A stretch of DNA of 64,000 nucleotides, from IMG/VR virus record IMGVR_UViG_3300034061_002572, positions 32,001-96,000 of that record. One strand, 5' to 3'. Position 1 is the first letter of the stretch. Each line of letters opens with the position of its first letter. The notes under the pieces are model-generated. The model was not told the origin of the DNA, searched no databases, and saw only the letters and a program-made list of their open reading frames with translations. Below, in pieces: positions 1 through 64,000 of this stretch. The translations under genes were made by a program, and so were the position numbers. The stretch is from a virus.

Positions 1-3000
1 GATCCTTTTATTACATTAGGTATCAATGGAATCAAGGCAAATTTATGCATTGCATTGACCGGTAACTCAGTATATGCCAAGTGACCAAAGTGCTGTAACT
101 TATATGCTGGAAAAAATTCAGATATCTCAGAAGTTGTAACTGGTTTGTTTTGAATAATTTTTTGGAATAGAGCTTCCTGTTTATCCGTCCAATTGTTTTC
201 AAGCAATCTTAAATTCCTATATGCATCAAAAGTAATGAAACCTTGTGCATCAGTCTCTTCCATTTTTTCATACTTCTCAACTTCTAAGTTTACTCTTCTT
301 TCAACCTCAGCTTTAAGAGCATCACCTTTATATGATTTACTTAACTTGTTAGTATAATCTTTAGTCAGACCTTTTCTGATTTGCTCAGTATAAACAGACT
401 TTCTTTCTATATCTCTGAATATTGCAGTATTGAAAGTACCTCTATACTCAGTCCATAGATTCATTTCATTTGCAAATTCAGGTTGTTTCTTTAACTCTTT
501 TGCATATGAAGTATTTTTTGCAAAGCTATTTATAAAGTTCTGTGCATATACATCAGTTAGAAATCCTTGCCCACCTGATGTAGATCCTGTATTTCTTTTA
601 TGCATCTCTTCTTTTGCATGGTTATATTGTACCATATCACCATACATAAGGTTTGCAGTCTCAAAGTTATGTATCCAGGAGTTGTATGTAAAAGCTTTTA
701 CTAAAGCTGATACAGCTTCACTTTGCTTCATACCTAATCCTGTAAGTCTTTTTAATAGTTTAGGATCTATGTAGTTTACCTCAGTAAGATACTTCTCATT
801 CTTAAGAGCTTGAGCATCAAAGTAATTTTTAATCTCATTAGTAATCTTTTCTCGAAGTTCTGTATTTGTTTGTAAGTATTCTCTTAATGTAGAATCTTTT
901 ACATTTTTATAGATCTCTTCTTTAGTATCTTGAGTTAATACATTATCAAATGCAGTAAAGACTTGACCAGCATAAAGAATAGGATCACCATTGGCATCAT
1001 ATTCTAAAACTCTATTATATCCACTATATGTTTTAAATAGATCTTGATCAGAATTAAATGCTTGAATTCTTCCTAACTCAGCATCCAAATAGTCTATAAA
1101 GAATTCTTCAACAGCATACTGGTTAGCAATACCATTAGGAGTGAACATGTCTATATCAATATATAGATGTCCATCATCTCCTTTTTCCATTCCTCCAACT
1201 ATATCACCGTTTACCTTTACACCAAATGAAGATGACTTAGAAGCATGTCTCATAAACTCTTGAAGACCACCTTTTAACATCATATGCATTTCTTGCAAAA
1301 ACTTACTATAGATATCTAGTGAAGTAGTATTAGCTCCTTCCGTACCATCAGCAATCTGGGTTCCAGACACATAATTCAAATCCAAAGACTTACCTTGCCT
1401 TCTTTCATAAGTAGCTGTATCAATTTCAAAAATACTGTTTAGAATCTTTGATCTCAAAGTAAAAGAGTTTATCTCTGGATTAAGATAACTCATATACGCT
1501 AACTTGTCAGATCCCCATAATTCTTGTAAATTCTTAGCTTGATTAATAGCATGCACAATCATACTAACTGTATGATCTTCAATGTGTTCAAATACTAGAT
1601 TTCTCTCGGCATTCAATACACTAAAGTTTGAAGAGTCTGCACCATATTTACCTTGAAGTTCTGCAAATCTTTCTATAATATTTTTTTGCTTGAACTGTTC
1701 TGTTCCAATAACACCTGCCGGAATTCCTTTTTTCAATACTCCAACAGGATCTAGTTTAAAGTCAGCTATTGTTTTTAATTGATCTCTAGTGACTTTATTT
1801 TTTTCTTTATTAGATAGTTCCTCAAGTTCAGAAAGTTTTTTAACTGCCTGATAAATATACTGGAGACTATAGAAGTCTTTATTTTTATTAAGCTCATTCT
1901 TTATAATTGATAAATCATCAAGATATAAACCAATGGCTCTTGCAAATTCAAATGACTTTGTACTATCAAATGCACCACTATCTTTTCTTCCAAATTTTTC
2001 AGCAATCTTTTGAAGATCAAGAGAGTTTACATTATTAGTTCTAATAGTATATGGATTGTTTGTATCCGCCTTAAACTTATTTTGAAACTTCCGTATTACA
2101 CTGGAAGTCTCTATTGAAGCTTCTGTAACTTCTAACTCATATCCTTTACCTTCTTTAAATGCCGTAAGCTGAATATATGTTACTCTTGGCTTCTTAAAGT
2201 CTTGCCAGAATGCAGAACTAATTGAAAACTCATACTTATCTAAAGTCTTTGTTGGGTCCGGAAGTTTATAATCAATAAGTTGTTGTAACTCAGGAAATGT
2301 AGTAGAAGCAGCTTTAAGCTTATTATACATTTCAACTCTGTCTTTTGTACCACCTATTGTTCTGGTTACATTATTCCATGTAGTAGTAAAATCAGCAAGT
2401 TCTTTAAAACCTAGTTTATTGTAAACAAAGTTTTTACCATCTTTCTTAAATAAACTTTTTAGAATGTAAACAGTTTCTTTACTAGCTAGTTCTTGAAGAG
2501 ATTTATCATTAGATATTTTATCACCATACCTTTCACTCTGTTGAGCTTCTTCAACTACAGTTTTATTTTCATCATCTGCATATTCTATTTCAATATACTT
2601 CTGACGAACAATATCAAATGTACTGTTTTCAATATGATACTTTACTAAACCTTTAGTTTCATCACCAAAATTATCTAATCCAATTTGAATGATTCTCTTG
2701 GCATCTTCTAACTGAGATATCTCATACTCTCTTTCAGGATTATTTTCAATAACTTTAATTTGAGAATCAATTTGTTTTAGTCTCTCTCTGAGTTCTTCTT
2801 CAACCATCTCATAAGCAACCTTCTTGTTTCTTTGATCAGTTAAGATTTTTACAGCTCCCGCCTTACTTACTATTTTATCATCATTCTGTTGTTTAGCAAG
2901 TTCAATAGACTCTGCATAAGTTTTATCAATAATATCAGATATAATTGAATCAATACTATTTACTAATACTGCAGAATCTTGAAAGTTTAATACTTCTGAC

Positions 3001-5792
3001 TTTAAACCATCAACAGAATTAACACCTCTATCCAGCATGCTGAACATTGCATTATCTACATTTGGTTTATAGATGTTTAGTATTGAGGGATCACCACTTG
3101 CCATGTATAACTTATCATACAATTCCTTGACAGCAGGTATAAGAGTTACATCACCGGCAACTTCTTCTCTTTTGAATACTTTATTAAATAATGACTTTAT
3201 AAAATTTAAAATTCTTCTAAACAGACTATTCTTTACAGGAGTATCTTTTGCAGCTTTTGGATTTAGAACATAACTCCTAAAGTCTTCTGCCAGCATTTCT
3301 TCTAATTCAAAATATGTTTTGTCTTTGTTAGGTTGATTACCTTTAGAATCTGTATAATTTTTTAATTCATTATATAGCTTAGTCTTTTCTTCTTTAGTTA
3401 AGAACAACTGAGAAAATGCATGCCATGCTTCATGGTATACATCTACCATAGTTCCACCATTAGCAGTATCAATATTTATACTTGTATCCGCCAGAGTAGC
3501 TCCAGCAATAATAAAATTTGCAAAAGAATCTGAGTTAACAACATTACTCATTTGTTCAAGCTTGATAAACTTACTTAATGGACTATTCTTCCACCATTTT
3601 ATAGCTTCATCAACTTGTTCTTTGGTAACATTATTAGGTAACTTATTACTTCTGTCCCAGAAAAATCGGTTTCTCAAAGTTCCTTTTGAAGTAGGTGTTT
3701 CTTCAGGTCCTTTAGTATCTTTAGGTTGAATACCTTCTTCAATACTTGGAGCAACTGGGAATGATACACTTTCTTTAAGTATAAAGTCATCGGTACTTGT
3801 CGGTAATACATCCGGTTCACTTTTTACTGCTGAATCTACATTAGTAGGTGCAACCTCTCCAAATGTAAGAGTATCTGTAACTTCTCCTTCTTCTTTAACT
3901 TCAGTAGGTTGAGTAGATGGTTTTTGATCAACTTTTTCTTTAGCTCTATTTAAACTTTCAGTAAATGGAGTATTAGGTCTGAACATAATATAAGAGTTGA
4001 AAACTCCTAGACTATTCTCAGGTGTAAATTTTACTTTAGCAGGAAACTGTTTAATGAAATCAGTATAGTTTGCTCTTACAAACTTACCTGTAGTAGTATC
4101 ATAGTCAGAAAAAGTTTTACCATTAAGTTTAGGTTCAAACTTCATTTTAGAAGTTGAGTATTCACCGTCCTCTCTATATGCATACTTTAATACATTCTCG
4201 ATAATATCTTTTGCATCTGGTTTAGTAAGATCAAGCGCAATAGGATCATTCTTTAATTTATCTAACATAGCTTTATACATTGTATAAGGTCTATAGAAAA
4301 ATGATAGTTTGCCTTCTGCTTTATTATAGAAGACAGCATGTCTTTGAACTGAATAGTCAAGATTAGCTGTAAACTGATTTACATAAATATATTTTTGTTG
4401 ATCGGTTAACTGTGGATTTGTAAGTACTGCAACAATTTTACCTATAAGATTATCATCCATATTAGGTCTATTAACTGCAAACTCTCTGTCATTAATAGTA
4501 ATTACTGCTTGAGATTGTCCAAAACCATCACGAGGAGATTTGATAATATTTAGTGTTTGATATACATCATTTGATACTCCCGGGATATTTGTTAGTTCAT
4601 TAAACTTAACTTCCTTGGTCACATATCCCATGTTTAATCCTTCACTAACACCAGTTATAGAGAAGTCTTCAGTTTTCCCTTCTAGTATATTTTTTTTAAT
4701 ATCATAGAGAATTTTAAACTGAGCTTGCTGTTCAACTTCTTTTTCAGCAATTAAATCTTCAATTGTTTTTCCTGTATCTTTTAATAACTGAGCAGCAAAT
4801 TCTTCTTCAGTCATTTCTGATTCAGCTATTTCATTTTCTACAAGTTGTTTAGGAGTAATGATTTGATTATCAATACCATAGATATCTGTTACTCTATACT
4901 TGCCATCTTCAATTCTGGTGTCTCTTAAAAATTGATAAACCAGTTTTCCAGTTTCACGATTATCAGTAACATGTCCATCTTCATCAAATAAAACAATCTG
5001 ATTAGTATTTTTATCTACTAATACCATTGCAATCATTTCATTTGCTTCAGTAACTCCAGCTCTACCTGTTTTGTTCTTTCTAAATAGAGCACTCTTTTTT
5101 ATTCGGTCAATAGCATACTTATCTAATTGCTCTTGAGGAAGTTCTGTTAATCTTTTAGGTTGAAGCACTAAGTTTTTACCTTCAAAGATTAGATCTGTCA
5201 TTGCATTAAATCCTTCAGGTAATGATCTTCTGATATTATATAGAGTATTATAAATTCTATTTTTTGTTGGTTCAAGTTCTTCAATTGCAAACTCTTCTTT
5301 CTCAGAAGGTTTTTTTGCTTTGAATTGTTGCATTGTTAAACCAAAAGGACTCTTAGCAGCAAGTCTTACATCAGCTTTCTGAATAGGCTTTTGTTCATTT
5401 GGATTATTCAAGACATTTCCTTGTTGGATTTTAACAAGTGTCTTTAAATTTTTTGGATCAGCAACTGGTTTAAATTGTTTTAGTACACTATCTATTCCAG
5501 TATCCGGATCTAAGAATGTATCTCTTAACTCCATCAAGTCTGTTTCCTTCTTAAGTTTTAATCCTCTCATAGAAGGTTTCATAGCAATTGTACCAATAAT
5601 CATAGGTAACTGCTGAACAAATAATGCCCCTGTTATAGGATCATTCTTCTTGTCATATAAGTCAAAAATTTGTTGCATTAGCTGCTTAGGATCAAACTCT
5701 TCACCTTTTGAAAGTGAAGCATTCATTCCTGAACTAGCTACAATATATAAATTCTTAATGTCCTTTTCGGTTAATACACAACTTGTTTTCAT
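1..5792 (-). CDS. Giant virion-associated RNA polymerase-like protein with N-terminal zincin domain (partial, runs off window start; not in ORF track)
   Basis: ATG at 5792 (MKTSCVLTEKDIKNLY...). Spot translations near 5700, 3430, 250 and 1-120 fall in one frame. HEAWH (3420-3434) plus EEMLAEDFR form a zincin motif. EETDAQGFITFDAYR (~220-260) and MHKFALIPLIP resemble crAss-like virion RNAP segments. It follows the cargo genes as in crAss-like phages. The catalytic DxDxD is not in the window. Confidence 0.75.
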   Translation of the reverse strand, partial: MKTSCVLTEKDIKNLYIVASSGMNASLSKGEEFDPKQLMQQIFDLYDKKNDPITGALFVQQLPMIIGTIAMKPSMRGLKLKKETDLMELRDTFLDPDTGIDSVLKQFKPVADPKNLKTLVKIQQGNVLNNPNEQKPIQKADVRLAAKSPFGLTMQQFKAKKPSEKEEFAIEELEPTKNRIYNTLYNIRRSLPEGFNAMTDLIFEGKNLVLQPKRLTELPQEQLDKYAIDRIKKSALFRKNKTGRAGVTEANEMIAMVLVDKNTNQIVLFDEDGHVTDNRETGKLVYQFLRDTRIEDGKYRVTDIYGIDNQIITPKQLVENEIAESEMTEEEFAAQLLKDTGKTIEDLIAEKEVEQQAQFKILYDIKKNILEGKTEDFSITGVSEGLNMGYVTKEVKFNELTNIPGVSNDVYQTLNIIKSPRDGFGQSQAVITINDREFAVNRPNMDDNLIGKIVAVLTNPQLTDQQKYIYVNQFTANLDYSVQRHAVFYNKAEGKLSFFYRPYTMYKAMLDKLKNDPIALDLTKPDAKDIIENVLKYAYREDGEYSTSKMKFEPKLNGKTFSDYDTTTGKFVRANYTDFIKQFPAKVKFTPENSLGVFNSYIMFRPNTPFTESLNRAKEKVDQKPSTQPTEVKEEGEVTDTLTFGEVAPTNVDSAVKSEPDVLPTSTDDFILKESVSFPVAPSIEEGIQPKDTKGPEETPTSKGTLRNRFFWDRSNKLPNNVTKEQVDEAIKWWKNSPLSKFIKLEQMSNVVNSDSFANFIIAGATLADTSINIDTANGGTMVDVYHEAWHAFSQLFLTKEEKTKLYNELKNYTDSKGNQPNKDKTYFELEEMLAEDFRSYVLNPKAAKDTPVKNSLFRRILNFIKSLFNKVFKREEVAGDVTLIPAVKELYDKLYMASGDPSILNIYKPNVDNAMFSMLDRGVNSVDGLKSEVLNFQDSAVLVNSIDSIISDIIDKTYAESIELAKQQNDDKIVSKAGAVKILTDQRNKKVAYEMVEEELRERLKQIDSQIKVIENNPEREYEISQLEDAKRIIQIGLDNFGDETKGLVKYHIENSTFDIVRQKYIEIEYADDENKTVVEEAQQSERYGDKISNDKSLQELASKETVYILKSLFKKDGKNFVYNKLGFKELADFTTTWNNVTRTIGGTKDRVEMYNKLKAASTTFPELQQLIDYKLPDPTKTLDKYEFSISSAFWQDFKKPRVTYIQLTAFKEGKGYELEVTEASIETSSVIRKFQNKFKADTNNPYTIRTNNVNSLDLQKIAEKFGRKDSGAFDSTKSFEFARAIGLYLDDLSIIKNELNKNKDFYSLQYIYQAVKKLSELEELSNKEKNKVTRDQLKTIADFKLDPVGVLKKGIPAGVIGTEQFKQKNIIERFAELQGKYGADSSNFSVLNAERNLVFEHIEDHTVSMIVHAINQAKNLQELWGSDKLAYMSYLNPEINSFTLRSKILNSIFEIDTATYERRQGKSLDLNYVSGTQIADGTEGANTTSLDIYSKFLQEMHMMLKGGLQEFMRHASKSSSFGVKVNGDIVGGMEKGDDGHLYIDIDMFTPNGIANQYAVEEFFIDYLDAELGRIQAFNSDQDLFKTYSGYNRVLEYDANGDPILYAGQVFTAFDNVLTQDTKEEIYKNVKDSTLREYLQTNTELREKITNEIKNYFDAQALKNEKYLTEVNYIDPKLLKRLTGLGMKQSEAVSALVKAFTYNSWIHNFETANLMYGDMVQYNHAKEEMHKRNTGSTSGGQGFLTDVYAQNFINSFAKNTSYAKELKKQPEFANEMNLWTEYRGTFNTAIFRDIERKSVYTEQIRKGLTKDYTNKLSKSYKGDALKAEVERRVNLEVEKYEKMEETDAQGFITFDAYRNLRLLENNWTDKQEALFQKIIQNKPVTTSEISEFFPAYKLQHFGHLAYTELPVNAMHKFALIPLIPNVIKG

Positions 5793-5802
5793 TTACTACT
5801 GA

Positions 5803-8800
5803 TTATGATTCACAATTTTCTTCTCTCTCTTTTTCCATTTGAGCAAGAGCATCTTCAAGGCTTGTAGTTTTTCCTTGTTGATCTAATTCATTAAGATTAG
5901 CTGTTTCAAGGAAATTTTCAGTTACTACAGAACTATCAACTGATGTTTCTTTAGTAACAGGATCTGCACCTGTTGTATATTGTGCTTTATATTCTTCAAT
6001 GCTCATAGTAGTAAAATAGTCATTTATTTCGGATAAATCAAGTGTTCTTTGAGAACCTTGGTATTTAAATTTAACTTTTCCATTTTCAACAGAAGAAACT
6101 CTTATTTCGGCACCTACATCTGCAAACACTTCATTTGGATTTCGAGCTTTAAAGATAGTACTAATAACTGTAAGTTTATCACCCGCTTGAATAGAAGATT
6201 CACTTATTTTTACATTAGTAGGATCAGTAAGTTCTGCTTTTTTCTCACTAAGTAAATCTGATATTACTTCCATATCGGTTGGAGTTATTTCAAATGCTAA
6301 AGCCTTATTATTCAATTCTAACTGATAAGCTAAAAATGTTTGCATATCATTTATAGTCTTCAGTTTTTCCACTACATCATCTACAGAAATTAATTCCGGA
6401 GTGTTATCAAAAGTAATTGAACTTGTTACTTTACCTTCTTCATTAATATTAGTTGGTATTCCAAATGAAAGTGAACTGACAACTTGTTCTTCTCCTGTAG
6501 GAGTTGGAACAACATCATCCTGTGGTTGTTTTTCCTGAGTAAGTAATTCATACTTAGTTATAAGATCTTTAACATCAGCTTTACTAGTTGCTGCTTTAGC
6601 AGTTTCTATATCTTCATCTGACATTAAGTCAATCATTGCACTAGTAAATCCAAGTTTACTTAACTTAGCTTTTGCTGCCGGAGACATTTCAGTACCAACT
6701 GTAATAGGTGCTTTAAGAGGAATCAATTTATCTATATCCTCTTTTACAGAATTCTTGTCTAAGTTAACAATATATTTTCCTGGAGCTAACAATCTAGTCT
6801 CTCCTGGTTTAAGAGCTTTTTTATCAACTGGTCTAGATACTGAAGTTATCATACCTGTTTCATCCTCATATGTAATTTGTATTGGAAGAATTCCAACATT
6901 TACATCAAGTCCTGGAAACATGTTCTGTAATAACCTTGCATATGCAGCTTGCTGATATGTATTTTCTATTTTCTTATTATAATGAATACTTGTAGGATCA
7001 TTATATCCAGCCCATTTACTTTCTTTACCAGTCTTAACATCCACAATAAACATTTTACCAGATTGGTCTACCAATAGTAAATCTATCTCACCTGCTATTG
7101 CAGCATCCTCATCATACACTCTCAAGTCTTCAGACACAACATAATACTGACCTGTATCAACCATTTCTTTTATCTTAGCTAGATAACCGTTTTCACCAAA
7201 TAATTGATTATAAGCTTCTTCAGTTATTTTAGCAGGATTAAACACTGGTGTTTTACCGGCAAATAATTCTTTAATTGCTCTATCAATATAATTACCTGCT
7301 TCAGTAGCTTCATCATATGTATTTTCATTTGTTATAGGTTTAACTTCTTCACGGAGAATATTAAACTTATCCATTTCATCTTCAATTTCTGAAGTATTAA
7401 ATACATAATTTTTATCTCTATTTTGTCTGAGTTTATTGTATACAGCTGATGGTTGGTCTAAAACATCATCTGTTACTACTTGATCACCAAATATTGTAAT
7501 GTGTCTTCCATCTATAACATTTCCATCTTTTAAATTAAAGATCCATTTTTTAACCATTTCCATTTCATCCATTGGAGCATCAACAGTGACAGTTCCATTT
7601 TGAATTGGTGATGTAAGTCCTTCTCTAGATATGTATCCTCTATTCATAAAGTTTAACATATCAGATTTCATTTTCTTAAATGCATTTTCACTTAGACCAT
7701 CATCTTTAATTTTTTTGTTTCTAAGTTCATTAATAAATTCATCCAAGAAAGCTTCATTAGGTTCAGTTACATTTGGATTATTTTTCTTATAGTTAGCAAG
7801 TGCTGTATCATAAGCCTTCATGACTTTATCCATATACTTGTAACTGTACTCTTTTGGTAATACTCTTTGGATTGCTTTTGTAACCCTTTCCATTACCTTT
7901 CCATTTATAACATAGCTACCATCAAATAAAATATTTTTCTGCATATCTTTAAGCTGTTCAATTTGCTCAATTGCTTTTTTCATTTCAGTTGAGTATCCAG
8001 CTCTTGATCTAGATTTAATTAATAACTCAAGCTTATTCTGAATTGCTTTCATTTCAGCTATTGAGTTAATATTCTCTAATGACGGTGTAGTGATTTTATT
8101 AAGATTATCAATAATAAGTTCTAGGTCAGAAATTAATTTTCTTAAGTTAGGAATTGTCTTATAATCTGCAGTATTAACTTTTTTACCATTAATCATAAAT
8201 GTAAAATCCTCAACTTCTCCAGTTTCTTCAGTAGCAGCTTTAATTTTTGCATTCTGATTATACTGTGAAATTAAATCTTTAGCAGACAAACTTGTTCTCA
8301 TGAAGTCAGCAAAGAAGTTTTCTTTCTGTTCTTCAGAAGCAGACTCAGTAAGATTCTTAGGTAATGACTCAAAATAAGATTGATATGCACTCATAAGAGA
8401 TTCATATAACTCCGGAGCTCTCCTTTGTATTTCATCTATAGGAGTAGTGATTGTAATAGGTTCAGTTTTTTCAACTTGAGTTTCTTTTCCTAAACCTTCA
8501 CGATAACTATCTATAATCTCTGCTCTAAGTTTCTCATACTTTTCATTAATCATTTGAACTTCAGCAGGATCAGCTTTCATTACATTGCTATATCTTACAG
8601 CAGATGTAAAGTTGATATCATCATTCATCTCCACTAATTCACCCTCAGCATTATCATACTTCAGATTACCCATATCATTATAGTAAACTATAGGCTCATC
8701 TGCTCCTTCATATGTTGCTTCAATATACTCACCAGGTAATGATTCTTCAAGTATGGTTCCCATACTAAAGTATTTCATTTTACCTGTTGGTTCAATTATA

Positions 8801-11800
8801 CCATTATCTTGTCTCTGCATTGTTTTGACAAGATTATTAAGATCAATACTTTTTTGTTTATCAAGTTCATTTAATTGATCTTGTAAAGCTGTATCTACTT
8901 CTTCTTCTGCAAATCCGGTTTTATTTTTTTGGATTTGAGAAAGTAAAATAAATACTTGAATATACTCTTGGTATTTAGGATTACTAGATGTGATTACAGT
9001 ATTATTGCTATCATCATAAAACTCTTCCGGAAACTTACCATTTTCCATCCAGTCATTAAAAGCATCCAGACTAATATATATGTTTCGATCAGCTAAGTGA
9101 TTTAATAAATCATTACCTTCTTTAGCTTTTATGGCTTTATCAACCATATCTTTATAATACTCTTTTCTGTTATTATAAAGATCTTTCATCCATTTTGCAT
9201 TTCTGTTTACATGCTCAATATATCCTTCAGGATTATGAAGAAGATTGATGTAGTCAACAAGAGATCTAGATTCTTTTTCTAAATCATAAAAATCAATAAA
9301 CTTTTCAAATGCATTTTCAATATCTGAATCAAATAACTTAGGACCCTTGGTTAATGAATTTAAATAATTTCCAAACTCAGATTTCAAGTCATCCATCATT
9401 TTGATAACCTTTTCATCTGACATTTTTCCATATTTCTTTTCAACTTCAGCTGCTAGATCTTCTGAACTAATCTCAGGATTTATAGCTTTAATCTGATCAA
9501 TAAGTTCCTTCTTATTAAAGAAGTTATAATACTCATTAAACTTTTCTGAAAATTTTTCTAGACTAGCCAACTTTCTTTTTTTCTCCTCTAATAAGTTTTT
9601 ACTATCTGGTGTAGCCCCTGTTTGTTTTAGAGTTTCAATATCATTTTTTAGTAAGCCTATTTCATTTGCTAATCTACTTCTATCAAATAATACATTGACA
9701 TCAGAGTTAGAAACATTTTTAAGACTACCTATATTGGTTACACTATCAATTATGCTCTTCATTCTAGATGCCGTATCTTCAAATGACTCATTAAAAAATA
9801 CAGCATTCTTTCTAGCAGTTTCCCAAGCTTCATGATATATTTCGGCATCCTTGTATTCAGGACTATCCTTCCTATAATTTTTTAAATTAATTGGATTTGG
9901 AAATCTATCTTTATATTGATTATGTCTCTTTTGCATTTTTTGAGCTCTATCAACAACACGGTCAATCATTTCACCTTGTCTTTCGGCTCCAGTTCCAGGC
10001 TCCAATCCAAATGATTCTTCAAACTCTTCAGGAGTCATTTGTTTAAATGACTGTATGTGTTCAATAAAGTAATCCATTGTATCTGTATCAAGTACAGTAT
10101 TTATCTGAGATTGAAAAGCTGCATCCATAATATCTCTTTCAATTTTTTCTGATTGAGTCATTTTTGCTTTAGCAGCTGTAAATTGATTACCATAGTTAAA
10201 CATTCTTGAGTTAAAGAACTCTTTTGGATTTACAGCATTTAATGTTTCAACCACTTGTTTAGCTACTTTTTCTCTAGCATTCTTATAATCATTGTATGCT
10301 TCTTTATCAAAAATTTTATTCATACCAATACTTCCATATTTAATAGAAGCATTTAATGGAGCAGCAAACATACCCATTAAGAATCCTGATGAAAATGTTT
10401 CAAGACCTTGAGAACTAAACTGTTTACCAATTGAACTTTCTACAAGTCCTTTAGCATAGTTGTATGTTCCAACTGCAGGGTTATAAAAAGTATCTTTGTA
10501 ATATCTTTTTGTTGCATCAGAGATAACTTCCTGAGCATTTTCTTGAAGACCTTCTGTTATATTGGCTTTAAAATATGCAAATGCGGCTGGCAAACCTTTT
10601 CTAAATGGATCTTTTAAGAATGCTTTACCAGTATTAACTAAGCTATTTTCAACATACTTAAACTCTCCTTTCATTAATTGTTTTCCTACTTCTTCCGCAG
10701 ACTTCTTTGCTCTTTCAAATACAACCTTTCCTGTTTTAAAACTTAAGACATCATCCGTTGCACCTTTTAAGAAGTTTTTAATACCTCCTTTAGGATTAAT
10801 TAAATTAGGAAATACAATTTTATTAGAAGCATAGATGATTCCTGTATTCCATTTTAATGCAGTCATACCAGCTTGTTTAGACTGGTCTACCATTCTTTCT
10901 TGTTGTTTATCTGTTGGAGGGTATCCATTTCTTCTATAAAAATCATTATATAAATCTTTATATAAATCATTTTCTACCATTCCTCCTTCAAGCCTTGCTT
11001 CAGACAAAGCCATATTTAAAGCTCTGATATCTCTATACAATCCACCGGCTGTCTTCATACTAGCATTATAAACTCTAGCTAGTCCAGTAAAGTTATCTTC
11101 ATTCTTATAAATTGCTTTTGCAGCATCTGTAAGGTTGTCTAATGGATTAAGAAAGTTACCTACTGATTTAAATAAATTTCTAGTTTTATTAATATCATTT
11201 AAACCATGTAATGTTTTATTAATAGCCTTACCGGTATCCATTGCCAGATCTATACCTTTAAGTCCTTTAGTTATTAAAGGAACTTTTCTTAAGTTATTAG
11301 CTGTAGCTGCAAACAAACTACCACCTCCTGTTAAAGGAGCTAACATACCTCCAGCAACTTCTTCTAAAATAGCACTTGACATAATACCAGCTGTATAAGC
11401 AAAGCTCATAGCAGTATTATTTATAAATGATCCAAAACCTCCTCTTGAGGAATAACCTATTGCAGCTGCTTCAGAGTATCTTTTACTTTCGTCAAGATCA
11501 GGAGAAAAATCTCCTTGTAGCATTTTACCTAAACTTTTATAACTTGTAGTAAGACCCATTGAAAATAGTGGCCAAAATGAATGTGTTATCATTCTTTTTG
11601 AATCTTCTAATGTAGTCGTACCCGCATTGAATACTGCTTCATTATCCCTAAATGGTGTAAATCCTATAGCATCAAATTTTTCCTGACCCACTGCTTGATA
11701 TTTCTTAAAGAATGACTGACCTGTAGGTCCTGCATTATAAGCATATACCTTTCCGTATTTATTCTTATTTACTAAAGATCCTGCATCTGATGCGGATTTT

Positions 11801-12078
11801 AGTGCCCATGCTGCAAATACATCTTTTGGTTTAGTATTTGGATTGTTACCTTGCGGCTTTTGATTATTAGCAGATCCTGTATAATTTTTTTTAATAGGAT
11901 ATGTTGGATTACTAAATGGCTCCGGACTAGGTAATATAGGTTGAACAGGTGGAGTTTTAATGACAGGGTCCTTTAAACTATCACCTTCAAAAGGCATAAA
12001 ATTCTTAACAGTTGGAATATCTGCATTACCTCCATAAGATGGACCTAATGGATCTAAGGGATTAAAATCTTCAGCCAT
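5803..12078 (-). CDS. 2091 aa ejection/cargo protein with C-terminal PD-(D/E)xK nuclease-like domain
   Basis: Gly/Ala-rich hydrophobic segments in the N-terminal part, long helical middle, IAGEIDLLLVD...FIVDVKTG...YQQAAY nuclease motifs; adjacent to the RNAP-like gene. Confidence 0.7.
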   Translation of the reverse strand: MAEDFNPLDPLGPSYGGNADIPTVKNFMPFEGDSLKDPVIKTPPVQPILPSPEPFSNPTYPIKKNYTGSANNQKPQGNNPNTKPKDVFAAWALKSASDAGSLVNKNKYGKVYAYNAGPTGQSFFKKYQAVGQEKFDAIGFTPFRDNEAVFNAGTTTLEDSKRMITHSFWPLFSMGLTTSYKSLGKMLQGDFSPDLDESKRYSEAAAIGYSSRGGFGSFINNTAMSFAYTAGIMSSAILEEVAGGMLAPLTGGGSLFAATANNLRKVPLITKGLKGIDLAMDTGKAINKTLHGLNDINKTRNLFKSVGNFLNPLDNLTDAAKAIYKNEDNFTGLARVYNASMKTAGGLYRDIRALNMALSEARLEGGMVENDLYKDLYNDFYRRNGYPPTDKQQERMVDQSKQAGMTALKWNTGIIYASNKIVFPNLINPKGGIKNFLKGATDDVLSFKTGKVVFERAKKSAEEVGKQLMKGEFKYVENSLVNTGKAFLKDPFRKGLPAAFAYFKANITEGLQENAQEVISDATKRYYKDTFYNPAVGTYNYAKGLVESSIGKQFSSQGLETFSSGFLMGMFAAPLNASIKYGSIGMNKIFDKEAYNDYKNAREKVAKQVVETLNAVNPKEFFNSRMFNYGNQFTAAKAKMTQSEKIERDIMDAAFQSQINTVLDTDTMDYFIEHIQSFKQMTPEEFEESFGLEPGTGAERQGEMIDRVVDRAQKMQKRHNQYKDRFPNPINLKNYRKDSPEYKDAEIYHEAWETARKNAVFFNESFEDTASRMKSIIDSVTNIGSLKNVSNSDVNVLFDRSRLANEIGLLKNDIETLKQTGATPDSKNLLEEKKRKLASLEKFSEKFNEYYNFFNKKELIDQIKAINPEISSEDLAAEVEKKYGKMSDEKVIKMMDDLKSEFGNYLNSLTKGPKLFDSDIENAFEKFIDFYDLEKESRSLVDYINLLHNPEGYIEHVNRNAKWMKDLYNNRKEYYKDMVDKAIKAKEGNDLLNHLADRNIYISLDAFNDWMENGKFPEEFYDDSNNTVITSSNPKYQEYIQVFILLSQIQKNKTGFAEEEVDTALQDQLNELDKQKSIDLNNLVKTMQRQDNGIIEPTGKMKYFSMGTILEESLPGEYIEATYEGADEPIVYYNDMGNLKYDNAEGELVEMNDDINFTSAVRYSNVMKADPAEVQMINEKYEKLRAEIIDSYREGLGKETQVEKTEPITITTPIDEIQRRAPELYESLMSAYQSYFESLPKNLTESASEEQKENFFADFMRTSLSAKDLISQYNQNAKIKAATEETGEVEDFTFMINGKKVNTADYKTIPNLRKLISDLELIIDNLNKITTPSLENINSIAEMKAIQNKLELLIKSRSRAGYSTEMKKAIEQIEQLKDMQKNILFDGSYVINGKVMERVTKAIQRVLPKEYSYKYMDKVMKAYDTALANYKKNNPNVTEPNEAFLDEFINELRNKKIKDDGLSENAFKKMKSDMLNFMNRGYISREGLTSPIQNGTVTVDAPMDEMEMVKKWIFNLKDGNVIDGRHITIFGDQVVTDDVLDQPSAVYNKLRQNRDKNYVFNTSEIEDEMDKFNILREEVKPITNENTYDEATEAGNYIDRAIKELFAGKTPVFNPAKITEEAYNQLFGENGYLAKIKEMVDTGQYYVVSEDLRVYDEDAAIAGEIDLLLVDQSGKMFIVDVKTGKESKWAGYNDPTSIHYNKKIENTYQQAAYARLLQNMFPGLDVNVGILPIQITYEDETGMITSVSRPVDKKALKPGETRLLAPGKYIVNLDKNSVKEDIDKLIPLKAPITVGTEMSPAAKAKLSKLGFTSAMIDLMSDEDIETAKAATSKADVKDLITKYELLTQEKQPQDDVVPTPTGEEQVVSSLSFGIPTNINEEGKVTSSITFDNTPELISVDDVVEKLKTINDMQTFLAYQLELNNKALAFEITPTDMEVISDLLSEKKAELTDPTNVKISESSIQAGDKLTVISTIFKARNPNEVFADVGAEIRVSSVENGKVKFKYQGSQRTLDLSEINDYFTTMSIEEYKAQYTTGADPVTKETSVDSSVVTENFLETANLNELDQQGKTTSLEDALAQMEKEREENCES

Positions 12079-15000
12079 TATCTATAATTAATATTTTTAT
12101 ATTGTTGACTCAACATATTTAACTCTTCAATTTTAGAATTAAATACTTCTTGAGCACTTATTTGTCTTTTAGTTACAGGATCTGTATAAGAGTATGGTAC
12201 ATTATAACTAATATTATTATCTGGATTCTTTTTATCCATAAGAGTAAATATTAAGTTATCATTTGCCTTATCATGATTGACTCTTATACTTCCTACACCA
12301 TATGAATCAGAATATTCAATAGGTCTTCCTGCAGCATCTGCATATATAGCATTTGATGCAAATAATGGTATTCTTGCTCCCATAGCTAAACTGTTATTAG
12401 CAAAGGTTCCGGAAGGTGCAATTACTGATATACCATGATTAAGCATAGCATTATAGTCAGCCATTGTTAGTATATTATTACCTTGACCATTTTCATCTGG
12501 CTTATCATTGGTAGACAAGTATTGTTTTAAAAACTCAGCTGTTGGTCTAATGATCATTGCCTCTTTTCCTAAGTCACCACCTGCTATAGATTGATGCTCT
12601 ATATCAAATGGTGCAAGTTTATTCATTTTAGGATTAGACATGGCTCTATACATTTCTCTCATTATGAACTTTGTCTTAGCATTTTCAGAATAGTTGGCAA
12701 ACCACTCTGTATCTGTTCTTTTTTCCAATGATCTATCAATTGCAGATACACTTGTACCACCAAATGTACCCATTGCATTTGTTCCATCTAAATCTAAACT
12801 CTGAACAGTATTTAAAAACTCTAACATAGCTCTAGTTCCTGGAGCTTGCCTATTCATAGGTAAGACCTGTACAACACTTGACTCAGCATATAAACCAGTA
12901 CCCGGATCATGTGATCCTCTAATAGTAGGAATAGGAAGTTTTTGAATATCACTTCCTGTATAAGCTTGATCTACTGCATTTCTAATTTCATTATACTTTG
13001 AACTTGCAACATTATTTCCTTTTTTAACATTTCCATTAAAACTATTAAAGACATAACTATCACCAAGTTGTTTGTATATTTTTGATTTATCACCACTAGG
13101 ATCTACTTCTTGAATAACATAAGCATTATCGGAAAACCATCCTCCGGCATTTGTTTGTTTTACAATATAACTTTTATTTGAACTAATTAAGCTTTTAATT
13201 AAGTCTCTATCATCAGATATATTTTTTCTATTTCCATTTTTATCAATGTAAACAGCATCCATACCTTCATTAGTTCCTAATGCACTATTGATACTTTTTC
13301 TTGCATCATCACCATTTTTATAAAATTTGGCACCAGCACTTCCTAGTTCACCCTTTTCATATAAATATTTACCAATATTATATGCAACATTTTTATAGTT
13401 TTTATCTGTAACATTAATTTGTTTTTTAGAAACAGGATCATATACAGTAGAACCACTTCCTGAAATTAAATCTGTACTACCATACTTTTTAGTAAACAAT
13501 TTTTCAAATTCTTCTTCAGATCTTAGTCTTCCTGTTTTTTCATCAAATGCTAAACTGACATATTTAGGATCAGCTCCCATTCTTAATACTTCTTGTTTAG
13601 CAAGATCACCTGTTCTTTTAATATAGTCAGCATCATTTTTTGCAAAAGTAATTAACTGACCAAAGTTTGAACTAGCTTGATCATATGTAGGTTTTAATCT
13701 TTGTACATTTAATAAATGAGCATGAGCATTAAAGTAACCATCAATTCTATTTTTTACTTGTTGTAGTCTTTCAGGTCTGTTAATTGCATATTTGCTCATG
13801 TCACTCATGAACTGATCCAAAGATTTTACTTTTTCACCTTTCTTTAAAGGTCTATCACCATACTGTAATCTTTTTAAATCTTCTTGACTAAATTGATTAC
13901 TGCTTTCTAGTGCCTTGAAAATATCTCTAGTTGTATTCCAAAATGGATCTGAGTATTCACTTCTAACTTGACCTTCAAAATACTTTTGTAATTTTCTTAC
14001 ACTTGTTTCACCTGTAGCATTTCCACCTTCACCAAATCCAGGTCTTGCAAATAAAGCTAAGTTATTATCAACTAGTTCTGTTTTAACTACTGGTTTGCCT
14101 GTACGTTTGTCAATTATTGGATTACCATTCTCATCTGTTTGTACAACATCTTCAAGTATGCTAGTTCCTGATTCCAGTCTCCATTTTCTATCAATGTTAT
14201 CTGCTTCCCCTTGATTCCTTGCTTTTACAGCAGCTAGAGTTCCTGCATTTCTTAGACGTATTTGGGCCATTTCATTTGCATGTTTCTCTGCAATAACAGC
14301 ATATGGATTTTCTTTTTGAGTAACCTTATAATCTCTATATGCATTTATTTGAGCTGCCTCATTTAAATGTTTTGATAGTTTATTCCAAGTCATTCCGTTG
14401 TCTACTTTCATTCTTAAGGATTTAATATCTCCATAAGGATTTTCAAATCCGGAATCACCTTGACCTGTAAAGTATTCTTCATTCTGATCTCTGAACCTGT
14501 CTAATACTTTATCATTTATTTCTTTGTTTCTTTTTAAATCCTCAAGATATTTTTCGGCACCCTCTCTTGCTGTACCATTCTTTATTTGAGTTTCTATATC
14601 TTTAATTTTTGAATCATATGAATTAGAAACTTGTTGAGTTGATTTATATGATTCTTGTACTTGTTGTTTTAGAACATTGAAGTTATCTTTAAGATATTGC
14701 ATTTCTGCTGCTTCTTTATTTCCATTAAACTGTGCAGCATTCTCTTCTATGTAATCTTTACGTTTTACATAAGCAAGAGTTCTATAAACATCTTGAATAC
14801 CAGGATCATTACCAAGTTCTGATTCAAACAATTTGCTTAATGGCTCCATTATCTGTTCACCATTCTTTGTTTGATACATCCATTTACCGTCTTCAGAAAA
14901 TGAAGGTGTTTCCATAGAAATTCCAGATTCTTTAGCAAGTAACCTAGCTTCTTTAAATACATTTCTAAATGGTGTATAGGCAACATTACCAAATTGCATT

Positions 15001-15479
15001 GATTCTTCATCTGATGAATTCTTAAATTCTTCAGTTAAATAGTCAATAGCTTTTATACCTTCATTAAAGTACATCTCACGTTTCTCCTTATTGGTTTCAT
15101 TCTTCAATGACATGCCATAAGCTCTTTGTGCATTCTTAGTTTTAGTCCAAGCCATGTCTTTCATAAGGACATTGTCCTCATAAAATGGTTTGAATACTTG
15201 CATAGCCTGATCAACATTCTGACTAAGTGATAAGTCTAATCCAGCTACTCTCTGTAGATTAAACTCAATATTCTTCATAAGATCCTCTTTCTTTTTAATG
15301 TTAGGATCTCTAGTTAAATCTGCATAAAAATATTGACCATATACATTATTAAGAGCTTTCCAATTTGTGTCATACTGTGATTGTTTGACTTGTAACAAAT
15401 TAGACTCAAAATTTAAGTCAGGTTGATACGGTTGATACTGAGGTATATATGATGTAACTCCTTGTATATAAGTTGCCAT
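12078..15479 (-). CDS. 1133 aa putative ejection/cargo protein
   Basis: Long ORF between cargo genes; helical/coiled-coil character; crAss-like synteny. Confidence 0.55.
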   Translation of the reverse strand: MATYIQGVTSYIPQYQPYQPDLNFESNLLQVKQSQYDTNWKALNNVYGQYFYADLTRDPNIKKKEDLMKNIEFNLQRVAGLDLSLSQNVDQAMQVFKPFYEDNVLMKDMAWTKTKNAQRAYGMSLKNETNKEKREMYFNEGIKAIDYLTEEFKNSSDEESMQFGNVAYTPFRNVFKEARLLAKESGISMETPSFSEDGKWMYQTKNGEQIMEPLSKLFESELGNDPGIQDVYRTLAYVKRKDYIEENAAQFNGNKEAAEMQYLKDNFNVLKQQVQESYKSTQQVSNSYDSKIKDIETQIKNGTAREGAEKYLEDLKRNKEINDKVLDRFRDQNEEYFTGQGDSGFENPYGDIKSLRMKVDNGMTWNKLSKHLNEAAQINAYRDYKVTQKENPYAVIAEKHANEMAQIRLRNAGTLAAVKARNQGEADNIDRKWRLESGTSILEDVVQTDENGNPIIDKRTGKPVVKTELVDNNLALFARPGFGEGGNATGETSVRKLQKYFEGQVRSEYSDPFWNTTRDIFKALESSNQFSQEDLKRLQYGDRPLKKGEKVKSLDQFMSDMSKYAINRPERLQQVKNRIDGYFNAHAHLLNVQRLKPTYDQASSNFGQLITFAKNDADYIKRTGDLAKQEVLRMGADPKYVSLAFDEKTGRLRSEEEFEKLFTKKYGSTDLISGSGSTVYDPVSKKQINVTDKNYKNVAYNIGKYLYEKGELGSAGAKFYKNGDDARKSINSALGTNEGMDAVYIDKNGNRKNISDDRDLIKSLISSNKSYIVKQTNAGGWFSDNAYVIQEVDPSGDKSKIYKQLGDSYVFNSFNGNVKKGNNVASSKYNEIRNAVDQAYTGSDIQKLPIPTIRGSHDPGTGLYAESSVVQVLPMNRQAPGTRAMLEFLNTVQSLDLDGTNAMGTFGGTSVSAIDRSLEKRTDTEWFANYSENAKTKFIMREMYRAMSNPKMNKLAPFDIEHQSIAGGDLGKEAMIIRPTAEFLKQYLSTNDKPDENGQGNNILTMADYNAMLNHGISVIAPSGTFANNSLAMGARIPLFASNAIYADAAGRPIEYSDSYGVGSIRVNHDKANDNLIFTLMDKKNPDNNISYNVPYSYTDPVTKRQISAQEVFNSKIEELNMLSQQYKNINYR

Positions 15480-15542
15480 AGTATTTTTTTATCTGATATG
15501 TAAAACTATTAAAATTTTTAAAGTTTAATAAACATTAAAAGT

Positions 15543-17864
15543 TTAGAGAATAAAAGGATAAACAATATCTCCATATACGAATCCACCATCATCAAAGTAC
15601 TGACCTCCGACCATATAAACCGGACCACCATAAGCTTGATACATCATATCAGCTGGAGTAAACCCCCTATTACCTGAATCCATTTTGATTGCCGCCATTA
15701 AGGTTTTATCATCAAATCCAGGATAAAGTTGTTTATACTTCATTAGCTTATCTAGAGTACTGGTTGATTGTTCAGGTTTAATCTTTTTCCCTCCTTTAAA
15801 TATTCCAATACCTGTTCTTGGTGCAATAGCAAATTGTTCAGTTTGTTCATTGTATGTATTAGCAGCACCTGTTATACCTTTATTTAACTTCTCTGTTTTT
15901 CTAGCTGCCCAATCATTAAGTTCATTGTTCCAGTTTTGATTTCCTGTACTTAATTCATCTACATATCCTTTTCTTAACTTACCTTGATTTACCATATTTC
16001 TATCAAGAACTCCAAAGTTTGCTTCTCTTTCTGCATTCTCAATACCGGTATTTTCTAAGTTAGTTCTATCAATAATACCTTCTGGATTACTTTGCATCTG
16101 AGTAAGTATAGCTTGTTTAGCTGATGCAGGACCTGCACTTCTTCTTACTTGTTGTGTTCTTCCTGCCTCACTAGCTAACTGAGCTTGTACTTCACCAATC
16201 CAGTTTTTCTTGATATTTTCAAATTCAGGAGCATCAACACTTGGAAGATAAGGGTTTTCTTTGCGGTGTCTTTCATTCATCACAGTATTAAACTCATTGA
16301 TATCTTGCTGTCTCCACTCCGGCCAAAATTCACCTTGAGGTTGTTGCATTCCCATATATTGACCTGAACCACCACCTTCTCCACAGTCTGGTTCAGAACC
16401 ATCTTCCGGACAATCAACTGCAATCTTTTTAGAAGGATCATTAGGATCAGGACAGTAACATTCATCACCAGGAACGGTAGTTGTTGATGTTGCACATGTT
16501 TCAGGAAGACAGTTTCCATTCTCATCTTTATCAGCAAACATACCTTCAATAACATTACCTTGAGCATCTTTACATGGGCAATCTTGTTCTTCCATATAAA
16601 TAGCTTGTTCACTTTCTACAGCACCCTTTTGTTCACATGGTTTAAGTGTAGCTATAGCAGATTTATTTAATCCGGCATAAGCTACTACTTCTTCAGCAGT
16701 TTTACCATAATGCCTAGAACCAGGTGTTTTCATATTTCTACAAAGATCATTTACAAGATTTGGGTTACTTCCTCCACCTGAAGGAGCCCTGCTCCTATCA
16801 TATTCTTTTCTACCTTCTACTTTACCTGTAGTTTTATTATATTTATACTCACCTCTTTCATCTTTTCTTGTTTCCCAAGTACTTTTTCCATATTCATCCT
16901 TGCCTACTTTTTTAGTATCTTTTGGTCTACCTTTAACTTCATCACCTTTATCATATTGTTTTAAACCTCCATATCTCATTTCATATGGATCATTATAAAA
17001 CGGTAAACCATAACCACCCATAGACATTCCATACATAGCCATAGGAGCTTGTTGCATCATCTCTGGAGACATTTCTTCTTTAGGCATTGGTTGAGCAATT
17101 GGTTGACCATCAGGCATTACTGTTGGAGCTGTTCCATCTGGTTGATCTTCTATAGGTTCAGAGTAATCATTAGGCATTTGAGGAATATTGTTTTCTTCAC
17201 TCATTTCCTCTTGCTGCTGTTTGTTTGGATCATTTGGAAGAATGTCTTCATCCGATAATCCAACAGACTGCATGTATGGTTTTGCTACCTCTGGTATTCC
17301 TTGTGGAAATCCTTTCTTTCCTTCTTGAGCTAATGCTAATGCACCAAGTTTAATAACATATTTTTTGATCATCATCTCAGCTGTTCTTCTTGTCATCTCA
17401 TCTGAGTCTGGATCCTCAAGCATAGTTCTATACTTGTTTATGTCATATGGTTTAGCAAGTTCTGCCGGAGTATATGATTTTTTACCACATGGTTTATTGA
17501 ACATCTTTAACATAGTACAGTCACTTATCTTCATAGATTTAGTATCACTGAAGATAAATGTACCATCAGGAAGATTCAAAGGAACTCCTCCTTCATGATG
17601 TCTCTTACCTTTAATAATTTTATGTTCCGGAAACCCATCACCATTAATATCCCCAAATGCTGTCTCTCCTCCTTCAGCTTCTAGATTGGCTTCATCTCTT
17701 GGAACACTTGTTAAGTACTTGCTATCTTGTTTAGGTTTCTTTCCAATGTAAGCATTGTAATCTCTACCACCCATAGCAGGGACGTCATTAACAAGAGAAC
17801 CTTGAACTTGGTATCCAGTTCTTGCCGTTGGCAAATGTGTAATTCTTACTTTAAACTTTTTCAT
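15543..17864 (-). CDS. 773 aa putative capsid cargo protein
   Basis: N-terminal NLEAEGGE...GKRHHEGGV...IFSD domain as seen in crAss-like internal proteins; multiple xxxGG motifs; Cys-rich central insert. Confidence 0.55.
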   Translation of the reverse strand: MKKFKVRITHLPTARTGYQVQGSLVNDVPAMGGRDYNAYIGKKPKQDSKYLTSVPRDEANLEAEGGETAFGDINGDGFPEHKIIKGKRHHEGGVPLNLPDGTFIFSDTKSMKISDCTMLKMFNKPCGKKSYTPAELAKPYDINKYRTMLEDPDSDEMTRRTAEMMIKKYVIKLGALALAQEGKKGFPQGIPEVAKPYMQSVGLSDEDILPNDPNKQQQEEMSEENNIPQMPNDYSEPIEDQPDGTAPTVMPDGQPIAQPMPKEEMSPEMMQQAPMAMYGMSMGGYGLPFYNDPYEMRYGGLKQYDKGDEVKGRPKDTKKVGKDEYGKSTWETRKDERGEYKYNKTTGKVEGRKEYDRSRAPSGGGSNPNLVNDLCRNMKTPGSRHYGKTAEEVVAYAGLNKSAIATLKPCEQKGAVESEQAIYMEEQDCPCKDAQGNVIEGMFADKDENGNCLPETCATSTTTVPGDECYCPDPNDPSKKIAVDCPEDGSEPDCGEGGGSGQYMGMQQPQGEFWPEWRQQDINEFNTVMNERHRKENPYLPSVDAPEFENIKKNWIGEVQAQLASEAGRTQQVRRSAGPASAKQAILTQMQSNPEGIIDRTNLENTGIENAEREANFGVLDRNMVNQGKLRKGYVDELSTGNQNWNNELNDWAARKTEKLNKGITGAANTYNEQTEQFAIAPRTGIGIFKGGKKIKPEQSTSTLDKLMKYKQLYPGFDDKTLMAAIKMDSGNRGFTPADMMYQAYGGPVYMVGGQYFDDGGFVYGDIVYPFIL

Positions 17865-17872
17865 AATTGCTA

Positions 17873-20800
17873 TTATAAAAATTCAACTTTACCACCTGCT
17901 TTTAAGATCTCACGAATTTGATCCATAGTAAGTTGATATTCACCATTTTCTTTTAATCCTGTAGTACCACCTTTTTTAACAACTCCTTCAAAGCCCATTT
18001 TGTTAAATGTTCCTGAATTTTCTTCCCATGGTCCGGTTTCTATTCTTTGTCTAGAAGGTTGATCAGCATATGCTAAATTCTGCATAGCAGGTACATAATT
18101 ATTTCTAAATCCTTGTAGTTGATCCATATTAGTTACAAAAGATCTTGCACCAGCTTTTAAAGTATTTGCTAATCTATCTGGATGAAAAGTCTTAGCTGTT
18201 TGTTTTTTAACTTTAATCTGTTCAGTATCTTTTTCATAACATGGACTTGAAGGATCTTGTTTTTGTTCTTCTGTACAGTTATCTAACATTTTTTGTTTAG
18301 AATCCATAACAGCTGTTCCAACAGGATCTGTTACCCAACTAGGAACTGAATTGCCCATAGGATTTACTTGATTATTAATCTCACCGGCTATTTGAAATTC
18401 TGGTATATAACCACCATCCTCAAATGCAAATGGAGGAATATAACCGCCATAACCAAATTCACCACTTACATTGTACATACCTGAACCCGTATTTCTACCT
18501 GGGTTATACATAGGTTTATTTGCCGGACTATTTGGATTTACTGGTGGTCCTTCTATACCTTCAGAAACATTATACATTCCTGATCCAGTATTTGGTTTTG
18601 GTTTATATGTCTGTTGTTGATTACAATTAGGACCAAAACAACCAGTTTTTATAGCTCCACTGTCCATAGCTTTTTGCATAAGTTCAGGAGTTATAGATGA
18701 CTGGTTATCATTCATCATATCTTCACCTCTACCTAATTGCCTAGCTGTTCTTCTTTCTCCTCTTCTAATTTGTCTTTGTGCTCTATTTGATAATCCTTCT
18801 GTGTTAGAATAAATATTAGATCCTTGAGTTTGAGTAGATGTATTTCCTGTTGGTTGATTAGAACCTAAAGTTTGACCTTGTTTATTTACTAAGTTAGGAT
18901 CTAAAGGATTAGACTGAATATTATCTGGAATACCATTGTTATCCAAATCATTTGATGGCTGTCCTTGACCAAGAGATCCAGGTTTGGCAAAGTCAAAAGT
19001 ATATACTCTATCTTTATTAAATCCTAAATTTCTTTCAAACCAATTACCATCTTGTTTTCTCTCTTTAGAATACTTCATACCTGTAGGAACCATTCCAGAC
19101 TTTTGAATATTTGCTAATGAAGCTGCATAAGCTTGCATAGGATTAACAGCAATATTACCTTGTTTACCACCACCGTATGGTGTAAAGTAATCAAAGTCTT
19201 TAGTCATCATTCCAAATAGATTACCATACTGACCCATTCTACCTGAGTAACCTGGTGCATAACTTGGTCTTCCCCACATAGGTTGCCCAGCTCCAGCACT
19301 ACCAAATGAACCAGGATAATATTGTTGTTCATTATAATACTGTTGCTGACCTTGCTGAGGATTTTGTTTTTTACTATATTCTTCAAACATTTTTTGTACA
19401 TCCTCTCTAGTAAGCCCAGTATTTTGACCTTGTTGTACTTCACTGTCCTTCTCTCCATCAAAATGATATAACCCACCATGTTTGAAATAAGGATCACTAA
19501 CATCTTTAGAATAAGTAAAATCCATGTCAGCATTATCTATATCATCTCCACCATATATGTATTTGTATAGATCTGGATTTATAGCTCCTCCTGTTTGTTT
19601 CTTCTTTTTCTTTTTATTTTTTATTTCCTCTTTTGCTTTATTTAATGCCTTAGTATGTCTATTAGTGATATGATTCTGAAAACCATCAGAAAGTACAGAT
19701 GGTGTTTCACCAATACTACTAAGTCCTAATAAATCTGCTCCATCATCAATTGCATTGTCCATATCTGTTCTAGTTTTGTATGGACTATTTGAATATGGAT
19801 TACTTGACTTAGAACCAGATGCACCAGGTCCTAATTGTTTAGGATTAGATCCGGAACCCAATGATTTAGGTCCACCAGGAAGTTGTCTTTGACTATTAGG
19901 TAAACCTTTAGGGTTATTTCCAAAACCTCTAGAACCTATATTACCTATCATTCTAGTTCCAAATGTCATAGCATCTTTAATACCTGGTACACCTAATACT
20001 ATATCTTGTATTAGTTCATCATCTGCATATGAAGCTTGAGGTTTCATAGAACCATCCGCATTATAAAGATATGGTTGAGACTTGATCATTTGTTGTGTCA
20101 CTTGACTTTGACTTTTTTTCTTCCATTCTTCCATTACCTGTTTAGGAGTTTTTCCTGCCTTATCTCCTAAAGTATACTTACCAGAATTTTTATCAAAGCC
20201 GTACCATTGATCATATTCAGGTCTTCCCCATTTATCTTTTTTAAATTTATTTTTTTTAGCTTTAGCCTCATCCGGATCAAAACCAAACCACTCATCACCT
20301 TCTGATCTTCCCCAAGCATCTTTCTTTTTCTTAGGTTGAATTACATTTTGTCTTTGGTTATTTGAAGTTCCATCACCTGCAGTACCTTGATTTAATTCAG
20401 AGTTTGCTGTACCTGGTGAAGATCCTGCATTTGGATTATTAGCATCGAGTCCTGTATTTTTTGCTGCATCTGCATTAGCTTGTCCTTGAACAGTTTCAGA
20501 ACTAGTTGCAGTTGAATTAGGTGTGTCTTTTGCTACTTTATCTAATGCTTCTTTATTTTCAGTTTTTGCAACTATAGCTGTAGGAGTTTCAGAAGATGAT
20601 TTAACTCTAGTGCCTTTAATTTTATAAGTAGGAGAATACCATCCACCACTATAACTTTGCATCATACCCGGCATTACAGAACCAAAACCAAACATACCTT
20701 GCATCATTTTGGGATCCCAAGATACATTAGCAGATCTTAATCCACCTAGTAAACCAAACTTGTAATCAGCAGAAACTCCCGGAGGTGCAAACGGTACACC

Positions 20801-21646
20801 AAACATAGCTCTATTAGCTCTTCTCAATCTTCTATTAGCTCCACCAAATTGAAACTCTTGATTCATCATTGACTCATACTGTTGTTCTGCAAATTTTTTA
20901 TTTACAGCATTCTGAGCATTTTGTTTTACAGCAGGTACAAATGTTTCTTTACTTGTTAAGTAGTTACCTTTAATGTCATCTGCTGTTCCTCTTAATGATG
21001 CAGTATTTGTATCTTGTTGCTCCATACCTTCTTCAGCTTTAGAAAGTCTGGACATAGTTTCTCTAATAAACTTTCGTTTACCATTAGATCCACCATACTT
21101 CATAACATCTTTAAATGCTTTATACTCATCAGGATCATTCCCTTCTAATGCACTACTTGACATCAACATGTCATTAATCATTTGGTCATCTTCACCATCA
21201 TCACTTGCAGTACTATCATCATAGTATCCATAATCAGTTGTTGATTCTTCTTCATCTGTATCTGTATCAACTTCTGTATTATTATTAGCAGTAACTATAT
21301 CTTCTTCATCCTCATTCTCACCTAGAAAATTTGCTACTGTTTGTAAAGCTTGTTTACCTGCACCATTTATAATGCTTTGTATTGCACTAGGGTCTAGATT
21401 CATTTGTTGCAGTTCTGCAGCTTTCTGAGACATTAATGGTCTTATATCAGCATTCTCTGGATCAGGATCCTTCATTATTGTATTAACAAAGTAACTTGAT
21501 AAATCTGAAACTATTTGAGCTAAGTCTACAGCTGGTGCTTCTTCTTGCATACCACCCGAAACAAATTTTCTCATTGCAACTTGTTCTCTAGTGTAATAAC
21601 CCGGTGTTTCTCCAGGTTGAGCTTTTCTTATTTTATATCTTCCCAT
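17873..21646 (-). CDS. 1257 aa low-complexity putative internal virion protein
   Basis: G/Q/N/P-rich, more than 10 xxxGG motifs, internal duplications, C-terminal LTMDQIREILKAGGKVEFL module. Confidence 0.5.
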   Translation of the reverse strand: MGRYKIRKAQPGETPGYYTREQVAMRKFVSGGMQEEAPAVDLAQIVSDLSSYFVNTIMKDPDPENADIRPLMSQKAAELQQMNLDPSAIQSIINGAGKQALQTVANFLGENEDEEDIVTANNNTEVDTDTDEEESTTDYGYYDDSTASDDGEDDQMINDMLMSSSALEGNDPDEYKAFKDVMKYGGSNGKRKFIRETMSRLSKAEEGMEQQDTNTASLRGTADDIKGNYLTSKETFVPAVKQNAQNAVNKKFAEQQYESMMNQEFQFGGANRRLRRANRAMFGVPFAPPGVSADYKFGLLGGLRSANVSWDPKMMQGMFGFGSVMPGMMQSYSGGWYSPTYKIKGTRVKSSSETPTAIVAKTENKEALDKVAKDTPNSTATSSETVQGQANADAAKNTGLDANNPNAGSSPGTANSELNQGTAGDGTSNNQRQNVIQPKKKKDAWGRSEGDEWFGFDPDEAKAKKNKFKKDKWGRPEYDQWYGFDKNSGKYTLGDKAGKTPKQVMEEWKKKSQSQVTQQMIKSQPYLYNADGSMKPQASYADDELIQDIVLGVPGIKDAMTFGTRMIGNIGSRGFGNNPKGLPNSQRQLPGGPKSLGSGSNPKQLGPGASGSKSSNPYSNSPYKTRTDMDNAIDDGADLLGLSSIGETPSVLSDGFQNHITNRHTKALNKAKEEIKNKKKKKKQTGGAINPDLYKYIYGGDDIDNADMDFTYSKDVSDPYFKHGGLYHFDGEKDSEVQQGQNTGLTREDVQKMFEEYSKKQNPQQGQQQYYNEQQYYPGSFGSAGAGQPMWGRPSYAPGYSGRMGQYGNLFGMMTKDFDYFTPYGGGKQGNIAVNPMQAYAASLANIQKSGMVPTGMKYSKERKQDGNWFERNLGFNKDRVYTFDFAKPGSLGQGQPSNDLDNNGIPDNIQSNPLDPNLVNKQGQTLGSNQPTGNTSTQTQGSNIYSNTEGLSNRAQRQIRRGERRTARQLGRGEDMMNDNQSSITPELMQKAMDSGAIKTGCFGPNCNQQQTYKPKPNTGSGMYNVSEGIEGPPVNPNSPANKPMYNPGRNTGSGMYNVSGEFGYGGYIPPFAFEDGGYIPEFQIAGEINNQVNPMGNSVPSWVTDPVGTAVMDSKQKMLDNCTEEQKQDPSSPCYEKDTEQIKVKKQTAKTFHPDRLANTLKAGARSFVTNMDQLQGFRNNYVPAMQNLAYADQPSRQRIETGPWEENSGTFNKMGFEGVVKKGGTTGLKENGEYQLTMDQIREILKAGGKVEFL

Positions 21647-21704
21647 GATATTGGTTATATAATAAATATACTAAATTTTAAATTAATAACTAAACTTTAT
21701 AAGT

Positions 21705-24128
21705 TTAGTCTATTCTTTCAATAATGTAACCACCATCTAAATAATTTTGAAGTTGGTCTTCTGATAAATCATCAACTATTATTTCTCCGCCATTCTCTTC
21801 TTGTTGTAAGGCTCCTACTCCTATAGCTGCTGGTAACAAAACTGGAGTTTTATTTAATAAATTAGATAACACATTATAGCTTTCTCCTTTAGTTTTTATA
21901 TCCCAAGGTTTTGTAAATGATAATATCCTATTTAAATAACCTTTATGATTAGCATAAAAATCTTGAAGTATGTCTGGTGTAACTTGTTCATGAATATTTT
22001 TTATTACACCTTTTTGTAACATTTGTTGTTTTAGTTCTCTTAAATGTGGCAATGGTTCATTGCCTTTACTTCCTCTAAAAAAATATGCAGCATTTGAAAG
22101 TTCTTCTGAATCATCATCAATTTGATTTAATAGATTATCAGCTTCATTTTCATTCATTAATCTAGTGTTATCAAAATACTGTTTTGTTTTATCTCTTGTG
22201 AATGGAGCTAACTGATCAATAGCTTCTATATCTAAATAAGATTGTCCTTTATGTGTTTTACCTATACTTTCTAAATAAGATTGAATATTATGTCCTAGTT
22301 CATGGGACATAACATATCTTAATTTATTATCATCTATTTTATTACCAAGAAGTTCTTTTAATTCATCAAAATTTATATTTACATATGGTGATGTAGCTTT
22401 ACCCTTATTTTTAAATGCTCCTGCAGAAGTGGATTGATATCTACTTGAATGAGCTTTTCCTTTATTCATAAATTTCATAAAGTCATCTATGTCATCTACA
22501 CCTAAATGATAAAGTCTTTGTTTTCCTTCTGGTGTAAGTAATTTTGCAATCTCATCTTTATAAATTTTAGGAACTTTTTTTATGTTAGAATAGTTATTAA
22601 TATAATGTTTAATATCTTTTTTTGCTTCTTTAGCTGTAGATAATATATCATTTACAGTTCTTGTAATAGGTCCTTCTGCATTTACAGCTTTTAAATTTTT
22701 AATTGATGCAGGATCAATTTTAGCTGCATTTACAGCAGCAGGCATTTCTTTAGTAAACTTACCAAGATTTCCAACACCTCTAACTACTGAAGCACCTAAC
22801 ATAGGTATGTCATAAGGTAGAGTATAATTAAGAGGATTTAATGCTGCAATTTGTTCTGGTTTTACATTAGCCATAGGTTGTCCAGATAATGCACCTGGAG
22901 CTTGTCTATAAGAACCTCCATAAAATTCATTACCCGATTTTTCTAGTGCATTTGCTGCAGCTACACCTAGAGCATCCAACCCAGCTAATGCTTCTAAACC
23001 GCCTACGGGAATACCAAATAATTCAGAATCTTTAATTTCTTGTTGTTCTTTTTTTGTAAGTCCTGGTAACTCTCCTCTATTCATAGCATCATTAGCTCTT
23101 GCATCAAATGGAGTAGTCAATGTTACAAGTCCTGCTAAAGTTCTGTCCCATAAACTTGGTTGTAGCTTAGATTCAAATTTAGAATTAGCAAATACATTTC
23201 TTTCACCTTTTGATAAATAGTCTACCCACTCTCCCCTTCTTTTAGGTGAGAATCCGTATTCCTTACCTAGTTTTTTAGCTACATAAGTATTTTTTTTATA
23301 TTCATATTCATTAGCAAAGTTTTTTTCTACAGCTTCTGGAAAATTATCCATAGATATCCCTGCAGCTTTACTAAGACCTTTATTAGTATTTTTCAGATAC
23401 TCTCTTTTCTTCTTATCTATAAAAGCTTGTTTAGAGTTTTTACTTTCATATTCTCTAGAGGCTTTTACCCAATAGGGTGCTTCGGCTTTTTTAGTTACTT
23501 CAGAATAAATCGGCATTCCTTCTGCAAATCCTTCCGGTGTTTGACCTTCTGCATATGTTACTCTTTCTTCTATTCCATCTGGTGGAAGTTCATTTACTTC
23601 ATTTCCATCTTGAAATTGATTTAATGAAGGTATAGAAATGTCTTCTATAACATAACCTCCTTTTCTGTATTCTTCTATTTCTTCAGGTGAAAGATTATCT
23701 ATATAAACATAGTCATCCGACTCTCCTCCATCTTGATAAAAAGGTGCATTAGGATCAAATATTTTATGCTTATGCTTTTTATGTAAAAAGTTCTTGACAA
23801 ATAATCTATTAGTTGCAGTTAAACTTCTACTATACTTTCTTGAATTTTTTGTTCCACCCTTTTTTGCAACTTGAGGATATTCATCTACAACGTCTCCAGG
23901 GAATTGATAATCATTATCTGGATACATCATTTGACTATAACCAGTATTATCTACACCATATACAGGATAAGGTACTCCGGCCATAGTTATATCTCCTGAA
24001 GGTATTCTGGTAGGTTGACCAGGAAACTTCCATTGTCCCATAGGATCATAAATAATATCCTTTGGTTTTGCAGGAGCCTTAGCTTTATCTAAATTTCTTT
24101 TAGCTGTGGATAATACTTTTTTATTCAT
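21705..24128 (-). CDS. 807 aa putative internal virion protein with zincin (HExxH) domain
   Basis: YVMSHELGHNIQ with a downstream NEPLPHLRE; xxxGG motifs; immediately downstream of the muzzle gene. Confidence 0.55.
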   Translation of the reverse strand: MNKKVLSTAKRNLDKAKAPAKPKDIIYDPMGQWKFPGQPTRIPSGDITMAGVPYPVYGVDNTGYSQMMYPDNDYQFPGDVVDEYPQVAKKGGTKNSRKYSRSLTATNRLFVKNFLHKKHKHKIFDPNAPFYQDGGESDDYVYIDNLSPEEIEEYRKGGYVIEDISIPSLNQFQDGNEVNELPPDGIEERVTYAEGQTPEGFAEGMPIYSEVTKKAEAPYWVKASREYESKNSKQAFIDKKKREYLKNTNKGLSKAAGISMDNFPEAVEKNFANEYEYKKNTYVAKKLGKEYGFSPKRRGEWVDYLSKGERNVFANSKFESKLQPSLWDRTLAGLVTLTTPFDARANDAMNRGELPGLTKKEQQEIKDSELFGIPVGGLEALAGLDALGVAAANALEKSGNEFYGGSYRQAPGALSGQPMANVKPEQIAALNPLNYTLPYDIPMLGASVVRGVGNLGKFTKEMPAAVNAAKIDPASIKNLKAVNAEGPITRTVNDILSTAKEAKKDIKHYINNYSNIKKVPKIYKDEIAKLLTPEGKQRLYHLGVDDIDDFMKFMNKGKAHSSRYQSTSAGAFKNKGKATSPYVNINFDELKELLGNKIDDNKLRYVMSHELGHNIQSYLESIGKTHKGQSYLDIEAIDQLAPFTRDKTKQYFDNTRLMNENEADNLLNQIDDDSEELSNAAYFFRGSKGNEPLPHLRELKQQMLQKGVIKNIHEQVTPDILQDFYANHKGYLNRILSFTKPWDIKTKGESYNVLSNLLNKTPVLLPAAIGVGALQQEENGGEIIVDDLSEDQLQNYLDGGYIIERID

Positions 24129-27100
24129 TACCTAAGTGATATTTGATTCTTAGTATTTATCAGTTTGATTATCATATTTACTTTTCTTTCTTCAAGATCA
24201 ATTACTGGATCTTTTCGTAAGAATAAGAAATTTGTATAATGTCTAAACTTCTTTCTTTGTAATAATGGTTTATTATAATCTAAATTACTCTGATTAAGTT
24301 GTTTATCATATCCGTTTAGTGCTGTATTCCAAGGAACAATTTCTGTATAGTTTCCGGCTAATATAGTAGTATTTGGAATTAATGTTCCTGTTGGTGGATA
24401 TCCGGCTCCAACTGGAAACTCACCTCTATCTTTAGTTATATCCCAAAACTGATTAAATCTGTATTTCTGTTCTTCTTTAGAAAACAAAATATCAAATGAA
24501 TTTAAGTTACTATTTAGTTTAGGATACTGAAGACTAAGTGTTACATTATTCTTAGGAAAGATGTTTAAGTTCAAATATCCTGATACCTGTTCAGAGTTAA
24601 ATACAACAGCTGTATCAAAGTTATGATCAAGAACATGAAACTGATCAACAGGATTTGTTACTGATCTTTTATAACATTCAAGGATATACTCAACTGATCT
24701 TAATGTATTTACAGTTTGGCCTGATACAACAGGAACTTCAATTTCAAATGGATATGCAACACCATAGAAATTACAGTAATCAGTAAAGGATGCATCATGT
24801 TTCCATATACCAGTTCCTTTAACTGATAAGAATGATCTCTTTGAAGCAAGTGTTAAATCTGGATGCCAATCATGGAAACTGATCCAATACTTATTTTTAG
24901 GGTCAAAACTTATTGTCCAAGATGCATCCTGAAAATATGGGGCTTGTCCTAATTTAATAGGTGTACCTCTATATGTAAAGGTATTTGTAGATTCATTATA
25001 TACAAAGTCTGAGTTATCATATTCAGGTGGCACATAATAATCTTTCTTAGAAAAATAAACAATAGAGTTTTTATTATCATATATTGCTTGACATCCTATA
25101 CCTGCTACTGGATTATCTGTATGTGGATAGTTAGGAAATTTATCTGTAAGCTTATATGGTAAATAATAGTTAAACCACCACTTCATTCCATTTTGTGAGA
25201 TTTCAGTTAAACCATCACTATATGTAAAAATTTTACCTTGGTTCTGAGAAATATAATATAAACCAGCAGGAGTTGATATTATTCCATATCTATTTTGTGA
25301 TGATCCGTATTCATATGAATTTTCAGAAATAACAATGTTTTGTGGAGCTTGATTAAATAAACCTCCATCACCTAATGTTACTTTAGTTCCAGACTCAAGC
25401 TGTAACAGGTCTGTACCTTGATAAATAATAGGACTTGCATTTTTAAAAGTAATAAACATACCTGTTCTAGCAAAAGGCTTCACACTGTTTATGTCACTCT
25501 TAAATATTACATAATTTAAGGGAAGATATAAAAACCAAGAATCTTCAAATGATTCATTATCTTGAGGTAATGAATAAATTATTTTATTAGGTGCATAAAA
25601 ATAACACAATCTGGCTACTTGAGGATCATATGTTGTATCTTGAACTGTAGCATATGTAGTAAACTGATTAAACATGTTGTTTATGCTCAATGAATAATCA
25701 TAAGCATAATAATTACCTTTTGTAATTCTATTAGGATCTATATTAAATAAAAAGGCAAGATCCGTATATTTATACGGAATATATGGTCTTTGATAATCAA
25801 ATGTACCTGGATTTCTAAAATCAGTTATTACATCTGATTCTACAAAGAAATCTCTCACTCCTGAAGAAGCTAAATAGAAATATGAATCTCGTATACCAGA
25901 ACCAAATGTAGGTGGATAATTAAGTGTTGTATCTGTAGCTCTGTTATAGTTTCTATTATCCAACTTATAAAAATCAGTTGGCATAAAACCTGTACCAAAA
26001 GAAGGACCTGTAAAATAACTTATTAAGTTAGCAATATTTGTAGGGCTAAAGTTTATCCATGTAGCATCATACTTAAAGCTATTCATCCAGTACCTAGCTT
26101 GAGGTAACATTTGATAAAGAAAATAATTAAATTCAGTTCCATTTGGTACATCATATAACCAATTGTAAAAGAACAACATAGTATTCTTTTCTGTAAATCT
26201 TGTTATATAGGTATCACCTTTAAAAAGTAAATCTGTTGATGGAACTAGTCTTTGTTTTAATGTATAACTACAAAAACTAGATACAGTACTTTCAGGAATT
26301 GTATTAGGATCAAACTTAAATTCACAATCAGTGATAGGCAATTGTATAATTGTATTAATCAATCCATATTGATTCTTAAGTCTATATTTGATTCCTGCAT
26401 AGTGACTTGCAATAATTAAATCAGCTTGATGTGTAATATTATTATTAAAGTCAATACTGTATCCTAAATCATTAAGCATACCAATTGATGCTTGAGATTC
26501 ATCTATACTGTAACCACTTGGATTTAATAATAAATGAGGACCTGTTAATGTATTACCTGTTGATGCCGCAGATGTTCTTATGAGAACTGTTTTAGATCTC
26601 TTAATATTATTAATAACATATCTTATTGTATTACTTGCTGGATCTACATATTCTGGAACATCTTGTAATGAATCATAAAGATAAAAACCATTCTCCATTC
26701 TAAATCTGCGTAATTGATTAGGATCAGGTTTGTAGAATAATCTATAAAAACCATGAGAAATCAATTGCAATGCATACTGTCTAAATGGTAGGAATGCATA
26801 TATTACATCTAATGTAAGACCAACACCTTCAGAAAAATAATACAACCATTGCTGTACACCACCAAGTACAGATAATGCTGGAGGAAGTTGTTGTGATCCT
26901 GTAAGCTCACTTTGATAAATTATTGCATTATAAGTAGCTCTTGCAGTTAGCGAATCTTTATTATGTTTCTTAAATATATCTGCAACATCATTTTGTCCTG
27001 TTAGGGAATCTATAAAAAATTGACCAGTAGCAAAAGCACTTTGCCAATCAATATTCCATGCAGTATTAGCATTTGCTACATCAATCCCTGCTTGGTTATT

Positions 27101-29527
27101 TGTATTATCAACATTGTTTGTAGTATTCAATGTACCAGATGTACCAGATGTTCCTGATACAGTTGCAGGATAAACTCCTGGAATTAATGTTCCTGGAGTC
27201 ATTGTAAGACTTTGATCTTGTTCAATCTCATGTTGGCCTGTATAACCTCCTTGCGGATAGTTAATTTGTTTCTTACCACCAGTTGATAATAATGCATTTA
27301 TAAGACCACCTATTATCATATAAAATAAAGCTCCGTCTGATACTAATTTATTTGTTGGATGTTTGTCAGGTTGAATAAATTTTGTAGCAGCAGTTCCTTT
27401 TAGATAACCATAAAGTTTTAATTCTGTAGTTGATAAGTTAGGATTTCTAAAACTTGTATCAGGTGATGTAAATGTAACTAACTCTAAAGGTATGTTTTGA
27501 TTTAATACATTATCATTATTATCAACCTTCTTTATAAATGCATCATTATATAAGTAATTATGATCTCCAGGATTTGTCAATGTGTTTCCTGGAGGGATGA
27601 TACAGTTGTATGGATGATTTGGATATAATCCTACTTTACCTTGACCACCTGAACTTCCAAGAATATTATAGTCCTTAAGATTATTTATCATTCCTTTTGC
27701 AAGAATGCTTTTATTACCTTTTCTTGTACCTCTTAAAATTTCATAACCTACAATATTAGTTAAATCTTTTCCTGCTTCATCTTTAGGAAGAATAATATTA
27801 CTAAATCTTACTCCCATTATAATAATAGAATTTGTAATACCTAGATTAGTTTCGAAATGTGGAGATAACTCATTATCAGGAAACTTGTGATGTCTTATAT
27901 ATTGACCACATAGATCATAATAAAGTACAGGTTGTGTAAGATCTGGAAGCGGAACACCAGTCCAACAATTAGCAGATGAGTTCCAAACTTCTTCTTTATT
28001 GTCTGGATACTGTAATGAAGACTGCCAGTAAGCCATATCTCCATATGCTCTAAATATACCACCGTCAGGTAATACTGTTCCTGGAGTTCCAGAAACACTT
28101 GCTGTATTAAATGTTTCAAATACCATAGTATCTCCTGGCAAACTATCTCCATTAGTATAAGGAGCAGTTTCTAATAATGTTGTTGAAGTTCCAGGAATCT
28201 TAAAGTTTCTTGGTCCCCGTCCGGGAATATGATATGATGCAGACTTATCTCCTGTATTGTAAACCCATCTAATAAAGAAACAGTAAACTTCATCTCTTAG
28301 ATAACTAGTATTGGAACCACCCTTAATATAATAATCTTCGGGATACTCTACAGCAACCCACTCTGTCTTAATTAAGTTTGCTAATGGTTGATAATTAAAA
28401 TCAAACTTGGATGTTGGTCCTATTCTTAATAAATAGTTATTTACATCTACCATTTGATCTGATCTCTCATAAACTGGATTCTGTTCTCTTAAAGATAAAG
28501 AAGTTACAGCAGGTAGAGTTTCTTGTATCTGATCAATAAATATTTCAGTGAGTCTTGTTGAATAGTATCCAAATTGTTTTATAGATGTTTGTTCATCTAT
28601 AATTCTAACAATTACAAGTTCAAACTCATCAAAGTTTTCTTGATCCGCTTCTATTCTAACTAATAATGAGCCTTCTCTATCTCTTTCATTATATATAGGT
28701 TGGACATTACTTGGTGAATAATAATTAGTTACTCTATTGTTTTTAATACTATATGCTACTTGAGCATAGTAAGAACCATTTTGTAATGTTCCACTTCCTG
28801 CAGCAATTTCTAATGATACACAAGGTGTATGTACTATTCTAGCTAATAATAAAGCATTGCATTCTAATTTATTGTCATCTTCACAAATATTACAATTACC
28901 ATTAGTTACAGTACATATTTGTTCCCATTGTACACCAGGCCACAAGATTCTGTTACTTGAATTATCTATATACCAGTTAATGGTACTTGGAGAACCACTA
29001 CCTTGCCAGGTATATACATTAGGATTTGGCCATAACTTTGGATCTCCTATATTTAAATATTTATCCGGATTCAAACCATCTGCCCAATAGACTTGCCAAG
29101 AACAATCTTCTTTTAATCTAGATGCTCCAGATATAAGATTATACTTATTAAATTTTAAACAATTTTTATCTTGAACTATAATTCTATATAAACAACTATC
29201 TTCATCAAATAATCCTATCTCTGACCAGAAAGGTCTATCTAAGGTATCATATGAAACAGTAAAGACAACCCATTTATCACTAAAAAGATGAATTATACCT
29301 ATAATATGTTTACTCACTCCAGGAAGTAATTCACCAGCTTTAATACATAATTGATTTGATGCCTCATTAGATAATGTAGATATGTCACCTTCAATAGTAT
29401 TGTTAACTACATTTCGGGCATGTGTCCACATACCTTCATCTATGAAACTTGCATCATAATCTTTGTTAAGTCCTTTGGTTAAAGAATTAAGTTTATTGTT
29501 ATTTGATTCTTGTGTTTCCTTTGCCAT
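24128..29527 (-). CDS. Tail stabilisation / muzzle protein (crAss-like)
   Basis: 1799 aa, beta-rich. N-terminal GLNKD...HARN and C-terminal WTISFDP...WISFHDWHP. Lies directly after the ring proteins. Confidence 0.7.
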   Translation of the reverse strand: MAKETQESNNNKLNSLTKGLNKDYDASFIDEGMWTHARNVVNNTIEGDISTLSNEASNQLCIKAGELLPGVSKHIIGIIHLFSDKWVVFTVSYDTLDRPFWSEIGLFDEDSCLYRIIVQDKNCLKFNKYNLISGASRLKEDCSWQVYWADGLNPDKYLNIGDPKLWPNPNVYTWQGSGSPSTINWYIDNSSNRILWPGVQWEQICTVTNGNCNICEDDNKLECNALLLARIVHTPCVSLEIAAGSGTLQNGSYYAQVAYSIKNNRVTNYYSPSNVQPIYNERDREGSLLVRIEADQENFDEFELVIVRIIDEQTSIKQFGYYSTRLTEIFIDQIQETLPAVTSLSLREQNPVYERSDQMVDVNNYLLRIGPTSKFDFNYQPLANLIKTEWVAVEYPEDYYIKGGSNTSYLRDEVYCFFIRWVYNTGDKSASYHIPGRGPRNFKIPGTSTTLLETAPYTNGDSLPGDTMVFETFNTASVSGTPGTVLPDGGIFRAYGDMAYWQSSLQYPDNKEEVWNSSANCWTGVPLPDLTQPVLYYDLCGQYIRHHKFPDNELSPHFETNLGITNSIIIMGVRFSNIILPKDEAGKDLTNIVGYEILRGTRKGNKSILAKGMINNLKDYNILGSSGGQGKVGLYPNHPYNCIIPPGNTLTNPGDHNYLYNDAFIKKVDNNDNVLNQNIPLELVTFTSPDTSFRNPNLSTTELKLYGYLKGTAATKFIQPDKHPTNKLVSDGALFYMIIGGLINALLSTGGKKQINYPQGGYTGQHEIEQDQSLTMTPGTLIPGVYPATVSGTSGTSGTLNTTNNVDNTNNQAGIDVANANTAWNIDWQSAFATGQFFIDSLTGQNDVADIFKKHNKDSLTARATYNAIIYQSELTGSQQLPPALSVLGGVQQWLYYFSEGVGLTLDVIYAFLPFRQYALQLISHGFYRLFYKPDPNQLRRFRMENGFYLYDSLQDVPEYVDPASNTIRYVINNIKRSKTVLIRTSAASTGNTLTGPHLLLNPSGYSIDESQASIGMLNDLGYSIDFNNNITHQADLIIASHYAGIKYRLKNQYGLINTIIQLPITDCEFKFDPNTIPESTVSSFCSYTLKQRLVPSTDLLFKGDTYITRFTEKNTMLFFYNWLYDVPNGTEFNYFLYQMLPQARYWMNSFKYDATWINFSPTNIANLISYFTGPSFGTGFMPTDFYKLDNRNYNRATDTTLNYPPTFGSGIRDSYFYLASSGVRDFFVESDVITDFRNPGTFDYQRPYIPYKYTDLAFLFNIDPNRITKGNYYAYDYSLSINNMFNQFTTYATVQDTTYDPQVARLCYFYAPNKIIYSLPQDNESFEDSWFLYLPLNYVIFKSDINSVKPFARTGMFITFKNASPIIYQGTDLLQLESGTKVTLGDGGLFNQAPQNIVISENSYEYGSSQNRYGIISTPAGLYYISQNQGKIFTYSDGLTEISQNGMKWWFNYYLPYKLTDKFPNYPHTDNPVAGIGCQAIYDNKNSIVYFSKKDYYVPPEYDNSDFVYNESTNTFTYRGTPIKLGQAPYFQDASWTISFDPKNKYWISFHDWHPDLTLASKRSFLSVKGTGIWKHDASFTDYCNFYGVAYPFEIEVPVVSGQTVNTLRSVEYILECYKRSVTNPVDQFHVLDHNFDTAVVFNSEQVSGYLNLNIFPKNNVTLSLQYPKLNSNLNSFDILFSKEEQKYRFNQFWDITKDRGEFPVGAGYPPTGTLIPNTTILAGNYTEIVPWNTALNGYDKQLNQSNLDYNKPLLQRKKFRHYTNFLFLRKDPVIDLEERKVNMIIKLINTKNQISLR

Positions 29528-29529
29528 AA

Positions 29530-30573
29530 CTATACAATTCTATTACTTACCGCTCTTCTATAATATTGATTGTTAGGTAAATGAGATTTAAACATATCAT
29601 AGTATTTTGCATACTGTGATTTTCTATTAGTCCACCAGAGTTTCTCCATTTCTTTGAAATTAGGTGTATTAACTAAACTTAATGCATTGTTTCTTGCTGC
29701 TTTGTATTCAGGAACAATAATCTGTAATCTCTGCGCTACATCTTCACCATTTAAGGCAAGGTTTTCAATTATTCTTTTCTTTAAAGCATACTCATAGTAT
29801 TCATTAAGTAATGCATGATCAGGAACAAGTAATTGTCCTTGTTCATCTTCTAATTCTCCTTGATAGTTTAAATAAACTTTACCTGTTTCAAATGTTGTAA
29901 ATAAATAGCCTCCTTTTATCCATCCTTCATTATAAGTATTGTAATATAGATTAGGACATTCGCATTCTATATTCTGACTTGATTTCATTCTTAAAGGAAG
30001 TAAAGTTTTATAGATTCTAGTAAGTCCTGGGTTAATTACTTGGACAAGTTCATACTTTTCTCCTTTACAATTCATAAATACTCTTGGAGGAATACATGTG
30101 TCACCATATGGATTATTAGGATCATATGATGTAGGTATAGGATCTACTATAGGATGATTAAGATCGCAAGCTGCAGTTTTATTACATGGATTAGAATTAC
30201 ATGTTCTACAATTAACTGTAATAGGAGCACAAGTATCTACTGTACTTGGAAATTCCTTATATGGAATTTCTTGTATATTTGTTCCTCCTTGCATTCCTCC
30301 ATATCCAACTCTTTCTTCAAACTCTCCACAAATCATTCCGTAATTCCATACATAAAAATCATCTGGTAATTTTACTTTATTATGACATACTTCAACAATA
30401 ACTTCTTTGGTTTGATTTAATCTAAGACCCAACTCATAGTTTAGTTTTCTTACCAACTTAATAAGTTGTTGAGGCTCTATCATATTTTCTAGAGCAAATG
30501 TATTTAAGTCAATAGTAACATCTTCCAGCAACTGGTCAAAGGTTCTGTATTTAAGAGTATAATTAAAATCCAT
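29530..30573 (-). CDS. Tail ring protein with Cys-rich insertion
   Basis: VKLPDDF, GYLFTTFETGKVYLNY, LLVPD...YYEYALK pattern of crAss-like ring proteins; synteny. Confidence 0.6.
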   Translation of the reverse strand: MDFNYTLKYRTFDQLLEDVTIDLNTFALENMIEPQQLIKLVRKLNYELGLRLNQTKEVIVEVCHNKVKLPDDFYVWNYGMICGEFEERVGYGGMQGGTNIQEIPYKEFPSTVDTCAPITVNCRTCNSNPCNKTAACDLNHPIVDPIPTSYDPNNPYGDTCIPPRVFMNCKGEKYELVQVINPGLTRIYKTLLPLRMKSSQNIECECPNLYYNTYNEGWIKGGYLFTTFETGKVYLNYQGELEDEQGQLLVPDHALLNEYYEYALKKRIIENLALNGEDVAQRLQIIVPEYKAARNNALSLVNTPNFKEMEKLWWTNRKSQYAKYYDMFKSHLPNNQYYRRAVSNRIV

Positions 30574-31235
30574 TATCTTAAGTTATTTTGGCTATCATCT
30601 GCACCATCAGATGGTATATTGATTGCCATGGTTAATTCTTTAACAACAAATTGTTCAACTTCAGAAAACAAATATTCAGGAATATTTAATGGTTGATCTT
30701 GTTGAATTTGACAAGGATCCGTATCACAGTTTTCAGTATTGTTTTCAAATATTGCTTCTATTCTTACGGCATCCCAATCAATATTTGGAGCATACAAGTA
30801 TCCATTAAGATACCAGAAGTAAGGTCTTTTATTATATTTAAAAGTTGTTGACTTACTAATAGATATCCAAGTTCCCGGATCTGTTCTAAACATTTCAATA
30901 GAACCATCTATTGAAGATACAGTACGAATAATAGGTCCAAACATTCCATTTAAAATACTAGGAAGTTTATCCTTTGATCTTTTAAAATAACATTCTGAAT
31001 ATACACCTACACAACCGGCTTCTATTTTATCAACATCAATAAGTTCTACGTATGGTAAAACTTGAAAGATTTGACTCATCTTCATTAGTCTAAACTGATT
31101 GTCTTCTCTTTTAATTAATGTTTGAGAATACTTCATCAAGGAAAAGTAAATAGTCCGGTCTGTTAAAAACGGATCTTCCTTTACAGCTTTTAAAGTATTC
31201 CTCACTCTTGATATTGCTTCACCTATTGTTGTCAT
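30573..31235 (-). CDS. Tail ring/adaptor protein
   Basis: 220 aa; YFWYLNGYLY...AIFE and C-terminal PSDGADD; between the IHF-like gene and the ring gene. Confidence 0.55.
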   Translation of the reverse strand: MTTIGEAISRVRNTLKAVKEDPFLTDRTIYFSLMKYSQTLIKREDNQFRLMKMSQIFQVLPYVELIDVDKIEAGCVGVYSECYFKRSKDKLPSILNGMFGPIIRTVSSIDGSIEMFRTDPGTWISISKSTTFKYNKRPYFWYLNGYLYAPNIDWDAVRIEAIFENNTENCDTDPCQIQQDQPLNIPEYLFSEVEQFVVKELTMAINIPSDGADDSQNNLR

Positions 31236-31813
31236 AAGTCAAATTCATTATATGTAGTCAAAGACTTTTTAGTCTCATACTCAGCTCTATTTTTATAGTA
31301 ACCTTTACTATATGTTGTATTTAATTTTTTTGTAGAATCTATAGCAACATACATATTCCAATTTTCTGCATATGACTTTGCTACACTTCTTTTAAATTCT
31401 CTGCATGCTACAAAACTCCAAAATTCTCTATTCTTTATTTTGTGTTTTGGAGCAAAATTGGTAAAAAAGATTTTGGCCAGTTTACCATCTGTGTCAAAAT
31501 TATTATTAGTAACAGTTACTCCATACTTTAGTGACTTTGCAAAATCAACATTTCTTTTTTTACTTTGCTCGCAACTTCCTATAAATAACCAACCTATTTG
31601 ATCAGGTAATTGAATCCCATCTCTGTTGTCAATTACATTCTGATACACTGCTGTATTAAAGGTTTTTATAATAGTCTTTATCACAGCTTTATCCAGGTTT
31701 TTATATTCTGGATAACTTAATTTAAATTTATCAAAGAACTCTTGATTTAAAATACTGTGTACTTCAGGCCTAAATCTAGGTGCTTTTACGTCTGGTTTTT
31801 TAAATTCCTTCAT
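31232..31813 (-). CDS. HU/IHF-like protein
   Basis: Helices followed by IQLPDQIGWLFI and a C-terminal FVACREFKRSV; IHF-like genes sit in this position in crAss-like tail modules. Confidence 0.5.
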   Translation of the reverse strand: MKEFKKPDVKAPRFRPEVHSILNQEFFDKFKLSYPEYKNLDKAVIKTIIKTFNTAVYQNVIDNRDGIQLPDQIGWLFIGSCEQSKKRNVDFAKSLKYGVTVTNNNFDTDGKLAKIFFTNFAPKHKIKNREFWSFVACREFKRSVAKSYAENWNMYVAIDSTKKLNTTYSKGYYKNRAEYETKKSLTTYNEFDL

Positions 31814-31816
31814 ATT

Positions 31817-31845
31817 AATATACTAAAAATAAATGACTTTAACAA
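31817..31845 (-). promoter_or_regulatory. Putative promoter TTGTTA-N17-TATATT
   Basis: Member of the recurrent intergenic TATATT motif family; directly downstream of a terminator. Confidence 0.5.
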
Positions 31846-31853
31846 ATGTAAGT

Positions 31854-31887
31854 AAAAAACAAAACCCCCACAAGTGTGAGGGCTTTG
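31854..31887 (-). terminator. Rho-independent terminator
   Basis: CAAAGCCCTCAC-actt-GTGGGGGTTTTG followed by TTTTTT. Confidence 0.8.
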
Positions 31888-31925
31888 CTGTTGTTGTCAC
31901 AGAAACCAACAAACCTGCAACATTT
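31854..31925 (-). ncRNA. Candidate small regulatory RNA (seed hairpin plus terminator)
   Basis: Stem UGUUGCAG/CUGUGACA (31895-31922) with 12 nt loop GUUUGUUGGUUU, complementary to the AACCAACAA motif at several start codons; followed by a terminator. Confidence 0.45.
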
Positions 31926-31939
31926 TTTTGTATTTTAAT

Positions 31940-32524
31940 TTAAGCTGGAACTTCATAAAGCTTTCCCCATGTTTCAATTGAAGCTATAACAAGTGTATTA
32001 CCTGTACAGTCAATAACAATACCTTTGTCTAGTATTCTATCTAATATTTCTGCTTTAGATGAAGGATCAACAGTTTGTAAATTAAATGCAGATGAAATAC
32101 AGTCAGCAAGTATACACAAATAAGAAGAACCACTTCCATCTAAACCAATAGCACCTGTTTCAACAATACCTTTATCTAGTAGATTATTAATCTGTGCTCC
32201 ACTAAGATTTAATTCTGAAATCATTTGTGCATAGCAATTTTCAAAACTAGGATTGTCACATGGATCAGGATAAGCTGGTCGTCCTTCTTGGGTTTCAGTA
32301 AACTTTAAATACGTTTCTATAGATGCTTTAATATTATAACAACACTCAAGTTCATAACTGATTATTTCTGCATATTTATTAAATGTTTCAACTGAGGCCA
32401 AAACATACCGGCCACATGGAGGACAACAAAAATTATCAGGTATAGAACTAACTGAACCTTCATCTAATATTACATCAACAATAGCTGCTACAGAATTAGA
32501 AGGACTGGTATGAAATACAGGCAT
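31940..32524 (-). CDS. Cys-containing repeat protein, putative structural
   Basis: Three copies each of [IL]LD[KE]G and AS[VI]ET[FYW]; CCPPC. Confidence 0.55.
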   Translation of the reverse strand: MPVFHTSPSNSVAAIVDVILDEGSVSSIPDNFCCPPCGRYVLASVETFNKYAEIISYELECCYNIKASIETYLKFTETQEGRPAYPDPCDNPSFENCYAQMISELNLSGAQINNLLDKGIVETGAIGLDGSGSSYLCILADCISSAFNLQTVDPSSKAEILDRILDKGIVIDCTGNTLVIASIETWGKLYEVPA

Positions 32525-32556
32525 ATTTTATAGTTTTAATTATTATCATTATTATA

Positions 32557-33327
32557 TTAGGCTGGTACTTCGCATCCATCATTTACCACAAATGATGTAA
32601 ATGGTGACTGTAAAGATGAGTATGTACCTGCTGGACAACCGATAGGTCCTGATAGGACAGCTTTAGCATTAGAAGAATTACCTAACTCAAGACTTAAATA
32701 CCACTTGCTTTGAACATCATTATACCACAAATAGTATGTGTCACCGTCAACTTCTATTTCATAACTGAAAGTTGAATTGAATAAACCTGTAGGATCATAT
32801 TGTTCAGGATCTGCCTCAGGAGTAGAGTTAATAGATATACAATAACAACTTGCATTACAAGATCCTTCAATAGCTATGTTAAATAGATACTGAATAGGAT
32901 TAACACCACAACCAGTACATGGTATACAATATTTAGGTTCACTACAATCTGTAGTTACTCCACAGGGACTTTCAAATTTTTCTGCATCCTCACATTCTGC
33001 TAGTGTAGCAAATTCTCCACTTGTGTTATCTAATTGAACACAGTCACAACCTTCTGCTTTCCAACTTATTGATGGAGGAGGAGGAGGGGTTTGACAAAAA
33101 TAATTAATCAATTGATTTAGTGCATCTGACATGTTTGTATTTGTATCTACTATAACATCGTCTCCACATACTATAGGATCACCTGTATATACTACACATT
33201 GTGCATCAAATACTTCTGAACATGGTTCCGGTGTAATGCATCCTTCTGGTGTAGGACACGGTGCCGGAGTTGTAAGAGCTTTGTCTTCACATCCACAATT
33301 TTTACATTTATTTTTTATTGTTGCCAT
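32557..33327 (-). CDS. Cys-rich putative fibre/spike protein
   Basis: About 10% Cys; CSEVFDAQCVVYTGDPIVC resembles the N-terminal domain of the neighbouring paralogues; poly-Pro linker. Confidence 0.5.
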   Translation of the reverse strand: MATIKNKCKNCGCEDKALTTPAPCPTPEGCITPEPCSEVFDAQCVVYTGDPIVCGDDVIVDTNTNMSDALNQLINYFCQTPPPPPSISWKAEGCDCVQLDNTSGEFATLAECEDAEKFESPCGVTTDCSEPKYCIPCTGCGVNPIQYLFNIAIEGSCNASCYCISINSTPEADPEQYDPTGLFNSTFSYEIEVDGDTYYLWYNDVQSKWYLSLELGNSSNAKAVLSGPIGCPAGTYSSLQSPFTSFVVNDGCEVPA

Positions 33328-33337
33328 TATAAATATT

Positions 33338-35047
33338 TTAAGGAGCTACACATGGATTAGGTGTTGGTATGACTGCGGCACATGGATTAATAAATGCTCT
33401 CATACCATCTAGTCTAATTATAAATCCTCCCATTTGATCAGCTCTACCACAGTTTTGACTAAATGCCCAAGTATCTGCTACAGCAGTAATCTCAGGAGAA
33501 TATGTTCCTGCTGAAGCTGCATTATAATTTGAAGGTGCTACTGGTGTAAATGTTGGAACATTTTCTCCGGCAATCGGATTACTTATCAAGTGTCTACCAA
33601 TTCCACTATATTCCCAACCAGAAATATTAGATGTATAAGACTCATCAAAAATAGGACCTTCCCAAGATAAAACACCTGTACTTGAAATTGATAGATTTCC
33701 TAGTGTGTGAAGAACTGCATTCTTATTACCAGTTGTTCTTACTGTTCTAAAAGCAATTATTCTTGTACCTCCACCAACTGTATATGCACCATCAAAAGTT
33801 TGTGCTGGAGCAAGGATACCTGTTGGAATAACTGAGTTACCTAAATTAAAATTAAAACCGATACCCACATTTCCAGGAGCCCATGCAGCACCGTTGTATG
33901 TAATTATTTCACAAGAATCATCGTCATTGAAAGATTGAACTGTATTAAATGTATTACCATATTGTAATGGAATATAATCATCTGAATCTGTTGACATATT
34001 TATATTACCACCTCCTCCAGAATTTGCATTACCCATTGGAACAACAGCATATCCTCTAAAATGAACTTCATTTCCAATTCTTCTACACTGTGGTCTATTA
34101 GGATTAGCATTCATAAATTTAAAACCAATTAAATTAATCCATCCTGTATCTTGAACTGTAGCTGTTAAAGTTCCTGAAGTATATGTTAAATTTACAGTGG
34201 TTGTGTCTGCAACTGTAATTCCTATATCTAAATTATCTACATAGTTAAACATATCACATAATACAACCCATATATTATTTATCGCATCTGCAACTGAATT
34301 GTAATTAGCATCTTTTATCCAATCGGGATTTGTACCATATGATGTTCCTGTTGATAATTGCAGTGTTCCATCTGAAATACACTTTTGAGCTACAGCAGCT
34401 AATAATTCAGTTGTTGTACCAGTTGCTACATAAAATGGGCACCACACAGTGTTTAAGAATGTACTTACTAAAGTATCAACAGATACTTGAGTTCCAATAC
34501 CATACGGACCTATTTGACATGTTAAAGTAATTTTAGGTAATTCATAAACCGGTAAATCATTAATTTGTTCTTGTAAGTCATTTGTTATATTAACAAGATT
34601 TGCTATAGAAACATCTATAAGTTGAATTTCAGAAATTATATTACAAATTTTACTAGCAATCATCTGTACATAATCTAATAATTGCATAGTAGTTTGAGTA
34701 CCTTGTACAAAGCATGGAGCCACAGATACAACACAATCAGGGCATCCTGCAGAACCTCCTGTACCAGGGTCAATTTCATTTTGCTCACATATTTTATTAA
34801 TTAGTAAGTCCATAAGAGCTTTAAAATCTTCAGGAGGATTGTCTCCTATAGATAAACAAGCAAGATCATAATTACTAACATTTGTTTGATCTAATAGATC
34901 ACATAGTTCTTGAGCTAATTTTGCAATTATTTCAGAAACAGAATCACCAGCACAAAGTTTTATACATGGAATATCTGGTCCCTGCCAAATTACACAATTG
35001 CTTGATATTGGACTACATGTTTTATTATCTATGTTTAGTGGTTTCAT
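33338..35047 (-). CDS. Cys-rich tail fibre/spike protein
   Basis: Shared N-terminal MKPLN..K.CSPISSNC..WQGPDIPCIKLC domain, coiled coil, DTGWINL...CRRIGNEVHFRG fibre-tip pattern. Confidence 0.6.
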   Translation of the reverse strand: MKPLNIDNKTCSPISSNCVIWQGPDIPCIKLCAGDSVSEIIAKLAQELCDLLDQTNVSNYDLACLSIGDNPPEDFKALMDLLINKICEQNEIDPGTGGSAGCPDCVVSVAPCFVQGTQTTMQLLDYVQMIASKICNIISEIQLIDVSIANLVNITNDLQEQINDLPVYELPKITLTCQIGPYGIGTQVSVDTLVSTFLNTVWCPFYVATGTTTELLAAVAQKCISDGTLQLSTGTSYGTNPDWIKDANYNSVADAINNIWVVLCDMFNYVDNLDIGITVADTTTVNLTYTSGTLTATVQDTGWINLIGFKFMNANPNRPQCRRIGNEVHFRGYAVVPMGNANSGGGGNINMSTDSDDYIPLQYGNTFNTVQSFNDDDSCEIITYNGAAWAPGNVGIGFNFNLGNSVIPTGILAPAQTFDGAYTVGGGTRIIAFRTVRTTGNKNAVLHTLGNLSISSTGVLSWEGPIFDESYTSNISGWEYSGIGRHLISNPIAGENVPTFTPVAPSNYNAASAGTYSPEITAVADTWAFSQNCGRADQMGGFIIRLDGMRAFINPCAAVIPTPNPCVAP

Positions 35048-35061
35048 ATGTTCTATTATAT

Positions 35062-35090
35062 AATATACTAAAAATATTTAAGAATTGCAA
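35062..35090 (-). promoter_or_regulatory. Putative promoter TTGCAA-N17-TATATT
   Basis: Intergenic, upstream of the ATG at 35047; same geometry as the 31817 and 40327 sites. Confidence 0.55.
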
Positions 35091-35094
35091 CATA

Positions 35095-35898
35095 TCAGCA
35101 AGAAAGTACAATACCTAATGTGTTTAAAGCAGATACAACTTGTGCCATATAGTATGCTGGAGTTGATCCAGCTGTTACATCTAGCTGATAAGTAAAGTTA
35201 GTACCGACATAATCACTAACATTAAATGGTGGTGTATATACTCCGGTATCAACAAATGTTGCTTCTGTTAATCCTCTAAATCCAGGATATGAACCAGGAC
35301 CTGTATTAACTCTAAATGCACAACTTTTTAATGTATACGTAAAAGATGCAAGATTTGCTCTTAATGTAGAAATATCAGCATCGTATTCTGGAGTTTTAAT
35401 TGCATTATTAAATGGTTGACCAATACCACCATAACCATATTCATTTGATTCATCAGCAAAAGTTAAATTAATAACTTGATTTACAGTTGTATCAACTGTT
35501 CTATTAAAGTTTCTTTCTGTAGCAAAACATCTTACAAATCTTTCATTATAATCCCAAGATGGAGCATTAGACATATTTAAAACTTTTACTCTTTCATTAT
35601 AAAGTACAGGATCATTATTGTAAATAGGTAATAAACATGTTTGAAGTAATGTAGATCGCATAGTTTGTAATGGTGGTAATGTAGAATTCATTGATCCAGA
35701 GTTATCAAACCAAATGTTAATTTCTGTATTGCTTGATATAATATTACATATTACTTGACACCACTGACTTCCATCCCAATATCGTACTGCACAATCATGA
35801 GGGTTCAGTAATTGCCAACCTGAAGGAGTTTTTATATTAACATTACAGTCACATATATCTACCCAGTTTGCACCATTAAAAATTTGATACCTACTCAT
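35095..35898 (-). CDS. Putative fibre-associated protein with VWA-like (MIDAS) domain
   Basis: IWFDNSGSM (DxSxS) and NLTFADE; short W/C-rich N-terminal repeats. Confidence 0.5.
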   Translation of the reverse strand: MSRYQIFNGANWVDICDCNVNIKTPSGWQLLNPHDCAVRYWDGSQWCQVICNIISSNTEINIWFDNSGSMNSTLPPLQTMRSTLLQTCLLPIYNNDPVLYNERVKVLNMSNAPSWDYNERFVRCFATERNFNRTVDTTVNQVINLTFADESNEYGYGGIGQPFNNAIKTPEYDADISTLRANLASFTYTLKSCAFRVNTGPGSYPGFRGLTEATFVDTGVYTPPFNVSDYVGTNFTYQLDVTAGSTPAYYMAQVVSALNTLGIVLSC

Positions 35899-35907
35899 AT
35901 AATAATT

Positions 35908-36396
35908 TTATGCAGGAGGACATGATTCAATCCAAATATCACCAGCTTTAATTTGATTGTTTCCTGAAATATAGTTTACACCAAAACCTTGAACTGTTCC
36001 GTATAAAGTATTAAAGTCAGTAAGTGTTGGCTCAGTTGATTGTACAAATACAGCCACACCTCTTCCAGAATAACCATTTGTTCCGTTTGTACCTGGAGTT
36101 CCCGTTACTCCTGGTGGTCCTTCTATTACTTGAATTGAACATATTTTATTAATAAGTAATTGTATTAGCTCTTGTGTGTTAGCTGGAACGCGACCTGTAG
36201 TAAGACATGTAAGATCATATGAACCAGGATCTAAAGAATCTAATAGATTACATAATTCTGTTGCTAATGCAGCTACTACATCAGATATTGTATCCCCATT
36301 GCATAACTTAATACAAGGTATGTCAGGACCTTGCCATACTATACAGTTTGAAGATATTGGAGAACAAGGTTTAGTGTCTAAATTTAAAGGTTTCAT
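35908..36396 (-). CDS. Short fibre protein with collagen-like repeat
   Basis: N-terminus paralogous to 33338..35047; GPPGVTGTPGTNGTNGYSGRG; C-terminal GDIWI. Confidence 0.6.
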   Translation of the reverse strand: MKPLNLDTKPCSPISSNCIVWQGPDIPCIKLCNGDTISDVVAALATELCNLLDSLDPGSYDLTCLTTGRVPANTQELIQLLINKICSIQVIEGPPGVTGTPGTNGTNGYSGRGVAVFVQSTEPTLTDFNTLYGTVQGFGVNYISGNNQIKAGDIWIESCPPA

Positions 36397-36399
36397 ATT

Positions 36400-38142
36400 T
36401 TATATATTAGTGCTGCAAGATTTTAATGTTGTGTTGCATCCGCATCCACATGTTGATGTATTATCACAGCAAGACTGAACAGGTGTACACTCATAATCAG
36501 GGTCCGTTGCTCCTTGTAAATCTGCTAGTTCTTTTTTTATAATCCACTTCTCTCCGGCATCAACATCTGGACAACAGTTGCTTATACCGTATCTTTTTTC
36601 AAGAACTATCTTATAAAATATCTCTGATGATTTACATGCGTACTTTTCATATTTTTCTGGATCACATGAAGGAACTGAATAACCAGGTTTAATTTTTCTT
36701 TTACTTCTATCTAATGGACAATAGTAACTATCACTTTCTTCATTTACTAAACAGTCTCCAAATGTTTGAAGAGAATCAGTTTCAGGCCAAGTTACCTTCC
36801 ATTGCTTAACACATCTTTTAGAACTAGATGTATTTGGTTCCAAAGTAAATTCAATTTCTTCGTCATTACAATCTATATATTCATATGTTTTTGCTGTAGT
36901 TGCAAAATTTGTAATTTTATTGCATATACAGTCTGCTTGTGGATTACATTCTGGACAAGTGTCATACTCATTTGTAACAAGAATAGAAATTGGATTTACA
37001 GGTTCTCTTGTTGTACCATCAATTTCAAAACAAGTTTTATAACCTTTGATTTTTATAATTTTTCCTAGATATTCAAATATATCTGTATCAGTATATATTA
37101 TATTATTTGGACTATTACAATCTACTAATTTATAATATGTTTTTTTACAATCCTTACAATTTTTAAACACAAAGTCAATTACTATAGGTTGTGTTGAAGG
37201 CGGTATATAATTTATTTCACTTACAGTCCAGCAATCACCACAATCTAACTGTACTGTTTTACTAACATACTCTGAAAAATCTTCAGTACTGTATTTAGAA
37301 ATATATTGATTATCACAACTTGTAAATTTATAAGCAATAATTGGAAGACAGCTTGGGCAATCATTAAAACTTTCAGAAACAGTAACAGCCACAGCACACT
37401 CACAATTTTCATATAATGCTTCTATTTCCCAACAACCATCATTACCAGTAATCTTTATTATTTTTTCATTTTGGTAATTATCAAATAATGCTGAACTATA
37501 CGAAACAACAAGTTCTTGTTCTGTTTTACAATTTATTAATTTAAAACATACTGGAACTGGAGGTGGAACAGGACATTCTTCACAACTTGCTACAGAAGTA
37601 AGAGCTGTTACTTCTTGCCATTCAAGTTTAATATCATCCTCATCTGGATCAGGATTAGCTAACTCAAAATATGCACACCCTTCCCAAATAGGAGTAGAAA
37701 GTTCGGTAAATAGTTCTGTAATACCATCCTCTACATAATCTTCAAATAATCCAGCAGGACCGGGTTCTCCATTATTTTGAATATAAACATTTTCACCACC
37801 TATTGTAATAGGAAGATTATTAGAACAATTTTTTAAAATATAATAGTCTGGATCACATGACAGACAGCTTTCAGCCATGGGTAATGGTGTAGGTGTTATT
37901 ATCCAATTATAAAATGCTGGAGGAATAAACCCTACACTTGTTATATTAAAACAACCTGTAATAGGAGAACCTAAACCATCTACAGTAATTTGTGTTACTA
38001 TTAGATCTTCATAATATGAAGGAGGAAAATCAGGTGGAACAAAAGGAGGTAAATACCGTATATATAGTATCTGTCCAGAAACCTCATAAGGAAGACCTGT
38101 TTTACAATCATTAAGAGTATACCAAAGTGGTTGAGTAGCCAT
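36400..38142 (-). CDS. Cys-rich repeat protein, putative fibre/hub
   Basis: About five to six ~65-90 aa repeats Y.L..C...C[WF].I...C..C. Confidence 0.55.
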   Translation of the reverse strand: MATQPLWYTLNDCKTGLPYEVSGQILYIRYLPPFVPPDFPPSYYEDLIVTQITVDGLGSPITGCFNITSVGFIPPAFYNWIITPTPLPMAESCLSCDPDYYILKNCSNNLPITIGGENVYIQNNGEPGPAGLFEDYVEDGITELFTELSTPIWEGCAYFELANPDPDEDDIKLEWQEVTALTSVASCEECPVPPPVPVCFKLINCKTEQELVVSYSSALFDNYQNEKIIKITGNDGCWEIEALYENCECAVAVTVSESFNDCPSCLPIIAYKFTSCDNQYISKYSTEDFSEYVSKTVQLDCGDCWTVSEINYIPPSTQPIVIDFVFKNCKDCKKTYYKLVDCNSPNNIIYTDTDIFEYLGKIIKIKGYKTCFEIDGTTREPVNPISILVTNEYDTCPECNPQADCICNKITNFATTAKTYEYIDCNDEEIEFTLEPNTSSSKRCVKQWKVTWPETDSLQTFGDCLVNEESDSYYCPLDRSKRKIKPGYSVPSCDPEKYEKYACKSSEIFYKIVLEKRYGISNCCPDVDAGEKWIIKKELADLQGATDPDYECTPVQSCCDNTSTCGCGCNTTLKSCSTNI

Positions 38143-38357
38143 TAGGTAGTAAATTTATTTAAGTTTTTATATCTTTCCTTACCCCATAGGTTAAGTTTGT
38201 TACCTGTTACAGTTTTCTTTGGAGTAACTGTCTCAGTTTCTTTAGTTGTCTTTACTGGTTTATTTACACAATTAGTACAAGCACTTTTACCATCTGATGT
38301 TGTTCTTCTCTGACATCCGCAAGTAATTTTTGATCCACAGTTTGGACATTTTGACAT
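38142..38357 (-). CDS. Small Zn-binding protein
   Basis: CPNC...CGC...CTNC with a basic tail. Confidence 0.55.
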   Translation of the reverse strand: MSKCPNCGSKITCGCQRRTTSDGKSACTNCVNKPVKTTKETETVTPKKTVTGNKLNLWGKERYKNLNKFTT

Positions 38358-38376
38358 ATTTGTTGGTTTTAAAAGT

Positions 38377-38943
38377 TTAACAATTTGTACAAGACATTTT
38401 ATTTAAAAGCTTTAATGCATAATTATATAAGCTCATTCCTTTTTGTGGCTCATGACAAAACTCTACTTTTGACTTAGCAGCATCAAGAAACATTTTTATA
38501 AGTCTTAGTTCCTCAAGAATTTTTTTAACTTTTGCCGGAGGATCACATGCATTAGCATCTACATCACACAATATCTTATAATATTTATTCATTGCTTGAG
38601 TCACTCTCATATAGTTATACTCTACATACACTTGATCATTAGGAGATACACTATACTTAATGACATATATTCCATCTGGAATATCTAAATACTGGGTTTC
38701 ACAATTAGTACTTTGTAATTTTAAATCACAAGCTGTTAATGTTATATGACCATTATCAACAAAATCATCCATTACATCACCTTCAATCTGAACTGAATAA
38801 TTAAATCCAGGTACTGTTATATTTAGTGTAGGACAAGATATTGGTAACAAAGGGTTCATAGCATAAACACTTGTATCAAATATCTTCATGATACATGAGT
38901 TCATTACAAACGGAACCTCTAAACTTAATACATGATTTGCCAT
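38377..38943 (-). CDS. Putative tail hub/fibre attachment protein
   Basis: IPDGIYVIKYSV motif plus a helical C-terminus; structural block. Confidence 0.45.
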   Translation of the reverse strand: MANHVLSLEVPFVMNSCIMKIFDTSVYAMNPLLPISCPTLNITVPGFNYSVQIEGDVMDDFVDNGHITLTACDLKLQSTNCETQYLDIPDGIYVIKYSVSPNDQVYVEYNYMRVTQAMNKYYKILCDVDANACDPPAKVKKILEELRLIKMFLDAAKSKVEFCHEPQKGMSLYNYALKLLNKMSCTNC

Positions 38944-38954
38944 AATGAAATAAT

Positions 38955-38989
38955 AAAAAAGGGGAGGAGTATGAAACTCAGCTCCCCTT
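38955..38989 (-). terminator. Rho-independent terminator
   Basis: AAGGGGAG(CT)GAGT-ttcat-ACTCCTCCCCTT followed by a T-run. Confidence 0.75.
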
Positions 38990-39010
38990 AATTTGTTTTA
39001 TTTTATAAAA

Positions 39011-40291
39011 TTAAACTGCAGGGCAATTATTACAACCAGGGTAATTATAAGTTGGTTCACACGCAGTAACACAACTTTCTTCTTCTAATTCTACACAGTC
39101 AGACCCAGTACTTGATAACCAACCATTAACAAAATTTTGAAATTCAACTATTTCACCATCAGTGATGATCTCTAATAAGTATTGATCATTGTCAAATGTA
39201 CTAGTTGGGTTATTGAAACGTGGAACATTATGTAACAAATAGTATCTTGTATACAAGTTGTTACGGTTAATGTAATCAAACACACTGTATCCTTGTGTAA
39301 TCTCACGAATCCTGAAATCACTGTGGAAGAAGTTTTGTCTGTATTGTTCAGATAAGATTAGATCTCTTGCGACTGATTCTCCAAGACCCATAGCTTGTCT
39401 ACCTTCACATTCTTTAACAACACATAGTTGATTAAATAAACATGGATCACCATTAAGATCAACTTCAGAAGCATAGATTCTAACTGGCTCAACTTCATAG
39501 AAGTCAGTCAATTGGAATGTACAGTTTTCAAATTTAGTGTCTACATAAGCACCAACTAATACTAAACCTGCACATTCGCCTTCTTCATATCCTTCAGATA
39601 CATAGTTGTCCCAAGTATCACCACCATTAACTGCTAACCAAGCCGCATCTGTTCCTGGTGCGTACCATCTATCACCAGCTTGATCAATTACAATTGGTAA
39701 CAAGAATGGAGAGATAACCGGGTATCTTACAATTGCTTCAGCCCATTGAATAAAAATTAAAGTTGAGTCAATTTCTACTGGAGCAATTGCACCTTCTGGA
39801 CAACATCCTCCATATGCAGAAGCAATAATATATGAGTTGTGGTTAAGTAATCTTAAAGCAGGAGAACCTTTAACATCAACACGTAATGTGTAAGTCTCAC
39901 CACAGTAGAATTTTTTACAACAACCAGGGTTTTCATCCGTGTATGCTGTACTACCTAAATGAACTATTTCATTTTGTGGTTGACATGGATCTACACGGTA
40001 GAATTTGTTAACGTACTTAGGGTTAATTGTTTTAGACTTGTTAGACTCTAGATACCCTCCGTGGAAAGGACCAATTTTGTCTTTTTGATAAATAGAACCA
40101 GATGCTAACACTAAAGGACATGTTGCTCCAGCATCTGAAGGTATAATTTCCCAAGTTTTTGCATCCACAAATGCAAACTGCCCACCTTCTAGGATATTAC
40201 CTGGAGTACCTAGTTTACCAGATAAGCCTTCCGGATTAAATCCTGCAGTACCTACAAAGGTCTTTTGAAAAGCGTGATTAAAATAAGCCAT
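39011..40291 (-). CDS. Putative auxiliary capsid/structural protein
   Basis: 426 aa, with its own promoter and terminator (suggests high expression); KSKTINPKYV, CGETYTLRVDVKG; crAss-like synteny. Confidence 0.5.
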   Translation of the reverse strand: MAYFNHAFQKTFVGTAGFNPEGLSGKLGTPGNILEGGQFAFVDAKTWEIIPSDAGATCPLVLASGSIYQKDKIGPFHGGYLESNKSKTINPKYVNKFYRVDPCQPQNEIVHLGSTAYTDENPGCCKKFYCGETYTLRVDVKGSPALRLLNHNSYIIASAYGGCCPEGAIAPVEIDSTLIFIQWAEAIVRYPVISPFLLPIVIDQAGDRWYAPGTDAAWLAVNGGDTWDNYVSEGYEEGECAGLVLVGAYVDTKFENCTFQLTDFYEVEPVRIYASEVDLNGDPCLFNQLCVVKECEGRQAMGLGESVARDLILSEQYRQNFFHSDFRIREITQGYSVFDYINRNNLYTRYYLLHNVPRFNNPTSTFDNDQYLLEIITDGEIVEFQNFVNGWLSSTGSDCVELEEESCVTACEPTYNYPGCNNCPAV

Positions 40292-40326
40292 TGTTTTTTG
40301 TTTTAGTTAATAAATAAATATAGTAT

Positions 40327-40355
40327 AATATAATAAAAGTTTTTTAATTATCCAA
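40327..40355 (-). promoter_or_regulatory. Putative promoter TTGGAT-N17-TATATT
   Basis: Intergenic, upstream of the ATG at 40291. Confidence 0.55.
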
Positions 40356-40356
40356 A

Positions 40357-40809
40357 TTATTTTAAGAAAAGTAATTTGTATTTAATAGAATTAATTGTAG
40401 ACTTGATAGTATCTAGATCATTTACTATTTCTGAGTATGGCATTTTAGCTTGTAACTTGTTTACCATTTCATAGATTTCTCTAATGTAATCTAAACTTTC
40501 TTGTACTGAGTTAAGTGTTCTTGGAGCTACTTCAGAGTAAGTAAGTAACTTCTCTGTTGCTCCTTGGTATCCTTCTGCTAAATCATCAGCATGTCCGGGT
40601 AATGCATCATATAACTCATTAAGAGCTTTGTGAGCTGCATATGATCCAGTACCAGTTACTTTAAGATGTAGTTTGTGAATACTGGTTGCAGCATTCATAA
40701 GTTCAGATACACATGCTGCTGTCATAGTATCTACAGAGCCTCCCGCAGGAGCACTAGAGGATAAAGCACTAGTTGCAGCATCTCTTTTTAACATTCTAGG
40801 TTTTTCCAT
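40357..40809 (-). CDS. Ferritin/Dps-like protein (DUF5856-like)
   Basis: HKLHL..TG..SYAAHKALNELYD...DDLAE: Dps-type ferroxidase-site pattern. Confidence 0.7.
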   Translation of the reverse strand: MEKPRMLKRDAATSALSSSAPAGGSVDTMTAACVSELMNAATSIHKLHLKVTGTGSYAAHKALNELYDALPGHADDLAEGYQGATEKLLTYSEVAPRTLNSVQESLDYIREIYEMVNKLQAKMPYSEIVNDLDTIKSTINSIKYKLLFLK

Positions 40810-40814
40810 TTTTA

Positions 40815-41513
40815 TTAGTTATTACGTTCAGCTCCTTCTGTACCTCTAGAGAATTGGTTTCCAGACTCAATATCTCCAGCAAGTATACTCACAGCCTCAT
40901 CTATTATTAATTCTATTATATCATCTTTAAATTCAGACTCTACTTCTGCAGGAGATGCTACACCAGTATAAGGATCTACACAACCTTGGATTTGAATTTT
41001 AATTGGCTGTCTATAATATATAAGGTCAGCGGTTTGTATCTCAAATTCTCCGTTAGTATAAATGTTGACTCCATTACCTTTTAATGTAGCAAATGTTTCT
41101 GCCCATTCAAAGTTAGGTTGCTTAGCTTTATCTCTTAGAAGTTGATTTAAGTTTCCTTCCTCTGCCAAATACACAGTCATTCTTCTTTTATCACAACATC
41201 CTTTGTTGGCAAATACATCTACTCTTTTCCATTGAAGGTATTCTGCAGGGATAGTTCCTCTGTAGTAATATTCTTTATTCTGGATAGGAAGAGTAACTGT
41301 AGTTAATAAAGCTTGTAAATCATCTTTTCTCCGGGTAGATTGTTCATCACCTTCTTTAACTTGATTAATGCCATGAAGCTGTCTCCGGGTCCATTCAACC
41401 TGAGCTTTATTAAAAGCCTCCACAACTTGCCAGCATTCTATATTATCATAGTCTTGGCTGTCAAGCTTATTGATTCTTTGTTTTAACTTTATGGTAATAG
41501 TACTATTAAGCAT
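40815..41513 (-). CDS. Head-tail ring / tail tubular protein
   Basis: AFNKAQ, LIYYRQP, IIDEAV motifs typical of crAss-like ring proteins. Confidence 0.6.
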   Translation of the reverse strand: MLNSTITIKLKQRINKLDSQDYDNIECWQVVEAFNKAQVEWTRRQLHGINQVKEGDEQSTRRKDDLQALLTTVTLPIQNKEYYYRGTIPAEYLQWKRVDVFANKGCCDKRRMTVYLAEEGNLNQLLRDKAKQPNFEWAETFATLKGNGVNIYTNGEFEIQTADLIYYRQPIKIQIQGCVDPYTGVASPAEVESEFKDDIIELIIDEAVSILAGDIESGNQFSRGTEGAERNN

Positions 41514-41516
41514 GTC

Positions 41517-41939
41517 TTATTTCTTTTTGGTTTTTATAGAACCGCCTTTTTTATGTTTTTTATTTTTAGCTACTTCAGCTTCATAAGATTTTCTAGCTGG
41601 ATTACTCATATCTCTATATCCAGAATGATCACCTCTTCTAGAAGTCATAGCATCTTTTCTATATGGATTTGCAGTACCTGAATCACCAAAATCTTGACCA
41701 TAAGTAAGCTCATAAGCTTTTTTAAGTAATGGTTTATTTTCTGTAATTTTATTTGCCGCCCCCATCATTGTTGCACTTGTATCAGCAGCAGTTGCTCCTT
41801 TAGTTGTCATGTATGATTGGAAAGGGGTTTTAGTTCCACCTGGCTGAAACTTCTTCATTGACTTCTTTACAACACTTTGTCTAGCTTCATTAGCTTTTCT
41901 AAAGAATGTAACTGGATTTTCTTTATTAGTCTTTTTCAT
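41517..41939 (-). CDS. Small Lys-rich protein (start probably MKKTNK at 41939)
   Basis: KFQPGG and HKKGG motifs; the internal ATG abuts the upstream stop codon. Confidence 0.6.
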   Translation of the reverse strand: MKKTNKENPVTFFRKANEARQSVVKKSMKKFQPGGTKTPFQSYMTTKGATAADTSATMMGAANKITENKPLLKKAYELTYGQDFGDSGTANPYRKDAMTSRRGDHSGYRDMSNPARKSYEAEVAKNKKHKKGGSIKTKKK

Positions 41940-41940
41940 C

Positions 41941-42309
41941 TTATCTGTTTTTAGCAATTTTCTTAAAAGTCTTAGCAAGAGCTTTAGCTCTACCTGTACA
42001 ACCTGGTTTAGTTATTGGAGTACATTTACCGGCAGTACCTCTTCTCTTTATAGAAGCTGTAGCTTTCTGTATCCATTTCTTATCAGTAGCCCCTCCTTTT
42101 TTTGCCTGATATAATTTAGGTTCTGCTTTAGGCTCTTCTTTTATAATAGATGGTTTGTTAACTCCCCGAAGAACTCCTTTTAAAGTTCTTGTTTCTTTAA
42201 CTTTTTCATCTTCACCATACTTTTTGGTAATTTTAGTTTTATAATTACCATCTGGAGAATAATACTTTAACTTGGCTTCTTTTGGATTTTTAGGTTTCTT
42301 AGTTGCCAT
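41941..42309 (-). CDS. Small Lys-rich protein
   Basis: AKKGG followed by a KKWIQKA...ALAKTFKK module. Confidence 0.65.
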   Translation of the reverse strand: MATKKPKNPKEAKLKYYSPDGNYKTKITKKYGEDEKVKETRTLKGVLRGVNKPSIIKEEPKAEPKLYQAKKGGATDKKWIQKATASIKRRGTAGKCTPITKPGCTGRAKALAKTFKKIAKNR

Positions 42310-42311
42310 GA

Positions 42312-42926
42312 TTATTTCTTTTTAACAGAACCACCTTTTTTCTTAATAACTCCACGGCCTTTAAGAATATCTGCCTTAGTTACTTTACCATCACCTGTAA
42401 GATCTGGGAAACCACCTTTTTGAAACTTAGTTCTTGCAGGTTCTCTCTTACCTATAGCTGTATAACCTTGAGCTTCGGCAGATCTAATTTTACCTGGATA
42501 ACCTCTTTGTACATTTACAGAAGCACCAAATTTAGCTTTTGAAGTTTCTGCAGCTTTTTTCTTTTCTTTTTCTTTCTTAGCTTTTCTAGCTTTAACTTTA
42601 TCAGCAATTGCTTTTCCTGCAATACCTAAAGCTCCTAATATACCTGCACCAACTCCTAATTTAGCACTTCTTGTAGAAAGAGGTCCTTTATTGACTGAAG
42701 TCATTTCTTGACATCCTTGTATTGTCCAATAATATCCTGGAGGACAACCTTTAGATTTAGCTGAACCACCTTTTTTTAGGATTCGGCCTTGTTCAGATCT
42801 TGGGTTATTAGAATATCTTGGCATACCAACTAATCCAGTTGATCCACCATCTGCTATTTTTTTTATTTTTTTTACAGATCCTCCGGCTTTCATTTTGCCA
42901 CCACATCCAGTTTTACAAGTTTTCAT
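42312..42926 (-). CDS. Lys-rich modular protein
   Basis: Several xxxGG motifs; hydrophobic LGVGAGILGALGIAG; EF-hand-like DLTGDGKVTKAD. Confidence 0.65.
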   Translation of the reverse strand: MKTCKTGCGGKMKAGGSVKKIKKIADGGSTGLVGMPRYSNNPRSEQGRILKKGGSAKSKGCPPGYYWTIQGCQEMTSVNKGPLSTRSAKLGVGAGILGALGIAGKAIADKVKARKAKKEKEKKKAAETSKAKFGASVNVQRGYPGKIRSAEAQGYTAIGKREPARTKFQKGGFPDLTGDGKVTKADILKGRGVIKKKGGSVKKK

Positions 42927-42938
42927 TTTATATATATT

Positions 42939-43220
42939 TTAACAGTTCCATTTTCTTAAAGACTTATTGATCCTTGAGTTAGGATCATTAGCTGTCTTAG
43001 AGCTTGTTAGTTTTTTCTTCATACCTGACATTCTACTACAGAAGCTTTTTCTTCTTTTAGCAGATTTGCTATCAGGATCAAGCTTAGAAGGTTTTGTAGT
43101 TACAGCTGTCTTAAGTTTACTACCAGGATTAGCTTTTCTATAACTAGCTACTCCTTTAGCATTAAGACCACCTGTCTTATTTTTACCTTCAGATCTTGTC
43201 CAAGCAGGTGACTTTGCCAT
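42939..43220 (-). CDS. Small basic phage protein (DUF6321-like)
   Basis: GGLNAKG...RRKSFCSRM...SLRKWNC. Confidence 0.65.
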   Translation of the reverse strand: MAKSPAWTRSEGKNKTGGLNAKGVASYRKANPGSKLKTAVTTKPSKLDPDSKSAKRRKSFCSRMSGMKKKLTSSKTANDPNSRINKSLRKWNC

Positions 43221-43540
43221 TATCCTTTCTTTTTAGTAGTTGTTTTCTTAATAGGAAAACCATTTTTATCATAACCTGGTTTTCCTTTTTTAGATTGTCT
43301 ATTAATATCTTTACCAGCTTGTTTAGCTCTTTTAAAAGCTTGGTCAGAGTATTTTGGAGAATTCATATTACGTGCAGCTGACTCATAAGCTTCACGTTCA
43401 ACTTTTGTATAATAAGCAGTACTATCTGCTGGAGGTTTTACAGACATACCTTTTTGAGCTTTTGGTAAACTCTTAGGTTTTTTACCAGCTTTCTTCATTG
43501 AGATAGCTATTGCTGCTTGTTGTGCTTTACTTTTTGCCAT
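43220..43540 (-). CDS. Small Lys-rich protein
   Basis: KSKAQQAAIAISMKKAG and LPKAQKG. Confidence 0.65.
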   Translation of the reverse strand: MAKSKAQQAAIAISMKKAGKKPKSLPKAQKGMSVKPPADSTAYYTKVEREAYESAARNMNSPKYSDQAFKRAKQAGKDINRQSKKGKPGYDKNGFPIKKTTTKKKG

Positions 43541-43793
43541 TACCTTTTCCTTTATATTTATAATCCGGGTTATCCTTATGCCATTTCTTTGTAGCGGCTA
43601 CTCCTTGTTTAACAGTCTTAGCTCTACCTTTTGCAGTAAGATCTATTGTATCCCACTGACCTTTATCTTTGGTAGGATGGTTGACCATTATGTGGCCAAC
43701 CTTTCCTTCTCCTTTCTTAGTAGTCTTTTTGTATACTACATGCTTTTCACCACCGGCAGTAACTTTTACTTTCTTAGTCTTTGCCTGTGCCAT
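43527..43793 (-). CDS. Small basic protein
   Basis: Tightly packed ORF, Lys-rich. Confidence 0.6.
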   Translation of the reverse strand: MAQAKTKKVKVTAGGEKHVVYKKTTKKGEGKVGHIMVNHPTKDKGQWDTIDLTAKGRAKTVKQGVAATKKWHKDNPDYKYKGKGNGKK

Positions 43794-43795
43794 GA

Positions 43796-44038
43796 TTAAA
43801 TCTTTTTACCAGCAGCAATGCTGTTAAATTCTTTTGCCTTTTCAGCAGCCATCTTTTTTACATCATTCATAAGCTTAGCATTCTTCTGAATCTCAGCAGC
43901 TCTTTGTAATGTAGACATAGCAGATTCAATTTCCCACTTTCTCATGTCTGCTTTGCTACCACCTAAAATAGAAATACCAACTGAAGAAGATTTCTTAGCT
44001 GGTGTTGATTTTCTAGTTGTTGTTTTTTTAATTGCCAT
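43796..44038 (-). CDS. Small basic protein
   Basis: WEIESAMSTLQRAAEI helical core, K/S/T-rich N-terminus. Confidence 0.6.
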   Translation of the reverse strand: MAIKKTTTRKSTPAKKSSSVGISILGGSKADMRKWEIESAMSTLQRAAEIQKNAKLMNDVKKMAAEKAKEFNSIAAGKKI

Positions 44039-44580
44039 TATTTTCTTTTTTTAGTTTTTACAACTCCACCTCTTTTTTGTTTACTAAAAATAGGACCTGG
44101 TTTAGAATAGTTACTTGTTCCAAAATAAGTACCATCACCTCCTGGTGCAAAACCTTTTTCTCTTTTAAATCTATTAACTTCTTTATTTTTATCAATTGCC
44201 TTACTATAGGTAGCCTCAGCTTTATCATATAAAGCATCGGCTTTTGCTTTATTTGAATTAACAACTTTTTGGGATCTTTGTAATTGATTAACAGCTTTTC
44301 TATTAGTTATATTTCTATCAATTCTTTTTCCAGCTAAAGAAACTTTATCAGAAAAAGATGGTTTAGTAGAAGATGATGTGCTTGTAGATGGTTTAGAAGT
44401 TTTTGGTTGCATTTCTTCATCATACTTATCTTTTAATTTTTTCCATCTATTCAAATTTGTATTAGGATTAGCCATTTTTTTTGCAATCCTATCTGCTTTG
44501 TTAGATCTAGCTGGTACAGTAATACCACTTTGTGCTTTAACTAATTTTTTAACTGGTTTCTTAGCTTTCATCTTATACAT
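44038..44580 (-). CDS. Lys-rich protein
   Basis: KAQSG at the N-terminus, QKRGG at the C-terminus, S/T linker. Confidence 0.6.
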   Translation of the reverse strand: MYKMKAKKPVKKLVKAQSGITVPARSNKADRIAKKMANPNTNLNRWKKLKDKYDEEMQPKTSKPSTSTSSSTKPSFSDKVSLAGKRIDRNITNRKAVNQLQRSQKVVNSNKAKADALYDKAEATYSKAIDKNKEVNRFKREKGFAPGGDGTYFGTSNYSKPGPIFSKQKRGGVVKTKKRK

Positions 44581-44911
44581 TTTTAACTCTTCTTCCCATT
44601 CCTACTCTAGACTTCTCAGCCTTTTTAGCAGCTAGTTTAGATGGAGTTAGTTCATACTTAGTTTTTGGTGTATCCTTAGATACCTTTCTTGTAGGCCGGC
44701 AGTATTCATTTTTACCACCGGCTCCACAAGGTTTTCCTGATTTAGTATCTTGCCACTTTTCTGCTTGCCATCTTTTGAGTTCAGAACCTTTTTTGGTTTT
44801 TCTCACAGTACCTGATCCTTTTCTACATTTAGCAATTGCTTGAGAAGCCCTTGCTGAAGGAAACACAGCATACTGTGCTTTTACTCTATGATAGCATGCA
44901 TCTTTTGGCAT
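44573..44911 (-). CDS. Small basic phage protein (DUF5872-like)
   Basis: KDACY...FPSA.AS...CRK, LKRW..EKW, CRP..VS..TPKT. Confidence 0.6.
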   Translation of the reverse strand: MPKDACYHRVKAQYAVFPSARASQAIAKCRKGSGTVRKTKKGSELKRWQAEKWQDTKSGKPCGAGGKNEYCRPTRKVSKDTPKTKYELTPSKLAAKKAEKSRVGMGRRVKNV

Positions 44912-44914
44912 AAC

Positions 44915-45274
44915 TTATCCTCTTCCAGGTGTAGCTTTTTTAGGAGCTTTACTTCTTGGTTTAGAAGGTTTCTTAGCTGTGTTAGAAGCAGCAGCTTTAG
45001 GATTAACACCTGATTTAACACCTTTACTACCAGCAACTTTACCTGCTTGTATTTTAGCATTAGGATTAACCATTCCACCAGTTTTGTATTTTACTCCAAT
45101 CTTTTTTCTATCTTCTGCAGACAACTGTGCTACTTGTTTCTTATACTTAGGATCATTTGGATTTTTTGGACAACCTTCTCCTCGGCATTTAGCATCCGGA
45201 TAAAATGCACCTTTGCTACTTACAGAAGGTCCATTAGATAGTCCACCTTTTTGCATTTTTTTCATTGTTTTCAT
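44915..45274 (-). CDS. Small Lys-rich protein
   Basis: MQKGG, YKTGG and an H1-like K/P/A tail. Confidence 0.65.
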   Translation of the reverse strand: MKTMKKMQKGGLSNGPSVSSKGAFYPDAKCRGEGCPKNPNDPKYKKQVAQLSAEDRKKIGVKYKTGGMVNPNAKIQAGKVAGSKGVKSGVNPKAAASNTAKKPSKPRSKAPKKATPGRG

Positions 45275-45286
45275 TTTATTTTAAAT

Positions 45287-46303
45287 TTAAGAATTCCAAA
45301 ATTTCTCACAGCTGTTGTTAAGATCTTTCAGAATGTCCTCATTTAAAGGGTTCTTCAAGAATTCTACAACATCTGAAACATTTCTTCCAAGTAAGCCACT
45401 TGACTTAGTATGGTAGATAAATCCATCTGCCTTATTTATAATATACTTAAAAAATACGGAATCACGAACAATTGATTTAATTTTTAGTGTTTCCATATCC
45501 ATATTTGCTGTTTCCATAAAGGATTTTGCAGCTCTTTCTTTGTTGGTCTCTCCACCTTCACCATTGATATATCTATCCATATTCTCATAAATAATATCCA
45601 ACGGTGTAGATTTTTTATATTGTGTACTATTTATATCTACAACTTTTGCAATGTAAAATAACTTAGTACTGTTTTTGTCAAATAATTTCTGAAGTTCAGA
45701 AAGTGCTTTGTTACGCATTTTCTTATACTCAGTTCTAACCATTACTGTTTCTTCTTCTTTGTCTAAGTAAAACTTAGGAGGAACAGCTTTTGATCTAGCA
45801 TCATCATAACTCTTAGCTACAATTGAAAATCCTCCAGCTTCAATAGCATAAAGTTTAACTCTGTCAAATGGGTCTTTAGGATCCAAGTACAAAGGTTCAT
45901 TACCACATGATATGCTTATCTTATTCCAAAAGTCAGCATTATCTGGTTTAAGTAATTTTACTTTATTCCAGAACTGTGGGTCATCTACCTCTATATAATT
46001 AGCTGCAAGCTCTCTTTCTAATTCTGCAACTGCAGTTCTTATTTGAAAGATTCTTGCTTCTTTCTCATCTTTAGGGAGATGATTAATCTCCGGTGAGAAT
46101 TCATTTAGTCCTGTGATGTATCTTATTACACCATTTACTTCTAAACAAGCTAGTTGTTCATTGTGTGTAACTCCATCAAATAGAGTCATACCATATTCTT
46201 CTAATCCCATGTTAGAAGTTCTACTGTCAAAGAACGGTCTGATAGCAATTGCCGTCTTTCTTACTGAGCCCTTACCGGTCTCAACCATTGTGAAATTTTC
46301 CAT
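45287..46303 (-). CDS. Conserved protein downstream of the major capsid protein
   Basis: 338 aa; position after the MCP terminator as in crAss-like head modules. Confidence 0.55.
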   Translation of the reverse strand: MENFTMVETGKGSVRKTAIAIRPFFDSRTSNMGLEEYGMTLFDGVTHNEQLACLEVNGVIRYITGLNEFSPEINHLPKDEKEARIFQIRTAVAELERELAANYIEVDDPQFWNKVKLLKPDNADFWNKISISCGNEPLYLDPKDPFDRVKLYAIEAGGFSIVAKSYDDARSKAVPPKFYLDKEEETVMVRTEYKKMRNKALSELQKLFDKNSTKLFYIAKVVDINSTQYKKSTPLDIIYENMDRYINGEGGETNKERAAKSFMETANMDMETLKIKSIVRDSVFFKYIINKADGFIYHTKSSGLLGRNVSDVVEFLKNPLNEDILKDLNNSCEKFWNS

Positions 46304-46348
46304 TGTTGTTGGTTTTTATTTGTTGGTTAAATTTAATACTTTTTAATT

Positions 46349-46374
46349 AAAAAAGGGAGGAGTTTCCCCCTCCC
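46349..46374 (-). terminator. Rho-independent terminator after MCP
   Basis: GGGAGGGG-GAAA-CTCCTCCC followed by TTTTTT. Confidence 0.85.
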
Positions 46375-46394
46375 CGTTTTTTATAGTGTCCTGG

Positions 46395-48014
46395 TTAGAA
46401 TGATCCACCAGTAATTGGATTTCTCATAACAATCTTAAGGACTTTAGTTGGATCCTTAACCCAGATAGCTGGCATTGTTTGAGACATCATAACACGGTAC
46501 CCATTAAATTGTCCAGAAGACTGGAATCCTTGTGTACGTCCCATGTAGTCCATAGTACCATTTTGATACCACCATTTAAGTTGGTTGTCCCAAGACAATT
46601 TCAACAAGAAGATGTTATCATTTGTATTATCAGTAATGTCAAAGATAATAAAGCTATAAGAGCTTAATGGGAAACCATCAATGATTGGGTTCTCAATGTC
46701 ATTTGTATGAATATTGTCAAATGCTGGGTTAAGAACAAACTTAACATTCGCCAAGAATGGGATTACATATGAAGTATATGCAAATCCAAAGTTCAAGTCC
46801 ATACCTTTACCAGTGATAGCACCAATATCAGCAGCCTGAATCAAAAGACCTGAAGATACTGCTTCTCTTTTGATAGCTTCATTTACCATACGCATACCAC
46901 CCATACCTGTTTGTACAACTAGGCTACGTTTTGGATCTGGACCTTGGAACTCAACCTTACCATTGAAGAAGTTGTAGATTTCTCCACGGAACAAATCAAG
47001 TGTAAAGTTATTTTTATTGTATACTCTTTTAAAAGAGTTATCCAACTGTTTCCAAAGACCTACAGACAATCTTACATCATCTGGACCATCTTGACGAACT
47101 CTACCTCCATGTCCCCACATTAAGTAAGTCTCAATGTCAGTAGCAATTTTGCTCAAGTGAGCAGCTTCCATTGTAGTCAAGAAAGTTCTAGATAAATCAC
47201 CATTATCAAATGCACGTTTAACTTTATCTTTTCCAAGAACTTTAACCATATCATCTAATGATGTGATAGATGGATCAATGTTTTGGTCAAATGTTCTCCA
47301 GATCTCAGTTACAGGAACTGTACCATCTGCATTCATTCCACCTTTAATCATCAAGTCAGCACGGCTAGAGATTGAATAGTGAACATGAGCTTCAGCACCA
47401 CCAACAAAGTTATAGAACTCACGGAATCCTGTTCTTGTTTGGATGTCAGAAAATCTTTCACCATATTCTCCACGGGCAGAACCTTTACGGAAAACTTTAG
47501 TACCGTTAGCCAAGTACTTGTTATCTAAATATTTGTAGTTGTCATTGTCTACTAATTGTACTGTATAGATATATCCATCTCCTAAAGGAAGGATATCTTC
47601 TGAAGGTACAATGTACAATTCAGCCCCATTATATTTGTCATAAGTGATGATGTCACCATGACCAAATTCTCTACGGCTTAATTTAATGCGGAATGTAGTT
47701 CCATCCACACCTTTAAAGTTATTGTCTGGTTCAATATCCTCAATGATGTAAGGTAAGTCTACAGACACAGGAGTCTGCCACTTATACTCACCACGAGCAT
47801 TATCAACCATAATTACATTCTTGCCACCAAATGAAGACATTTGATAAAGCGGCATTTCAACTTTCTGAGCCATAGCCCATAAGTCAACTGGGCCTAAGTC
47901 CATAGGCTCAGCATCTTTCAGCATGTTAACCAAGTGGTAAGAATCCACATGGGAACTTGCGTTGTAAGCGGTATCCCGGAGGAATATACCATTGTTTAAA
48001 ACTGGAGTTGCCAT
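46395..48014 (-). CDS. Major capsid protein (crAss-like)
   Basis: 539 aa after portal and scaffold, followed by a terminator; SVGLWKQL, VQTGMGGM, IWVKDPTK. Confidence 0.85.
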   Translation of the reverse strand: MATPVLNNGIFLRDTAYNASSHVDSYHLVNMLKDAEPMDLGPVDLWAMAQKVEMPLYQMSSFGGKNVIMVDNARGEYKWQTPVSVDLPYIIEDIEPDNNFKGVDGTTFRIKLSRREFGHGDIITYDKYNGAELYIVPSEDILPLGDGYIYTVQLVDNDNYKYLDNKYLANGTKVFRKGSARGEYGERFSDIQTRTGFREFYNFVGGAEAHVHYSISSRADLMIKGGMNADGTVPVTEIWRTFDQNIDPSITSLDDMVKVLGKDKVKRAFDNGDLSRTFLTTMEAAHLSKIATDIETYLMWGHGGRVRQDGPDDVRLSVGLWKQLDNSFKRVYNKNNFTLDLFRGEIYNFFNGKVEFQGPDPKRSLVVQTGMGGMRMVNEAIKREAVSSGLLIQAADIGAITGKGMDLNFGFAYTSYVIPFLANVKFVLNPAFDNIHTNDIENPIIDGFPLSSYSFIIFDITDNTNDNIFLLKLSWDNQLKWWYQNGTMDYMGRTQGFQSSGQFNGYRVMMSQTMPAIWVKDPTKVLKIVMRNPITGGSF

Positions 48015-48041
48015 TTTTATATGTATTTAAATTGTTACTAA

Positions 48042-49307
48042 TTAAAATCTCTTGAACATGTTAGGTCTTGAGATTGTCTTTTGTGTTGATCTTTGAGGAG
48101 AAGCTGTTCTTCTAGTTTCTTCCTCTTCAGATGTTGAAGATGCAAGTTTTCTTGACTCTTCAGTTTTTAATTGTCTTACTACTTTCTCAGTAGCTGCTTT
48201 AGATCCCTGCTCTCTTACTTTGTTTTTGTATCCATCTGGATCTGCAAGTAACCAAAGAGCTTCAGCAATAAGATCATGTCTTGGTTCTACAAACTGATAT
48301 TTTTCTATCAAGTGTCCAAACAAGTTTGTAGGTTTACCAGAAATTGAAGGGTAGTTAGGTTGAACTAATCCGGAGTATAACATACTCTGCATTTTTTTGT
48401 CAAGTTTTACACCTCCTAGTTCTCCAGCAGATAGAGTGTTGAATACATTATCTGTATATGCTTTAGCTTGTTTTGCCTGCATTTCTTTTTTCTGCTCTTG
48501 TTCTGCTAGTTGTCTTGCAACAATTTCTTCTTGCATTCTATCTAACTTTGGTTTGAATTGGTTAGCTTTTTGTTCTAACTTATTCATGTCTACCCAGTCA
48601 TTGATTTCTTCTTCAATTTCTTCAGGTGTTCCAAAGTTTGTAGCATAAAGATATTGTCTTGCAATTTCTGCTTGATCATACTCATCAGCCGGATCTAGTT
48701 CTCTTATTTCCTCAACATGGGCTAAGGTTCTAAATAAGCCTTTAAGATCTTGTCCGCCATCTGCTACATATTTAGCAGCATATTGGAGTTCTTCAGGAAG
48801 AGATTGAAAAAACTCTTTTGGAGTATTTTCTCTAATTGCATTTTCTCTTTCTTGAAAGTTAGCTTCAAATAGTTCTCTAAAATCTTTTGTTGTATACTCC
48901 TCTAAAGGTTTATCGTCATCAAAAGGAATTAGAGTACCTTCCTCAATCATTTTAGTTGCTAACTCAGCAAGACCTGATTTATCAACTTTTGGTCTTCCTT
49001 TATTGCCAGCATCTTCTTCTTGAGAAATTAAGCCATCAAGTTCAGCTATTGTTTCTTCAACTTCTGCTTTTTTTTCTGCTTCCTCTTTCTTTTCAGTAGG
49101 AGTAGCAGTATTGTCAAGGAACGTAGTGTCTACATTTTCTTTAGAAAACATAGACTTTGGTTTTTCTTCTGTCTTACCATCTTCAGGAAGCATTACACTT
49201 TCTGCACCCGGCATTCCAAAGATCTCATCAATATTAACTTCAACTTGCTCTACCTTTGTAGTATCAAGTACCTGGGTTTCCCCAGTTGCTTTGTTGGTTT
49301 CTTCCAT
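48042..49307 (-). CDS. Acidic coiled-coil protein, putative scaffold (start probably MEETNK at 49307)
   Basis: Very E/D-rich and helical; between portal and MCP; the ORF-track start at 49331 overlaps the promoter motif. Confidence 0.6.
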   Translation of the reverse strand: MEETNKATGETQVLDTTKVEQVEVNIDEIFGMPGAESVMLPEDGKTEEKPKSMFSKENVDTTFLDNTATPTEKKEEAEKKAEVEETIAELDGLISQEEDAGNKGRPKVDKSGLAELATKMIEEGTLIPFDDDKPLEEYTTKDFRELFEANFQERENAIRENTPKEFFQSLPEELQYAAKYVADGGQDLKGLFRTLAHVEEIRELDPADEYDQAEIARQYLYATNFGTPEEIEEEINDWVDMNKLEQKANQFKPKLDRMQEEIVARQLAEQEQKKEMQAKQAKAYTDNVFNTLSAGELGGVKLDKKMQSMLYSGLVQPNYPSISGKPTNLFGHLIEKYQFVEPRHDLIAEALWLLADPDGYKNKVREQGSKAATEKVVRQLKTEESRKLASSTSEEEETRRTASPQRSTQKTISRPNMFKRF

Positions 49308-49394
49308 TGTTGTTGGTTTTTGGTTATACATTAATATAATAATAAATTTTAAAAATTTAAAGCTTTATAATTCTTTTTATCTACTATATAGCTA

Positions 49395-52145
49395 TTAATC
49401 TTTCTTTTTATTATTTTGTTTTTGATCAAACTTGTTTTTATTTACTTGAGCTATCTGTAATTGTTTATCTGCAATATCTCTTTGAGCTTGAATTTTTTCT
49501 CTTTCAATATTGTTTTTCTCTCTATCAATAGTCATTCTATTTGAATCTTTTTCTCTCTGAAGATTAGTTTGTTCTTGATATTGTTCCGTAGCTCTTATTT
49601 CTTTCATAGCATCCGCATAGTCAGACATTTGGTTTTCATTAACATCAACTGCAGCACCATATCCAGCAGCTCTAATTTCAGCCACTGTGATATTATTCTG
49701 AAGTTGTTTATCTTGTCTTTCAGCTTCCGCCTGAATTTGCATTTGTTTTTGTTTCTCCTGAGATTGAAGTTGTTCAGTTTGCATTTGTTGTTGAGATTGC
49801 ATCTCTTGTTCCTTCATTTGTTTTTGCTTATCTTCAGAAGCCTTAAGAACAGTATTAAGTTGTGCAATAGAGTCAGACTGAATAATTTGACCAAGATCAT
49901 AAATACTAGCACCTGCTGTATTATTTGACATAGCCAATTGTTTAAGTTGTTCAAGAATAGCTCTATGATTTGCTGTAGTACTGCAGAATATATTTAGATC
50001 CCTTAATAAAAGTTCTGTTCCATTAACTTGGAAGTTTACTTTTTCATCTGCAGAAGTTACATATGTTAGTCTTGCAGAAGGATTAGTTGAATGATAATAC
50101 TGAGCTAAGTCAGTTCTCATTTGATGGACTCTTGGCATTAAATAATCACAGTGCTGAATAAAGAATACTTCTGTTTGTGCATAAGAAGCAGATGTTGCTT
50201 GTTCTACACCTGTTGCAGTTAATTGAGATAACTGCTGACCCATTCTTTGAGGATTTAATCCTATCACTTCAAATGCTTGAGATTTAAAATGATTAGCTAA
50301 CTGAATCCTAGACATTAATCTTTCTGTTTGAGAAAGATCTAGTTTTTGGAAATGCTGGAAGTTTAATGCATTTTCAGTGTTAGTAATACTAGTGTCTAAT
50401 GGAAGCATTTGGAAATTCTTCATAGCAACATATGCTTTTGCTAAATTTCCTTTTCCCCAATCTTCACCTAGTGAATGTCGTGGAAGAGTGTTCTGATCTA
50501 ACATGATAATTGTACCAAGTTCATCAACTAAGATGTCTGCAATCTGATTGTTAACTATGTTGTATCCAATCTGATATGGCTTCATTAAGTCAATTAATGC
50601 TGTTGACTTGGTATTTCTATCTGAAAATACAGCACCTTCTACTGGTAACTTACAGCCATAAAGAGTACTATCTCCTTTGAACTGAAATTTTAAAGGTCCT
50701 AAATTATTTTTTTCAATTCCTAAGTATATTGGAGAAAAACCTCCTGGATTATTCATTCCCCAAAATGAAGGAATATTAGGTCCAATTTTTACACCACCCC
50801 ATGTTTCATTAATCCAGATCCAATCTATATGTTCTCCATACACTAAAGTGTCTTTAGTTTTATTTTTAAAGAGTCTGTTATCATAGATAGGTTTATCTGT
50901 CACTACATATTCTTCTGATACTATTTCAGTGGTTACTTCACCTAGATCAGTGATTTTAGTTAAGTGTCCTACTTTCTTTTGTGATTTCCAATATACAGTT
51001 GATACTCTTAGTAAATATGCTGTACCTTGATCATAGTAGTCTTCACTTTCTGCAATTATTTGAGATACTATATCTGCACCATCTAATACAGTTCCGGACA
51101 TAGCTGAAGTATACTGTCTGTATGCAAGAGATGGCATATTAACATTCCATTCATGAGACTTAGTTCCATCATAGAATGAACCATCATTTTGTAATCCTCC
51201 GATTGTATATCCAGCAGATCTAATAGGATATACATTTTCTAAAGCCTCAAGTTGTTCTTGTGTCATTAGATATCCATATTTATCTATTACATCTGACACA
51301 GTCATCATATCTGTTTTACCTACCCAGTTACCTTGAGAGATATATCTTACATCTGGAGACTTATGATAAAATGTCAATGCAGGATTCCAAAGTTCAATTT
51401 CATAATCATCTTCCATCATCTTAAAGTGCCAGAATTCTCTGTCTGTAATAAGCATATCACGGAATCCTCTTTCCTCTAACTCATCCATTCTAAACCTTTC
51501 AACATCAACTCTATGCTGATGAGCAGCCCATTGTTCTGTCATTGATTGGTAGTCTTTCTTAAAAAACTTTTCAATCTCAGGAAGAGTTTTTAGTTTATCA
51601 GGAGAAGTTTCTTGCTGAAACTCTGGACTTTCAGGATCCATACCCTGAGCAACTAAGGCTTGTGTAATTTTCATTTGAGCATCTGAAAGAAGAACTTCTT
51701 CTACCATCTTTCTTTTTTGCTCAAGCATTTCATTATATGAAAAGTCATCAACTGCTCTATATGTAAGTTTTGTAGATCTTTTAGCAAATTCACCTACTAG
51801 AACATTAATAACATTTGGAATGATCGGATAAAATTTTAGTTCAAGTGCTGATACATCTTCTTTAGTTAATATTTCAACTATATCTCTATAATCATTATCA
51901 TCCTCAACTATATAATCTGTCTTATCAATAATACCTTTTGCTAGTTTATAATTTTTCATTATTCTTCTAGCATTTCTTCTTAATTGTTTTAGACCTTGCC
52001 ACTCTAACCAGTCTAAGTTCCAAGCAGCCCATTGTTGATCTTTTTCTTTTTTAGGAAGAAACTGTAAAGGTTGAGTTATACTACCGATTCTATTTTGAGT
52101 AGACTTGGCTCCTTTCTTTGCTTGAATAGCATTTATAATTTGCAT
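49395..52145 (-). CDS. Portal protein
   Basis: 916 aa directly after TerL; YPIIPNVINVLVGE, LIDLMKPYQI.YNI, G..PQRMGQ; Q-rich barrel-like C-terminus. Confidence 0.85.
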   Translation of the reverse strand: MQIINAIQAKKGAKSTQNRIGSITQPLQFLPKKEKDQQWAAWNLDWLEWQGLKQLRRNARRIMKNYKLAKGIIDKTDYIVEDDNDYRDIVEILTKEDVSALELKFYPIIPNVINVLVGEFAKRSTKLTYRAVDDFSYNEMLEQKRKMVEEVLLSDAQMKITQALVAQGMDPESPEFQQETSPDKLKTLPEIEKFFKKDYQSMTEQWAAHQHRVDVERFRMDELEERGFRDMLITDREFWHFKMMEDDYEIELWNPALTFYHKSPDVRYISQGNWVGKTDMMTVSDVIDKYGYLMTQEQLEALENVYPIRSAGYTIGGLQNDGSFYDGTKSHEWNVNMPSLAYRQYTSAMSGTVLDGADIVSQIIAESEDYYDQGTAYLLRVSTVYWKSQKKVGHLTKITDLGEVTTEIVSEEYVVTDKPIYDNRLFKNKTKDTLVYGEHIDWIWINETWGGVKIGPNIPSFWGMNNPGGFSPIYLGIEKNNLGPLKFQFKGDSTLYGCKLPVEGAVFSDRNTKSTALIDLMKPYQIGYNIVNNQIADILVDELGTIIMLDQNTLPRHSLGEDWGKGNLAKAYVAMKNFQMLPLDTSITNTENALNFQHFQKLDLSQTERLMSRIQLANHFKSQAFEVIGLNPQRMGQQLSQLTATGVEQATSASYAQTEVFFIQHCDYLMPRVHQMRTDLAQYYHSTNPSARLTYVTSADEKVNFQVNGTELLLRDLNIFCSTTANHRAILEQLKQLAMSNNTAGASIYDLGQIIQSDSIAQLNTVLKASEDKQKQMKEQEMQSQQQMQTEQLQSQEKQKQMQIQAEAERQDKQLQNNITVAEIRAAGYGAAVDVNENQMSDYADAMKEIRATEQYQEQTNLQREKDSNRMTIDREKNNIEREKIQAQRDIADKQLQIAQVNKNKFDQKQNNKKKD

Positions 52146-52151
52146 AATGTA

Positions 52152-54353
52152 TTACTTTAAGTTTTTAAATGGTGATTTCTTAAATGATTGACCATTTGCA
52201 AGTTGCCCTCTTCCAACATGACGGAAAGGGCTTCTATTTAATTTAAACAAATTTTCTGACTTTTGCAAGTTTTTAGCTGCATCATCCATGATTGTTCTTC
52301 TTGAATATCCTCTGTTTGATTGTTGAATTTTCATAAATGCAACCAGTGCACAGAATGAAACTAATCTATCCACGTTAACTCCATCTGCATATGCTCTCAT
52401 TTCTTTGAGTAACATAGGATCTGGAATTCTTTCTATGCCATACTTGGTTCTTACAATAGTACCGTCAGGTTTTGTTTCAACATCTAATTCTTCTTTAGTG
52501 TATTCAATTGCGTAACTTAAGAGATGAGACTTAAATAATGTTCCGGTATTTTTCCATCCATATTCCTGAAAAACATTTGCATTTGCTCCTAAATCTTTTA
52601 GGAACATAATCTGACTTTTTGGAACTAAGTACTTTTGTTTTTTTCTGGAGATCATGTATTGAATGAATAGAGATATGTTGTTCTCTATCACCGTCCATGC
52701 ATTATACCATTCTATTATTAGCTCAAGTCTCTGATGTGTTTTATTAATATCATCAAATCTACCACACCATGCAGCTACAATTTTATCTGGTTCAATGTAT
52801 GTTTCAGTTTCTGTACCTGTTACTTTAGTTACTTCTATTGGAGCTTTCATTACATAGATAGAACATAATGATTCTGAAGTAGTTGTCTTACCTTCTGATA
52901 CAGGGTCGATAGAAGCATAATACTGCCCAAATGCAGGATCTGGAATCGGTCTTTCCCATACCACTAACACACCTGTTTTATCTTCGGTACTTTTAGTAAC
53001 TGGAAATTCCATAATAGGTCTTTTACTTGAAGCTTTTACAGTAGGTTTACCATCAGCATCTGTAGATATGTCTAAAAACTCATAGGCATACTCTTTATCT
53101 TCTATTCTTCTTTCTTGAGCTCCAACTAAATGAGATGGAAATACAGATACAGTTCTATGATCAAATGCTTCTTTAATATTTCTTGGATGCTGTGATATCC
53201 TTAATTGGTAAGTTTCAGGATCCAGTTCTTTTTTCCAAGTTTCAAATTGTTTGTCTAAAGCTTCTAGAGCTTCTTTTATAAGAGAGTTGCCATACTTATC
53301 TATGTATGGTGGCATAGACCATTGTTCCGGAATAAATAATCCTGATAATCCTCTGGTACCTTTCTCATCTAATAAGTCTGTTTCTACGGCATATATATCA
53401 CTATCTAATGGTTTAAGTATCATTTTTCTTAGTGGTTCACACTGTGATAAATCACCTACTGATCCTGCAGCAATAAACATTCCTGTAGTAATAAGTCCTG
53501 ATCTCATTGCAGGTCTCATATACTCATATGTCTGATCCATCTTTGGGGCAATTCCAGCCTCTTCATGGAAGAAGTATTTAACTGGACCCCCGACACCATT
53601 TGTAGGATCTTTCTCAAATGACATTCCTTGCATAGTACCCTTTAGACCCACTTCTGTTTTTCTATCACCTTTTCTTACTTCAATCTTTTGCTGCCACATT
53701 AAGACTTTGTCTGGAGACATTGGACGGTACCATGCAGTATGCTCATTAAGGAAGGCAGCATATTCCGATAAGAACTTCCAAGAACCTTTCTCATTAATAT
53801 AGTCTTTAAGACTAGCACCCATTTTCAAAGTAACTCCTGGTTCAAACCATAACTGATTAAGTAGTTTAGATATATGAAAGTATGAAGATGCAATCTGACG
53901 TTTCTTTAAAATAGCTACATGTTTGTAGTTTAATTCAGCAAGTAGTTCATATAATGCCATATGATACTGAGCATCCCTAATTTTAGCAAAGTCAAACTTT
54001 TGTTGTTCCTTATCAAAGATTGGTAAAAAGTTTAACCACATATAATAATCCCTGGTAAGATACCATTTCTTATTTCCATTTATGTAGAATACACCTTTTC
54101 TACATTTAGTTTTCTGATCATCCCAATAAGCTATAAAATCTTTAGATTTAAATGGAGCTGTACAGTAAACATTTTTAGTTCTAAATGCTGTAGCTTGTTC
54201 ATTAAATAAATAAGAAGTGTCATCAAAGTCATATTTACCTGGTTCAGTAAATATATCTGCTATTGCTCTAGAAAACTCTTCTCTAGAATCATAAGATACA
54301 GTAGTCCATGTACCATTATCCCAACAAGGTATATCTTGAAAAATTTCACTCAT
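52152..54353 (-). CDS. terL: Terminase large subunit
   Basis: Walker A-like LKKRQIASS, Walker B FFHEEAG, nuclease YASIDPV...DRLVS. Confidence 0.9.
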   Translation of the reverse strand: MSEIFQDIPCWDNGTWTTVSYDSREEFSRAIADIFTEPGKYDFDDTSYLFNEQATAFRTKNVYCTAPFKSKDFIAYWDDQKTKCRKGVFYINGNKKWYLTRDYYMWLNFLPIFDKEQQKFDFAKIRDAQYHMALYELLAELNYKHVAILKKRQIASSYFHISKLLNQLWFEPGVTLKMGASLKDYINEKGSWKFLSEYAAFLNEHTAWYRPMSPDKVLMWQQKIEVRKGDRKTEVGLKGTMQGMSFEKDPTNGVGGPVKYFFHEEAGIAPKMDQTYEYMRPAMRSGLITTGMFIAAGSVGDLSQCEPLRKMILKPLDSDIYAVETDLLDEKGTRGLSGLFIPEQWSMPPYIDKYGNSLIKEALEALDKQFETWKKELDPETYQLRISQHPRNIKEAFDHRTVSVFPSHLVGAQERRIEDKEYAYEFLDISTDADGKPTVKASSKRPIMEFPVTKSTEDKTGVLVVWERPIPDPAFGQYYASIDPVSEGKTTTSESLCSIYVMKAPIEVTKVTGTETETYIEPDKIVAAWCGRFDDINKTHQRLELIIEWYNAWTVIENNISLFIQYMISRKKQKYLVPKSQIMFLKDLGANANVFQEYGWKNTGTLFKSHLLSYAIEYTKEELDVETKPDGTIVRTKYGIERIPDPMLLKEMRAYADGVNVDRLVSFCALVAFMKIQQSNRGYSRRTIMDDAAKNLQKSENLFKLNRSPFRHVGRGQLANGQSFKKSPFKNLK

Positions 54354-54355
54354 CT

Positions 54356-54871
54356 TTATTGATCATATGCCATACCTATTCCTCCGCGCACTTTACTAGA
54401 TTGTTCTTCTTGTAAGTCTTTATAAACTCCTTTAAATGAGGCTCTTATCTGGTCAAAATTCTTTGCGGCTGCAACAAGTGAATTAATATTACCATCTCTT
54501 CCTGCAGTAATTGTTGTAGTCTCCATATATTTTGCTAATCTGTCTAACATAGATGCAATACCTTTATACGCTCTAGATGTAGGTGTTTCATACATTCTTT
54601 CACAAAACCTTAATGCATCAAATATAGTTTTGTCTTCAGTAGAGAATTCAGCTTCTATTTCTCTTATAATTAACATTTCTTTTTCAGCTTCCGGAGTATG
54701 AAAGAAAGGATTCATATCTGGATTAGGACAAGTCATATAGAATAAGTACTGATATATCTTTAGATAATCATCCGGATATTCATCCATAACATCTTTAAGA
54801 GCTTTCAGTGTATAACAATGTTCTGTAGGAATAACAGTATTGTTTTGTACATCAAATAGTTTTATAAGCAT
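54356..54871 (-). CDS. Putative terminase small subunit (start probably MLIKLF at 54871)
   Basis: Helical ~170 aa protein immediately upstream of TerL. Confidence 0.5.
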   Translation of the reverse strand: MLIKLFDVQNNTVIPTEHCYTLKALKDVMDEYPDDYLKIYQYLFYMTCPNPDMNPFFHTPEAEKEMLIIREIEAEFSTEDKTIFDALRFCERMYETPTSRAYKGIASMLDRLAKYMETTTITAGRDGNINSLVAAAKNFDQIRASFKGVYKDLQEEQSSKVRGGIGMAYDQ

Positions 54872-54872
54872 T

Positions 54873-55703
54873 TTACTTCTTTTTAATTTTATCTTTATTA
54901 TCACGCAAGTAATGCATAATAGCCATAACTTCATCAATTAAATAAGGTACCTGAATTGGTATAACTTCTTTTACTATTGGTTCTCCATTTTTATCTAGTT
55001 TGCTTATTGGATATCCCCAGTCATCTTCTTTTTCTACTTCAAATGTAATATGATGTATATAAATATTTCCAGCTTTTAATTTAGGATTATGCTTTAGTAT
55101 AATATACATATAAATACTGAGCTGTAATGCATAATGATAAAAGTTACAGTCATCTAATGTGTCTACTGGAAATACCATTTTTTCTGATTGACCTTCCCAG
55201 TTTATATAAGATTCTTTTTTAATCTCTTTGTTAGTTTTGTAGTCAATGATATTTACTTTACCATTGACTACTTCTACTAAATCTGATTGTCCACAGATAC
55301 CAACTGATCTAAGATAGACCATATGTTCTGGATACACGCCTGGTTCTAATTTTTGAGAAGGAGCAATTTTAACTCCATCTTTTAATTCTACTGGAGAAAA
55401 TATAGGAACCGTAACACCCTCTCTTTCTATTGATGCTAAAGAACATAAATCAGCTTCTCTCTGATTATGATACCAAGTACCTAACATAAGAGATCTGTCA
55501 GATTCATTGGTCCAAATCTGTTGAATAATTTCAGGACTAACTCCGGACCACTTAGACTTTTTAGATTTGGAAACTTTCTCAGCAACTTTCTTTGCATCAA
55601 AAGGTTTTTTAAAATGGGAAACAAGTGTTGTCACACTTATCCAGTCTATAGCTTCTCCATCTATACTGGAGTAACTATGATTATCTGCATTAAACTTTAT
55701 CAT
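54873..55703 (-). CDS. PD-(D/E)xK exonuclease (start probably MIKFNA at 55703)
   Basis: SVTT, GTWYH, GQSDL, IIDYKT, YALQLSIY; ATGA overlap with the upstream gene. Confidence 0.85.
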   Translation of the reverse strand: MIKFNADNHSYSSIDGEAIDWISVTTLVSHFKKPFDAKKVAEKVSKSKKSKWSGVSPEIIQQIWTNESDRSLMLGTWYHNQREADLCSLASIEREGVTVPIFSPVELKDGVKIAPSQKLEPGVYPEHMVYLRSVGICGQSDLVEVVNGKVNIIDYKTNKEIKKESYINWEGQSEKMVFPVDTLDDCNFYHYALQLSIYMYIILKHNPKLKAGNIYIHHITFEVEKEDDWGYPISKLDKNGEPIVKEVIPIQVPYLIDEVMAIMHYLRDNKDKIKKK

Positions 55704-56002
55704 AACTTTTCCAATTCTTCTTCTTGATCTTCTGTAGCTATAGCATCCCATTTACCTAATGGGCACTCTGATGATAATGATCTGGTTTTAAATGCTAATG
55801 AACATCCACACTCAGCACAACAAGGCTGTGTTTTCTTTACAGCACACTCTTTACCTTTAGTATCTAAGTGTTCACAGTCATCACAGATATCATGTCTCAT
55901 CCGTGCTATGTCTTCTACAAACTCATCTCTAATAATAGAGTTTTTAATTCCTTCCAGGATTCCTTTTCTATTCTCCCAGATTGTTTTCAGTACTGCTCTC
56001 AT
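55700..56002 (-). CDS. Cys-rich Zn-finger protein (DUF6171-like)
   Basis: R..IC..C...CCAECGC...K...CPLGKW. Confidence 0.65.
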   Translation of the reverse strand: MRAVLKTIWENRKGILEGIKNSIIRDEFVEDIARMRHDICDDCEHLDTKGKECAVKKTQPCCAECGCSLAFKTRSLSSECPLGKWDAIATEDQEEELEKL

Positions 56003-56357
56003 CTTTATTTCTTTTAAATTCTAATTTTCTTATTTCTTCTAAACTTATTTTGTGCTCAAGTTCAATTAATAAAGAAAGCTTATTCTCAATCATCTTTCTA
56101 TTATAATATGCACCATAGGTAGATGTATCATGGTTTTCTAAACTCTTAGTGTATTTTGGAATTGATTTTCTTACTAATCCACTTTTTGCAACAAAATGTC
56201 CAAGACCTTCTACATTAATCCTTGGATGTGCTAGACTGCTCAAAGTTTTTCTTAACTCCCCATAATAAAATTCAACAATATCTTGAATCATATTTGGATT
56301 TTCATTTAACTGCTCTGCTAAATCTTTGTATAGACTACTGGACTTCTTCGGTATCAT
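55968..56357 (-). CDS. HU/IHF-like DNA-binding protein
   Basis: Two helices followed by INVEGLGHF. Confidence 0.6.
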   Translation of the reverse strand: MIPKKSSSLYKDLAEQLNENPNMIQDIVEFYYGELRKTLSSLAHPRINVEGLGHFVAKSGLVRKSIPKYTKSLENHDTSTYGAYYNRKMIENKLSLLIELEHKISLEEIRKLEFKRNKDESSTENNLGE

Positions 56358-56715
56358 TCCCTAAAATTTTATAGTCTAATAGTAAGGTTCCTTCAGTTTG
56401 AATTTGTAGGGTGGGATTTAGTAATATTTGTTTTTTGTTTTCTGAGTCTTTAACTACTAATCCACTTTTTTCAGCTTTATTAATACAATTTCTAACTGTT
56501 TGAGGAGATTTAAATATCCAGTCTTCTTCTGAAGATGCATCATAACAAAAATGAGTAAGTTCAATTGGTTGATTGAAACTTAATAACGTTAAACAGTTAA
56601 GATCAGATTCACTCACTGTAATACGGTTAATATAACAGTGAGTTAAAATCTGAAATTTCACTACATCCCACTTTGGCATTCTAATACGTTTCTGTACTTG
56701 ATTGACAAGGGCCAT
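56335..56715 (-). CDS. Putative winged-helix DNA-binding protein
   Basis: SPQTVRNCINKAEKSGLVVK...ILLNP pattern. Confidence 0.5.
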   Translation of the reverse strand: MALVNQVQKRIRMPKWDVVKFQILTHCYINRITVSESDLNCLTLLSFNQPIELTHFCYDASSEEDWIFKSPQTVRNCINKAEKSGLVVKDSENKKQILLNPTLQIQTEGTLLLDYKILGNDTEEVQ

Positions 56716-56718
56716 GTC

Positions 56719-57024
56719 TTATGATTTTTTTAACTTTCTCTCCTTTGGTGCATTTAGAGATTCTGTTTCTTGTTCAACTTCTGAGTCATCTTCATTTTGT
56801 CCATGCTCTGATTGAGATTGCATAAGCATACCAAATTGTACTTGGATGCTTGCTCTTTTAAATCTTACCTCATCTATTTTAGCCAATATACTTTCATACT
56901 CATATTGTGCATTTAAATAAGGTAATGAGTCCGTGTAAAAAGAAAGCATTTCTTCTTTTCTTTTTGCTAACTCTTCTGGAGACAATTGCTCCATTTCATC
57001 TGTTTGTTGGTTTAAATTTTCCAT
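56719..57024 (-). CDS. Small acidic coiled-coil protein (start probably MENLNQ at 57024)
   Basis: First gene after the promoter at ~57050; the ORF-track start lies inside the promoter. Confidence 0.6.
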   Translation of the reverse strand: MENLNQQTDEMEQLSPEELAKRKEEMLSFYTDSLPYLNAQYEYESILAKIDEVRFKRASIQVQFGMLMQSQSEHGQNEDDSEVEQETESLNAPKERKLKKS

Positions 57025-57045
57025 TTTATATATTTTAAGTTTAGA

Positions 57046-57053
57046 CAAATATA
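57046..57053 (-). promoter_or_regulatory. Putative promoter element TATATTTG
   Basis: Matches the Bacteroidota -7 consensus TAnnTTTG and the local TATATT family; just downstream of a terminator. Confidence 0.5.
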
Positions 57054-57085
57054 CAATAAAAGTTTAAACTAGATATATTTAAAAT

Positions 57086-57114
57086 AAAAAATCCAGGCAT
57101 AGAAAATACCTGGA
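57086..57114 (-). terminator. Rho-independent terminator
   Basis: TCCAGGTAT-tttct-ATGCCTGGA followed by TTTTTT. Confidence 0.8.
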
Positions 57115-57133
57115 GCACTTAAATTAGTATGTA

Positions 57134-57445
57134 TTATTTTTTTCTAGCTACAGCTCCGCCCTTTTTCTGTTTATTGAGATTTTCAAAACCTTTATAGGCA
57201 GCTATCCCAGTACCAATGCTTGCTAATGTACCAAGAAAACCTACACCAGCTTGTTCTACAGCTTTACCTATTTTTTTAAAAGTTTTTCTACAAGATTTTT
57301 TAAATCTATCACCAGGACCACATTGTTCAGTAGCACCACCAGCGGCATAACTTTTCATTGGTCTAATCATTGATTTAGCTCCACCTTTTTGCATTGACTT
57401 ACAAAATGCTGTAGCATCTGTAACTCCTTTTAGTCCATGTTTCAT
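57134..57445 (-). CDS. Small basic xxxGG protein with a hydrophobic segment
   Basis: MQKGG, YAAGG, QKKGG; AGVGFLGTLASIGTGIAAY. Confidence 0.65.
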   Translation of the reverse strand: MKHGLKGVTDATAFCKSMQKGGAKSMIRPMKSYAAGGATEQCGPGDRFKKSCRKTFKKIGKAVEQAGVGFLGTLASIGTGIAAYKGFENLNKQKKGGAVARKK

Positions 57446-57446
57446 G

Positions 57447-57605
57447 TTATCTATTTTTTATAGTAAAATTTAAAATAGTAAGAAGGTAAAATTCTCTAGA
57501 TAAATCTAGCTCTAATGTAAATACATCTAATGTTGAGATTCTTAATCTTAGCATTAGTTTATCCCATTGTTTGCGGGAACCTTTCCAGTTATTTCTAAAC
57601 TTCAT
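57447..57605 (-). CDS. 52 aa hypothetical protein (not in ORF track)
   Basis: MKFRNNWKGSRKQWDKLMLRLRISTLDVFTLELDLSREFYLLTILNFTIKNR; TAATG overlap upstream, stop 1 nt before the next ATG. Confidence 0.65.
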   Translation of the reverse strand: MKFRNNWKGSRKQWDKLMLRLRISTLDVFTLELDLSREFYLLTILNFTIKNR

Positions 57606-57913
57606 TACTTCTTGTTTCTTTTAGCTAAATGTTTAAGTATCCAACGGCTAAATGTAGTACCTATTGTTTTCAATGCTTTGTTATCAGCATCTACTGTAAC
57701 TTTAGAACCTTCAGCAGTTTTTTCTACTGTAACATCTAATTTAGGAGTATCAATAGTTACATGTTGTTCTGTTTCTGTAGCATGTACTTCTACATCTACT
57801 TTTGGAGTGTCTATAACTACATCCAAATTTTTCTTTTCTTTTCTAACGTAAGCTCTTTTAGTTTTTGTTTTTACTTCTAGCTCTACATTAACTTGTTTTT
57901 TCTTTCTTCCCAT
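57605..57913 (-). CDS. Hypothetical beta-rich protein
   Basis: Duplicated V.IDTPK.DV.V. Confidence 0.6.
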   Translation of the reverse strand: MGRKKKQVNVELEVKTKTKRAYVRKEKKNLDVVIDTPKVDVEVHATETEQHVTIDTPKLDVTVEKTAEGSKVTVDADNKALKTIGTTFSRWILKHLAKRNKK

Positions 57914-57940
57914 TGTTAAAAGTTTTAGTTAATTAATATA

Positions 57941-58408
57941 CTATGACCCTATCTCAAAATGCATCCAGTCATAATTCTTTTCTCTACCCAGGCTAATAAA
58001 GCCATGTTTGTAAAATATGTCTATCATCTGTTTATACTCAGGTCTTGCAAACCTAGCAGTCTTAGATGTTTCTTTTAAAGTGTTTCTGGCAGGATCTAAA
58101 TCAATAGCAATTCCCCAAGAGTGTTTACTCCAAGCTGAACCACCTCTCATTTTACGGAAATTAAAACAACCACCAAAAAGATCTATTCCTAATTCTTTAA
58201 TTTTGGGTAAACCATAAGTTGCAAGGATATCTTTAAATACAGCCTCAAACTTATCAGCAACTAATCTATGACATCTTAGTCTAGTGACTGTTGTATCTAA
58301 ATCCCAAGCTAATCTCATTGGGTAAGGCAGATTAACAGTAACAAGATATGCGGCTCCAGTTTCAGTTGGAGTTCCGTACTTCTTAATTGTCTGAGTTGTT
58401 GTCAACAT
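57941..58408 (-). CDS. Endolysin, peptidase M15 family (start probably MLTTTQ at 58408)
   Basis: [14 protein letters not shown] (SxHxxGxAxD), DWMHFE. Confidence 0.85.
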
Positions 58409-58631
58409 CTTCTTCTGTATTTGTTGGTTGGTCAATTGTCAGTTGGGATAATGTAGCAGCTACTGTTCCTGCTGTTACTACATATCCAGCTGCTGTGACT
58501 AATGCTGCTGGTAAAGTTACTGGAGCTGCAATAATTACTCCTGCTACTGCTCCGGCAACTATTGCTATTCTTTGCACCTTTTTCCAAAAGCTAGGGGTTG
58601 GTGCATCCCATCTTTGTTTTAATTGCTTCAT
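58383..58631 (-). CDS. Putative holin
   Basis: 82 aa with a long hydrophobic stretch (1-2 TM), directly upstream of the endolysin. Confidence 0.65.
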
Positions 58632-58936
58632 TTATTTAGTATAAATTGCTTCACTGCATCTGACAGTTCACTTACATTTTTTGCTAGATTTTTTATTTCT
58701 AGTTGAGTAAGCTCTTGGATAGCTTGGTATTTTAATTCTGAGCTCTGTTGAACTAGTTCTATTTTACCTTTAAGTTTTCCTAATTCTTCAGCTCTTTTTT
58801 GATCAGTTTGCATTAAAAGCTCTATGTCTTTTCTTGCATCCAAATATGCTGTTCTTAAAAAAAATCCGAAAATAGTTAATATTGTTCCGGATATAAAAAG
58901 TATTAAAGTTAAAACCCAAGTTTCCATACTGCACAA
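58628..58936 (-). CDS. Membrane-anchored coiled-coil lysis-associated protein
   Basis: N-terminal TM followed by a coiled coil; first gene of the lysis operon. Confidence 0.55.
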   Translation of the reverse strand: MCSMETWVLTLILFISGTILTIFGFFLRTAYLDARKDIELLMQTDQKRAEELGKLKGKIELVQQSSELKYQAIQELTQLEIKNLAKNVSELSDAVKQFILNK

Positions 58937-58988
58937 ATAAATAATTACACTATAATATACAAAAAAATTTTGATATAAGTATAATTAC

Positions 58989-59300
58989 TTAGTTTAAATC
59001 TATAACAACTTCATAACCTTGTTGCTCATAAGCTATCTTAGCATATTTATGAGCTGTCTCTAAAGATTGAACTTCACCTTCTTCAAGGTTAGATTTATAA
59101 TTTCCAATAGGAACATCAGTATAAAGTATTTTACCTTCTGCAAATGTCTCTGCATTAGCAAATGTTGCTACTTCACCTTCAATAGTGTTTCCTGGGAAAT
59201 CACCTAAGAATCTAATTCTACCATAAACCTCTGGTAATTCAATACCTGTCCCTGAGATTGTAATCTTTTTTTCTTCTGTTGCTTTAATTAAAATTGCCAT
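58989..59300 (-). CDS. Tail fibre-associated small protein
   Basis: Downstream of the fibre genes; acidic. Confidence 0.45.
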   Translation of the reverse strand: MAILIKATEEKKITISGTGIELPEVYGRIRFLGDFPGNTIEGEVATFANAETFAEGKILYTDVPIGNYKSNLEEGEVQSLETAHKYAKIAYEQQGYEVVIDLN

Positions 59301-59328
59301 TGTTTTATTTTTTTTGCTAAATTAATAA

Positions 59329-59574
59329 TTAATTTTCAAAAGGTAGTGGTTGAGTTGTTACTTCAAATTTTGTTGGATCTCCTAATACTACTTTTAAACT
59401 TTCATCAAAAGTAATGTAATAAAAAATAGGATTGTCTAAAGTTGCTATTTGATAATCTGTCCAATTTTGTGTTACATCATCAGGTGCAATTGGAATACCA
59501 TAATATGTATCACAAGTTTCTCTTGCATTAATAGCATCCTGTTCTGTAGTGTATTTGTATCCTGTTACTTCCAT
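59329..59574 (-). CDS. Tail fibre-associated small protein
   Basis: 81 aa acidic ORF in the fibre cassette. Confidence 0.5.
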   Translation of the reverse strand: MEVTGYKYTTEQDAINARETCDTYYGIPIAPDDVTQNWTDYQIATLDNPIFYYITFDESLKVVLGDPTKFEVTTQPLPFEN

Positions 59575-59579
59575 TGTAT

Positions 59580-59834
59580 TTAATTTTCAAAAAGTGGTGG
59601 TGTTGGTTTTGGTATATATTCAATCAATGGCAAATCTTTAACCCACATGAAATCAGGATTAACACATTGCTCCATTTCTTCAATTGATGTTATCCAATTG
59701 TCATTGACATCTTGTATAGAATTAAAATAAGAATCAGGTGCATACAATTGACCGAACATTTGGTCTTTTTGTACCTCTGTCAGTAAACCCACATAGGTTA
59801 ACTTTTGTTCTGTTGTTAAATCTGTTAGTTTCAT
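59580..59834 (-). CDS. Tail fibre-associated small protein
   Basis: 84 aa; overlaps the stop codon of the lectin-like gene. Confidence 0.5.
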   Translation of the reverse strand: MKLTDLTTEQKLTYVGLLTEVQKDQMFGQLYAPDSYFNSIQDVNDNWITSIEEMEQCVNPDFMWVKDLPLIEYIPKPTPPLFEN

Positions 59835-61417
59835 ATTTGTCTACCTAAAGTTGTTTGAAATGCTTGTACAGCTGTATAAAGATTACCGCTTTCAGTATTT
59901 GTCAATCCGTCTCCTATAAATGCAAAAGCTAATTGTTGTTTACAATAAAATGCAGCAGTTAAATTATCTCCTTGATTCCTTGCTCCAAAGAAAAAATTCT
60001 TTCCACTTTCTATACCTCCAGCAGTTGTTCTTGTTCCTAAACTAACTCCAGCTCTATATGCTTGCCAATCTGAAGAACTTCTTCTTGTCAACATTAGTAA
60101 TGATGTTGTAGGATTAGCCGTATAAGTTAAAGTGTTTCCAGCATCACCTGAAATAAAATTACCACCTGATATAAAATTTTGAATAAGTGTACTAAATCCA
60201 GCCCCTGAAAAAACACCATAAGCCTGAGTTCCCGTTGTATCATTTGTTCTTGAATAAATACCAAATGAATGTGAGTTGACACTAATGTCTGTAACGGTTT
60301 TACAAAAACTATCAGCCCAACAATCTAATCCATTAGGAGTTGCTCCATTACTTGTATGTAGCCATCCGCCACTAAAAAATAACCTGTATGCCACATCCAA
60401 GTCGCGTGGGTCTTTAAGATTGAATTTGTGAGTAGTAGCCGTACCACCCACAAAAGGATATAAAGCTTTCATTTTTGACCAAATACCATAACCTTTCAAG
60501 TCAACTACCAATGTATTAATAGCCGCTTGTTGTGTTGGGTCTGTTATTGCAGCCGCTGTTATGAATGCTTGAGCATCTGGGTCAAAAACGTATATTGAAT
60601 AAAATGTATTTATATTGCTTTCAATTCCTGTTCTATTTGTACTTTGATTGGAGTTATAGAATACAATTTCCTGTATGTGTCCATGGCAATAATCAGAAAT
60701 GTAACGCCCAATTCTATTTATTTCAAGTCTTAAAACAAGAGAAGTAAACGATGAAGCTATTGTATTATTATTTTTAAACATTGACATTGTTCCTGAATTA
60801 TTTAATCCAGTTAATAATAATTGTGCAGTTGTTGTATCTGTTGAAGAACTGGATTGAAATCCACTTGCATTTGCTTGTAAATAATAGATATTATTAAACC
60901 ATAATGTAAAAACATAAGGACTTCCAGCAGGTGTATCTGATGAACCTAAACTAATTAATCTTCTACTACTTGCATCACGTTTACCAACAAATGAATTATA
61001 ATTAGAAGTATTATAATTAATAGTTGTGGTTAAATTAAACGAATTTGTTGTACCGTTAAAAGATAAAGAGGGTTTAGAATTAATTTTATTAACTACTCCG
61101 CTTGTTACTATTTGAGGTTGAAAACCTGCTGTTGTTTGAACACCATTATTTGCATTACCGCTTTGATCATACCATGTTGTTACAAATCCATTTCCAGAAC
61201 CACAAAATGAAAGCAAAGCTGCTTCATCTAAAACATTATTTACAAATCCTATATCTTGAGTTGTATTATCACTTGAACGTCTTACTTGAATTGCTGCTCC
61301 TGTATAAGCTGTTCTTAGTTTTCTAAGTGAATAAGCAACCGATGCATTTGGGAATAAGTCCAAAAGTAAATTACCACTTATCTTTGGCATCATTGATATT
61401 AAACTATAGTAACTCAT
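59831..61417 (-). CDS. Two-domain concanavalin/LamG-like receptor-binding protein
   Basis: AYSLRKL...VRRSSDN...DIGF...VTTWYDQSGN (arabinofuranosidase-B-like beta sandwich); a second domain begins DPDAQAFI. Confidence 0.65.
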   Translation of the reverse strand: MSYYSLISMMPKISGNLLLDLFPNASVAYSLRKLRTAYTGAAIQVRRSSDNTTQDIGFVNNVLDEAALLSFCGSGNGFVTTWYDQSGNANNGVQTTAGFQPQIVTSGVVNKINSKPSLSFNGTTNSFNLTTTINYNTSNYNSFVGKRDASSRRLISLGSSDTPAGSPYVFTLWFNNIYYLQANASGFQSSSSTDTTTAQLLLTGLNNSGTMSMFKNNNTIASSFTSLVLRLEINRIGRYISDYCHGHIQEIVFYNSNQSTNRTGIESNINTFYSIYVFDPDAQAFITAAAITDPTQQAAINTLVVDLKGYGIWSKMKALYPFVGGTATTHKFNLKDPRDLDVAYRLFFSGGWLHTSNGATPNGLDCWADSFCKTVTDISVNSHSFGIYSRTNDTTGTQAYGVFSGAGFSTLIQNFISGGNFISGDAGNTLTYTANPTTSLLMLTRRSSSDWQAYRAGVSLGTRTTAGGIESGKNFFFGARNQGDNLTAAFYCKQQLAFAFIGDGLTNTESGNLYTAVQAFQTTLGRQI

Positions 61418-61418
61418 A

Positions 61419-62918
61419 TTATGCTTCTGTTGTTACACCAATTGCATCCCATCTACTATCATCAGAATTGTAAATCAATCCAACATAAGTAGTTTTACCT
61501 GCTGTTGTAGTAGTAGGTAAAGTCACTCCTATTGCTCTATATCCACCAGTTCCTGATGTCCAAGTAATAGTTTGTGCTGAACCATTATCTTTAATTCTTA
61601 TTACTAAGTCTTTTCCATCTATAGCTGTTCCTGTTGGAGCTGCTAATGTTAAAGCTGCTGCTTGAGCTGTAATTTTTACTAAATCATTAGCAAAAGTTGG
61701 AGTTACTGTTGCAGCAGAAGCAACTGATTGTACTGCTGGAGCTATTGTTGATGTAGCTAAAACCCCTAAGTTGGTAAGAGCATCTGCAATACCTTGCGGA
61801 GTTGTAACAGCTGTATTTTGATACAACTTAATAATAGAACCATTCTCTGTTCTAAAATGTGGTGCTGCATTATTAGTTGTTGCGTCTGCTGAATATTGTT
61901 GGAATGAATCCGTTATGTTTAAAGATGGAACATTAGGATGATTTCTAACAACAAGTGTATTTCCACCATTACCCATAAATGTATCAGTTCCATACGTTCC
62001 AGTTCCATTTGCAAATATATATGCTTGTTGCCCAAGTAAACCTAATGAACCATTAGCTCTGATAAGTGTTGAAGAATTATCACTATTAAAGTGAGTCATA
62101 AACACATCATCTGACCCAAAATTATTACCATTATTTCCTTTTTTACCTAAGTAAATTGAACGTGCCCCCGAATAAGTTGTGTTACCACCTGTATTTCCAA
62201 TAACAATTGTATCAGTTCCTGATGTTCTTGCTCTGTCTCCAATAGCAATCCCACCAACTGAATTTACTAGAGTACTAAAACCAATAGAAATACCAAATGA
62301 TGCTGATGCTCCAGCTGTTGCAATATTTCCAATTGCTGTGTTATAATAAGTTGCATTAGTAATTGAGGCTCCTTGGCCAAATGCAATAGAACCAATTGCA
62401 GTTGGTGAATATCTAATTATTGAATCAGTTGTTCCTGCAATATATATAATGTTTTGGTTGTTAGATTGAGCCTGTGGAATATACATTTCACCATTACCTC
62501 TAATACTAAATATATCAGCCGTATCAAGACTATTCTTAACTCTAAATGCTATGTCATTAGTTGTTCCACCTGGGGCTATTGTTCTAAGTGATACACCTGA
62601 ATTAGCACCTGCGCCTAACTGTAAGATATTAGTAGCGTTGTCAAAAGTAAATCTATCTGATTGTTGAACAACTCCTCCAGCTTGAAAGAATACTCTACTA
62701 TCTACTCCTGATGAAGTAGTAGAACCTACTGTTATTCCTCCTTCTGCACTAAATATTTCTTGGACAACTCCTGAACTATTTTTATAACGGATTAATCCAT
62801 CTGTAAGATCTTTAAAATAAGTAGAGTTTGGTACACTGCTCCAATCAGCTGATGAATCAGTTATATAAGTAAATGTTATACCATTACTATTTCTTACTGC
62901 ACTTTGAGTTACTGCCAT
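61419..62918 (-). CDS. Tail fibre protein
   Basis: G/T/A-rich; YadA-like AIG/SIG repeats; C-terminal DG...IRIKDNG...W...YN....WD domain. Confidence 0.7.
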   Translation of the reverse strand: MAVTQSAVRNSNGITFTYITDSSADWSSVPNSTYFKDLTDGLIRYKNSSGVVQEIFSAEGGITVGSTTSSGVDSRVFFQAGGVVQQSDRFTFDNATNILQLGAGANSGVSLRTIAPGGTTNDIAFRVKNSLDTADIFSIRGNGEMYIPQAQSNNQNIIYIAGTTDSIIRYSPTAIGSIAFGQGASITNATYYNTAIGNIATAGASASFGISIGFSTLVNSVGGIAIGDRARTSGTDTIVIGNTGGNTTYSGARSIYLGKKGNNGNNFGSDDVFMTHFNSDNSSTLIRANGSLGLLGQQAYIFANGTGTYGTDTFMGNGGNTLVVRNHPNVPSLNITDSFQQYSADATTNNAAPHFRTENGSIIKLYQNTAVTTPQGIADALTNLGVLATSTIAPAVQSVASAATVTPTFANDLVKITAQAAALTLAAPTGTAIDGKDLVIRIKDNGSAQTITWTSGTGGYRAIGVTLPTTTTAGKTTYVGLIYNSDDSRWDAIGVTTEA

Positions 62919-62935
62919 TTTTTTTAATTTATAAA

Positions 62936-64000
62936 TTATTCAATATCTACATCTTCTATAATTGTACCCAGTACAGATTGACTTAATGTATACATTGCAG
63001 GACAAAGCCCTGTTCCATTTAGATTTGTAGTGGCAGGAATAGTAAATACCAATCCAGCAGTGTCCATTTCTGTATAAAAATAAGTGTCTGTACCAGGAAT
63101 ATCTTGAGAAGCTGTTATATCTAATGTTGCTGAAGCATTTATTAATGTTACCATTCTTTGAGCTAATAAAGCAGTTGTATTATAAACGGCAGTATTAGAC
63201 TCTGTAAATGTTTCATTTCCACCAGTTCCGTCATTAAGGGTTATACTTGTAGAAGCAACTGCGGTTACATCCCATTTCATTTTTAGTTTTTTAGCAGCTA
63301 AAGTTCCTCCATTAGATATTAAATTGGTATTCATTCCTCCTGAATAAACTTTAAGTGCTAATCCTGCAGCAGTTGTTCTAATCGGAGTTACATTACTAAT
63401 ATTAGATATTAAAGTACCTCCATTAATAATTACCTTGCCTGAATTAAACTCAATTGGTGAAGCAAATAAAGATGTATAACTTGTTAAACCTAATGAAGCA
63501 GGAAAATTAACTCTGATTGTACCATTTAAAAATAAAGTACCTCCGTTAACTCTTATACCATAATATCTTGTTTGTGCATAACTAGCACCGCCATATTCAT
63601 AATCACCATTTATGATAAGTGTACCTCCTGTTAAGTCTGACGCAGCAGACATATCATCATTTGTCCAATTTCCATTTAAAGTTACAATTCCACCTGAAAT
63701 AGCAAAACCACTTGTCGGATCTTGGTTTTGCATTAATAAAGTTACTTTACCTCCAGATACAGTTATTAATGCTGATGTAGAATTATCTTGTGTTCCTGCA
63801 TAATTAGTATTTACTTCTCCATTTATAATATTTATTCTGCCAACTTGACCGCCATCTAAAAACATTCTTCCAGCTAAACTATAACAGTACCCGTTTAAAT
63901 TAATTTTGCCTGATGCTGCTACATAACTAGCATTTATGCCTGTAATATAAGAAGTTGTTAATGTTGCCATAGAATCTAAACCATTATAACTTAATCCGAA
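62936..64000 (-). CDS. Beta-helical tail fibre/spike protein (partial; frame open to the window end)
   Basis: Repeated GG.[VL].[LI]NG units; upstream codons FGLSYNGLDS are in frame with no stop. Confidence 0.6.
   Translation of the reverse strand, partial: FGLSYNGLDSMATLTTSYITGINASYVAASGKINLNGYCYSLAGRMFLDGGQVGRINIINGEVNTNYAGTQDNSTSALITVSGGKVTLLMQNQDPTSGFAISGGIVTLNGNWTNDDMSAASDLTGGTLIINGDYEYGGASYAQTRYYGIRVNGGTLFLNGTIRVNFPASLGLTSYTSLFASPIEFNSGKVIINGGTLISNISNVTPIRTTAAGLALKVYSGGMNTNLISNGGTLAAKKLKMKWDVTAVASTSITLNDGTGGNETFTESNTAVYNTTALLAQRMVTLINASATLDITASQDIPGTDTYFYTEMDTAGLVFTIPATTNLNGTGLCPAMYTLSQSVLGTIIEDVDIE

Follow-up and report, generated by a model that had tools for sequence, protein, structure and literature searches.

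A lake phage carries at the end of its tail-fibre genes a hairpin whose loop is antisense to a short box that recurs at the start codons of the phage's own late genes. The sequence analysed (the window) is a 64,000-nt stretch of its 122,643-bp genome. From comparison with relatives we conclude that selection maintains the hairpin as an RNA structure of the gene-sense strand, in one copy per genome, and that the exact complement of its loop is a frozen box in the ribosome-binding window of a conserved late-gene set. We give about even credence to the reading that this is a 3'-UTR-borne antisense RNA, the loop of which would pair with late-gene start regions and would probably repress their translation. 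The hairpin would belong to the 3' UTR of the transcript that covers the tail-fibre operon, with a strong terminator immediately after it. The two together would be kept as a stable RNA of about 75-90 nt, either released when the operon mRNA terminates and is trimmed from its 5' side or remaining attached as its 3' tail. The loop of this RNA would base-pair with the boxes over 8-13 nt, acting in trans. The boxes occupy sites that the 30S subunit needs for binding, in leaders without Shine-Dalgarno sequences, and pairing would therefore most likely lower translation of the box-bearing genes as tail-fibre transcripts build up. The RNA would come from the same late arm as its targets, and the regulatory logic (feedback or timing) is therefore conjecture.

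Table 1. The hairpin region, its flanking genes and the sense copies of the complementary box in the window.
Feature	Position	Strand	Description
Hairpin	31895..31922	minus (gene-sense)	8-bp stem UGUUGCAG / CUGUGACA with two G-U pairs, presenting a 12-nt loop
Stem 5' arm UGUUGCAG	31922-31915	minus	from sequence and fold
Loop GUUUGUUGGUUU, proposed seed	31903..31914	minus	core UUGUUGG..U..U invariant
Stem 3' arm CUGUGACA	31902-31895	minus	from sequence and fold
A/C-rich linker ACAACAACAG	31890..31894	minus	between hairpin and terminator; runs on into the extended terminator stem
Intrinsic terminator	31852..31889	minus	G/C-rich stem, loop CUUG, U-run
P0001, 194-aa Cys-rich gene	31940..32524	minus	upstream gene, its 3' UTR bearing the hairpin; hypervariable among relatives
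P0002, 193-aa basic protein	31232..31813	minus	downstream, conserved; anchor for finding relatives
Target box AAACCAACAAA	38359-38369	minus	11-nt match; 2 nt before ATG 38357 of a 71-aa Cys-rich (CxxC) protein
Post-head-gene distal box	46319-46328	minus	10-nt match; leader of the 338-aa gene after the major head protein
Post-head-gene proximal box	46306-46315	minus	10-nt match; ends 2 nt before ATG 46303
Scaffold-position upstream box	49310-49319	minus	10-nt match; ends 2 nt before ATG 49307 of a 421-aa gene
Scaffold-position intragenic box	49290-49302	minus	13-nt match; covers codons 3-6
Packaging-block target box	57002-57013	minus	12-nt match; codons 5-8 of a 101-aa gene, ATG 57024
Endolysin target box	58420-58429	minus	10-nt match; 12 nt before ATG 58408 of the 155-aa endolysin, within the preceding ORF
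Eighth sense copy	5263-5272	minus	deep in a very large ORF; excluded from the targets

The preliminary description of this DNA had reported an 8-bp minus-strand stem with two G-U pairs, then a short linker and an intrinsic terminator; sequence and fold bear out the stem, and the fold and a terminator scan bear out the remainder (Table 1). In order, the stem pairs are U-A, G-C, U-A, U-G, G-U, C-G, A-U and G-C, and on the plus strand the two wobble pairs would read as C.A mismatches. When the hairpin region was folded, the loop was unpaired in both the MFE and the centroid structures, and ViennaRNA closed one extra G-U pair inside it. The terminator stem spans 31889-31858 with 14 pairs, its U-run reaching to about 31852, and a 106-nt stretch folds at -28.9 kcal/mol (z -2.79), a stability equalled by 2/200 shuffles. 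Such an architecture, with a presented loop followed by a linker and a Rho-independent terminator, is sRNA-like. The covariance model (R1) finds a single match in the window (E = 1.3e-24) and a single match in the whole genome. No Rfam family reached its gathering score anywhere in the window, and on 31780-31980 the best sub-threshold matches, to leader and sRNA models unrelated to the hairpin, scored 12-25 bits where the cut-offs are 47-99; amino-acid leader models were among these weak matches, far under threshold. The loop core can instead pair with the ACAACAA linker, which leaves the terminator stem untouched, and this pairing is absent in distant relatives. It is the sole alternative pairing found and no upstream segment pairs with the 5' arm of the terminator, so a transcription attenuator was rejected. 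An H-type pseudoknot between loop and linker was rejected by reasoning, since there is no connecting loop to cross the 8-bp stem.

The element was found in 94/94 of the sources searched and is single-copy in 6/6 genomes tested; a wider search for homologues, with the L035 and L038 proteins as queries, brought in a single further genome (L186). Stem covariation, proposed earlier as a check, is present. Across all three helices 12 of the 17 pairs change on both sides, compared with 3.9 +/- 1.1 in shuffles (0/500 reach 12), and 94.1% of paired cells in the alignment of relatives can pair as against 42-58% when the partners are slid. For the loop-bearing helix 1, 6/7 pairs change on both sides among 73 distinct relatives with 92.3% of cells paired, and for the terminator helices 2 and 3 the figure is 6/10 pairs. 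Independent stem sequences in relatives include GUUACAG/CUGUGAC, UCAGAAU/AUUCUGA, AUCACG/CGUGAU and GUCACGA/UCGUGAC. The non-Watson-Crick cells of helix 1, read on the sense strand, comprise 70 G.U against 6 A.C, which means that the structure exists in the gene-sense RNA and not in DNA or the antisense strand. A loop that failed to persist in relatives had been named as a possible refutation of the proposal; nine loop positions (A3 columns 26-32, 35 and 39) are identical in 73/73 distinct sequences, against a mean column identity of 69% for the region. Two relatives differ solely at the 3' edge of the loop (GGUA and GGUG), and the linker AAC (A3 columns 50-52) is kept in 84-96% of distinct relatives. 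A plain terminator or mRNA 3' stabiliser was rejected, as it would leave the loop free to vary, and every other part of the region is less conserved than the loop.

The setting fits the 3'-UTR origin that had been raised as a possibility. The hairpin begins 18 nt past the stop codon of the hypervariable fibre-block gene P0001, an ORF of at least 60 codons stops 7-77 nt ahead of the loop core in 90/93 relatives, and neither inspection by eye nor a sigma-70 scan revealed a conserved promoter-like box in the A-rich stretch between stop and hairpin. A homologue search at related loci gave no relative of P0001, and the upstream ORFs of 90 relatives end in 60 distinct C-terminal decapeptides. On the other side, the hairpin core lies 97-146 nt ahead of the P0002 ATG in all lineages but one. 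P0002 has 281 relatives in IMG/VR (tblastn) and is only 41-48% identical across phages that share the box; it belongs to no Pfam or PHROG family, matches only unnamed viral clusters in the ESM Atlas and gives a poor AlphaFold model (mean pLDDT 44.9).

The genome is two-armed with giant ORFs, and the window holds no sign of lysogeny. The name 'crAss-like' given to the phage earlier holds only in the broad sense: a Pfam CrAss_Ring_2 match lies on 30573-31235 (E = 5.5e-23), but the nearest cultured relatives have no more than 23-30% protein identity in the head protein and ring protein 2. The major head protein matches phrog_11589. Among 50,697 phage records there was no match to the locus (blastn) or to P0002 (tblastn). 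The leaders and promoter-like boxes of the clade suggest a Bacteroidota-type host. The sequencing runs that contain this phage are of DNA from lake water and other metagenomes, with no RNA run listed.

The complement of the loop, AACCAACAA, occurs 9 times exactly in the window where 1.17 copies are expected, and 0/100 shuffles reach 9. Eight of the copies are on the minus (mRNA-sense) strand, the sole plus-strand copy is the hairpin loop itself, and the rest of the genome adds none. As the preliminary description had it, the complement is found at or beside start codons: 7/8 sense copies, spread over the start regions of five genes, lie between -33 and +30 relative to the first ATG, for a binomial P of 3.6e-8 given that 6.5% of positions in that arm qualify (ORFs of at least 50 codons). 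With paired copies merged, 5/6 loci are near starts (P = 6.5e-6). The box mostly occupies -11..-3 and sometimes codons 3-8, and the copy at 5263-5272 is probably a chance occurrence. The enrichment against shuffled controls that had been proposed as a check is thus seen, and the target coordinates and match lengths first reported hold to within 1 nt. It is scarcely credible that a conserved terminator-associated hairpin has a loop that complements an unrelated leader motif by chance. A single 9-mer is involved and no compensatory change links loop and box, as a coincidence would have it, but both loop and box are invariant, the one antisense copy in the genome sits in the loop, and among all 116 non-coding hairpins of the genome with 3 or more sense loci for the loop complement the hairpin at 31895-31922 ranks first for enrichment of that complement at starts (5/8 loci, p = 2.5e-6).

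Five genes bear the box: those for the endolysin and the small Cys-rich protein, the gene that opens the packaging block, the post-head gene and the scaffold-position gene. In relatives the loop is kept, and so is the box at the starts of these genes, which answers the earlier call for evidence of co-conservation. For the post-head gene, 80 relatives yield 55 distinct leaders; the box is in 55/55 of these, separated from the ATG by 2-5 nt, and two copies are present in 28/55. It is also found in 5/5 complete relatives; the flanking leader and the upstream terminator vary while the box stays. The 421-aa gene, previously called 'scaffold', lies upstream of the head protein, and at its start the 8-mer AACCAACA is present in 59/59 distinct regions from 80 relatives and the full 9-mer in 47/59. 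The intragenic copy in this gene lies at offsets of 5, 7 and 8 from the ATG, which places it in different reading frames encoding different peptides and points to selection at the nucleotide level. The box at 38359-38369 also precedes the orthologous start in two relatives (G006 and G007), and that at 57002-57013, in a gene that comes after a TAnnTTTG box, is also at the orthologous start in a third (G004). The endolysin was assigned by its match to phrog_17001 (E = 7.6e-57). In five complete relatives 16/25 non-hairpin copies are near starts, and the one antisense copy per genome is the hairpin.

The boxes track the start codon and not the promoter, since the copy at 58420-58429 is operon-internal within the preceding ORF and others are downstream of the ATG. 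This bears on the idea that AACCAACAA/TTGTTGGTT is the site of a DNA-binding regulator of the phage, with the inverted repeat at 31895-31922 as a palindromic operator. A duplex site can be read by the same protein in either orientation, several boxes are just downstream of promoter-like boxes, and operator half-sites of inverted repeats can covary. Such a DNA-level element nevertheless seems very unlikely, since the excess of G.U over A.C on the sense strand is the signature of an RNA and not of a DNA palindrome, the orientation of the box is strictly sense at starts and antisense in the hairpin only, and the box follows the start codon even in its intragenic and operon-internal copies.

We regard as unlikely a further possibility, that the hairpin is never released and that the 3' end of the late transcript pairs with the box in the same or another mRNA, stabilising messages and not repressing them, either by protecting ends or by linking messages (through a 3'-5' contact or by hindering exonucleases). 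Such a role would account for the position of the hairpin immediately ahead of the terminator that ends the structural block, for the genes involved all lying on one strand with one direction of transcription, and for the boxes often being found in very short leaders after a promoter-like box or terminator, near probable 5' ends. The copies at 58420-58429 and within genes are not at 5' ends, however, pairing at -11..-3 would block initiation anyway, and a stabilising stem-loop before a terminator requires no invariant loop.

Only 4/130 ORFs have a Shine-Dalgarno-like GGAG, GAGG or AGGA at -20..-5. In such a genome the box could be a translation-initiation element in its own right, read by the host ribosome, protein S1 or a phage RNA-binding protein as an A/C-rich unstructured enhancer at the Shine-Dalgarno position, with the hairpin as antagonist, decoy or unrelated feature; we hold this to be somewhat unlikely. 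The fixed 2-5 nt between box and ATG in the 55/55 post-head leaders resembles that of a ribosome-binding signal. When 2 nt from the ATG the box places an A at -3, and low structure together with adenines upstream of the start, A-3 among them, tunes initiation in Flavobacterium johnsoniae (PMC6847099). Leptolyngbya phage Lbo-JY46, a distantly related cultured phage, has CAA-rich leaders (AAACAACAACAAAA) without the exact box at the two equivalent genes. When the whole of Lbo-JY46 was searched for a different loop/leader pair by k-mer enrichment and a hairpin scan none stood out, the top words being A/T-only, such as TTTTAAAA, and reflecting leader composition. A general enhancer, however, needs no invariant 8-9-mer with two fixed C-C steps across diverged phages, and the box is missing from the plus-arm (early) genes and from the head protein gene. 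An initiation element also leaves unexplained a covarying hairpin with the exact complement, once in every genome, and if the hairpin is a decoy the mechanism remains loop-box pairing. Pairing of the box with the 3' tail of 16S rRNA was rejected, since the anti-Shine-Dalgarno sequence is not complementary.

For the antisense reading, in which the loop would pair with the boxes, no compensatory change between loop and target was found across the relatives examined, because loop and box are both frozen, and the predicted pairing thus rests on their joint invariance and complementarity. In L094 and L108 the 3' edge of the loop differs, yet their own targets keep AAACCAACAA. The 5' edge of the loop (U or G) and the base after the box do not track one another in 24 post-head and 6 scaffold pairs in which hairpin and target share a contig. 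Cofolding, in which the loop can pair only once the stem is opened, gave modest gains of -14.6, -8.3, -8.0, -5.0 and -4.6 kcal/mol for the five targets and -2.5 to -4.9 kcal/mol for four control start regions without a box, so that 2/5 targets do no better than the controls. Duplexfold over the genome was noisy, with the true boxes mixed among G-U-rich coding sites. A helix of 9-13 bp within a closed 12-nt loop is topologically strained, and the stem would accordingly have to breathe, or the loop to pair only in part. A bolder version, in our estimation distinctly improbable, is that the clade has a private translation code in which a 9-nt box at the Shine-Dalgarno position of late genes is read by one RNA loop. 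The RNA would then be more than a simple damper: an 'anti-box' supplied in trans, a switch or adaptor that times ribosome loading on messages for head, packaging and lysis proteins, in hosts with ribosomes that disregard Shine-Dalgarno sequences.

Several known systems share features with the proposed antisense RNA. The small CI RNA of satellite phage P4 has an internal sequence complementary to the repeated seqA and seqC in the phage's own transcripts and causes premature transcription termination for immunity; unlike these, the sites described here mark start codons, and nothing points to a role in termination. The c4 RNA of phages P1 and P7 shares a transcript with its target and is excised from the leader, being encoded upstream of and co-transcribed with the target operon, whereas the present hairpin is 6-26 kb downstream of the boxes, behind several terminators and at the end of a different operon. 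Rfam holds a family named C4, and the Rfam search of the window showed no sequence or Rfam relationship to it. According to a review, this phage-made RNA, with complementary sequences thought to lie in loops, binds its target mRNA around the ribosome-binding site and blocks translation of a phage gene (PMC12197685). As with c4, the sites that would be acted on are not on the RNA's own antisense strand. The c4 RNA serves the immunity of temperate phages through a single antirepressor operon, and here at least five late genes carry boxes.

The hairpin has what is expected of a 3'-UTR-derived sRNA: a 3' end formed by a terminator after a structured body, a 3'-UTR position with no promoter of its own, and a conserved single-stranded seed complementary to several initiation regions and kept in relatives. 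CisR, from the 3' UTR of prtV, reportedly inhibits the cep mRNA of CTX-phi (PMC13250501). Bacterial sRNAs of this type likewise consist of a hairpin with the parent terminator as body and a short conserved seed for distant mRNAs; they are host-encoded, dependent on Hfq and RNase E and found in proteobacteria, whereas the present candidate is phage-encoded. Bacteroidota are not known to have Hfq. Phage trans-acting sRNAs are exemplified by VpdS of VP882 and PreS of lambda, which change mRNA levels or translation in the lytic cycle (PMC12197685; bioRxiv 10.1101/2024.10.31.621285). They are Hfq-dependent and act mainly on host genes (dnaN) or host sRNAs, unlike the present case, in which all recognisable putative targets are late genes of the phage itself and share one exact word as their box. 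At an endolysin gene of another phage, the cis-antisense RNA PAK_P4as15 has been proposed to repress translation of this late gene (PMC12197685); it is encoded opposite its single target, whereas the element here is 6-26 kb from the boxes and on the same strand.

The preliminary description knew of no such regulon in crAss-like phages, and we too found none in the literature, supplementary files aside. Full-text searches gave no relevant result and no paper on such an element, the words crAss and Bacteroid are both missing from a 2025 review of phage sRNAs, and a preprint on a crAss-like infection transcriptome makes no mention of sRNA, antisense or UTR (again leaving supplementary files aside). 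Regulation in crAss-like phages has so far been described in terms of RNA polymerases and promoters.

The box could be used as a marker for annotating true start codons in these genomes, and the loop-box pair as a compact, orthogonal part for translation control in Bacteroidota-type systems. If the pairing is real, it would follow a very simple and testable grammar: a single loop, and a single box that keeps a set spacing to the ATG. If true, the private code would give the crAss-like phages their first described RNA regulon. Real pairing between loop and boxes would amount to a post-transcriptional regulon over structural, packaging and lysis genes, common to a large clade of freshwater phages, the three probe genes having 223-289 relatives in IMG/VR.

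The hairpin lies on the minus strand, which carries every long ORF of the window, in a 126-nt spacer that separates two ORFs: P0001 (31940-32524; 194 aa, Cys-rich), whose stop opens the spacer, and P0002 (31232-31813; 193 aa, basic), whose ATG closes it. The 8-bp stem, linker and terminator of the preliminary description were all present on this strand, and since two of the stem pairs are G-U, the stem is confined to sense-strand RNA. The predicted fold of the hairpin-terminator spacer had an energy of -28.9 kcal/mol (z = -2.8). The window contained no tRNA and gave no Rfam family at threshold, and when the spacer was searched against Rfam with permissive settings, the only matches were far below threshold, to models shaped like a hairpin plus terminator; the hairpin belongs to no curated RNA family. 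The proposed 3'-UTR location held up, with an upstream ORF stopping 7-77 nt 5' of the loop core in 90/93 relatives. The hairpin is evidently a sense-strand RNA structure in a 3' UTR, adjoining the terminator.

Features of the hairpin spacer and exact or near matches to the putative promoter word
Feature	Position	Strand
A-rich stretch, 17 bases	first part of spacer, after P0001 stop	minus (gene sense)
Hairpin stem UGUUGCAG/CUGUGACA	31922-31915 + 31902-31895	minus
Hairpin loop GUUUGUUGGUUU	31914-31903	minus
Linker ACAACAACAG	between hairpin and terminator	minus
Terminator hairpin, G/C-rich, with U-run	31889-31852	minus
TAnnTTTG-like word, then TTTAGTATATTA immediately 5' of P0002 ATG	after terminator	minus
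TTT[A/T]GTATATTA, exact	31816-31827, 35061-35072, 58953-58964	minus
TTT[A/T]GTATATTA, 1 mismatch	21664-21675, 40326-40337	minus

An alternative hairpin, UUGUUG[GUUUCUGUGA]CAACAA, is possible at 31889-31913 (minus), in which the loop core pairs with the conserved ACAACAA linker and the seed would be hidden; this linker is kept in close relatives and missing in L035, L038 and L186. The P0001 gene, bearer of the hairpin 3' UTR, is hypervariable (60 distinct C-terminal decapeptides in 90 relatives; equivalent gene in L071-L150), unlike the block of hairpin, terminator and promoter and the gene that follows it, both of which are conserved, so that a fibre cassette that swaps meets a fixed module at a sharp border here. 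At residues 158-172, P0001 has a match to Pfam Gas_vesicle (E = 2.7e-6; 27.9 bits, cut-off 25) that is just 15 residues long and falls in a repeated segment of LDKGIV type; the repeat probably accounts for it.

Relatives' loci were obtained from IMG/VR with P0002 as the anchor, in sets of 40 and then 80 of 281 tblastn relatives, those inspected being 41-70% identical. TTGTTGGTT was found upstream of the P0002 homologue in 40/40 loci of the first set, 99-146 nt before the ATG in 39 of them; the exception was L035, where a further gene intervenes and the distance to the ATG is 1,535 nt. In the second set it lay 97-117 nt upstream in 78/80, and the remaining two deviate only at the final base. 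A covariance model of the element, built from 33 distinct sequences, had a hit in 94/94 sources searched, and it hit the window, the whole genome and every one of five complete relatives exactly once. Stem covariation, which had been named as a check, was found in an alignment of 73 distinct rows, where paired cells amounted to 94.1% (89.6 +/- 0.3 in column shuffles, 42-58% with partners slid) and both partners had changed in 12/17 pairs (shuffles: 3.9 +/- 1.1; 12 reached by 0/500) and in 6/7 pairs of the loop-bearing helix, although these counts are biased towards the model's own structure, to which the alignments were fitted. Independent stems read by eye in the raw sequence are free of this bias, and deeper branches have wholly different ones (UCAGAAU/AUUCUGA, AUCACG/CGUGAU, GUCACGA/UCGUGAC). 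Nine loop columns were identical in 73/73 rows. The hairpin is a selected RNA structure. The non-Watson-Crick cells of the loop-bearing helix were G.U in 70 cases and A.C in 6, and because G.U outnumbers A.C in this way, the selected form can be neither a palindrome in DNA nor an RNA of the antisense strand.

The loop complement had been proposed to lie at start codons in the mRNA sense, and the counts in the genome bear this out. The window has 9 copies of AACCAACAA where 1.17 are expected (9 reached by 0/100 shuffles), and the rest of the genome has none; eight copies are gene-sense, and the sole opposite-strand copy is the hairpin loop. Taking ORFs of 50 codons or more, seven of the eight lie at -33..+30 relative to the first ATG, a zone that makes up just 6.5% of positions (P = 3.6e-8); counted as loci, the linkage is 5/6 (P = 6.5e-6). 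The contiguous match between box and hairpin is 10-13 nt per site. Three boxes end 2 nt 5' of the ATGs at 38357 (71-aa Cys-rich protein), 46303 (post-head gene, which follows that of the major head protein) and 49307 (scaffold-position gene, which precedes it), one lies 12 nt 5' of the endolysin ATG within the preceding ORF, and two are intragenic, at codons 3-6 and 5-8. The box motif is real and is linked to gene starts.

Five complete or nearly complete relatives contain 31 copies of the 9-mer, five of which are the hairpins, one per genome and antisense to the boxes in every case; by the same start rule, 16 of the 25 other copies with fetched context (G003:119313 being left out) are at starts. 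The box is present at the post-head gene in 5/5 of these genomes and at the gene before the head protein in 4/5. Loop and target were also expected to be conserved together, and in a survey of 80 relatives fetched for each of these two genes, the box lay 2-5 nt before the ATG in 55/55 distinct post-head leaders (doubled in 28), where the surrounding sequence and the preceding terminator vary, and AACCAACA was found in 59/59 distinct scaffold-position start regions, with the full 9-mer in 47/59 and a second ACCAACA copy in 24/59. Since intragenic AACCAACA copies are kept 5, 7 or 8 nt past the ATG, and hence in different frames encoding different peptides, selection on them evidently works at the nucleotide level. 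The remaining boxed starts vary from genome to genome, as expected of a regulon gaining and losing members. In Leptolyngbya phage Lbo-JY46 (L204), both genes flanking the head protein gene have CAA-rich leaders without the exact box (AAACAATAAACAA and AAACAACAACAAAA, at 2700-2730 and 5685-5712), which may be a looser ancestral leader form.

The genome is a single viral contig of 122,643 bp, from which the window takes bases 32001-96000; the contig has two divergent arms, and several results place it among crAss-like phages, broadly defined. Two genes 3' of the hairpin lies one for a Pfam CrAss_Ring_2 protein, the major head protein matches phrog_11589, and the window holds giant ORFs besides the head and endolysin genes. 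The nearest cultured phages are distant (head protein 28.6% identical in Lbo-JY46; ring protein 2 of Flavobacterium and Cellulophaga phages, 25-30%), and the sequencing runs listed for the region are all metagenomic DNA, mostly labelled lake water. TAnnTTTG words, which resemble the -7 box of Bacteroidota promoters, occur on the minus strand at about 31846-31853, after the terminator, and about 57045-57052, before the first packaging-block gene; the former is conserved in most relatives (L001-L040 upstream regions). Since, in addition, only 4/130 ORFs have a Shine-Dalgarno-like word at -20..-5, there are hints of a Bacteroidota-type host. The word TTT[A/T]GTATATTA stands immediately 5' of several late-arm genes, and 5' of the scaffold-position gene in relatives; with up to one mismatch it has 13 matches against 5.4 expected (13 reached by 0/100 shuffles) and is a candidate for a middle or late promoter specific to this phage. 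Near both contig ends (about 183 and about 122451) the same 36-nt stretch occurs with one change, which suggests terminal redundancy of the assembly. One 135,860-bp contig (L269, L284, also L115) has two copies of the post-head gene separated by about 122 kb, and the assembly looks concatemer-like or over-extended.

In an unbiased scan of all hairpins of the genome (stem of at least 6 pairs, loop of 8-16 nt, coding overlap below 30%) for loops in which the complement of any 8-mer is enriched at starts, the hairpin ranked first of 116 candidates (5/8 loci at starts, p = 2.5e-6). Coincidental complementarity remains as a rival to pairing: no compensatory loop-box change was found among the relatives examined, because loop and box are both frozen, two genomes with an altered loop edge keep their boxes unchanged, and at the opposite edge the U/G variants are not matched by the base after the box (30 loop-target pairs, shared contigs). 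Thermodynamic support for the pairing is moderate, since pairing of a closed loop lies outside the tools' models. Of the rivals, the strongest treats the box as a translation element that a protein or the ribosome reads, the hairpin being its antagonist or a bystander; this fits the fixed spacing of the box and the biology of leaders without Shine-Dalgarno sequences (PMC6847099), but it does not account for a covarying hairpin that has the exact complement, once per genome. Another is that the hairpin may act unreleased, from within long mRNAs. A DNA operator at box and hairpin is disfavoured by the G.U bias in the stem, by the strand rule (boxes sense, hairpin antisense) and by the tying of box placement to the start codon.

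By mechanism, the nearest known system is the c4 RNA of P1/P7, whose loops are described as complementary to sites at the ribosome-binding site (PMC12197685); by architecture, it is the 3'-UTR-derived sRNAs. No RNA regulator of crAss-like phages was found in the published full texts searched, whose supplements may list non-coding transcripts: a phage sRNA review makes no mention of crAss or Bacteroid, a phage transcriptomics review brings up crAss-like phages solely in citing the polymerase paper, and the terms sRNA, antisense and UTR are absent from a preprint on a crAss-like infection transcriptome.

The observation stands firmly and reaches much further than the sequence alone could show. 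The loop is frozen, as are the complementary boxes within the region covered by the 30S subunit at initiation, and the best available reading is that the hairpin may be a base-pairing sRNA. The loop has YUNR-type words (UUUG, UUGG), which presumably favour fast antisense pairing, and sRNA pairing that reaches down to about codon 5 can still keep the 30S subunit from binding. We propose that the hairpin-terminator piece would persist, either by itself (an RNA of some 75-90 nt) or as the tail end of the mRNA of the fibre operon, and that it would pair with the boxes via its loop, possibly in trans, and hinder initiation on the boxed messages.
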